DNA of 31,077 nucleotides, taken from contig JBHLPA010000001.1 of assembly GCA_048939935.1 (NCBI GenBank), positions 1 through 31,077 on the forward strand. Direction: 5' to 3'. Source of the stretch: Promethearchaeota archaeon (GTDB lineage Archaea; Asgardarchaeota; Thorarchaeia; Thorarchaeales; Thorarchaeaceae). Under the pieces are notes generated by a model that worked only from the letters and a program-made list of their open reading frames with translations, was not told where the DNA came from and searched no databases. Shown piece after piece: positions 1 to 31,077 of this stretch. The position numbers and the translations under genes are program-made. How positions within the stretch are numbered: the stretch's first letter is position 1; each line of letters starts with the position of its first letter.

Positions 1-251
1 TAGTAACCGATCCACCATATGGGAGAGCCAGCTCGACAAGGGGGGCCTATGCTGTTGAGCTTGTTGAAGCCCTTTTTGAGAGAGTTAGTTCAATTCTTAC
101 TCGGAGAGATGGAAGTATATGTATATGTGGCAGCAGCGAAATGAGTATTCAAGATATAGCGAGCGACATGGGACTTATCGTTGAACGGGCTCACCAAATC
201 AAGGTTCATAGTGGATTAATCAGAGAAGTACTAACACTTGGGATTCAGTGA
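1..251 (+). CDS. trm11: tRNA (guanine-10 N2)-methyltransferase Trm11/TrmG10, C-terminal fragment (5'-partial)
   Basis: Not in the ORF track. Manual translation from nt 3 gives VTDPPYGRASST...VHSGLIREVLTLGIQ* (TGA 249-251). TDPPYG is the amino-methyltransferase motif IV, and VHSGLIR matches the VHxSLxR tail typical of Trm11. Confidence 0.8.
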   Translation, partial: VTDPPYGRASSTRGAYAVELVEALFERVSSILTRRDGSICICGSSEMSIQDIASDMGLIVERAHQIKVHSGLIREVLTLGIQ

Positions 252-664
252 TTGATAATTTTCCCATCTTTTGTTGGGGGAGTAAACCAGTCAACAAACT
301 CTTCGAATTCTTGCTCTGAGTCAAAAACAACGACCATCTCGATACTGCCAAGAGGAGGGAGTTCCTGATTGTCATCAATTATTCGTAATTTCTTAACAAA
401 GGCAGACTGTTTATCAAAATGGAGTGATGCCGATGTTCCATTCCAATTTGCTTCTAATCGTTTTCTGACTGCATCTATGATCCTTGTTTCGTGGATTGTC
501 TGACGGACAAGGCTGACAGAGTCCCGATTCGTGTAGGTCACTACAATTTCAGGTTTATTATCATCAGTTGAAAAATCTGTTCTACCCAGAAGATTCTCAA
601 TAGCAATTCCAACCTTCTTGACATCTTCTGTGGGATTTACTGGACATGTGATGAGGACTTCCAT
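245..664 (-). CDS. UPF0201/DUF54 family putative RNA-binding protein
   Basis: N-terminus EVLITCPVNPTEDVKKVxxAIENL and a KQSAFV motif are typical of DUF54. It lies directly downstream of a UPF0200 kinase, a common archaeal gene pair. Confidence 0.8.
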   Translation of the reverse strand: MEVLITCPVNPTEDVKKVGIAIENLLGRTDFSTDDNKPEIVVTYTNRDSVSLVRQTIHETRIIDAVRKRLEANWNGTSASLHFDKQSAFVKKLRIIDDNQELPPLGSIEMVVVFDSEQEFEEFVDWFTPPTKDGKIINH

Positions 665-665
665 C

Positions 666-1214
666 TCAAGTCAGCCTCTTCACTAATTCCTTAGATTGCT
701 CTTGAAATTCAGCAAGAGTACCTTCATTTACAATCATTATGTCACTTAGTGCGATTACTCCTCCCAGACCCACTGAAATCTCTCGGATATCACGTTCTCT
801 AAAGACCTCCCAACTTGGAGGAGCATCTTCACGATTTCGTTCAACCAGTCGTTTGTACCGTTCTTTTGGAGATGTATGAACACAGACAATTGTAACAGAG
901 TCAGCACAACCATCAAAAACTTCGACTTCAGCAATACTTCTACATCCTTCAATTACAACAAGATTGGAATCTGATGCTTTCAACTCCTCTATACAGAAGG
1001 ATGCTACTGCTCCAGGACCGTTCTTTTCCCGAAGTTCCAACATGACTTTCTTTGTATTCTCGGGATTAGGATCAAGACCACGTCGGAGGGTTTCATTCCG
1101 TATCACATCTCCCATCACAATAACTGGTATGCCGACATCATGAAATGTTTGTGCTATACCACTTTTCCCTGCGCCCGGCATACCGGTAACAATCACCAGT
1201 TTCATTGTTCCCAC
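666..1214 (-). CDS. UPF0200 family P-loop nucleotide kinase (often annotated dephospho-CoA kinase-like)
   Basis: Walker A GMPGAGKS, MGDVIR, IEGCRS and RxxRLxxRxRxD lid, RDxRExxxG. GTG start at 1214; alternative ATG at 1205. Confidence 0.8.
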   Translation of the reverse strand: MGTMKLVIVTGMPGAGKSGIAQTFHDVGIPVIVMGDVIRNETLRRGLDPNPENTKKVMLELREKNGPGAVASFCIEELKASDSNLVVIEGCRSIAEVEVFDGCADSVTIVCVHTSPKERYKRLVERNREDAPPSWEVFRERDIREISVGLGGVIALSDIMIVNEGTLAEFQEQSKELVKRLT

Positions 1215-1312
1215 CAGAAACCTCTTCCCTTCGTCTTATGATAGTCCTTTAAGAATTCCCTTAGAACCAACAGCGTCAGTGTAATATTGTGGATTTGACA
1301 TAATTAACATCA

Positions 1313-1894
1313 ATGGAAGTGTCTAATGTGAGTACTGATGTCAGAGCTTTCCTGAGTATAGAGATTGAAGACCAAACACTATTGTCGCGAATCAAAGATA
1401 TTCAGCAGAAATTGGATCAGACCGCCGCCAAGATGAAGATAGTCAAAAGCGAGAATATACATTATACCGTGCGTTTCTTTGGCGATACTCCATTAACAAA
1501 GCTGGACCAAATCAAGATGCGTCTTGACAAGATGGACTTTAATCAATTTGAGATTGAAGTTGGAGGGATTGGGGCATTTCCAAACAGAAGACGACCCAGA
1601 ATCATTTGGGTCGGAGTGACTAATAATGCATCTAAAGCTGTGCAAATCAAGAGTGAGATTGATTCTTTGTTAGTGGATATTGGCTATCAGCCTGAGAAGA
1701 GAAAATACACCCCTCATGCGACTATTGCACGAGTTCGGTATGTCAAGGATTCAAGACGTATTACAGACAACTTGGAGCACCTAACTGATGAAGTGATAGG
1801 GAAAATGATTGTCACAAAGATTACAATGATGAAAAGCACCCTCACTCCGTCAGGTCCAATATATGAATCTCTCTGGAAAATTGGGGGCATATGA
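1313..1894 (+). CDS. thpR: RNA 2',3'-cyclic phosphodiesterase (2H phosphoesterase, ThpR/LigT)
   Basis: Two HxT motifs (NIHYTVRFFG, YTPHATIAR), RAFLSIE N-terminus, GAFP...PRIIWVG, GPIYE C-terminus. Confidence 0.93.
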   Translation: MEVSNVSTDVRAFLSIEIEDQTLLSRIKDIQQKLDQTAAKMKIVKSENIHYTVRFFGDTPLTKLDQIKMRLDKMDFNQFEIEVGGIGAFPNRRRPRIIWVGVTNNASKAVQIKSEIDSLLVDIGYQPEKRKYTPHATIARVRYVKDSRRITDNLEHLTDEVIGKMIVTKITMMKSTLTPSGPIYESLWKIGGI

Positions 1895-1903
1895 TGAGTA
1901 AAA

Positions 1904-2041
1904 TGGTGGGCCGGGGGAGACGTGTTCCGACTAGGAAAATCCCATGTCGTTTGAACTCCCGATCTCTTGCATTCTGTGACTTGAGGCGTGAATTCCTCGG
2001 TCGCCCCAAGCAAGAATCATACCAAGCTAGACTACCGACCC
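1904..2041 (-). tRNA. tRNA-Pro(GGG) with two introns (37/38, 32 nt, 1972-2003; 58/59, 29 nt, 1922-1950), encoded CCA
   Basis: Reverse complement folds as acceptor GGGTCGG/CCGGCCC, anticodon stem CTTGC/GCAAG with GGG at 2005-2007, and T-stem GGGAG/CTCCC. Removing both inserts gives a normal cloverleaf with T-loop TTCAAGT. The T-loop intron forms a bulge-helix-bulge (central GTTC/GAAC, bulges AAA and ACG, intron helix CGAC/GTCG). Confidence 0.92.
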
Positions 2042-2135
2042 TTGTTACATGAAACTCGGGATGTGTTCATGACTGCAGTTTTCGTGTCGTGTATTGAAGA
2101 TAAACATTACCACTCGGTGAAGCCTTCTCAGTTCT

Positions 2136-2153
2136 TTAGAACATGTGTTCTAA
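2136..2153. promoter_or_regulatory. 18-bp palindrome TTAGAACA-TG-TGTTCTAA, candidate operator in the divergent tRNA-Pro/deacetylase intergenic region
   Basis: Perfect 8-bp inverted repeat with a 2-bp spacer, 3 bp upstream of a TATA-like TTTTAT (2157-2162). Confidence 0.4.
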
Positions 2154-2242
2154 GTATTTTATGAAATTGTATCAAAGATTCAGACTTATCAGTATCTTCA
2201 CCATTCTAATCAGGACCATAGTGAAACGGAGAATGTCTGGAA

Positions 2243-3292
2243 ATGGTCACTGATTTAGTATACCATGATGTCTTTGTTGAACATGTGATGTCTCGTAGTC
2301 ATCCTGAGAGCCCAGAACGACTGAGAAGTGCAATGAATTCAATCAAAACCGCAGGTCTGTTGGACGGACAAAAAGTGAATCTATTGACCCCCACGAAAGC
2401 TCTTCTGGATGAAGTATATCTAATCCATGGCAAGGCGTATCTTGAAGGGATTAAAGAGAAATCAGAAAGGGGAGGCGGAATCTACACTATGGATACATCT
2501 GTCAATTCATACACGTATGATGCTGCCCTCTTTGCCGCAGGGGGAGGAATTAACGCAGTTGATAGAATCATGCAAGGGGAATCTGAGAATGCGTTTGTGT
2601 TGTGTAGGCCTCCTGGTCATCATGCAGAATACGAACGAGCATTTGGTTTCTGTTTTATTAATAATATAGCAGTAGCGGCTAAACATCTATTGGAAAAAAA
2701 AAATGTAAAACGTGTAATGATCGTAGATTATGATGCACATCATGGAAATGGGACACAACGAAGCTTCTATTCTTCAAAGGATGTACTCTATGCAGGATTG
2801 CATCAAGACGGAAGGACACTTTTCCCTGGTTCGGGATTTGTAGACGAAACAGGGACAGGCGAGGGTGAGGGTTATACTGTCAATTTGGCAATGTACCCTG
2901 GTGCCGGTGATTTGTCCTATTCTAATGCATTTTCAAAAGTACTAGAGCCTATTGCTGAGTCATATAGTCCAGATTTCATACTGGTTTCTGTGGGTTATGA
3001 TAGTCATTTCATGGACCCTTTAACAAACCTCGGACTTACCACATCGGGATTTGCCATGATGAATTCTAGACTGAAACAGATGGCTAATACATATTCGGAT
3101 GGAAGATTAGCATGCTTTCTTGAGGGGGGCTACAATCTCGAAGTTATGGGAATGTGCTCATTGAATCTTCTTGAAGAATTATCGGGAGATCATGTCACAA
3201 TTTTTAATGACAAGTACAAAGAGAGTGATACAGCTAGTCAATACACGGAGAAGTTGATTGAAAGAATAATTGATGATTCTCCTCTGTTGTAA
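2243..3292 (+). CDS. Zn-dependent histone deacetylase family protein (HDAC/AcuC/AphA)
   Basis: HPESPERL, RPPGHHA, GFCFINN, DYDAHHGNGTQ, GYDSH and LEGGY catalytic motifs are all intact. Confidence 0.95.
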   Translation: MVTDLVYHDVFVEHVMSRSHPESPERLRSAMNSIKTAGLLDGQKVNLLTPTKALLDEVYLIHGKAYLEGIKEKSERGGGIYTMDTSVNSYTYDAALFAAGGGINAVDRIMQGESENAFVLCRPPGHHAEYERAFGFCFINNIAVAAKHLLEKKNVKRVMIVDYDAHHGNGTQRSFYSSKDVLYAGLHQDGRTLFPGSGFVDETGTGEGEGYTVNLAMYPGAGDLSYSNAFSKVLEPIAESYSPDFILVSVGYDSHFMDPLTNLGLTTSGFAMMNSRLKQMANTYSDGRLACFLEGGYNLEVMGMCSLNLLEELSGDHVTIFNDKYKESDTASQYTEKLIERIIDDSPLL

Positions 3293-3294
3293 AT

Positions 3295-5541
3295 CTATAC
3301 ACCGAAATCTTCCAACAAGGTTTGCATTGAGTCAATATCATCACCATCATCATCAAAGTGTTCGGTATCATTTAGAGCTATTTTTACATCTATGCCCAAC
3401 TGTTTCTTGATTGATTGTGCGATAGATGTGCCAATGGTTGGAATCCTTGCTAGTTCTTCCACTGGGACTTTGTATAAGTCAGGTAAATTCACGAGATTAT
3501 GGTTGTGTAATATTCTACCTCTTACTCGTCCAACTCCCTTGAGACTTACAAGTTCCAAAATATCTGACTTTACTCCATAGCGAAGACGTGATCTAAGATT
3601 ATGAAGAAATGGACTGTGACTGGTCGAATTGGTAATTCTAGAAATCTCAGACGCGGCATATGTCAACCATTCTGCTGATTGTACAAATCGATGAACATCA
3701 CCCATGCCAACGTTATATCTCTCAGTGATATCCTTCTCTGTTTTCTCAGAGATCCAGTCCTGGAGCAAAACTGCTGTTTTTATTTGAGCCAGAAAATCTG
3801 CATAAGCACGAGGGTTTTCCTCTATTGGGGGTTCAACCATGAGTTCGTCAAGAGAATCTTCGAGCGCTACCTCATACTCCTCAACCTCAGAACTTGTGAC
3901 ATATGTCAGTGGTTGATCCGGTGAGTGGCAAATCAAATGAAGAATACCAATCATGGTATGACCCTTTGTTTTTGATAGGACATCACGAAAGAGGATAGCT
4001 GTGTAAGGGTCAATGTATAGTTGGGATGCTCTCCTACCAAGTGGAGTAGCTGTGTAGTGACCATCGGAACCTGTTTCTATAAGATCTCCTTCTTCGAGAA
4101 AACCTAGAGCTGAGGATACATGTTGATTGATCTCCCATTGATCAAACTGATGTGAAAAGAATGTCCCTGCGATTAGAAGGTCAATCTCCTCACGATCTCT
4201 AGTCATTTCAGCTGCTATTGAGGCTAGAAGATGTGAACGAACAGCACGCGGTGATGCCAATTTGGAAGTGATTTCTTCAGGTTCAGAGAGCGTATAGTTA
4301 TCGATAAGAAAATCATGTTCTGGTTCTGTCCGTGCGATGAGAACAGCCTCTCCATATTTATCATATTTTGGTCTACCTGCTCGACCAGCCATTTGTTTGT
4401 ATTCGAGAACGGGGATTGGATAGCTTCCACGTTCTGGTTCATAGCGTCTGTAATCACGAATAATTACACGTCTAGAGGGGAGATTCACACCTGCTGCTAA
4501 TGTTGGAGTCGCAATAATCACTTTCAATAGATTTTCCTTGAAGTAGTCTTCAACAAGAGACCGTTCTTGATTGTCAAGTCCTGCATGATGAAAGGCGGCA
4601 CCATTTGCAATCAACCGAGCTAGAGTTTTAGAAGCCTCAGGTGCAGAAGGAGTCTTTCCAATCCTAGTAGCACCTTTTGCAAGTTGGTGCATAGTATCAT
4701 CAGAGATATATCTACGCAGAAAGGGAGCAATCTTTTTTGCAACGGCGACTGTTGATCGACGACTTGAAACAAATACAAGGACTTGGCCGTCTTCATCAAG
4801 AGTGTCACAAACTACATCTGCTAGTTCATTCTTCCGTGTTCTCTTGATTCGCCGATGTTTGCTTTTCCCATCACTATAGAAACTGATTCTTCCGTCTAAA
4901 TAGACACCTTCACTTAGAGGCACCGGTCTCCAGGTGTCTTTTACAAGTTCAGCATCAAGCCACTCAGCAATCTGATTAGCATTGGAGATTGTCGCACTTA
5001 GAGCAACAACTTGAATGTCTTTTTTGATTTGGGTGAGTTTTGCTAGTACCATCTCAAGTGTAGGACCTCTTTTTGAATCATTAATGAGATGGATTTCATC
5101 AGCAACAACAATTCCAACATCATTGATCCATTCAGCTCTGTGACGGACCAACGAGTCAGCTCGTTCAGTAGTTACGATTATGATATCAGCATCACGTAAG
5201 CTTCTTCCTGGAGAGTCGTAGTCACCAACCGACATGGAGGTGGTGATACCCAAAGACTCGTATCTCTTGAATTCTGTATACTTTTCGCGGGCTAGTGATT
5301 TTAATGGAACAAGATAGAGTGCCTTACCTCGGCCATCAAGGATTGCTTTTAACATACAGATCTCTGCTACCAATGTTTTACCTGAACTGGTAGGTATCGC
5401 AAGAACCAAGTTCTTTCCATCGAGAACACCTGTTTTGAATGCACTAATCTGTGGTGGAAAAAGATCTGATATACCCTGAGACTGGAGATGTGTGATTATT
5501 CGTCTGTTGATGTCCAGCTCTTTCAGTCGAATATTGTTCAT
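3295..5541 (-). CDS. hel308: Ski2-like SF2 DNA helicase Hel308/Hjm
   Basis: PTSSGKT, DEIH, SAT, FHHAGL, TPTLAAGVNLP, QMAGRAGRP motifs. C-terminal RLRYGVK..L.L..LKGVGRVRGR HhH domain. Confidence 0.96.
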   Translation of the reverse strand: MNNIRLKELDINRRIITHLQSQGISDLFPPQISAFKTGVLDGKNLVLAIPTSSGKTLVAEICMLKAILDGRGKALYLVPLKSLAREKYTEFKRYESLGITTSMSVGDYDSPGRSLRDADIIIVTTERADSLVRHRAEWINDVGIVVADEIHLINDSKRGPTLEMVLAKLTQIKKDIQVVALSATISNANQIAEWLDAELVKDTWRPVPLSEGVYLDGRISFYSDGKSKHRRIKRTRKNELADVVCDTLDEDGQVLVFVSSRRSTVAVAKKIAPFLRRYISDDTMHQLAKGATRIGKTPSAPEASKTLARLIANGAAFHHAGLDNQERSLVEDYFKENLLKVIIATPTLAAGVNLPSRRVIIRDYRRYEPERGSYPIPVLEYKQMAGRAGRPKYDKYGEAVLIARTEPEHDFLIDNYTLSEPEEITSKLASPRAVRSHLLASIAAEMTRDREEIDLLIAGTFFSHQFDQWEINQHVSSALGFLEEGDLIETGSDGHYTATPLGRRASQLYIDPYTAILFRDVLSKTKGHTMIGILHLICHSPDQPLTYVTSSEVEEYEVALEDSLDELMVEPPIEENPRAYADFLAQIKTAVLLQDWISEKTEKDITERYNVGMGDVHRFVQSAEWLTYAASEISRITNSTSHSPFLHNLRSRLRYGVKSDILELVSLKGVGRVRGRILHNHNLVNLPDLYKVPVEELARIPTIGTSIAQSIKKQLGIDVKIALNDTEHFDDDGDDIDSMQTLLEDFGV

Positions 5542-5575
5542 CTCCGCAGTATACTAATGGTGTAGATTGATACAT

Positions 5576-7642
5576 CTAGCTCTGAGAGTGTCTGATTTTG
5601 CCTTCTCGAGGACTGTATAGTATTCCTTCAGCAAGGAGTTTCTCAATGACCTCTTCTGCGCGTTCACGAGGAAGTCCCATTGATACAGCACGTTGAATCA
5701 GTGCATCTCTGTTCACAGTTGATGTTCCTTCAGACTCCATATCACGGATAGCTTTAATGATGATATCTGAGGAACTTCGTTGTGATGCACTCATCTTAGA
5801 AACAAGACGATCAATATCGATTTTCCCAGTTATTCTATCAAGTGCTACCATTCGTAAGGACTCTTCCATAAGTCGAACAGCAGCTTGCGCGTCTTCTTTA
5901 CTGACTTTAGATCTTAATGCCATTCGGGCTCTTGCCTCTGATAGGCGAACAAGTGATTCTAGTTGACGTGCTGTGATTGGAACTGGAGAGGCACCTCCCT
6001 CAGCACTCTTCCTTAGGTCTACATAGAAATTCTCAATCACTTCTGCAGCTTCTGGAGTCAGTTGAGGAATGACATAGCGATTTGAATATCCAATGTATTT
6101 TTTCAAGAAGTCAGGGGGGATTGTAGGAGCTGCAGTCTGTCCTTGAAACTTCTTCATTTGATGCATGTCAAGAATGAATTGTGCGAGCTCACGGTCTCTT
6201 GTTGCCTCTGGAGTGTCAACTAAAATCCAAATTAGGTCAAATCTTGATAGAATTGTAAACGGTAATCGGATATTGTCTTGAACAGATAGTGATGATTCGT
6301 AACGACCCAATGTAGGATTTGCGGCTGCAAGGATTGATGTCCTTGCATTCAGTGTAGCAACAATACCAGCCTTTGCAATACTGACCGTATGTTGTTCCAT
6401 AGCTTCATGGATAGCAGTTCGGTCGTTAGGATCCATTTTATCAAACTCATCTATGCACGCGATTCCTTGATCAGACAAGACTAGAGCTCCAGCCTCTAGA
6501 GTCATTGCACCGGATTCAGTATCATGGACTACAGCTGCTGTGAGTCCGGCTGCTGTGGTCCCTTTGCCAGAAGTGTAGAGTCCTCTTGCAGCTAGACCGG
6601 CAACAAATTTGAGAATCTGGCTTTTTCCTGTTCCAGGATCCCCAATCATTAGTATGTTGGATTTTCCCCTGAGTCGTGTTCCATCAGGGAGTGTCTTTCC
6701 GACACCGCCGAAAAGCAAGAGTGCAATAGACTCTTTGATGCTGTCATGCCCCTGAATGGATGGGGCAATGGAAGCATAAATTCGTTCGTGGACATATTGG
6801 TCCTCAGCTAGCTCCTTTATCGCTTTTTCATCTTCTTCGGAAATCTCAAGCTGTTCGTACTCTTTCTCGGATATTTCTACTCCATTCGCTTCAATAAAAA
6901 CATTGAATGTTGCTAGCTTTCCACCTCTACGAGAGAAATCAGGAGATGTTTGAAGAGTTCCTGTTACTTTGACCAATTCCCCGGGTCTAGATATATCGAC
7001 GATATCACCCTCCAGAATTACATCAACTGACCGTGGCATTTGACCTGGTGGTAGTTCTTCTGGTGACTCTTGAATTCTTACCTTTTGCCAGTCTCTGAAC
7101 TGAGATTTTTGTGGAATCAAACGCACAGGTGTCTTCTTAGTACAAACTGGACACAATGCAGGTTCTGTATATCTTCCTTCTTCTTGGATCTGCGGTATTT
7201 CTGTCTGACAAATTCGACAACGAAACATAGCTTGAACTAGAAGAGGCTTTACAACACTAGCTCTCATCATTATGCCACTGATATGTATCAGCTTTCCAAT
7301 ATGTCGTGATCGGAGTGCACGTAATGCAATGTGTTCAGGATAGTTTACAAAACGTGTCTTCATAAGACTAGTATCAACACTGTTGACATAGTCCGGATCT
7401 TCAACGCGGAGTACTGAAACTAATGCATTATCTGACATTTCTAGAAATTTCTGAGGATCTTCAGCTGCCAAAGCCATAAACACATTATCGAAGCTTGTTA
7501 AGTCTTGGAAATCTATGGTGAGAGACACCTCATCATTGATTGACATCTGTTGAACTCTTGACCAATATATGAGAGTCCCTTGTTCATCTTTGTATGTTCT
7601 TAGGAACTCCTCAAATCTTTCTTGTTCGTCATACTCGGACAT
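5576..7642 (-). CDS. mcm: Replicative helicase MCM
   Basis: C4 Zn finger (CRIC...CPVC), QESPEELPPGQMPRS, Walker A GDPGTGKS, Walker B IDEFDKM, SRFD Arg finger, C-terminal wHTH. No intein. Confidence 0.98.
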   Translation of the reverse strand: MSEYDEQERFEEFLRTYKDEQGTLIYWSRVQQMSINDEVSLTIDFQDLTSFDNVFMALAAEDPQKFLEMSDNALVSVLRVEDPDYVNSVDTSLMKTRFVNYPEHIALRALRSRHIGKLIHISGIMMRASVVKPLLVQAMFRCRICQTEIPQIQEEGRYTEPALCPVCTKKTPVRLIPQKSQFRDWQKVRIQESPEELPPGQMPRSVDVILEGDIVDISRPGELVKVTGTLQTSPDFSRRGGKLATFNVFIEANGVEISEKEYEQLEISEEDEKAIKELAEDQYVHERIYASIAPSIQGHDSIKESIALLLFGGVGKTLPDGTRLRGKSNILMIGDPGTGKSQILKFVAGLAARGLYTSGKGTTAAGLTAAVVHDTESGAMTLEAGALVLSDQGIACIDEFDKMDPNDRTAIHEAMEQHTVSIAKAGIVATLNARTSILAAANPTLGRYESSLSVQDNIRLPFTILSRFDLIWILVDTPEATRDRELAQFILDMHQMKKFQGQTAAPTIPPDFLKKYIGYSNRYVIPQLTPEAAEVIENFYVDLRKSAEGGASPVPITARQLESLVRLSEARARMALRSKVSKEDAQAAVRLMEESLRMVALDRITGKIDIDRLVSKMSASQRSSSDIIIKAIRDMESEGTSTVNRDALIQRAVSMGLPRERAEEVIEKLLAEGILYSPREGKIRHSQS

Positions 7643-7746
7643 CTTTACTAGCCTCGATACAGTTGTTATTCTGGGCCATAATCATTGGTCGATTTTCAAC
7701 TTCTTGTTCTTCTTGTTTTGTATTTAAGGGCACTATTACTCATTGC

Positions 7747-8316
7747 TTATTCCAAAATGTTTTGGCGCCATCCAGAGAGTAAATCAATCAGCTCTTCACA
7801 AAGCCACCGTTCTTCATAAGCCATCTGTTTCCGCTTCTCCTGATATGCACCGGATTTGGCTACACGAAGTATTTTAGACAATCGAGTTTCTACTAGAAAA
7901 GGAACCATACGTTGTAGTTTTTCAATCTCATCGTATCTTCTAGGATCTATTGATGTTCTATCACTTTGCAGTCGAAGTACCTTTCTACTGAGTGCTGTAT
8001 AGAGAAATGGTTGAAATGTCTGAAGCTTGTGAGGTTGTTTTTCTTCAGCTCTGTATAGATTCTGGAGTCTTCTTAGTGAGTCGTATGCATCTTCGGGTGC
8101 AATATCCACTATGTCTTGTTTCAAGAGCTGTTCGATCATCCAATTTGGTAGGCTGGTTCGGTCTCCTTTTTTGAAAGGACCCATTTTATTTCCGCCTACA
8201 GTAATTTCAGGGAGTTGTTTTTGAAAGATGCATTCTCGAGTTTCATTCAGAAATAACATCTCAAACCGATTCATCTCATCTTTTGCTTCACTACATATCT
8301 TCATGAAATCCCACAC
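7747..8316 (-). CDS. gins23: GINS complex subunit, Gins23 (Psf2/Psf3-like, B-domain first)
   Basis: N-terminal beta B-domain (GPFKKGDRTSLPNWMIEQL) followed by a helical A-domain (RLSKILRVA, EERWL). Directly upstream of mcm, as in TACK archaea. The true start may be a downstream ATG. Confidence 0.82.
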   Translation of the reverse strand: MWDFMKICSEAKDEMNRFEMLFLNETRECIFQKQLPEITVGGNKMGPFKKGDRTSLPNWMIEQLLKQDIVDIAPEDAYDSLRRLQNLYRAEEKQPHKLQTFQPFLYTALSRKVLRLQSDRTSIDPRRYDEIEKLQRMVPFLVETRLSKILRVAKSGAYQEKRKQMAYEERWLCEELIDLLSGWRQNILE

Positions 8317-8501
8317 ATCATTTTAGGTTGGCTGAGATAAAGCCCTTACTCTGTGGTAGCGAGTTAGAGTGATTAATCCTACGTTTCATTCATCTTGAGT
8401 ATCAGTCTTGCCAGAGAATCTTTTAAGGCATCGAGAAGATTCGTAGTTGAATCAGGATGAAATGACTGACTATCATGTCTTAATATGGATGGGAACCAAA
8501 G

Positions 8502-9461
8502 ATGGAGCTTGACTTGTGGACTGAGAAATATCGACCTCCCACATTAGGTGAGATTATTGGGCAGGAATCGTTGATTGAGAGTCTCAAAAAGTTTGTAGAA
8601 ACTAGAACTGTGCCTCATTGTCTATTTGCAGGACCACCGGGAACTAGTAAAACTACTGCAGCGACTGCAATGGCTAGGGACCTCTTTGGGGATTCATTTG
8701 AAAGAAACTTCATGGAGCTTAATGCTAGCGACGAAAGAGGAATTGATGTCGTAAGAAATCAGATTAAGAACTTTGCAAGAACTATACCATCAGGTAATGC
8801 ACCATTCAAGATACTTGTTCTTGATGAGGCAGACCATCTCACGGCAGATGCTCAACATGCCTTAAGGCGTACTATGGAGTCCTACGCAGCATCCTGTCGG
8901 ATGGTATTGATCTGTAATTATTCTAGTAGGATTATTCCACCTATTCAATCAAGATGCGCGATATTCCGTTTTTCACGACTCAGTGATGATGATATTTCAA
9001 GCAGACTCAAGTATATCGCCAAGAAAGAAGGTGTTAGTCTATTTGCTACTGGAAATGAGGCAATTCTGTATCTTGCTGAGGGTGATATGAGAGCTGCCAT
9101 CAACCTTCTTCAGGCATCAGCCTCAACAGGTCAGAAAATTACTGATGAGATAGTTTATTCAATCGCTGGAAAAGCAAATCCTGAAACAGTTAGGAAAATG
9201 ATTGTAGATGCTCAAGGTGGAAAATATATGGAATCACTTGAGAGTCTTAGAAATTTGATGTATCAGCAAGGTGTTTCACCTGTGGATTTAGTGAGACAAT
9301 TACATCGTGAGATTGAGGGTCTTGAACTTGACAATAGAAAACGAATGGATATTCTAGATCAAACTGCTGAAATCGAGTTTCGGGTGGGAGAAGGAGCCAA
9401 TGGTGAGATACAACTTTCATCCTTACTTGCTCGTCTGGGATTGGGTAGTGATTCTGAATGA
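8502..9461 (+). CDS. rfcS: Replication factor C small subunit
   Basis: LWTEKYRP, ELNASDERGIDVVR, DEAD, ALRRTME, SRC sensor, GDMR. Walker A is the variant GPPGTSKT. Confidence 0.97.
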   Translation: MELDLWTEKYRPPTLGEIIGQESLIESLKKFVETRTVPHCLFAGPPGTSKTTAATAMARDLFGDSFERNFMELNASDERGIDVVRNQIKNFARTIPSGNAPFKILVLDEADHLTADAQHALRRTMESYAASCRMVLICNYSSRIIPPIQSRCAIFRFSRLSDDDISSRLKYIAKKEGVSLFATGNEAILYLAEGDMRAAINLLQASASTGQKITDEIVYSIAGKANPETVRKMIVDAQGGKYMESLESLRNLMYQQGVSPVDLVRQLHREIEGLELDNRKRMDILDQTAEIEFRVGEGANGEIQLSSLLARLGLGSDSE

Positions 9462-10678
9462 AGGGTGAGGAACTCCCATGGCCAGAGAAGCATCGTCCAA
9501 AGGCACTGGATGGTCTTGTCGGAAACCAAGAATCTATTCAGGCACTTAAAAGCTGGGTTGAATCGTGGCTGTCAAGAATTCCTAAAAAGAGAGCAGCTCT
9601 TCTCATTGGACCACCAGGAACAGGTAAGACTGCATCTGTAGGTGTTCTAGCAAATGAGCTTGACATGGAACTTGTTGAGTTCAATTCGAGTGACAAAAGG
9701 AACAAGGACAGTATTGAAACGTTAGTTTGGCGAGCTGCATCGCAACAGACACTTGATGGTAGACCTAGACTCATTTTGTTAGATGAAGTAGATGGTCTCT
9801 CAGGAACCAGTGATAGAGGTGGTGTTGGTGCAATCTTGAAGGTGATTAAAGATGCACTGCACCCAATAGTAATGACTGCAAATGACCCTGATAGTCCCCG
9901 ATTAAAAGACTTGATGAAAGTGTGCCAAGTCTTTACTTTTGAACTCATAGAGGATGAAGATGTGAAGAAAGTATTGAAACACGTAATGTCTGAAAATGAT
10001 GCAAAAATTTCAGCTGAAACTCTTGAAGAGATTGTTGAAGGGTCTGGTGGAGACCTTCGTGCTGCAATTGCAGATCTTGAGTTTCAGGCACGAAGCGGTT
10101 TTACATCCTCAGTTATTGGACCAGCTGGTAGAGACTCGAAAAAGGGGACAACTGAAACCCTACGACACCTGTTTGCTTCAGTTGACTCGAAGATGGCGAG
10201 AAAAGCTCTATCTGAATCTGAGTTAAATCATGATGAACTAGTCTTGTGGCTCGAAGAAAATCTCCATCTTCATCTTGTATCACCAAAAGAATTGGATGAG
10301 GGATTTGAACAGTTATCGTTGGCAGATGTTTCGCTTGGGAGAATTATGAGGAATCAGAATTGGAAACTTCTCGCATATGTCTATGATTTTTTGGCAATAG
10401 GAGTAGCTATGAGTCGTTCTGAAACGCCTTTTCGTCGTGTTAAATACTCTCAACCTTCTTGGCCACTCCTAGTTTGGCAAGGAAACAGGAAACGGGATAA
10501 ACAATCTGAGATTATAGCTGCTCTGTCAGCGATAACAGATGTTTCGGGAAGTAGGGTTCGGCAAACGCACCTAGATACTATACATGAGATTGTAAGAATC
10601 AATCCGAAGAGTGTGAACAATTTTTCTGCTTGGCTGAAGGTGGAGAGGTCTTCATTGGTTCAAAAAAGTAGTCGATGA
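9458..10678 (+). CDS. rfcL: Replication factor C large subunit
   Basis: PWPEKHRP, GPPGTGKT, EFNSSDKR, LDEVDGL, TAND, GDLRAAI. ATGA overlap with rfcS. Confidence 0.95.
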   Translation: MKGEELPWPEKHRPKALDGLVGNQESIQALKSWVESWLSRIPKKRAALLIGPPGTGKTASVGVLANELDMELVEFNSSDKRNKDSIETLVWRAASQQTLDGRPRLILLDEVDGLSGTSDRGGVGAILKVIKDALHPIVMTANDPDSPRLKDLMKVCQVFTFELIEDEDVKKVLKHVMSENDAKISAETLEEIVEGSGGDLRAAIADLEFQARSGFTSSVIGPAGRDSKKGTTETLRHLFASVDSKMARKALSESELNHDELVLWLEENLHLHLVSPKELDEGFEQLSLADVSLGRIMRNQNWKLLAYVYDFLAIGVAMSRSETPFRRVKYSQPSWPLLVWQGNRKRDKQSEIIAALSAITDVSGSRVRQTHLDTIHEIVRINPKSVNNFSAWLKVERSSLVQKSSR

Positions 10679-11474
10679 GATTGTTTATTGTTCTTAATGA
10701 ATGTCTATATTGTTCAAATTGATCATTTAGCTTATTTTGAATAATCCGAATTGCATACTTACTTTTCTTCATCCTTATTGGAATAACTGTTTCAATAAGC
10801 ACAAGATTCTCCGGGGGAGCCGGTTGGATACCACTTGAAAGAACATTCCTTCCTTGGAGAATATCACTGATTAGTTCAGATTTGATTCGTTCACGTCCAA
10901 TTTCGGTAAGCAATGTGACCATTTTACGAACAAGTTTCCAAAGAAATCTAGTCCCGAAGATATCTAGATAGATTGTGTCGTTATAATTATGAATTGATAT
11001 ATTCAGAAGTGTCGTTGTATTGGTAGTGTTTCGACCAGTATCAGGCTTTGATATTAGACTAAAATCCTTAGATCCTATCAAAAGAGGGATTGCTTGTTTA
11101 ACAGCATTGATGTTCAGGTTTGTCCAAGATTCATCGAGATAATATCGATAATGCCTCATTAGCACATCATAACGAGGAACGAATGTGGGTGGTGATTCTG
11201 CATAAGCCCATAATATGATGTCATCTGGGAGATAACGATTGATTTTATCAATACTGAATTGAAAATCTGTGGTAATCATAACCAGTTGGCCTATACTGTG
11301 AACACCTTTGTCTGTTCTACCAGATAGCTGGACTGTTTGAGTGGAGTGGGGTTCACCACTCCATTTTGAGAGAGCTTTAATCAGCTCGCCTTGTACTGTG
11401 ATTAAACTCGGTTGGTATTGGGATCCGTGATAGTGGTCCCCAAGATAGAATAAGCGAGCGAGATAGCCTGTCAT
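10599..11474 (-). CDS. truA: tRNA pseudouridine(38-40) synthase TruA
   Basis: YxGxxYHGSQYQP...TVQGEL, catalytic GRTDKGVHS, RHYRY, FLWKLVRKMV, APPENL. Confidence 0.93.
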   Translation of the reverse strand: MTGYLARLFYLGDHYHGSQYQPSLITVQGELIKALSKWSGEPHSTQTVQLSGRTDKGVHSIGQLVMITTDFQFSIDKINRYLPDDIILWAYAESPPTFVPRYDVLMRHYRYYLDESWTNLNINAVKQAIPLLIGSKDFSLISKPDTGRNTTNTTTLLNISIHNYNDTIYLDIFGTRFLWKLVRKMVTLLTEIGRERIKSELISDILQGRNVLSSGIQPAPPENLVLIETVIPIRMKKSKYAIRIIQNKLNDQFEQYRHSLRTINNLIDYFFEPMKTSPPSAKQKNCSHSSD

Positions 11475-11489
11475 GTCATGAAAACCTCA

Positions 11490-11774
11490 TCATGACTCCC
11501 AGAGATTGAATAGACTTCTTAGTGAGCGAGCTCTAAGGTCTTCAATCTTATATCGATAAATCTTGATTCTTCCAAACTTTTTTTCTTCTATGAGACCTGA
11601 TTTTAGGAGCACTTCAAGATGGGATTTGGTTGAGCTATGATTAAGATCAACTCTTCTACAGAGCTCTGAGATGTTCAGCTCATTTGATGCAGCAAGTTCC
11701 TTGAGTATCTTTATTCTACCACGTGACGAAAATATGTCCTCAATAGCAACTTTAGGTGAGCTTTCAGCGTCCAT
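11490..11774 (-). CDS. ArsR-like winged helix-turn-helix protein
   Basis: FSSRGRIKIL..L, LNISELCRR..LNHSSTKSHL..L...GLIEE..FGR..IY. Its ATG directly abuts the cdc6 stop codon. Confidence 0.85.
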   Translation of the reverse strand: MDAESSPKVAIEDIFSSRGRIKILKELAASNELNISELCRRVDLNHSSTKSHLEVLLKSGLIEEKKFGRIKIYRYKIEDLRARSLRSLFNLWES

Positions 11775-12992
11775 TTATTTTCTCATAGCCTCCTTTGATG
11801 TGTCAAGTAATCCAGTAAGAAATTGTTCTAACATTTCAGATGGGACATCAGAGAACCCAATAAGAGTGGTTTGACCTCTTTGTCCTGAACCAGATTTCTT
11901 TGTATCTAATATGCCGTGAGAGTGAAGATCTTGCACCCATTCCCAAATTTGTGTATGTGCCCTTGGTTCTTCATAGTACTCCTCACACACTGAACGGTAC
12001 ATTTCTTCAACTTCACCTATTGTGACATAGGCACTACGAATCTCTCGAAGCTGTCGCGCAGCTGCCAACAACAAAAGCTTATGTTGTATGGGCAATGTCA
12101 CAAAGATTTCCTTTCTAAGTTCAGGATGAGTGTCTGCTTTTGCACGACGTACATAATCAGGTATTACGATATCAGCCTGATCACTATCTGCAGCTTTACC
12201 TGCTCGCCAAAGGAGTTCAATCGCATAGCGTGCATCACCATGTTCTGCAGCTATATCACAGATGACTTGGATTGTTTCATCCATCACCGTATTCTTCTCA
12301 AAAGCCATGTCTACACGGTCTCGAAGGATATCTGTTAGAGCTTCATAGTTATATTTTGGAAATCGGAGTATATTACGCTGTAGTGTGCTACGAGTACTAG
12401 AATCGAGGATATCATCATCAAGGGGAATCTCCCTACCTATCCCTATGATTGAAAGTCTTTGAGTTGCATTCAATCTATCATCCATGAGTCTTGTGAGGTC
12501 GTAAAGGATGTCAGCACCTCTTTGTCTGATGAAGTAATCAAGTTCATCGAGAATCAGGAGCAAATATTGATCTTCTTCATCAAGCACCTCAACTAGCATC
12601 TGTAGAAGTTCATCAGGAGAGTGTCCTCTTCTTGGAAACTTTGGTTTGAATTCTCGTAATGCTCGAAGAAATACTAGATATTCAGTTTTGTTTACACGAC
12701 AATTTATGTGAATGCTATGAAGTCGGATATTTCGTCTTTTTGCAGCCTGAATCATTTGCTCAGAAAATCGTTTTGCGACCGCTGTTTTCCCAGTCCCAAC
12801 AGACCCTTCAATGATAAATCTGTGACTTGTTCTTCCTGGTGAACTAATCAGGGTTTTGAAACTTTGAACGAGTTTCCTCATCTCAGATTGTCTATGGGGT
12901 AGATTTTCTGGTACATAGTCGATAGATAGGAACTGTTCAGATTTGAATATACTCCGTCTACTGAGTTCATCTTCAACATAGTCATGAGGCAT
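11775..12992 (-). CDS. cdc6: Orc1/Cdc6 AAA+ protein, Orc1-2/ORC2-like clade
   Basis: YVPENLPHR, Walker A GSVGTGKT, Walker B LDELD, GDARYAIELL. The wHTH segment PRAHTQIWEW...SGSGQRGQTTLI resembles crenarchaeal Orc1-2/ORC2 (clade call from recalled sequences). Confidence 0.95.
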   Translation of the reverse strand: MPHDYVEDELSRRSIFKSEQFLSIDYVPENLPHRQSEMRKLVQSFKTLISSPGRTSHRFIIEGSVGTGKTAVAKRFSEQMIQAAKRRNIRLHSIHINCRVNKTEYLVFLRALREFKPKFPRRGHSPDELLQMLVEVLDEEDQYLLLILDELDYFIRQRGADILYDLTRLMDDRLNATQRLSIIGIGREIPLDDDILDSSTRSTLQRNILRFPKYNYEALTDILRDRVDMAFEKNTVMDETIQVICDIAAEHGDARYAIELLWRAGKAADSDQADIVIPDYVRRAKADTHPELRKEIFVTLPIQHKLLLLAAARQLREIRSAYVTIGEVEEMYRSVCEEYYEEPRAHTQIWEWVQDLHSHGILDTKKSGSGQRGQTTLIGFSDVPSEMLEQFLTGLLDTSKEAMRK

Positions 12993-13022
12993 GGAAGTCC
13001 GAGAGCTATTCCGCTTATGGAC

Positions 13023-13038
13023 CTTAAAAGCATTTGCG
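13023..13038 (-). promoter_or_regulatory. BRE/TATA promoter of cdc6 (CGCAAATG-C-TTTTAAG), probably leaderless
   Basis: TTTTAAG at 13023-13029 lies about 31 nt upstream of the ATG at 12992. The same TTTAAGG word recurs upstream of rfcS (8422), tfb (16754) and the candidate sRNA (13182). Confidence 0.6.
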
Positions 13039-13084
13039 GAGTATACGATTAAATGTATAACAAAAGGGGAGGTTACCGAAAGTA

Positions 13085-13161
13085 ATGGCGAGCTCCTAAC
13101 TCAAGATCCATATCATCGTCATTTCTGACTCATAGGGGTCATAGCAATCATCGCTCGCCAT
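13085..13161 (-). ncRNA. Candidate box C/D-like sRNA with two kink-turns
   Basis: Minus strand reads ATGGCGAGC-GATGATTG-[11 nt]-ATGA-GTCA GAAA TGAC-GATGATAT-[12 nt]-AGGA-GCTCGCCAT. It has a 9-bp terminal stem, an internal GAAA-capped stem and two GAT-bulge/GA.GA motifs. TATA TTTAAG at 13183-13188 is about 25 nt upstream, and a pyrimidine tract CCTCCCCTTTTG follows. Confidence 0.6.
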
Positions 13162-13203
13162 GGACCTATCTGTTTATTCTCCCTTAAACCTGACGAAAAG
13201 CAA

Positions 13204-13280
13204 TGGTGCGACCGCCGGGATTTGAACCCGGCTTGGAAGCTTGGGAGGCTTCCGTCCTAACCAGGCTAGACCACGGTCGC
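13204..13280 (-). tRNA. tRNA-Gly(CCC), intronless, encoded CCA
   Basis: GCGACCG/CGGTCGC acceptor, GAAGC-CT CCC AA-GCTTC anticodon arm (anticodon 13243-13245), CCGGG-TTCAAAT-CCCGG T-arm. Confidence 0.97.
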
Positions 13281-13390
13281 TTTGGAACTCACCAAGTCAA
13301 ATTTGATAAAAGACTATCGGCATTCTGGTACTGCTGCAAGAGTATGCTTATCTTGAACGTGTTGAACAACGAAAACTTGGAGTAGTAGCT

Positions 13391-14521
13391 ATGTCTGCTA
13401 AATATCAAACAATCAAGTTCTGGCAGGGAAACCAAGCTTGTGCAGAAGCCGCGATTGCTGCAGGTTGTAGATTCTTTGCAGGTTATCCCATCACACCAGC
13501 CTCGGAGATTGCAGAGATTATGTCAGCCAAGCTTCCAAAGGTGGGAGGTGTATATCTTCAGATGGAAGATGAAATCGCAGCGATTTCAGCAGTGATTGGT
13601 AGCTCATGGGGTGGTGTTTTATCGATGACTGCGACTTCTGGTCCGGGATTCAGTTTGATGCAAGAGAATGTAGGGTATGCCATTATGACTGAAACTCCTT
13701 GTGTCATAGTCGATGTTCAAAGAGCCGGACCCAGCACCGGACAGGCTACGAAAGCAGCTCAGGGAGACTTCATGCAGACGAGATGGGGAACTCATGGCGA
13801 TCATGAGAGTGTTGTTCTTGCTCCGAACTCAGCTCAGGAAACCTACGAGCTGACATTGAAGTCATTTGAACTCTCTGAGAGATTAAGGCATCCAGTCATT
13901 CTGTTGTCAGATGAGATTGTAGCACACTCAAGGGAAAAAGTCATTGTTGATGAACACAAAGACGTATCTGTGAAGCGACGATACACTGTGAGGGGCGACA
14001 AGCCGTTTGGAGAGGTGGACAAAGAAGGGCATGCACTGATGCCTAGATTTGGTGATGGCCAGAATTTACTCATAACTGGATCAACTCACAATGAGTTGGG
14101 ATTTCGAAAAACTGCTGATCCGGAAGTCCACAATGAGTTAGTTCGGAGATTGTCTAGGAAGATTATGGATGCCCATGATATACTAGAAGATTACGAGATT
14201 TCAGGTCCTGAAACCGCTGCATGGGGCGTTATTTCTTATGGTTCAACATCAAGGTCAATAGAAGAATTGATGGAAACTATTGATGAACCAGCAATCCGAT
14301 CTTTAAGGTTAAGAACTCTATGGCCATTCCCTGATGATGCGATAAGAGAGTTTGCTAAATCAGTTGATAATCTATTGGTTCCTGAGCTTAGTCTTGGCCA
14401 GTTATCAAGAGAAGTAAGCAGAGTTGTAAGTGGGATAGTGGATATTGTTTCCTTGAATAAGATTGGAGGAGGTCGTATGATCGAACCTGAAGAGATATTT
14501 CGCGCAATCAAGAAGTCTTGA
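13391..14521 (+). CDS. korA: 2-oxoacid:ferredoxin oxidoreductase alpha subunit (KorA/VorA-like)
   Basis: GNQACAEAAIAAGCRFFAGYPITPASEI, QMEDEIAA, TATSGPGFSLMQE, VQRAGPSTG, RLRTLWPFP. Confidence 0.92.
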   Translation: MSAKYQTIKFWQGNQACAEAAIAAGCRFFAGYPITPASEIAEIMSAKLPKVGGVYLQMEDEIAAISAVIGSSWGGVLSMTATSGPGFSLMQENVGYAIMTETPCVIVDVQRAGPSTGQATKAAQGDFMQTRWGTHGDHESVVLAPNSAQETYELTLKSFELSERLRHPVILLSDEIVAHSREKVIVDEHKDVSVKRRYTVRGDKPFGEVDKEGHALMPRFGDGQNLLITGSTHNELGFRKTADPEVHNELVRRLSRKIMDAHDILEDYEISGPETAAWGVISYGSTSRSIEELMETIDEPAIRSLRLRTLWPFPDDAIREFAKSVDNLLVPELSLGQLSREVSRVVSGIVDIVSLNKIGGGRMIEPEEIFRAIKKS

Positions 14522-16203
14522 GTTTCTTCAGTAGTTGATGGTATAACTAGTTCGTTCGTATTTGATACTACTATAGAGAGATTCGTTCGCATCCATACTT
14601 TTACCATAGTTGAGTAGTTAGTTGCCAAGTAGTATGGACTATTGATTACAAAAGTGATGTTGTGAAACCCAGGAGAAATCCACATTGGGAGAGAAATGGT
14701 TTGTGTATTATTTACAATGATACTACCAGTGACTGCGAAAGGTGTAGTAATATCATCACAAAATACAGATAGATTGACTGAAGAAACAGATTGATTGTTA
14801 TCATCTAGAAGTGTTAGATTGAAGTCTAGTGATTCTCCATAATATGAAGTGTCAATGTCCACATCGGTATTTATTATTCCAATGACTGTGAGATTGATTT
14901 TTGGAGTTATTGGAAATTTGTAGTATTCGCTAACCGGGAAAAGATTCACAATATGTTGTCCTATGGATATGTTGTGCCAGATGGGAATTACCATGGAACT
15001 TGAGTCATTGATTTGAACATCAATAACATGTGAGAATTGTAATGATTCATCTATGAATCGTAATTGTATTGATTGATTCCAATCGAGGTATGAATCAATG
15101 GAAAAATCAATTGTAGCATTACTCCCTCTTGTTGCATCCATAGAGGAGGAAGTAGCTGAGAAAACCAGAGAATTTGCTAGTACGTTCACAATGACTGATG
15201 TTTCAGCAGCTTGGTATTGTGAGTTGGTTGCAGTAATATTGATTTGATATGTTCCAGGACTTGTATTGAAAGGAACTGTGTTTGAATATTGTCCATTTCC
15301 CAGATTTGTAAATGTCCCTGAACCGAAGCTTGATGTCCAATAAACACTACTATCATCTATAGGACTTGAAAATATGTCCCTGTGTTCTACTGTTATTTCA
15401 GCCTGTTCAATGTAGCTAGCATCAGGCGATTGACAAAAGACTGATCCAGGCGACGAAACTATGGACAGGCTTGATGACGCAGGAAGAACCATGACTTCAA
15501 ACGAATTTGCGAAAGAAAGGAAGTCTTCATTTCCATCGCTGGAAACAGTGAGATTGTATACACCGGGAGGACCAAGTGTTTCACTCCAGTTAAGATAGGC
15601 TATTCCTTCTGAAGTTGTTGTTTTGTTGGTTTCTAAAACTGTTTGTGAGTTTGAGTCTTCAACATGGAGAACAATTGATTCATTCGAATAGACAACATTG
15701 TTGTTGTGGATACTAGCAATCTTCAGTGGGATGGATGTGTTTAACCCATATTCTACTGAGAGTGAAGTCAGTGGGATTGTGATGAGATGCCCCCTATTGA
15801 TTGTGACTTCGATATTGTCACCTGCACTTTGAGAAACCGTGTCGAATATTTCAACAGAAAACAGAGCAAATGCCTGTACTCCAGAAGTCCCAGGTGAGGT
15901 ATGCTCTGGCAAGATTGTATATGATGAGTTCAAGTAACGGACCAATGGAGAAGGGGAGATGAAATATTCATCTGCATAAGAAGGACCAAGATCTGTTACA
16001 ACTGCAAATGAAACATAGCACCATCCATCGTTGCTGAAATCAGCAATGAGTTTTGTCACCATACCAATCGTTTCCCCAACTTCGTAAACCAGTTTGTCTG
16101 TTTCAAAGTACTGAAAATCAAAATAGAAAGCTGAAACTGGGATGGCAATGCATGCGATACAGATTAGTGATATGGGGAGTAGTGCTTTTACTTTTCGATT
16201 CAC
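14236..16203 (-). CDS. Exported beta-rich (Ig-like repeat) surface protein of unknown function
   Basis: Probable GTG start at 16203 (the ORF track extends to 16251). Signal-peptide-like NRKVKALLPISLICIACIAIPVSA, then Ser/Thr/Asn-rich beta repeats (PGVYNLTVS, PGTYQINIT, PGFHNITF). No C-terminal TM. The 3' end overlaps korA by 286 bp. Confidence 0.72.
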   Translation of the reverse strand: MNRKVKALLPISLICIACIAIPVSAFYFDFQYFETDKLVYEVGETIGMVTKLIADFSNDGWCYVSFAVVTDLGPSYADEYFISPSPLVRYLNSSYTILPEHTSPGTSGVQAFALFSVEIFDTVSQSAGDNIEVTINRGHLITIPLTSLSVEYGLNTSIPLKIASIHNNNVVYSNESIVLHVEDSNSQTVLETNKTTTSEGIAYLNWSETLGPPGVYNLTVSSDGNEDFLSFANSFEVMVLPASSSLSIVSSPGSVFCQSPDASYIEQAEITVEHRDIFSSPIDDSSVYWTSSFGSGTFTNLGNGQYSNTVPFNTSPGTYQINITATNSQYQAAETSVIVNVLANSLVFSATSSSMDATRGSNATIDFSIDSYLDWNQSIQLRFIDESLQFSHVIDVQINDSSSMVIPIWHNISIGQHIVNLFPVSEYYKFPITPKINLTVIGIINTDVDIDTSYYGESLDFNLTLLDDNNQSVSSVNLSVFCDDITTPFAVTGSIIVNNTQTISLPMWISPGFHNITFVINSPYYLATNYSTMVKVWMRTNLSIVVSNTNELVIPSTTEETQDFLIARNISSGSIIRPPPILFKETISTIPLTTLLTSLDNWPRLSSGTNRLSTDLANSLIASSGNGHRVLNLKDRIAGSSIVSINSSIDLDVEP

Positions 16204-16325
16204 CTTTCTACACCAGAAACCTGTCTTTTCTATTCCTAAAAAACAGCACATGGGTTCAACGGTAGGTTTAATTCACAGTGACATGCCATCAACCACAGAC
16301 TGTACATGGTATAGGTGTATCATCG

Positions 16326-16691
16326 ATGGTAATTCGGCTAAAAACTGCTGTCATTAATTCTGTTGAGGAAACTGAAACTAGAAGATTGAAACTGTTAAAG
16401 GTGTCTGCCAAAAAAGATGGTGCAACGCTTACATTGGAATTGCCTGATGCATTATGTGACGCGTTGAATACTAATGATTCTATCACTGTAGTTGTTGATT
16501 CAAAGCCAATTGCGAAAGGTGAACAAGCCAAACTCTATGTTGAAAGTGGTGTTTTCAAGAAACTTGAGAAGAATGGTTTAGAAGTGATTGGATCAGTGGG
16601 AGGACTACGCTTGGTATTCACACTAACAAGGCCTACTCCAAGTCAAAGCAAGATTTTCGACTCTGAGAAGTTCTTTTTGGCAATTATGTGA
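16326..16691 (+). CDS. rpo8: RNA polymerase subunit Rpo8 (RpoG, RPB8 orthologue)
   Basis: About 121 aa, OB-fold-like, with C-terminal GSVGGLRL matching the RPB8/Rpo8 S(F/I)GGLL signature. ATG at 16326 follows a GGTG SD-like word. It is next to a TFB paralogue. Confidence 0.68.
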   Translation: MVIRLKTAVINSVEETETRRLKLLKVSAKKDGATLTLELPDALCDALNTNDSITVVVDSKPIAKGEQAKLYVESGVFKKLEKNGLEVIGSVGGLRLVFTLTRPTPSQSKIFDSEKFFLAIM

Positions 16692-16797
16692 ATAAGTATA
16701 CAAATATGATTACTTTCGGTCATCTCTCATTCTGACTGGACTGGTAATGCCTGTTTAAGGTGCGTAAGAGTCCATTTGAATAGATTAGTTTTCTCTG

Positions 16798-16849
16798 TGA
16801 GTGTATAACAAGTATCTGAAACTTAGTTAGGAATGATTGTATACACTCA
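16798..16849. repeat. 10-bp perfect inverted repeat TGAGTGTATA/TATACACTCA (32-bp spacer) in the tfb leader
   Basis: Arms at 16798-16807 and 16840-16849, extendable to 13 bp with one bulge. It ends 6 nt before the GTG and lies downstream of TATA TTTAAG (16754-16759). Confidence 0.75.
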
Positions 16850-16855
16850 TAATGG

Positions 16856-17899
16856 GTGTGGTTTTTGACTGATGGAACATGTGAATCTCGTTTAACGAAT
16901 TCAAAATCGTGTCCTGACTGCGGTGGTTTTTTGGTTACCAGTCAAGGACATATTGTGTGTGCTGAATGTGGACTAGTACTCTCAAGAGAGTACGTCTTGC
17001 CAACGTATCAGATGGGAGAACGTCCCAGTGGTGATTCTCCTGATGCAAGCATGTATGTGTCTTTGGGAAATCGAATGCATATTGTTGATGGGCTTGGTAG
17101 TTACATAGGCTTTCACAAAGATCGATATTTTCAGGATTATCAAGGACATGCACTTTCTGGTAGAATGCAAAAGAAGTTCAAGCGTCTCAAGACAATATAT
17201 AGTACCAGAATTAGAATTGGAAAGAATGAGGCAAAGTATAGAGCTCTGCGGACCCTGAATCATGTATCAAAACTTCTTATGATTAATGAACAGGTTCGTG
17301 ATCGAACTGCCTATCTATACAAGAAAGTGGTGAATGAAACTGCAGGTAATATTAGCAATAACATACTATTGATAGCAGTCTGTCTTCTTATGGCTGTGAG
17401 AGAATTCAAAGATGAGGCCCCAATAACACTTGATGAAATAGCTGATGTGTTTGAGAAATGTGGACATCGAGTCAATGTACGGGCAATCGTACGAGAAGCA
17501 TTGAGACTCAAGTCACTCACAGGTTACTCACCGGAGATACGAAAACCAGAGGACTATGTTCCAAGAGTGATTTCAATGTTGATGAATAATTCAAAGGTGG
17601 TCAGTAAAGTGCAAGCACGTGGTTGGGATTTGAAGGATTTTGAGAATGCTCTTAGAAACAAGATACTGGAAGTTCTCAAGATGATACCAGCTTCAAAGCG
17701 AGGAGGAAGGAACCCGTTCATATTCACTGTTTCTGCAGCATATGCAAGTGATAGATTGATAGCTATGGAACACAGAAGACGAGCTGTTCTGACTCAGAAA
17801 CTTGCGTCTGCTGCAACAGAAGTAGCTGAGTACAGTATTAGAGACCACTTTGGGATGATGAAGAAAATCATTGAGGTGTCTCCAGCAACTATCCAATGA
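16856..17899 (+). CDS. tfb: Divergent transcription factor B (TFIIB family) paralogue
   Basis: Zn ribbon CPDCGG..CAECG, two cyclin-like repeats (VRDRTAYLYK; GRNPFIFTVSAAY) and C-terminal HTH TQKLASAATEVAEYSIRDHF. The canonical B-reader EWR motif is absent. The start could be TTG at 16865. Confidence 0.85.
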   Translation: MWFLTDGTCESRLTNSKSCPDCGGFLVTSQGHIVCAECGLVLSREYVLPTYQMGERPSGDSPDASMYVSLGNRMHIVDGLGSYIGFHKDRYFQDYQGHALSGRMQKKFKRLKTIYSTRIRIGKNEAKYRALRTLNHVSKLLMINEQVRDRTAYLYKKVVNETAGNISNNILLIAVCLLMAVREFKDEAPITLDEIADVFEKCGHRVNVRAIVREALRLKSLTGYSPEIRKPEDYVPRVISMLMNNSKVVSKVQARGWDLKDFENALRNKILEVLKMIPASKRGGRNPFIFTVSAAYASDRLIAMEHRRRAVLTQKLASAATEVAEYSIRDHFGMMKKIIEVSPATIQ

Positions 17900-17966
17900 T
17901 TTGGTCAATTCGTCTAGGAGGTTATCTAGCAATTTTCTGAATAGGAAATTGGAAAGAGGTGACTAG

Positions 17967-19649
17967 GTGAACGCAAAAATCCATGTGGTTCGTTGTCCCA
18001 GTGGACGTTGTGAAAAATGTCCTCAGAGAAAGGACAGTGGTTGCCAAAAACTCATGCATATCAATGAGCTAAAGGATATGAAGTCACAGGTGCTGTTGGT
18101 TGAACCCGAGAGAGGACTTCTTCATTTCTGTGAAGCAGGCAGTTTGAAACAATCTGAACCTTCGTGGATTACTGAGGGATGGGAAAGTGTATTCATTGGT
18201 ACTGATAGTGATTTGGTCCAAGAAGTGAATGACATAATTACTTTGTATAAAGTCGGACCTTATTTGTCTATATTCATGCTTGATGAGTATAAACAGGTAA
18301 CATACAATGCAGTCCCGATAGTAAGAACAGCTCTGGAACATTCACTTGTTGTCGATTTGATTCAAAAGTCAGTGCAGTTTAGTGATAAGTCATGTTGTGT
18401 AAGAGGAGATTATAATCAGAAGCTGAAACAGGACATTGATGATATCTCAAGGCATATTATGAATTCGATACCTGAGATGAATGAGAATACAAGAATCAGG
18501 CTCTCGGAAATTATTGCGTATCGTCGGAGCATCCTTGGAAAGATTATGCCAATAATTCTTGATGACTCAGTAGAGGAGATATACTTAGACCGACCTTATG
18601 CCCCCATTTATTTCGACCATCGGGAGAATGGTAGATGTGTCACTTCAATTTCATTCCAAGATGATGAAGTTCCAAATATAGTCACATTGATTCGATCTGA
18701 AAGTAATCTTCACTTGGATCGAAGTAATCCATCTCTTAAGATGGATTTCCAAATTGAGGATGCAGTTTTACGGTTTTCTGCAAGCATGCCGCCGCTTAGT
18801 CCCGATGGATTAAGCCTTGAGATACGTAGAGCTAGAAACAGTCCATTCACAATCAAAAACTTGATTGATAACGAAACACTGACTCCCGAAGCGGCGGCAG
18901 TTTTGCTTTTCGCAGTTTCTTGTAGATTCAATATCACTATTACCGGGGGTCCTGGGACTGGAAAGACAACCTTGTTGAACGCGTTGGATATGACAACCCC
19001 AAATTGGTGGCGAAAAATCTACATTGAGGATGCGATTGAGAGTAGAGATCAGGCGGCACATCATCAAGTTCGTTTTAGAGTAGATCCAATGGATGAGTTG
19101 TCAATGAAGTTTAGTAAAAGTGAGGAAATCATAAAATGTCTTCATAGATCACCAGATTATCTCATCCTTGGCGAAATTCAAACAGCTGAGCATAGTAGAG
19201 CATTATTTCAAGCAATAACAGCTGGTCTCCGTACTATCCAGACCTGTCATAGTGGATCAGCTGCAAGTCTTATTTCTAGGTGGAAACTTGGGCATGGTAT
19301 ACAGGATGATAATCTTGCTTTGATGGATGTTATTGTTACCCTCGACAGACCGAAGCCAGGCGAGTCAAAACGTAGAGTAAGTGAGATTATTGAAATACGA
19401 AGAAGAGAAGTAAATGGATTATTAGAATTCAACGGGTTGAATGTGATATATGATAGTAAGCTAGGAGTAGTCAGCAACTGGGCGAATGATGGAGCATTTA
19501 TGTCACGTGCAAGAGAATCTGGAGTTGAAAGCCATATTCCTGCTTTAAAGAACTTGATTCAGAATATTTGCCAAGACAATTATAAATCAAATCTTGGGAT
19601 GCTAAGTGAACTGATGTGGTCATACGGACATCCTATGTTGTATACTTGA
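17967..19649 (+). CDS. Secretion/pilus assembly ATPase, TadA/CpaF/VirB11/FlaI family
   Basis: EEIYLD, IRRAR, Walker A GGPGTGKTT, Asp box IEDAIE, Walker B RSPDYLILGEI, His box TCHS, RRVSEIIEI. Confidence 0.92.
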   Translation: MNAKIHVVRCPSGRCEKCPQRKDSGCQKLMHINELKDMKSQVLLVEPERGLLHFCEAGSLKQSEPSWITEGWESVFIGTDSDLVQEVNDIITLYKVGPYLSIFMLDEYKQVTYNAVPIVRTALEHSLVVDLIQKSVQFSDKSCCVRGDYNQKLKQDIDDISRHIMNSIPEMNENTRIRLSEIIAYRRSILGKIMPIILDDSVEEIYLDRPYAPIYFDHRENGRCVTSISFQDDEVPNIVTLIRSESNLHLDRSNPSLKMDFQIEDAVLRFSASMPPLSPDGLSLEIRRARNSPFTIKNLIDNETLTPEAAAVLLFAVSCRFNITITGGPGTGKTTLLNALDMTTPNWWRKIYIEDAIESRDQAAHHQVRFRVDPMDELSMKFSKSEEIIKCLHRSPDYLILGEIQTAEHSRALFQAITAGLRTIQTCHSGSAASLISRWKLGHGIQDDNLALMDVIVTLDRPKPGESKRRVSEIIEIRRREVNGLLEFNGLNVIYDSKLGVVSNWANDGAFMSRARESGVESHIPALKNLIQNICQDNYKSNLGMLSELMWSYGHPMLYT

Positions 19650-19681
19650 TAGGAGTAGTTCGAAACGCTCTTTTTGGGGGC

Positions 19682-19688
19682 TTTAAAA
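19682..19688 (+). promoter_or_regulatory. TATA box (TTTAAAA) of the prepilin gene
   Basis: 30 nt upstream of ATG 19718 and preceded by a T-run (about 19669-19675) that could terminate the ATPase transcript. Confidence 0.5.
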
Positions 19689-19717
19689 GGTGTCAGATAA
19701 ACATGAGTTCAAGGTGA

Positions 19718-19933
19718 ATGTCTTTGAAAAAGGATGATGGTCTTATTCGTAATGAGAGAGGAGGTCCTTTGGTGGAAGAAAGTCTTCTCCTTGGTCTTGC
19801 AGTGGTAACTGTTTCGATTGTAATAGCAGTCATCCTTCAAGCTACAGGATGGGCACAGGATGTTGTAAATGGACTTTTGCAACTCCTGCAAGATAGCTGG
19901 AGTAGTCTAACTCAATTGTTTGGTACACCTTGA
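19718..19933 (+). CDS. Flp-like type IV prepilin (class III signal peptide)
   Basis: Charged leader ending NERG, predicted cleavage G15|G16, Glu at +5 (GPLVE), about 22-residue hydrophobic helix, then an amphipathic helix. 71 aa, directly after the ATPase. Confidence 0.72.
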   Translation: MSLKKDDGLIRNERGGPLVEESLLLGLAVVTVSIVIAVILQATGWAQDVVNGLLQLLQDSWSSLTQLFGTP

Positions 19934-20016
19934 CATCTAATCCTTATTTTGGGGAAAGGCTTATTTGTGAATGTCCTGACGACCCCTCTCGCGCTCCGGA
20001 CTGGCTTTCGTTTACG

Positions 20017-20126
20017 GCTCCGGTAGAACATAGTATGTTTCTATACAATGATACCGATTGTAGTCCGGCCCAGCATGGGGGACTCTCGATCCCCCGACCC
20101 GGGTTCAAATCCCGGCCGGAGCACCA
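20017..20126 (+). tRNA. tRNA-Glu(CTC) with a 32-nt intron at position 10/11 (20027-20058), encoded CCA
   Basis: GCTCCGG/CCGGAGC acceptor, GGGGA-CT CTC GA-TCCCC (anticodon 20085-20087), CCGGG-TTCAAAT-CCCGG. Removing 20027-20058 restores the D-stem GTGT/GCAT. Perfect central helix CGGT/ACCG with 3-nt bulges AG|A and AT|T. Confidence 0.9.
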
Positions 20127-20136
20127 TTTCTAATTT

Positions 20137-22236
20137 TCATCCAACAAGGTATTTTCGTCGTAGAAATGGTACTATTGAGAGCCCAACAGATATAATGAGG
20201 ATCACTACTAGACCCGTAATACCCACTCCTTCTAATGACATGATATCAGATGATGAGATTTCAATTAAGAATGAGCCACTGGTCGCTTGGACTGATTCTA
20301 AATCTTCAGAATCGTATGACAAGAAATGGTTTCCAATTGTAGCAGGAATTTTGAGATGAAGTATGATAATTCCTCCTTCTTTGCTTTCAACTGTATCAAT
20401 AGAATCTAACCAATTGAAACTCACAGTGATTCCCTGTGGGGTTGATCCATTGAGGGCTGTAATTGTTATATGAACTGATAGTTCACGAAGTGGGGAGACT
20501 ATTTCGTAGAAATCTAGCTCAAGTCGTATGGGCATTTTATGAGTGACATAGAGACTGTAGTCTAATTTGGTTGCAAGCTCAAAGAGTGTGTTATTTCCAC
20601 TATATGATATAGAGATGTTGTATTGGTCTTCTAGGGATGGAGCTGAGAAAATCAGAGTCGTTCCGCCTGTGCTATTGGTATGAACTGAATGGTGACTCTC
20701 ACCATCAATTGAGAGTTGTATTTCTCTGAGTGATAAATTCCCAGCCCAGTCATTCATTTGAATCTTGAAGACTATTTCTTGGTCAGGTGAGGCATAGTGT
20801 TCGACATTACAAGCTACTAGTTGAATCTCAGGTTTAGACCATGCTGTAAAGTTACTGATCGAGCTGGTATCTAATATGAAAGGATTTCCAGTGAGTTCGA
20901 TTTTCAGATTATGAATTCCTGAAGGACCTTGCAGTTCATACTCAAAGATAGTAGTTATTTCACTCAGGCTGGAAGGTATTGTGAACCTTTGGTTTGATGT
21001 GATATCTAATATTGATATATCAAAATCTGGGATAAGACGATTTAGTAAGTCGGATACTGATACTTTAATCTCGAAAATCACACCAATTTCAACTGATTCT
21101 GGCAATGTCACGGTTAGTTGTACTGGAGTTAATATAGCGAGATCTGTTTCATAATATGATTCGGAGTGTCTTTCAGTTCCATTGTATTGTATTCTCAATG
21201 TATGAATACCAAGTGTGAATCTTTCATCAATATCGATTTGAAGATGAGCAATGCCCGAGCTGTTGGACTTGATATAGGAGAATAAGTTGTCATCCAGAGT
21301 GACTTCCAGAAACTCGTTTGGCAGTGAGTGGTCTGTATCTGAAAGTTCAATATATAGATTAAAGGATTCATCGAGCATTATTTCATCTGGATAACTACCT
21401 TGAGGTATGATTGAGGTAGGAATTTTCGATATATTGACTGTGAACATAGATTCTGATGAATCTAAGAAATTGTCTAAATCTTGGCTGTAAACCACGCGGA
21501 TGTTATTGTCCCCTAGTGTAATCCATGAACTGTTACACTCGATAGCAAAATGCGTTTCTCCTGAGGAATCAGTTTTGTTTTTCGCAAGTAAAATGGCATC
21601 CTTGAAAACGGCAATAGTTGCATCTGGAATAGAGCTAGATGAATCATCGGTTAGATGAACAGAAAAAGTCAACATATCACCAGGAGCAAGAATGTCTGAA
21701 ATTTGACTAATGTCAATGTTTGTCGAGGATACGATAGAAAGGAATGTCCATTGAGCAGAAGGTGCTAATGAGAGCGTATCATTACCATAGAAGGTTGCAT
21801 TAATCATCGTCATTCCAAGTGTATGATTCAAAGGAATAGACCATGATATCATTGCGACTCCATTTGTGTTTGTCTTAGCCGAACCAAGTGGAATATTGTA
21901 TGTCTGATCAAAGAAGAATATCCTTTGGTCTGGAACTGGATTCCCATAGCTGCCATTCTGAAGAAGTGTTGCTGTTATTGTGATTGTGGTTCCTCGAGCT
22001 ACCACTGTTTCTTCTTCTGCTACAACAGGTTCAGCACCGAATAATGTAACAGAAAGTGCTAGTAGAAAGATGAGCAATATCGAGACCAAATTTGATTTCC
22101 TGATGTTCTTTACCCCCTGAGGGAAGTTATATTCTGTTCTTTTCTGAGGATTCGTCACCAGTTCATCATTCGGTTTCTGGGTTTTTATTCTCCTATAGAA
22201 TGAATATTGTTGGGATGTTTGTTTAGGGGTGTTCAT
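20137..22236 (-). CDS. Membrane-anchored Ig-like repeat surface protein
   Basis: Signal-like KNIRKSNLVSILLIFLLALSVTLFGAEPVVA, repeated TxxxG.A motifs and LGxHxLxxxYxG strands, C-terminal TM GLVVILIISVGLSIVPFL followed by RRK. The start is uncertain (ATG 22236 or GTG 22158). The ORF-track start 22377 overlaps the divergent gene and is unlikely. Confidence 0.78.
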   Translation of the reverse strand: MNTPKQTSQQYSFYRRIKTQKPNDELVTNPQKRTEYNFPQGVKNIRKSNLVSILLIFLLALSVTLFGAEPVVAEEETVVARGTTITITATLLQNGSYGNPVPDQRIFFFDQTYNIPLGSAKTNTNGVAMISWSIPLNHTLGMTMINATFYGNDTLSLAPSAQWTFLSIVSSTNIDISQISDILAPGDMLTFSVHLTDDSSSSIPDATIAVFKDAILLAKNKTDSSGETHFAIECNSSWITLGDNNIRVVYSQDLDNFLDSSESMFTVNISKIPTSIIPQGSYPDEIMLDESFNLYIELSDTDHSLPNEFLEVTLDDNLFSYIKSNSSGIAHLQIDIDERFTLGIHTLRIQYNGTERHSESYYETDLAILTPVQLTVTLPESVEIGVIFEIKVSVSDLLNRLIPDFDISILDITSNQRFTIPSSLSEITTIFEYELQGPSGIHNLKIELTGNPFILDTSSISNFTAWSKPEIQLVACNVEHYASPDQEIVFKIQMNDWAGNLSLREIQLSIDGESHHSVHTNSTGGTTLIFSAPSLEDQYNISISYSGNNTLFELATKLDYSLYVTHKMPIRLELDFYEIVSPLRELSVHITITALNGSTPQGITVSFNWLDSIDTVESKEGGIIILHLKIPATIGNHFLSYDSEDLESVQATSGSFLIEISSSDIMSLEGVGITGLVVILIISVGLSIVPFLRRKYLVG

Positions 22237-22310
22237 ATGCTTAACGAGGGTACGATGGTTCGGTTCCGTAAGTGGCCATACTTGGAATAAGCATGATGAG
22301 GAGTTCATAA

Positions 22311-25300
22311 ATGCCATTTCACTTTGCACAACCAGAAGAAACAGGTTCGGGTTCTGAAAAGTTGTATAGAAGAACATGGATTGAATTACTCAGGATTGCT
22401 GGAGTAATGATTGCAGTATTCTATTTGTTGCTTGTCTATTTACTACCTTTGACTGGACTTGTTTCTCTACCGGTGGTTCCTTTCAAGGGATTCATTGAAG
22501 TGATAATTTGTAGTATTCCATTTGCTACAAGTCTGGTATTGACTGCTAGGAAAATTCGTCTTCAAAATCCATTGATTTGTATTGAAAGCAATACATTACT
22601 GATTCAGCTTGATGATCATGTTATTGGGACATGTTGTCTTGATATAGAATCTGTATCTGGTTCAGTATTATTAGATGAAAATGGGAAACCAAGGTATAAT
22701 GAAACTATGTTGTTAGCTATGCGTGCAGGAATGGACAAATCAGTCACGATGGCTTTTGAGGCGGGTGTAGAGAAAGGGGAACCATTTCTACATATCTTCA
22801 TAACCGCAATGGTGCACAGTCCAAATCATATTCAGGAAATTCTTAGAAGAGAAGCAACTAGAACTGAGGCAATTCTATTATCATCCCTACATAATGTGGA
22901 GATGCATCTTCTTGAGGGTGATTCACTACGAAATGCAATTCTGACTCATTTGAGTGGAGTTGGTATAGTAGATAATAATCTTAGTATCAATGAAGAAACA
23001 AAGTCAATGGGAGTATTGTTGCTTCAAGGAATGCCACGGTCATATCCAACTCAGGACTCATCTCAGATAGGGACCTTCATTTCCACAGCACTTAGACAAG
23101 GCTATGAAACAAGTATGACATGTGTGTTTTCAGCATCTAAGCCTGGTAAGGAGAAACGTGTACTTGAAAACAAGTGGAAAAGTATTCAGGCAAAAGAGAA
23201 ACGAAAGGAAGAATCATTGCAGGATTATGCCACAAAGAAGAAGCTTGTGTTTCGTTTTGAAGAAATTCAGGATTCATCTGGTTGGTTCGATACGACTGTG
23301 TATTTCAAAGTAAAAACATCGACAGAGAGTACCATTGAAGCAGATTTAGACGGAGTAAGTGGATTGGTTCTATCAATTTGGGGTGGTAGTGACTCCATCA
23401 GATTTGGTTCTGTGAAATTATCAAGAAGAACAATTTTTAGGATATTGAGTCGTCGTCATCTCAAACGTCAGCGAATGCATATAGTAAGATTATCATCATT
23501 TATCAATACCCCAATTCGACAGTTACCCGTAATCACTCCAAAACAAGCACCTGTATTCCCGGTCCCTCCAAAGGGAGTAGTGGATCACGAACTCGTTATT
23601 GGTGAAACTATCTTTGAAGGTCGTCGGCTGTCTAAAGTCGGATTAAAGACTGATTGGTTACGCGAACATGTTGCCATTCTTGGAGCAACGGGAACTGGGA
23701 AAACAACCTTAGTAAAACAGCTTATGGCACAACTTAGCGTGAAGACAGATGTACCATGGTGGATATTTGATGTAAAGGGTTCGGAGTACTTAGCTCTAAC
23801 GGATTATGGGGAGTCAGAGATAGTAGTCTTGAAACCTGGTCTAGATAGCTCTTTTTCGTTTAATCTAATCGACCCTGAGCTTATTGATGATGAGAACTAT
23901 ACTCATTCTACTTTTGTGATTCTAAGAGAGTTGCTGAATGAGAGAGGTGATTCTTCTGAGTTATCTCCAGCAATGGAGAAGCTGCTTCGTGATTCAGTGA
24001 TGCTCGTTATGGAGTCTGCAGACAGGGGTAATTCAGTTCGGTCTCTGGTTAGTGCTGTATCAGAACTTTCTAACAATGACCGTATAGGGAACATGACAAG
24101 AGACGCTTTACTCAATCGTCTTGAAATACTCACCCGTGAACCACTAGGCTCGATTCTTGGAGGAAAGCCAGAAACAATCCGATTCAAAGATCTGTTGGAT
24201 AGACGTGTAATCCTAGATCTCTCATACGTTGCACGTGTCGGAGGAATGGATTCTGCTAGATTCCTTTACAATCTTGTTGCAAAACGTATCTTTGATAGTG
24301 CCATGAAACGAGGCATTATTGAGGGCTTACACCATGTTGTGGTGTTGGAAGAAGCAAGTAATCTAGTACCAGAGAGCTATACAAGACACTCTGCAGCTGA
24401 TGTAACCACCGGGGAATCGATGGTGATGTTACAACGAGCAACAGGACAGGGAGTAATCGTGGTTTCGACTAGACCCAATATTTCCTCGAATATTCTGGCG
24501 AATACTTCGACAAAGATTTCTTTTCGATTGCCATATGATAGTCAGATTGGTGCAAGATTTCTCTCCTTGAACGAAAGACAAGAACAGTATCTTCGAACAT
24601 TGAAACGGGGTAGGGGTTTAATGAGCATACCCCACTCTGAAACTTTTGAGATTGTCACAGAAAGGTTTCATGAACCAAGAAAAGAAGATCGGACAGAATC
24701 TTCATCCATTGAAGATGTTCCAATTATAGAAAAACCTGTTTCTAGTAGAAAGGAAGATATGCCTATTACTGATTCAAAGATTAAAGAACCCGATGAAGTG
24801 CCAGAAAGTCAGACTCTTGTGTTCAATAGAATTGATAGACTTGGAAGTCATGTTGTAGCATTTCTAGCGTCAGAAGGATGGGCAACAGAAAGAGAGATTT
24901 GTAATCTACTATCTGTCCTAGATTCTAGGGTTGCAGATGATGATATTTCTGAAGTTATTCGTAATCTAGTATCGCTGGGAAGTGTAGAGAGAGAAGCACT
25001 ATCTCTTGTTGATGGGGGTTTTGTATATACTCTTCCTGGAAAAGCCATGGTTGCTATCAGACAAATAATTATTGAATATATTTCTGGAAAACTTGGGATT
25101 GAGTATAACCCCGTTACTATATCTGATAATCCTGATTGGCCAGATATTGTATTCGAAGACAAGGCGGTAGTTATCATTCCTGAACATTTGAGAGCGTCAA
25201 CAATTAGCTTGACTTTAGATTTGATAAGAAATAAAATGAGCAAGCTTCAGAATGGTGTAAGTGAGCTTTTCGTAGTCGTAAGAGGTAGTGTTGCAGCCGC

Positions 25301-26096
25301 AAAGATAAGGGAAATGATGGATTCATCAGAGGATTTCAATGATGTTAGTGTTGTTTCTGCATTTCCGAGAGCTCTAGACTCAATTATTGGAAACTTGGCA
25401 CAGGAATCTGATACTTCTGAAATCTCCTCAGTCCAGACTAGGTTGGCAGAGGATGGGGACTCTAGTGAGCACGTAGATTTGATTGGTGCGATGCATGGTG
25501 TAGGGTCTGCTACAAACCGTGCAATCCAGATTCGATTATGGTTTGGCTTGATTCAAGATCTTGTAGACATATCAAATGGTCAAGTTAAATGGGAAGAACT
25601 GTTGGAATTCATTGAAACCACTGCTCTTCAGTCATTAAAAGGAAGATCAGCTCCATTGAATATTGAGGAGGGAAAAAGGGCATTGACAGAGTTGTTAGCT
25701 GATGAGGTTCTGATTGCTCTTCGGGTCAATAATGATTCTCGATTCGTCGAACTTGATGAGGGTCTCTGGTTGGTTAATTCTACTGTTCTTAAGAGTTTCA
25801 AAGAAAAAGCAATAGATATGATTGGAGAAGAGCTGAAAAAGAAAAACTCCACAGTTTCAAAGAATCATGGATATTATGATCTTTGTGTTGGCGATACTTC
25901 TTATGTGATATTTCCAAATCAACAACAACTGAATACTCTTCTTAATCTGCATAGTGATGTTGCTTGTAGGACCTGTAAATCAACAAGAGTTGTTTGTGTT
26001 TTGACTGCATCAGAATATCTAGAAGAGAGTGTGACTACACCAAGTAATCTGATTATCAGGACAATGGATGATAACACATCAGCACTGGTTACTTGA
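22311..26096 (+). CDS. Membrane-anchored HerA/VirB4/VirD4-superfamily (DUF87-type) ATPase with long C-terminal wHTH-containing extension
   Basis: Two N-terminal hydrophobic segments, HVAILGATGTGKTT Walker A (about 23682-23705), FDVKGSEY, VILDLS, Walker B VVVLEEA, QRATGQG...STRP, NTSTKISFRL. GAGGAG SD before the ATG. Confidence 0.88.
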   Translation: MPFHFAQPEETGSGSEKLYRRTWIELLRIAGVMIAVFYLLLVYLLPLTGLVSLPVVPFKGFIEVIICSIPFATSLVLTARKIRLQNPLICIESNTLLIQLDDHVIGTCCLDIESVSGSVLLDENGKPRYNETMLLAMRAGMDKSVTMAFEAGVEKGEPFLHIFITAMVHSPNHIQEILRREATRTEAILLSSLHNVEMHLLEGDSLRNAILTHLSGVGIVDNNLSINEETKSMGVLLLQGMPRSYPTQDSSQIGTFISTALRQGYETSMTCVFSASKPGKEKRVLENKWKSIQAKEKRKEESLQDYATKKKLVFRFEEIQDSSGWFDTTVYFKVKTSTESTIEADLDGVSGLVLSIWGGSDSIRFGSVKLSRRTIFRILSRRHLKRQRMHIVRLSSFINTPIRQLPVITPKQAPVFPVPPKGVVDHELVIGETIFEGRRLSKVGLKTDWLREHVAILGATGTGKTTLVKQLMAQLSVKTDVPWWIFDVKGSEYLALTDYGESEIVVLKPGLDSSFSFNLIDPELIDDENYTHSTFVILRELLNERGDSSELSPAMEKLLRDSVMLVMESADRGNSVRSLVSAVSELSNNDRIGNMTRDALLNRLEILTREPLGSILGGKPETIRFKDLLDRRVILDLSYVARVGGMDSARFLYNLVAKRIFDSAMKRGIIEGLHHVVVLEEASNLVPESYTRHSAADVTTGESMVMLQRATGQGVIVVSTRPNISSNILANTSTKISFRLPYDSQIGARFLSLNERQEQYLRTLKRGRGLMSIPHSETFEIVTERFHEPRKEDRTESSSIEDVPIIEKPVSSRKEDMPITDSKIKEPDEVPESQTLVFNRIDRLGSHVVAFLASEGWATEREICNLLSVLDSRVADDDISEVIRNLVSLGSVEREALSLVDGGFVYTLPGKAMVAIRQIIIEYISGKLGIEYNPVTISDNPDWPDIVFEDKAVVIIPEHLRASTISLTLDLIRNKMSKLQNGVSELFVVVRGSVAAAKIREMMDSSEDFNDVSVVSAFPRALDSIIGNLAQESDTSEISSVQTRLAEDGDSSEHVDLIGAMHGVGSATNRAIQIRLWFGLIQDLVDISNGQVKWEELLEFIETTALQSLKGRSAPLNIEEGKRALTELLADEVLIALRVNNDSRFVELDEGLWLVNSTVLKSFKEKAIDMIGEELKKKNSTVSKNHGYYDLCVGDTSYVIFPNQQQLNTLLNLHSDVACRTCKSTRVVCVLTASEYLEESVTTPSNLIIRTMDDNTSALVT

Positions 26097-26097
26097 A

Positions 26098-26901
26098 CTA
26101 TGGCTGAAGTCTTGTACAGATAGTTGATTCATTTTGTAAAAGAGACTCAAGACGACCAGGCACTGTCAAATTGAAAATGATGATTTCTCTATTCTCTTCA
26201 GATAGTTCAAGAAGTTCGCTTATTTTCTTAGACATTCCACCTGTAACATCTGTGTTGGTTGATGGTCCTGCCTTAGATAAGATGTCTTCTTTGTTCTTTT
26301 GATTGATTATGGGAATATGTTTAGCTGAAGGATTTACTTTGGGATTGTCATCCAGAACCCCATCAACATCAGTTCCAATGAGTACTGTTTTTGCGTTCAA
26401 CTCCTTAGCCAGATATACTGCAATTGTGTCACCACTGAGAATAGAAGCAGCTCTTTCTTCATCGAAACATACATCTCCGTGGGTAATCACAACAAGCTTA
26501 TTGTCAAGTGTTTTTCTGATTATATTGGTAGGATAACTTTGTATTATACCATTTTTCAGTGATACAGACATGAAAGGAGAAATGACTACTGCAGGAATCC
26601 CTTCTTTGTTTAGACTAGTTTCTACAGATGATGATAGTTTAGACATATTATGTCGGATTAGTGGGATACCTTTCAAGAGGAGATTCTTGGAACTATTGGG
26701 ATCTGCGTAGCCATGTGAATAAGCTGCTTGGTGACCATGTGCTCCGCCGCCAAGGATTATTATTAGATCACCACTATGTGTCTTAAGCTCCTTTGCTATT
26801 CGGGCTAAGTTCTTATCATTGACCTTTGGAGGTGTTGAGTCTTTATGTGTAATTACTGACCCGCCTAGTTTCACAATAGTGAGTGACTTCAATTGTATCA
26901 C
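26098..26901 (-). CDS. ipk: Isopentenyl phosphate kinase (amino acid kinase family)
   Basis: VKLGGSVITHK, GGGAHGH (catalytic His), HGDV, ILSGD, DVTGGMxxKI. Confidence 0.93.
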   Translation of the reverse strand: MIQLKSLTIVKLGGSVITHKDSTPPKVNDKNLARIAKELKTHSGDLIIILGGGAHGHQAAYSHGYADPNSSKNLLLKGIPLIRHNMSKLSSSVETSLNKEGIPAVVISPFMSVSLKNGIIQSYPTNIIRKTLDNKLVVITHGDVCFDEERAASILSGDTIAVYLAKELNAKTVLIGTDVDGVLDDNPKVNPSAKHIPIINQKNKEDILSKAGPSTNTDVTGGMSKKISELLELSEENREIIIFNLTVPGRLESLLQNESTICTRLQP

Positions 26902-27037
26902 ACAATATCAAGTTGGAGGTCATGCTTATGGACATTGCTTTTCTCAAGAATTAGATTTTGCCACACACAAGACAAGGTTTTTATCCGGTTCAGATTTGGA
27001 AGCGTCGGACACCTCGCCAAAATTGAGGGATTCTTAA

Positions 27038-27349
27038 ATGACTCAGAGAGCAAGAATCAGATTATCCAGCACAAGTACAGAACACCTAGATGGTGTATGT
27101 AATCAAATCAAGAGGATTACTCGCAAGACAGGTGTCCGAATGGCTGGTCCGATACCTTTACCAACTCGTAGAATGGTTATTCCAACTAGAAAGACTCCTT
27201 GTGGTCAGGGATCTGAGTCTTGGGATAAGTGGGAGATGAGAGTCCACAAACGGTTGATTGACATTGATGCAGATGAAAGAGCTATTCGTCAGATAATGCG
27301 TGTAAGAATCCCTGATTCTGTCTATATTGAGATTGAACTGACTGGTTAA
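27038..27349 (+). CDS. rpsJ: 30S ribosomal protein S10 (uS10)
   Basis: [40 protein letters not shown]. Confidence 0.98.
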
Positions 27350-27457
27350 TATCATCCATTCAATCAGTTCATTGTCAGCTGTACAATTGTGACCTGATAC
27401 AAACCCTTTTTGCACAATTCTACTAGGAACTTTCACTGCTCATGAGGTTTCTCAGAG

Positions 27458-29281
27458 ATGTGTGGAATAATTGCTATAGTACAAAAACGTGGTGTCGTTG
27501 CCCCCTTTCTACACCAGGCATTGAAACGTCTTGAATATCGGGGATACGATTCAGTTGGAGTAACTACGATTGCAGGTAACACATTATACACTAAGAAAGA
27601 TAAAGGGAAGATTGAGGAGGTTCATAATCGACTCGACCTCGATGATATGCCAGGACTGATTGGGATTGGTCACACTCGTTGGGCTACTCACGGAGCACCA
27701 TCTCTACCAAATGCACATCCTCACTTTGATTGTGAAAACAATATTGCAGTGGTGCATAACGGCGTTATTGATAATTTCATGGAGCTTAGAAAAGAGCTTA
27801 GTGAGAAAGGTCATAAATTCAATTCTGAAACCGACACGGAAGTAATTCCTCATATGATTGAGGACTATATGAAGGAAGGTTTGGATTTAGCAAGCTCGAT
27901 AAAGGAAGTTACCAAGCGTATCGAAGGAACATATGCAATAGTAGCGATGGCAGCTAAAGAGGATGGAAAGATTGTTTGTACGCGTGATGGGAATCCATTA
28001 GTCATTGGGACAAAAGCTGGAGCATCGTATGTTTCTTCGGACATTCCAGCATTCTTACCCATGACAAACGATATGATTCTTTTACTTGATGGGGAAATAG
28101 CAACTCTAACAACAGATGGAATTCATATTGAGAAGCTATCTGATGGATCAACAGTTGAACGTGAACCAATTAAGATTAGTTGGACAGCTGATCAAGCACA
28201 GAAAAGTGGATATCCTCATTTCATGTTAAAGGAGATACATGAACAACCTGATGCCATTAAGGACACGCTTAGACTTCCACCAGATAGTATTAATTCTGCA
28301 GCCAAGTTAATCAAAGAATCTGAAAATATCTACATGTTAGCAATGGGTACTTCAGGACATGCTGCAATAGCAGGACGACACATGTTTGCGTCACTGTCAG
28401 GAATTTTACCTTCATTTGAGCTGGCTAGCGACTTTCCTGATACTGTATATGGAGCATTAACCGAGAAGGATTGTATTATTGCTATTACACAGTCAGGTGA
28501 AACTACTGATACTATTACTGCAGCCAAGTATGCAAAACAATATGGTACGAAGATAATAGCAATCACTAATGTTGTTGGAAGCTCAATTACCAGACTAGCT
28601 GATCACACGATTATCACACAGGCAGGCCCAGAGATAGGTGTCGCTGCAACCAAGACGTTCATGGTTCAGCTTACCTCTTTGGCTCTCATCGCCTTAGCAT
28701 TGGGAGAAATCACAGGATTCAAGGATTCAGCAGAAATTAGGCAAAAAAGGAATTCATTGGAGCAACTACCAGAGCTTATATCTGAGGTTATCTCAAGAAA
28801 TGAAGAAAGAGCACGGAGACTAGCATCAATCCTCTATCAAAAATCCAGTCTTCTTTTCTTGGGAAGAGGAATATCAATGGCTACTGCTGAGGAAGGAGCA
28901 CTCAAACTAAAGGAGATTGCATACAATCACGCAGAAGCATACTCTGCTGGAGAATCAAAGCACGGACCCATTGCACTTGTTCAAAATGATTATCCTGTCA
29001 TATTCGTAGCTCCTTCCGATGAAACTAGAAACCGAATTGTTGGTAATATTATGGAAATGAAAGCAAGAGGTGCTACTATTATCTCAGTAATCCAAAAGGA
29101 AGACAGTGAGATAACAAAATTGTCAGATTATATTTTCACAATTACAAGACCAGTAGAAACAGAATTTTCAATCATGCCGTATATTGTACCATTACAATTA
29201 TTCAGCTATTATATGGCCCTAAGAAAAGGCTATGATCCAGACAAACCACGTAATCTTGCTAAGTCTGTTACAGTTCTTTAG
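27458..29281 (+). CDS. glmS: Glutamine-fructose-6-phosphate aminotransferase (isomerizing)
   Basis: N-terminal MCGI, LEYRGYDS, GHTRWATHG, HNG, SETDTE, QSGET, ALKLKE, PRNLAKSVTV. Confidence 0.98.
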   Translation: MCGIIAIVQKRGVVAPFLHQALKRLEYRGYDSVGVTTIAGNTLYTKKDKGKIEEVHNRLDLDDMPGLIGIGHTRWATHGAPSLPNAHPHFDCENNIAVVHNGVIDNFMELRKELSEKGHKFNSETDTEVIPHMIEDYMKEGLDLASSIKEVTKRIEGTYAIVAMAAKEDGKIVCTRDGNPLVIGTKAGASYVSSDIPAFLPMTNDMILLLDGEIATLTTDGIHIEKLSDGSTVEREPIKISWTADQAQKSGYPHFMLKEIHEQPDAIKDTLRLPPDSINSAAKLIKESENIYMLAMGTSGHAAIAGRHMFASLSGILPSFELASDFPDTVYGALTEKDCIIAITQSGETTDTITAAKYAKQYGTKIIAITNVVGSSITRLADHTIITQAGPEIGVAATKTFMVQLTSLALIALALGEITGFKDSAEIRQKRNSLEQLPELISEVISRNEERARRLASILYQKSSLLFLGRGISMATAEEGALKLKEIAYNHAEAYSAGESKHGPIALVQNDYPVIFVAPSDETRNRIVGNIMEMKARGATIISVIQKEDSEITKLSDYIFTITRPVETEFSIMPYIVPLQLFSYYMALRKGYDPDKPRNLAKSVTVL

Positions 29282-29314
29282 GTCCTTAAATCGTACTAAG
29301 ACACAGAATATTGT

Positions 29315-29572
29315 GTGAAACCGATGTGGCTGTTTACAATTCTTAGTCCATTAACTGACTTTGCTAACTTGATAGCAGGGTATTTTATGGAAATTTGGGA
29401 ATTCCTAATTTTCATAGGGAATATCTCAGCATTCGTAGTTGTCTTAGTGGGTGTAATATTATGGTTCACTGGAGTGAATGATAAAAGGGGGAAAGGATTG
29501 GTCTTGAGCGGTATTCTTCTAGCAATAATTGTTCAGTATTTTGTTTTCTACCCACCTTCATTCATATTATAG
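29315..29572 (+). CDS. Small membrane protein, VirB2/TrbC pilin-like
   Basis: 85 aa. Amphipathic N-helix, TM1 (FVVVLVGVILWFTG), short basic loop NDKRGK, TM2 (LVLSGILLAIIVQYF). Own TATA-like CTTAAA at 29285-29290. The family call is by pattern only. Confidence 0.5.
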   Translation: MKPMWLFTILSPLTDFANLIAGYFMEIWEFLIFIGNISAFVVVLVGVILWFTGVNDKRGKGLVLSGILLAIIVQYFVFYPPSFIL

Positions 29573-30781
29573 TAGTTCTTTTGCAATTGTGTCAATTGTA
29601 TCCGCAAGACAGTCTATATCATTTAGTGAATTATAAACATGAATAGATGCTTGAATCATTCCATCGTTTGAGATTGATTGAACAAGAGGATGTGAACATA
29701 ATAAACCGCTTCTCACAGCGATGTTAGACTCATCAAGAAAAAGAGCCACATCATGACAATTAATTCCCCCTTCTGAACTGAGGTTGAATCCAAATATTGT
29801 GTTATTTTCATCAGGTGTCCCATAAAGTGTGAGGCTATCTATCTCGGTGAGTTTTTGAACCATGTGCTTTGAAAGCATGTTCATGTGTTTAGCAAGACCT
29901 TGTGATTTAAGCTGGACAAGAAATTCAAGGGAAGCATTCAATCCAGCGATGGCTGGTAGATTCAGAATTCCAGATTCGAACTTGTCTGGTTGTAGGGCAA
30001 CCTCAAACATCTCGTTTTCTACATTTGCAACTGAGGAATTCCCCAGAATCCCTGGTGTGTGACTCTCGCCAACAGATTTGTTGATCCACTGAATAGCCAG
30101 TCCAGGTGGACCCATAAGACCTATGTTTCCTGATAGAAGAAGTATATCGGAACCGAGTGTTGTTAGCTTTTCATTAGTAAGTCCTGCTGAACGTGTGACA
30201 TCAGTCAAAAGAATTGCGTCTGACTGATGAACAATTTCAGCGACTTTTTGTATTGGATTATGTGAACCAATACCTGGCAATACATGACCTACTGCTACAA
30301 TACCTGTTTTTTCATCCACTGCTTTTTCTAATTCATCAAGAAGAAGAGTCCCTTCATCGTCAATTGGTACGATTTTAGTTTCTAATCCGAGAATTTTAGC
30401 TGACCGAAGTATAGAAACAAGGATTGAGTTCTCTTCGCTCTGTCCAATCACAATTTTGTTCTTTCCACTTTTTTTCCAATCGAAGCCAAACATGAAAGAT
30501 GCAACAGCAGTGGGGATTGATTTTTGAAAGGATATCTGAGCACTCTCAGTTTCAAAGTAGGCAGCCAATGATTTTCTGGTGTCTTCTACAATAGTACTAC
30601 CCTTCACTGCAAGACGATGAGCTCCACGTCGTGCTGATGCCACAACCGAATCGAGAAATGAGTGTGTTGCGTTCACAGCTACACGTGGGACAAGTGTGGT
30701 ACTTGCTGAATCAAAGTAGGCTAATTCTGGAAAGTGATCGTAAACACCAAATTCGTGTTTTATGTCAAGTACATCAGGCAT
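29567..30781 (-). CDS. SufS/cysteine desulfurase-like class V aminotransferase with degenerate PLP site
   Basis: YFDSASTT, PDKFESGILN, RSGLLCSHP (catalytic Cys retained). The SGHK motif reads SGNI and DxxQ reads DVTR. Confidence 0.85.
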   Translation of the reverse strand: MPDVLDIKHEFGVYDHFPELAYFDSASTTLVPRVAVNATHSFLDSVVASARRGAHRLAVKGSTIVEDTRKSLAAYFETESAQISFQKSIPTAVASFMFGFDWKKSGKNKIVIGQSEENSILVSILRSAKILGLETKIVPIDDEGTLLLDELEKAVDEKTGIVAVGHVLPGIGSHNPIQKVAEIVHQSDAILLTDVTRSAGLTNEKLTTLGSDILLLSGNIGLMGPPGLAIQWINKSVGESHTPGILGNSSVANVENEMFEVALQPDKFESGILNLPAIAGLNASLEFLVQLKSQGLAKHMNMLSKHMVQKLTEIDSLTLYGTPDENNTIFGFNLSSEGGINCHDVALFLDESNIAVRSGLLCSHPLVQSISNDGMIQASIHVYNSLNDIDCLADTIDTIAKELL

Positions 30782-30834
30782 AATTAGTATTCATGTAATG
30801 AACGACTTTAATACCATACTATGTATTGGGCGCA

Positions 30835-31077
30835 GTGATTCTTTTGACTACGAATCTCGCTGAAGGATACTTCATAATCACAACAGATGGTCTCATCTTT
30901 GAAGTCAAAGGTATTGTTCATCCTAGAGATCGTGTCATAGCATATCTACGGTATGTACCTACTCCAAGTGGATATCAGAAAGTGTATGATCTCAATGAGA
31001 GAGAGAACTATCTCCGAACCAATTATTCTTCGTATCTTTGGTTTAGTGAGCCTCATGGGAGAGTAGTCCAGTCTGTT
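30835..31077 (+). CDS. COG1665-like archaeal nucleotidyltransferase-domain protein, N-terminal part (3'-partial)
   Basis: Not in the ORF track. Manual translation from GTG 30835 gives ...EGYFIITTDGLIFEVKGIVHPRDRVIAYLRYVP...YQKVY, open to the window end. Confidence 0.7.
   Translation, partial: MILLTTNLAEGYFIITTDGLIFEVKGIVHPRDRVIAYLRYVPTPSGYQKVYDLNERENYLRTNYSSYLWFSEPHGRVVQSV

Follow-up and report, generated by a model that had tools for sequence, protein, structure and literature searches.

The window, a 31,077-nt stretch of DNA from a Thorarchaeota MAG that is 74% complete, carries a tRNA-Gly(CCC) gene (13204..13280, minus strand; called by ARAGORN and Rfam) and, downstream of it, the orc1/cdc6 open reading frame (11775..12992, minus strand). 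Between them, and wholly outside the tRNA, a predicted 77-nt box C/D sRNA is located on the same strand (13085..13161), comprising two kink-turns (C/D and C'/D'), an internal hairpin and two spacers. The 5' arm of the terminal stem, AUGGCGAGC (13161-13153), forms 9 bp with the 3' arm, GCUCGCCAU (13093-13085), the same covariation supporting both arms, and the two make up the canonical stem of kink-turn 1. A bulged G at 13152 precedes box C (AUGAUUG, 13151-13145), whose GA (13149-13148) and that of box D (AGGA, 13097-13094) would together make the tandem sheared pairs; the GA of box D is invariant and abuts the terminal stem directly. Box C is followed by the 11-nt D' guide CUAUGACCCCU (13134..13144; core UGACCCC), box D' (AUGA, 13133-13130; UGA invariant) and the hairpin GUCA-GAAA-UGAC (13129-13118), which provides the canonical stem of kink-turn 2. 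A second bulged G (13117) then leads into box C' (AUGAUAU, 13116-13110) and the 12-nt D guide GGAUCUUGAGUU (13098..13109; core GAUCUUGAGU). The element therefore contains two R-AUGAU motifs with a GA opposite each. The original prediction had described a minus-strand double kink-turn sRNA of this size; every feature it listed was present, and the helices covary.

Box C/D RNAs are recognized by a C box (RUGAUGA), a D box (CUGA), tandem G.A pairs, a 3-nt bulge and spacers of approximately 12 nt. The terminal C/D kink-turn of the element has a stem of 7-9 bp, a RAU bulge and a GA that is invariant on both strands, while the internal C'/D' unit consists of AUGA or CUGA, a covarying hairpin of 3-4 bp, a RAU bulge and then GAU. 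The spacers measure 11 and 12 nt; their spacing is constant in Thor homologues, with length differences confined to the hairpin loop. The folding energy of the sRNA strand is -26.4 kcal/mol (z = -4.1 against 200 shuffles). By these features the element is predicted to be a genuine small guide RNA of the archaeal box C/D class. Boxes C and D of the copy in this genome (AUGAUUG and AGGA) are non-canonical, a deviation that had been proposed to hide it from annotation. A search of Rfam release 15 returned no match to the element even at E <= 10, with only the neighbouring tRNA being matched. Some relatives have canonical CUGA at both D and D': two of them (L105 and L106) combine AUGAUGG with CUGA, and box D' is CUGA in these, in a third (L104) and in many non-Thor homologues.

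The predicted register of the four boxes (C AUGAUUG, D AGGA, D' AUGA and C' AUGAUAU) fits the covariation data. The GA of box C is invariant in all aligned homologues, and the pair that follows the tandem G.A pairs (4b-4n) switches between U-A, A-U and G-C; the first two positions of box D vary (CUGA, UUGA, AUGA, ACGA and others) in step with positions 5-6 of box C. The AUGA core of box C' (13116-13113) is invariant in the genus and is GUGA in one Thor relative (L099). Two other readings of the fold were rejected. In many relatives GUGAUGA occurs at the junction of stem and box and could be taken for box C; however, covariation (C-G, U-G, U-A) shows that the terminal stem is closed by a Y-R pair, and the GA of box D has to lie directly next to that stem, so it is the second GA that the kink-turn uses. 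The inner pairing between the two spacers in the MFE structure was also discarded, as the base before D' varies with no compensatory change and the spacers are conserved single-stranded.

A covariance model recovered the sRNA from 80 of 87 genomes in the order, with 17/17 genera and 24/24 high-quality genomes represented, as one copy except for three genomes with 2-3. An Asgard-wide model found exactly one copy in 92/151 genomes and 41/52 genera. Across 24 congeneric genomes the sRNA block is nearly invariant and the flanks are 78-96% identical; judged on these comparisons, conservation of the block is far beyond chance. The stems and GA pairs hold in relatives, with covarying helices and all four GA dinucleotides invariant in the 24 genus-level sequences. 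The full 9-bp terminal stem proposed originally is present here, but only 7-8 of its 9 pairs are conserved, and the outermost A-U is paired in fewer than half of the relatives. Within this stem, G-C changes to G-U or A-U, and C-G to U-G or U-A; the G-U intermediates pair on the minus strand only, which fixes the strand of the RNA. Ten pairs changed on both sides in alignment A2, with the observed score reached by 0/500 shuffles, and in alignment A3 all 16 pairs covary (84.5% paired cells versus 53% when shuffled), including all 9 terminal pairs across the phylum. The four hairpin pairs all covary (GUCC/GGAC, AAUCC/GGAUU, GCCC/GGGC, GUUU/GAAC, GAAU/AUUC) around a loop of variable sequence and length. 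The D guide core GAUCUUGAGU is invariant in 41 aligned homologues from the order and 27 from the phylum, and the D' core UGACCCC is invariant within the order. The single-stranded spacers are the most conserved parts of the sRNA.

The sRNA was also predicted to have its own promoter. The TATA box TTTAAG (13188-13183) sits within a conserved block, UUUCGUCAGGUUUAAGGG (13181..13198, minus strand), that reads TTTCGTCAGGTTTAAGGG or ...GTTTATCGG in the 24 congeneric genomes, whereas the approximately 20 nt between the block and the RNA start vary freely. The centre of TTTAAG lies ~26 nt upstream of the start of the terminal stem (13160/13161), a spacing that would fit an archaeal promoter. The pyrimidine tract noted after the RNA, CCUCCCCUUUUG, is present, but its conservation is limited to the genus.

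A search for spacer targets, suggested alongside the original prediction, matched the D guide to the anticodon arm of tRNA-Leu(CAA) and the D' guide to pre-tRNA introns. Twelve positions of the D guide face nt 30-41 of tRNA-Leu(CAA), in 11 Watson-Crick pairs and one terminal G.U, and the core GAUCUUGAGU complements the anticodon arm exactly. C34 falls at N+5; the guide thus has a stable RNA target in which a plausible nucleotide, C34, faces the fifth base upstream of box D. The same genome encodes a tRNA-Leu(CAA) containing GG(A/G)CUCAAGAUC (contig C7:7221-7286), as do 60/87 genomes of the order. Three further tRNAs align with nt 34 in register: elongator pre-tRNA-Met, with two adjacent mismatches (nt 36-37) just 3' of the target, and, in Thorarchaeota, pre-tRNA-Trp with one mismatch and tRNA-Leu(UAA) with a G.U at nt 34 itself. 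Predicted duplex energies were -16.9 (Leu-CAA), -14.9 (Leu-UAA), -14.2 (Trp) and -12.2 (Met) kcal/mol. Guide-target defects near the target base usually impair methylation by archaeal sRNPs in vitro; Cm34 or Um34 on Met, Trp and Leu(UAA) is therefore less certain than on Leu(CAA). The sRNA is predicted to guide ribose methylation of nt 34 in tRNA-Leu, tRNA-Met and, in this lineage, tRNA-Trp. Every sequence test agreed with the 2'-O-methylation guide that had been proposed, its function being predicted, and the genome encodes the core proteins fibrillarin (C93:6621-7289, 284 bits) and Nop5 (C93:7411-8088, 224 bits). An L7Ae-bound regulatory RNA, the alternative offered at the time, need not be invoked, although both readings would imply L7Ae binding.

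For C34 of Met or Trp, the same genome yielded no dedicated guide when box context and <=1 mismatch were required, and none that is conserved was found across the order; because this genome is 74% complete, a missing guide is weak evidence. Allowing 2 mismatches in a lax scan for such a guide gave only noise. Recurrent ATTATGAGTTCTGA matches in relatives were considered as a dedicated guide and rejected, as they fall in unrelated sequences without C/D box features, several of them consistent with gene starts.

UGACCCC, the D' core, complements GGGGUCA, a motif carried by the introns of pre-tRNA-Met, pre-tRNA-Leu(UAA) and pre-tRNA-Trp of the same genome (the tRNA-Trp gene is on another contig, C93), and GGGGUCA is absent from the other tRNA introns called there by ARAGORN. 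Approximately 0.005 occurrences are expected by chance in these 157 nt, which gives P ~3e-9 for all three introns. GGGGUCA stays invariant while the intron sequence around it varies or covaries; this holds in 77/87 genomes for Met, 63/87 for Leu-UAA and ~45/87 for Trp. The perfectly matched tRNA-Leu(CAA) also has an intron, but without GGGGUCA. In the Thor tRNA-Trp intron (~60 nt), GGGGUCA is present and no UGAUGA-type box or C box was recognised.

In other Asgard families, changes in the D' guide are matched by changes in the tRNA-Met intron. Guide/intron pairs in these families were AAAUCUGACCCCA / UGGGGUCAGAU (11 bp), GGUCUGACCCC / GGGGUCAGAC (10 bp), UCUGACCCCU / AGGGGUCAGA (10 bp), AUCUAGCCCUU / AAGGGCUAGAU (11 bp, the guide being read in a congener), AGGGCCUU / AAGGCCCU (8 bp) and UAGCCCU / AGGGCUA (7 bp); in one genome (G025) the match is just 6 bp. 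The docking motif was not found in tRNA-Leu(UAA) outside Thorarchaeota, where the genes are intron-less or have introns without it. By the N+5 rule the D' guide would methylate a G in the intron, for which there is no obvious use and no plausible target in the end product. Other explanations of the complementarity were tried and set aside. The intron motif might be the guide of an intronic half C'/D unit (AUGAAGA...CUGA in congener G001), but the flanks are not conserved. Two rRNA matches of the D' guide were likewise dismissed: a 9-nt one at ~nt 157 of 23S rRNA (again G001), which falls in a variable helix and has no counterpart in other Asgards, and GGGUCAGA at ~nt 2436, which three non-Thor genomes have but G036, G207 and the Thor genome lack, and which does not covary with the guide.

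Sequence analysis establishes the structure, the conservation, the complementarities and the guide-intron covariation, and from these we infer RNP assembly, methylation and an anchoring role for D'. We consider it likely that the element is a trans-acting wobble 2'-O-methylation guide, expressed from its own promoter, whose second guide docks on an intron. The sRNA would bind L7Ae at both kink-turns, together with Nop5 and fibrillarin. Its D guide would pair with the anticodon arm of tRNA-Leu(CAA), placing the wobble C34 at the fifth position from box D and yielding Cm34. The same guide may also act, through weaker pairing, on elongator pre-tRNA-Met and, in Thorarchaeota, on pre-tRNA-Trp and tRNA-Leu(UAA); UGACCCC would anchor these weaker substrates through GGGGUCA in the unspliced intron, giving bipartite recognition. 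As the anchor pairs with the intron, methylation would have to precede splicing. A more specific proposal, to which we give slightly less than even chances, is that D' is a dedicated intron-docking guide that co-evolves with the tRNA-Met intron Asgard-wide and lets a guide optimised for Leu(CAA) methylate C34 of pre-tRNA-Met, the docking motif having been copied into the Trp and Leu(UAA) introns in Thorarchaeota, where it replaced the otherwise universal intron-encoded tRNA-Trp guide. If so, one reason for retaining tRNA introns would be that they serve as address labels for a modification RNP shared between tRNAs, and a single sRNA would do the work of four Pyrococcus sRNAs.

The sRNA might instead be a single-target guide that methylates only C34 of tRNA-Leu(CAA), leaving nt 34 of Met, Trp and Leu(UAA) unmethylated by it, with the D'-intron pairing serving intron methylation or acting as a chaperone or timing device in pre-tRNA folding and splicing. 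Full complementarity to the D guide is indeed seen with tRNA-Leu(CAA) alone, and the mismatches or G.U near nt 34 in the other three tRNAs are generally expected to impair catalysis; dual guides directed at two nearby sites of one RNA have also been proposed as folding chaperones (PMC7994747). [quoted passage not shown]

Two readings tie the element to the DNA or mRNA around it. In 30/30 loci from 15 other Thor genera, the sRNA precedes cdc6 on the same strand at a distance of 90-110 nt (with tRNA-Gly(CCC) upstream of the sRNA in 9 of the 30), and the linkage extends to family f2 and one non-Thor Asgard family. The wobble-guide model leaves this strict linkage unaccounted for, whereas the invariant position would be explained if the element acted in cis on cdc6, as part of a leader or of an upstream regulatory region (for example a kink-turn switch that binds L7Ae, a replication-origin element or an Orc-binding element); the 12-mer ATTACTTTCGGT at the 3' edge of the sRNA might point the same way. 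We regard a cis-acting element as very improbable nevertheless. In addition to the conserved TATA-like box upstream of the RNA, cdc6 has one of its own (CTTTTAAGG, 13030-13022), ~30 nt before its ATG, which indicates two transcription units, and in one genome (G030) cdc6 is absent within 1.5 kb of the sRNA. The G-U intermediates, like the indels in the loop, point to an RNA element rather than a DNA site, and a cdc6 switch would explain neither the conserved spacers that match tRNAs nor the covariation with the tRNA-Met intron. A 21-codon frame, MASDDCYDPYESEMTMIWILS (13161-13096), is open in this genome and could be translated into a small protein; its conservation had been named as one observation that would count against the RNA. 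The comparative data refute this reading, to which we assign a negligible probability. The start codon is not conserved, with ATG replaced by TTG, GTG, ACG or CAG among the 24 congeners; one congener has a 1-nt deletion within the frame, and hairpin-loop length differences of 1-3 nt in other genera, with indels of 1-2 nt, shift it. Variable positions are non-synonymous (for example, TAT to AAT or GAT), and substitutions track base-pairing rather than codon position.

The target set of the proposed trans-acting guide is already known from Pyrococcus and Haloferax. In Pyrococcus, according to the 2001 work as summarised in PMC7994747, four separate C/D sRNAs serve nt 34 of the same four tRNAs, one of them being the tRNA-Trp intron itself. 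Going by that description, the Asgard sRNA shares with this set the C, D', C' and D boxes, spacers of ~12 nt, the four tRNAs, wobble nt 34 as the target and the expectation of 2'-O-methylation at the fifth base from box D; on the same basis it differs in that one trans-acting RNA apparently covers the set and fits only tRNA-Leu(CAA) perfectly. What is new, as far as the alignments and complementarities go, is that one RNA appears to serve several tRNAs and that its putative anchor co-evolves with the intron.

The tRNA-Met guides are close in kind. Known archaeal examples pair with intron bases too and hence act before splicing (PMC2584109). The sR-tMet RNA of Haloferax volcanii, related to Pyrococcus sR49 and Methanosarcina homologues (Grosjean et al., 2008; PMC2584109), is likewise a stand-alone C/D sRNA acting on intron-containing elongator pre-tRNA-Met; its one guide, (G/A)CC(C/G)UAUGAG(U/C), pairs without interruption with CACUCAUA and the first intron bases (PMC2584109, Additional file 5). 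The Asgard D guide (GAUCUUGAGU) instead belongs to the Leu(CAA) type and mismatches tRNA-Met at two positions: GGAUCUUGAGUU fails to pair at nt 36-37 rather than pairing contiguously with nt 31-37 and the intron as sR-tMet and sR49 do, and a separate second guide is complementary to a motif located 10-30 nt into the intron. The D' spacer of sR-tMet is unconserved between species (PMC2584109), whereas the Asgard D' guide co-varies with the intron.

The guide for C34 and U39 of archaeal tRNA-Trp has been reported as "always intronic" (Haloferax, Methanosarcina, Pyrococcus and others; PMC2584109, Additional file 4), unlike the present sRNA, which is intergenic, between tRNA-Gly and cdc6. Both systems would target C34 before splicing and use intron bases next to the 5' splice site; the Thor Trp intron instead carries GGGGUCA, a putative docking motif for the trans sRNA. 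No U39 guide was seen here, unlike in the intronic tRNA-Trp system.

In eukaryotic box C/D snoRNAs, accessory pairing near the modification duplex may reinforce weak guide-target duplexes or assist folding. Such snoRNAs and the dual-guide archaeal sRNAs (the latter in PMC7994747) likewise use a second pairing stretch, but on rRNA substrates; the second site of the Asgard sRNA is part of a tRNA intron, which splicing later removes, and is paired by the canonical D' guide position. The guide-intron co-variation points to a function for some archaeal tRNA introns, as docking sites for modification before splicing, and suggests a role for a second guide that one would otherwise class as an orphan. 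The sRNA also offers a testable example of several substrates being served per guide through bipartite recognition, and a conserved marker sRNA that current annotation and Rfam miss.

Asgard archaea are the closest prokaryotic relatives of eukaryotes. Wobble-base box C/D guides are known in Euryarchaeota (PMC2584109) and, for tRNA-Met, in humans (PMC6601510), and a literature search found no description of them in Asgard archaea. In humans, SNORD97 / SCARNA97 is the box C/D RNA that guides Cm34 of elongator tRNA-Met (Vitali and Kiss, 2019; PMC6601510), making this wobble target common to archaea and eukaryotes; the sRNA described here bears on the archaeal-relative form of an RNA-guided tRNA-Met Cm34 system that eukaryotes still use (SNORD97). 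SNORD97 / SCARNA97 acts on an intron-less tRNA through a single antisense element, whereas the Asgard sRNA has two guides.

The 77-nt element (13161..13085, minus strand) reads AUGGCGAGC-G-AUGAUUG-CUAUGACCCCU-AUGA-GUCAGAAAUGAC-G-AUGAUAU-GGAUCUUGAGUU-AGGA-GCUCGCCAU, and every feature listed in the original prediction, which had proposed a double kink-turn sRNA, was found in this sequence. It lies between tRNA-Gly(CCC) upstream (13280-13204, minus strand) and the orc1/cdc6 ORF downstream (12992-11775, minus strand), has a predicted fold of -26.4 kcal/mol (z = -4.1), and matched no Rfam family, even at a cutoff as loose as E ≤ 10. The kink-turn layout is a helix, then an RAU bulge of 3 nt, then a GA that never varies; the GA on the opposite side, likewise invariant, directly borders the helix, and the Watson-Crick pair after the GA tandem alternates between U-A, A-U, and G-C among homologues. 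Canonical boxes are present in some relatives (AUGAUGG/CUGA, plus CUGA as the D' box). This is how a box C/D sRNA is built, here with a complete kink-turn at C'/D'.

Across 24 congeneric genomes, the 77-nt block is near-invariant compared with flanks that are 78-96% identical, and it is more conserved than the third codon positions of cdc6; covariation at the genus level was too sparse for significance. At the order level, a covariance model recovered the sRNA in 80 of 87 Thorarchaeales genomes, including 17/17 genera and 24/24 high-quality genomes; three genomes hold two or three copies and the others one. A second model, run at the phylum level, gave exactly one hit each in 92/151 Asgard genomes, which represent 41/52 genera. 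Both-sided changes occurred at 10 of 16 pairs in the order alignment, with the observed values reached by 0/500 shuffles, and the phylum alignment covaried at 9/9 terminal-stem and 4/4 hairpin pairs (paired cells 84.5% vs 53% shuffled). Both alignments were fitted to the covariance model, which biases them toward structure, but slid-partner controls were still far lower. The G-C to G-U to A-U series fixes the transcribed strand. The original prediction had named conservation of a 21-codon ORF as evidence against an RNA; its start codon varies among ATG, TTG, GTG, ACG, and CAG, homologues carry hairpin loop indels of 1-3 nt within the region, and its variable sites alter the amino acid, which rules it out as a conserved coding sequence.

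The guide-target search proposed in the original prediction matched the D guide (the 12-nt spacer before box D) to tRNA-Leu(CAA) and the D' guide (the 11-nt spacer before box D') to pre-tRNA introns. The D guide, GAUCUUGAGU, is invariant in all inspected homologues (41 in the order, 27 across the phylum). It is complementary to the tRNA-Leu(CAA) anticodon arm, G30-A-C-U-C34-A-A-G-A-U-C-C41 (gene at contig C7:7221-7286 of the source genome, GCA_048939935.1); the match spans 12 positions including a terminal G.U, and C34 faces the base five positions upstream of box D. tRNA-Leu(CAA)-like sequences were recovered in 60/87 genomes of the order by a pattern search that loses a quarter of cases. Nucleotide 34 is also in register when the D guide is paired with three further tRNAs: tRNA-Leu(UAA), where U34 forms a G.U; elongator pre-tRNA-Met (ACUCAuaAUCU), with two mismatches; and pre-tRNA-Trp (gCUCcAG|AUCU), with one mismatch and a duplex that takes in the first four bases of the intron. 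The duplexes have predicted energies of -16.9 kcal/mol for Leu(CAA), -14.9 for Leu(UAA), -12.2 for Met, and -14.2 for Trp. No dedicated tRNA-Met or tRNA-Trp guide was found in the source genome (74% complete) or the relatives scanned.

The D' guide core, UGACCCC, is invariant across the order. Its complement, GGGGUCA, is present in the sense orientation in the introns of tRNA-Met (gene at C302:11890-12032), tRNA-Leu(UAA) (C302:16052-16170), and tRNA-Trp (C93:4239-4376) and in none of the remaining ARAGORN-called tRNA introns of the source genome. The heptamer occurs 147 times genome-wide on both strands; ~0.005 occurrences are expected in the 157 intron nt, giving P ~3e-9 for all three introns carrying it. 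Within the order, the motif is found in the tRNA-Met intron of 77/87 genomes (16/17 genera), the tRNA-Leu(UAA) intron of 63/87, and the tRNA-Trp intron of ~45/87, the last counted from recognisable introns with a noisy pattern. The intron around it is either free to vary or folded into hairpins that covary, and tRNA-Leu(CAA), the perfect match, has an intron without the motif. In the tRNA-Met intron, a covarying hairpin lies between the 5' splice site and GGGGUCA (source genome and loci L117-L141 of the congener G001).

Candidate rRNA targets of the D' guide were neither conserved nor covarying. Outside Thorarchaeota, D' guides differ, and the tRNA-Met introns differ with them, carrying the complement of the guide from their own genome: AAAUCUGACCCCA with intron UGGGGUCAGAU in genome G120 (11 bp), GGUCUGACCCC with GGGGUCAGAC in G030 (10 bp), UCUGACCCCU with AGGGGUCAGA in G026 (10 bp), CUCUGACCCC with GGGGUCAGG in G036 (8 bp + G.U), GUCUGACCCC with GGGGUCGGAU in G153 (10 bp including 2 G.U), UAGCCCU with AGGGCUA in G188 (7 bp), AGGGCCUU with AAGGCCCU in G167 (8 bp), and, in genus g37, AUCUAGCCCUU from G152 with AAGGGCUAGAU from G110 (11 bp). 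The match in G025 is 6 bp only. Compared in this way, the guide/intron pairs are several independent double changes; these would not be explained by common descent of one motif, nor by the intron motif acting within its own molecule. No docking motif was found in tRNA-Leu(UAA) outside Thorarchaeota, where the genes are intron-less or have introns that lack it; with the matching Met introns, this points to phylum-wide docking on tRNA-Met, to which Thorarchaeota seem to have added the introns of Leu(UAA) and Trp.

The fold and its covariation, the invariant guides, the exact match to tRNA-Leu(CAA), which places C34 in register, and the covariation-backed guide-intron pairing are established by sequence comparison and uphold the C/D-type reading of the original prediction; judged on them, the element is a real, previously unannotated box C/D sRNA. 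Fibrillarin and Nop5 are both encoded by the source genome. The sRNA would assemble with L7Ae, Nop5, and fibrillarin into an RNP that forms Cm34 on tRNA-Leu(CAA) and probably also methylates nucleotide 34 of pre-tRNA-Met and, in Thorarchaeota, of the Trp and Leu(UAA) tRNAs. The D'-guide/intron duplex may anchor the RNP on substrates with an imperfect primary duplex, enabling methylation. Such action would precede splicing because the anchor is intronic and, for Trp, so is part of the primary duplex. Weak points of this mechanism are the mismatches near the target base and the N+5 position of the D' guide (fifth base upstream of the box), which is pointless in it.

The target set is classical. 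In Pyrococcus, nucleotide 34 of these same four tRNAs, Leu(CAA), Leu(UAA), Met, and Trp, is served by four distinct C/D sRNAs (PMC7994747). In Haloferax, Methanosarcina, and Pyrococcus, the D guide of the sR-tMet family, (G/A)CC(C/G)UAUGAG(U/C), pairs contiguously with the exon and first intron bases, and the tRNA-Trp guide is reported to be always intronic (PMC2584109). The Asgard sRNA is not a member of either family; in contrast to them, it has a guide of Leu(CAA) type together with a second, distinct guide co-evolving with the intron. The second guide of Pyrobaculum tRNA-targeting sRNAs is described as without target (PMC7994747), whereas that of the Asgard sRNA does have one, the tRNA intron. 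No description of Asgard C/D sRNAs was found among the literature searched and, as far as could be checked, both the arrangement of one RNA for several tRNAs and the intron-docking, co-evolving D' guide are new.

At 30/30 loci from 15 other Thorarchaeales genera (L081-L110), the sRNA gene precedes cdc6 by 90-110 nt and is encoded on the same strand. The linkage extends to family f2 and, at 335 nt, to a non-Thorarchaeota Asgard family (G131); G030 has no cdc6 within 1.5 kb of the sRNA. Relatives of the Cdc6 protein are from MAGs titled Candidatus Thorarchaeota, SMTZ1-45 and AB_25 among them. In congeneric genomes, a conserved block upstream of the sRNA (TTTCGTCAGGTTTAAGGG or ...TTTATCGG) is followed by ~20 freely varying nt before the RNA. 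A separate conserved CTTTTAAGG lies ~30 nt before the cdc6 ATG (intergenic 12993-13084, minus strand), which suggests that the cdc6 mRNA is leaderless. Each of the two genes, sRNA and cdc6, appears to be served by its own TATA box. The 3' flank of the sRNA (13062-13084, minus strand) reads UACUUUCGGUAACCUCCCCUUUU. Directly 3' of the sRNA, AYACTTTCGGYAACCTCCCC is kept within the genus and replaced in other genera (CACUAU, CACCAA, and others); it may mark the trailer or terminator of the sRNA, or else serve cdc6 as an upstream site. The 12-mer ATTACTTTCGGT sits at the 3' edge of the sRNA.

On contig C93, the tRNA-Trp gene with the docking motif (4239-4376) is ~2.3 kb from the nop5-fibrillarin pair (fibrillarin 6621-7289, nop5 7411-8088); thus, a putative C/D RNP substrate adjoins its enzyme genes. 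ARAGORN miscalls this tRNA-Trp(CCA), and that of congener locus L126, as tRNA-Ala(CGC) or tRNA-Arg(CCU) because of the ~60-nt intron, and without its intron option it misses several intron-bearing tRNAs (10 vs 19 with the option in the source assembly). About half of the detected tRNA genes are intron-bearing, with introns of 8-63 nt (source genome and G001 L117-L141). A tRNA-Sec(UCA) was called at C303:2158-2248, a candidate that would fit the use of selenocysteine in this Asgard lineage. In G026, a small-genome Asgard (1.4 Mb), the tRNA-Met at locus L233 (contig C1, ~581300-581480) apparently has extra D- and T-region insertions besides the anticodon-loop intron, which suggests a multi-intron tRNA.

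Follow-up and report, generated by a model that had tools for sequence, protein, structure and literature searches.

The window, a stretch of 31,077 nucleotides from the genome of a Promethearchaeota archaeon of the Thorarchaeaceae, carries a Thorarchaeota tRNA-Glu(CUC) gene on the forward strand (20017-20126) with CCA encoded at its 3' end (Table 1). Its neighbours are, at 16856-19933, a TFIIB-like gene, a secretion ATPase of type II/IV and a hydrophobic pilin-like ORF of 71 aa, and, at 20137-26096, an Ig-domain protein and a HerA/TrwB-like ATPase of 1261 aa; any read-through from the neighbouring operon would also contain the leader of the tRNA. The gene is detected neither by ARAGORN nor by Rfam, and a relaxed ARAGORN run on the genome returned only noise. 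On contig C101 of genome G000, an isolated T-arm with a 3' acceptor strand follows a protein gene on the minus strand (~4750-4790); it resembles the tRNA 3' end at that contig's end (~11927) and is possibly an integration-site duplication.

Table 1. Features of the tRNA-Glu(CUC) locus, numbered from the first base of the window
Feature	Positions	Strand	Remark
Predicted archaeal promoter	19951-19967	+	Conserved at all Thorarchaeota loci
Purine-rich BRE-like GGGGAAAGG	19951-19959	+	
TATA-like TTATTTG	19961-19967	+	TTATTT at 19961-19966
Leader copy of the 5' acceptor strand, GCTCCGG (placeholder core)	19993-19999	+	No more than a few nt from the predicted start; would pair with 20116-20122
Thorarchaeota-specific extension RCTGG	20000-20004	+	Missing from Bathyarchaeia-type leaders
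Variable spacer, element to tRNA start	20005-20016	+	
Exon 1 of tRNA-Glu(CUC), positions 1-10	20017-20026	+	U8 follows the 5' acceptor strand
True 5' acceptor strand GCTCCGG	20017-20023	+	
BHB central-helix strand C5-U8	20021-20024	+	
5' bulge: A9, G10 and intron base 1		+	
Non-canonical intron, 32 nt, position 10/11	20027-20058	+	Hairpin-forming; precisely missing in intronless relatives
Intron strand of central helix, ACCG	20053-20056	+	
Exon 2: D-arm, anticodon arm, T-arm, discriminator A, CCA	20059-20126	+	Near-identical among relatives
Anticodon CTC	20085-20087	+	
3' acceptor strand CCGGAGC	20116-20122	+	

The exon 1/exon 2 junction at 10/11 is fixed by 13 intronless Thorarchaeota genes together with an outgroup. 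[quoted passage not shown] This helix, CGGU/ACCG, has all four pairs in each of 69 distinct intron-bearing genes, among which the intron-side strand varies between ACCG, GCCG, GTCG and ATCG. A contiguous outer helix on the intron side reaches at least 2 bp in 36 of these genes, is 1 bp long in 14 and is missing in 19; in the window's gene it consists of one pair, then a bulge and an imperfect stem, and on the exon side the helix is just C4-G12. The intron is a non-canonical BHB intron of the relaxed kind, a known class. Non-canonical BHB and HBh' introns occur in archaeal tRNA genes, in Thermoproteales down to position 3/4 (PMC4090602), and Asgard genomes are rich in non-canonical tRNA introns (PMC11291895; preprint 10.64898/2026.10.13.758758), those of the D-arm included (preprint 10.64898/2026.10.13.758758). 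The present intron resembles them in being short, in its 4-bp central helix and two 3-nt bulges, and in a host that has two EndA subunit genes and RtcB. Unlike them, it draws its central helix from acceptor bases and is accompanied by a dedicated copy in the leader. Bases 5-7 of the acceptor are taken up by the central helix, so the BHB and the native acceptor stem cannot form together; the conflict can be read from the sequence and costs the stem three pairs. No match to the 10/11 tRNA-Glu pattern was found beyond the Thorarchaeota family in 400 Asgard genomes, a result of an exact-pattern search that falls short of proving absence. L035 (G036) has the anticodon loop CCCTCGA, with C for U at position 33, which is either a sequencing error or a real variant.

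The promoter lies unusually far from this tRNA only if the distance is counted to the tRNA itself. In the window the TATA-like box starts 56 nt 5' of the true tRNA start and 32 nt 5' of the leader copy, and across the 69 genes it starts 47-57 nt before the tRNA and 28-32 nt before the copy. Where other tRNA genes of the same genome show a clear box, it lies 29-41 nt upstream, so the box-to-copy distance is a normal one for tRNA starts and the copy is located where the transcript would begin. A pyrimidine stands just 5' of the first G of the copy in 67 of the 69 genes, and in 65 no second A/T run of at least 6 was found at promoter distance from the tRNA. By archaeal promoter geometry, transcription would begin at about 19990-19993, which would make the leader copy the 5' end of the precursor. 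In genus g4 the box-to-copy distance has shortened to 25 nt, so the start would fall inside the copy.

A sequence-only reading of the locus had pointed to the repeated GCTCCGG, to the complementary CCGGAGC and to a BRE with TTATTT at 19951-19966, with coordinates that are all correct. It described the element as a 7-mer with a single partner. The 7-mer is real, but the element is longer and has further candidate partners: the whole conserved unit is the 12-mer GCTCCGGRCTGG (19993-20004), the consensus of the 69 genes, and exon 2 holds two more possible pairing sites. In the full precursor, CUGG of the extension has CCAG (20070-20073) as a possible partner; until the 3' end has been transcribed, 20061-20068 could be bound by CCGGRCUG (19996-20003). 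The 12-mer is found once in the 2.45-Mb assembly; from genome frequency, the chance of meeting the 7-mer in a 30-position leader is about 5e-4, and a screen found no second acceptor copy at other complete tRNA genes of the genome, including those with introns elsewhere.

Conservation follows the limits of the 12-mer closely. Over the 69 genes its columns score 0.91-1.0 outside the A/G position, with 0.94-0.99 for the RCTGG columns apart from R (A in 49 genes, G in 20), against 0.28-0.86 in the 15 nt upstream and 0.35-0.62 in the spacer. The first three bases are invariant and G12 is retained in 65 of 69 genes. The element is thus near-invariant over 13 genera while its flanks diverge in sequence and length; the copy lies 24 nt from the true 5' acceptor strand in the window and 19-25 nt from the tRNA in Thorarchaeota generally. 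Copy positions 6-7 tolerate G-to-A mismatches in 7 genes, and against the 3' strand the copy is mismatched at up to two positions (L127). L032 is the one intron-bearing gene with a changed acceptor, GCCCCGG/CCGGGGC, the true 5' strand covarying with the 3' strand; the leader copy does not follow, keeping its U as a wobble pair. No compensatory change between copy and 3' strand was found in the 69 genes, as the 3' strand is almost invariant.

The element is tied to the intron. All 69 intron-bearing Thorarchaeota genes keep the 12-mer, 65 of them at 11/12 or better (53 match at 12 positions, 12 at 11, 3 at 10 and 1 at 9), whereas none of the 13 intronless genes reaches 11/12 (5 match at 10, 3 at 9, 2 at 8 and one each at 7, 6 and 5). 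The expectation that relatives with the intron would keep the copy was borne out, in Thorarchaeota (69/69) and in the second lineage described below. Its counterpart, that intronless relatives would lose it, was borne out in part, since one intronless genus retains 9-10 of the 12 bases and G360 has an intact 7-mer (7/7). On an RpoB tree of 29 genomes the intronless ones fall in at least three places: G359 groups with genus g4 (99/91), G362 and G366 share a genus with intron-bearing genomes and are their sister (100/98), while G358 and G360 stay unresolved near the base; G363, with no RpoB match, was left out. The long leader and the frequent remnant in intronless genes suggest that the intron was lost and the element then decayed. 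Neither the outgroup nor the intronless tRNA-Glu(UUC) paralogues have a copy (best match at most 5/7, with short leaders). Intron and copy may be co-inherited, so the counts are not those of independent events. The 12-mer is judged to be a genuine RNA element under selection that accompanies an intron of a known kind. Some loci carry signs of binning noise: G011 has three different copies of the tRNA-Glu gene on three contigs, tiny contigs of G020, among them C172 and C192, bear tRNAs of the Bathyarchaeia type, and L092 is a Thorarchaeota-type tRNA contig of 504 bp in a Bathyarchaeota bin.

The copy might instead be a neutral relic, left when an intron-bearing 5' segment was inserted behind an old 5' end so that the promoter and the old first bases remained upstream. 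Such an event would place the copy at an ordinary tRNA-start distance from the TATA box and make it co-occur with the intron, as it does, and may well be how the copy originated; as an account of its present state it is very unlikely, given near-invariance over 13 genera amid diverging flanks and decay where the intron is absent.

A second lineage of such genes emerged from a metagenome scan whose pattern contained no leader bases. It yielded 27 tRNA-Glu genes that have a 10/11 intron and a D-arm of another type, and in all 25 with enough upstream DNA the motif GCTCYG lies 6-22 nt before the tRNA, where about 2% would be expected to have it. One gene of this kind is found in genome G401, which belongs to the same class as Candidatus Bathyarchaeota. 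Across 201 genomes of that class, an upstream 6-7-nt copy is present, among the matches listed, in 15 of 15 intron-bearing and 3 of 135 intronless tRNA-Glu genes, with 41 matches beyond those listed; two of the three copy-bearing intronless genes have a leader as in intron-bearing relatives and look like remnants. Bathyarchaeia-type leaders share only the 6-7 nt complementary to the acceptor and lack RCTGG. As only these bases are common to both classes, the common core is the acceptor mimic. Both the Bathyarchaeia-type and the Thorarchaeota genes include kin and are non-independent samples; the two classes may have gained intron and copy separately or from a shared origin.

Individual loci show peculiarities of their own. 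In L277 and G455:C17:1605-1631 the spacer is 0-1 nt, giving a tandem repeat of the tRNA's first six bases, and G455 is intronless. Among Bathyarchaeia-type genes, the leader GCTCTG occurs together with a D-loop T at the matching CCGG position in L170, L179, L046, G560:C5, G548:C140 and G550:C70, a co-occurrence that is not compensatory; L202 has the leader change without the D-loop change. Extra D-loop or anticodon-arm insertions are present in the 10/11 tRNA-Glu genes L177, L182, L213, L246, L251, L253, L262, L277 and L284.

The two lineages bear on whether the copy acts as DNA or as RNA. An initiator or protein-binding site over the transcription start would need no RNA pairing, and the location of the copy at the predicted start and the palindrome TCCGGA in the 12/12-type genes are what such a site might look like. 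Yet the copy follows the intron and not the promoter, which is conserved in intronless relatives as well; in two archaeal classes, which differ in their promoters, it repeats the first bases of the tRNA itself; and RNA wobble pairs survive C-to-T changes. A DNA element is therefore highly improbable.

They also bear on where the tRNA begins. If the upstream copy were the real 5' end, the 24 nt between the copies would have to be removed as a second intron. The sequence-only reading had found no BHB for this, which holds for registers 1/2 to 7/8, where a central helix is missing; at 9/10 a BHB-like motif of the right geometry does arise, with four central pairs and two 3-nt bulges: CCGG in the copy meets CCGG at bases 4-7, and the cuts would follow 20001 and 20025. 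The idea fails on other grounds and can be given next to no weight: position 8 of the product would be A or G and not U, L127 would have up to two mismatches in its acceptor, the 3' strand of L032 covaries with the downstream strand and not with the copy, and spacers in the other lineage can be as short as 0-3 nt. A further BHB-like geometry between leader and D-loop (bulges RCU and CCC) was rejected, as cutting there would delete the D-arm and RCU pairs with bases 14-16. A split, trans-spliced tRNA was rejected since both exons are contiguous behind one promoter at all loci, and a circularly permuted tRNA since the upstream element is a copy of positions 1-7, with T-arm and 3' strand downstream.

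Folding predictions, from a model that ignores tertiary structure and yields no cloverleaf even for the mature tRNA, show how the copy could matter. In the minimum-energy fold of the window's precursor the copy pairs with the 3' acceptor strand, CUGG pairs with CCAG, and exon 1 pairs with the intron; removing the leader lets the native acceptor stem form. The proposal that the copy takes the 3' acceptor strand while the true strand is engaged in the BHB is matched by a median pairing probability of 0.997 over the 69 genes, and folding with and without the leader gives the switch it foresaw, the central-helix probability having a median of 0.90 with the leader, 0.04 without it and 0.09 with the spacer only. 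In the second lineage the corresponding values are 0.88 and 0.01. CUGG/CCAG pairing in the full-length precursor has a median of 0.63; the invariance of the D-loop was dropped as support for it because the intronless UUC paralogues have the same bases. Shuffling the 12-mer at constant composition still gives a median central-helix probability of 0.43 in the 69 genes, so a G+C-rich leader helps somewhat and the folding test is supportive but only moderately specific. Even with the leader, the probability stays below 0.5 in 15 of 69 genes. Together, the association with the intron and the folding support the earlier suggestion of a surrogate acceptor strand encoded in the leader.

The pairing could also serve mainly to handle the ends of the precursor: a tRNA-like upper half would protect the unspliced RNA, permit 3' trimming or tether the 10-nt exon 1 to exon 2 for ligation, while the endonuclease could capture the BHB without any help from the copy. 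The decoy fold does preserve the geometry of acceptor, T-arm and anticodon arm, and 4 of the 69 genes need no leader for the BHB helix to form. In 62 of 69, though, the native stem wins when the leader is absent. At equilibrium, exon 1 by itself also has much the same computed affinity for exon 2 as leader and exon 1 together (-6.5 vs -4.7 kcal/mol), so no tether advantage is computed, and this reading is judged quite unlikely.

Partial transcripts bring in the D-arm. When a transcript ends short of the T-arm, the predicted partner of the leader is D-arm bases 13-19 (median 0.98); the rival pairing of bases 4-7 with the D-loop CCGG is lost (0.27 to 0) and the central helix gains (0.51 to 0.89). 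Leader pairing with the D-arm would account for the purine at position 8 and suggests that the element acts in two stages in Thorarchaeota. The D-arm might even be the working partner, with CCGGRCUG and bases 13-19 forming a surrogate BHB outer helix and the likeness to the acceptor being incidental. Besides the dominance of this pairing before the T-arm is made, the match is a perfect 8 bp, position 8 is always A or G, either of which pairs with U16, and a C at position 12 lengthens the helix in three genes. Against it, the probability of the pairing is about 0 in all 69 full-length precursors; the first three bases never vary and G12 is retained in 65 of 69 genes; L110 has UGG shifted by 3 nt, which breaks the D-arm helix and leaves the other pairing intact; and Bathyarchaeia-type leaders have no extension. 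As the main function this is unlikely, and D-arm pairing fits better as an early step of a placeholder mechanism.

The leader 12-mer is, with good probability, a cis-acting placeholder strand that enables splicing and sets it before RNase P cleavage. Splicing at 10/11 needs C5-G6-G7-U8 to pair with the intron's ACCG. Before the 3' end is made, the leader is computed to lie on D-arm bases 13-19, keeping their CCGG off bases 4-7; once the 3' acceptor strand emerges, it would form 7 bp with the copy, and CUGG would pair with CCAG of the D-loop. The computed outcome is a tRNA-like fold with an enlarged arm that would present the BHB. A two-subunit splicing endonuclease would then cut and RtcB ligate. 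The genome has two PF01974 EndA genes, of 187 and 232 aa, consistent with an (alpha-beta)2 enzyme; endonucleases of the (alpha-beta)2 and epsilon2 types cleave non-canonical introns (PMC5829648), and an RtcB gene and RNase P RNA are also present. The freed true 5' strand would next displace the identical copy by strand exchange, aided by tertiary folding, and RNase P would remove the leader irreversibly. The exchange is the weakest step: the modelled preference for the decoy over the native stem has a median of 7.0 kcal/mol before splicing and still 4.9 after it, with 60 of 69 genes shifting towards the native stem upon splicing. A nick in the unconserved spacer would be an alternative way to release the decoy. 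Because the true +1 lies outside any acceptor stem until splicing, the copy would also force splicing to precede 5' maturation.

Parts of this scheme have parallels in known systems. In the split tRNAs of Nanoarchaeum equitans and Caldivirga maquilingensis (PMC4090602, PMC3218864), flanking sequence outside the exons likewise pairs to set up a BHB; there, however, two transcripts are involved, whose leader and trailer build the BHB by pairing with each other and are removed by EndA, whereas here there is one transcript, the leader pairs with mature tRNA sequence outside the BHB, and RNase P would remove it. Permuted tRNA genes, as in Thermofilum pendens and Cyanidioschyzon merolae (PMC3218864, PMC3978253), share the long promoter-to-tRNA distance that hides tRNA-like sequence and the splicing before end maturation, but their upstream piece is the 3' half and not a duplicate of the 5' strand, and the present gene has normal exon order and no circular intermediate. 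In bacteria, pairing of the leader with the 3' RCCA (PMC9433436) also puts leader bases on the tRNA 3' end and delays 5' cleavage; that pairing extends the native acceptor stem, whereas the present leader stands in for the 5' strand in its entirety and goes together with an intron. A literature search found no published account of a leader replacing an acceptor strand, with an earlier mention possible in Marck and Grosjean 2003 or Sugahara 2008; the review PMC4090602 has no such leader element, and the word 'leader' occurs nowhere in the Asgard preprint 10.64898/2026.10.13.758758.

A broader proposal, held with little more than even confidence, is that placeholder leaders are in general use among archaea, arose on more than one occasion and license introns whose splice motif intrudes into the acceptor stem. 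In Thorarchaeota the leader would be a two-stage co-transcriptional chaperone, acting on the D-arm and then on the acceptor, combined with an RNase P checkpoint, and introns adjacent to the acceptor would persist only with such a leader.

Archaeal tRNA leaders are regarded as disposable, and BHB introns as local, self-contained motifs. The leader copy points to a structural requirement that lies outside both intron and exons, and offers a way in which an intron could be spliced although its recognition motif conflicts with the acceptor stem. Processing is predicted to run in the order of splicing, strand exchange and RNase P cleavage. The copy also provides an annotation marker for tRNA genes missed by standard tools. 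For the intron-rich genomes of Asgard archaea and Bathyarchaeia, in which the way introns arrive has been described as open (preprint 10.64898/2026.10.13.758758), the placeholder leader offers a rule by which they could be gained close to the 5' end of a tRNA.
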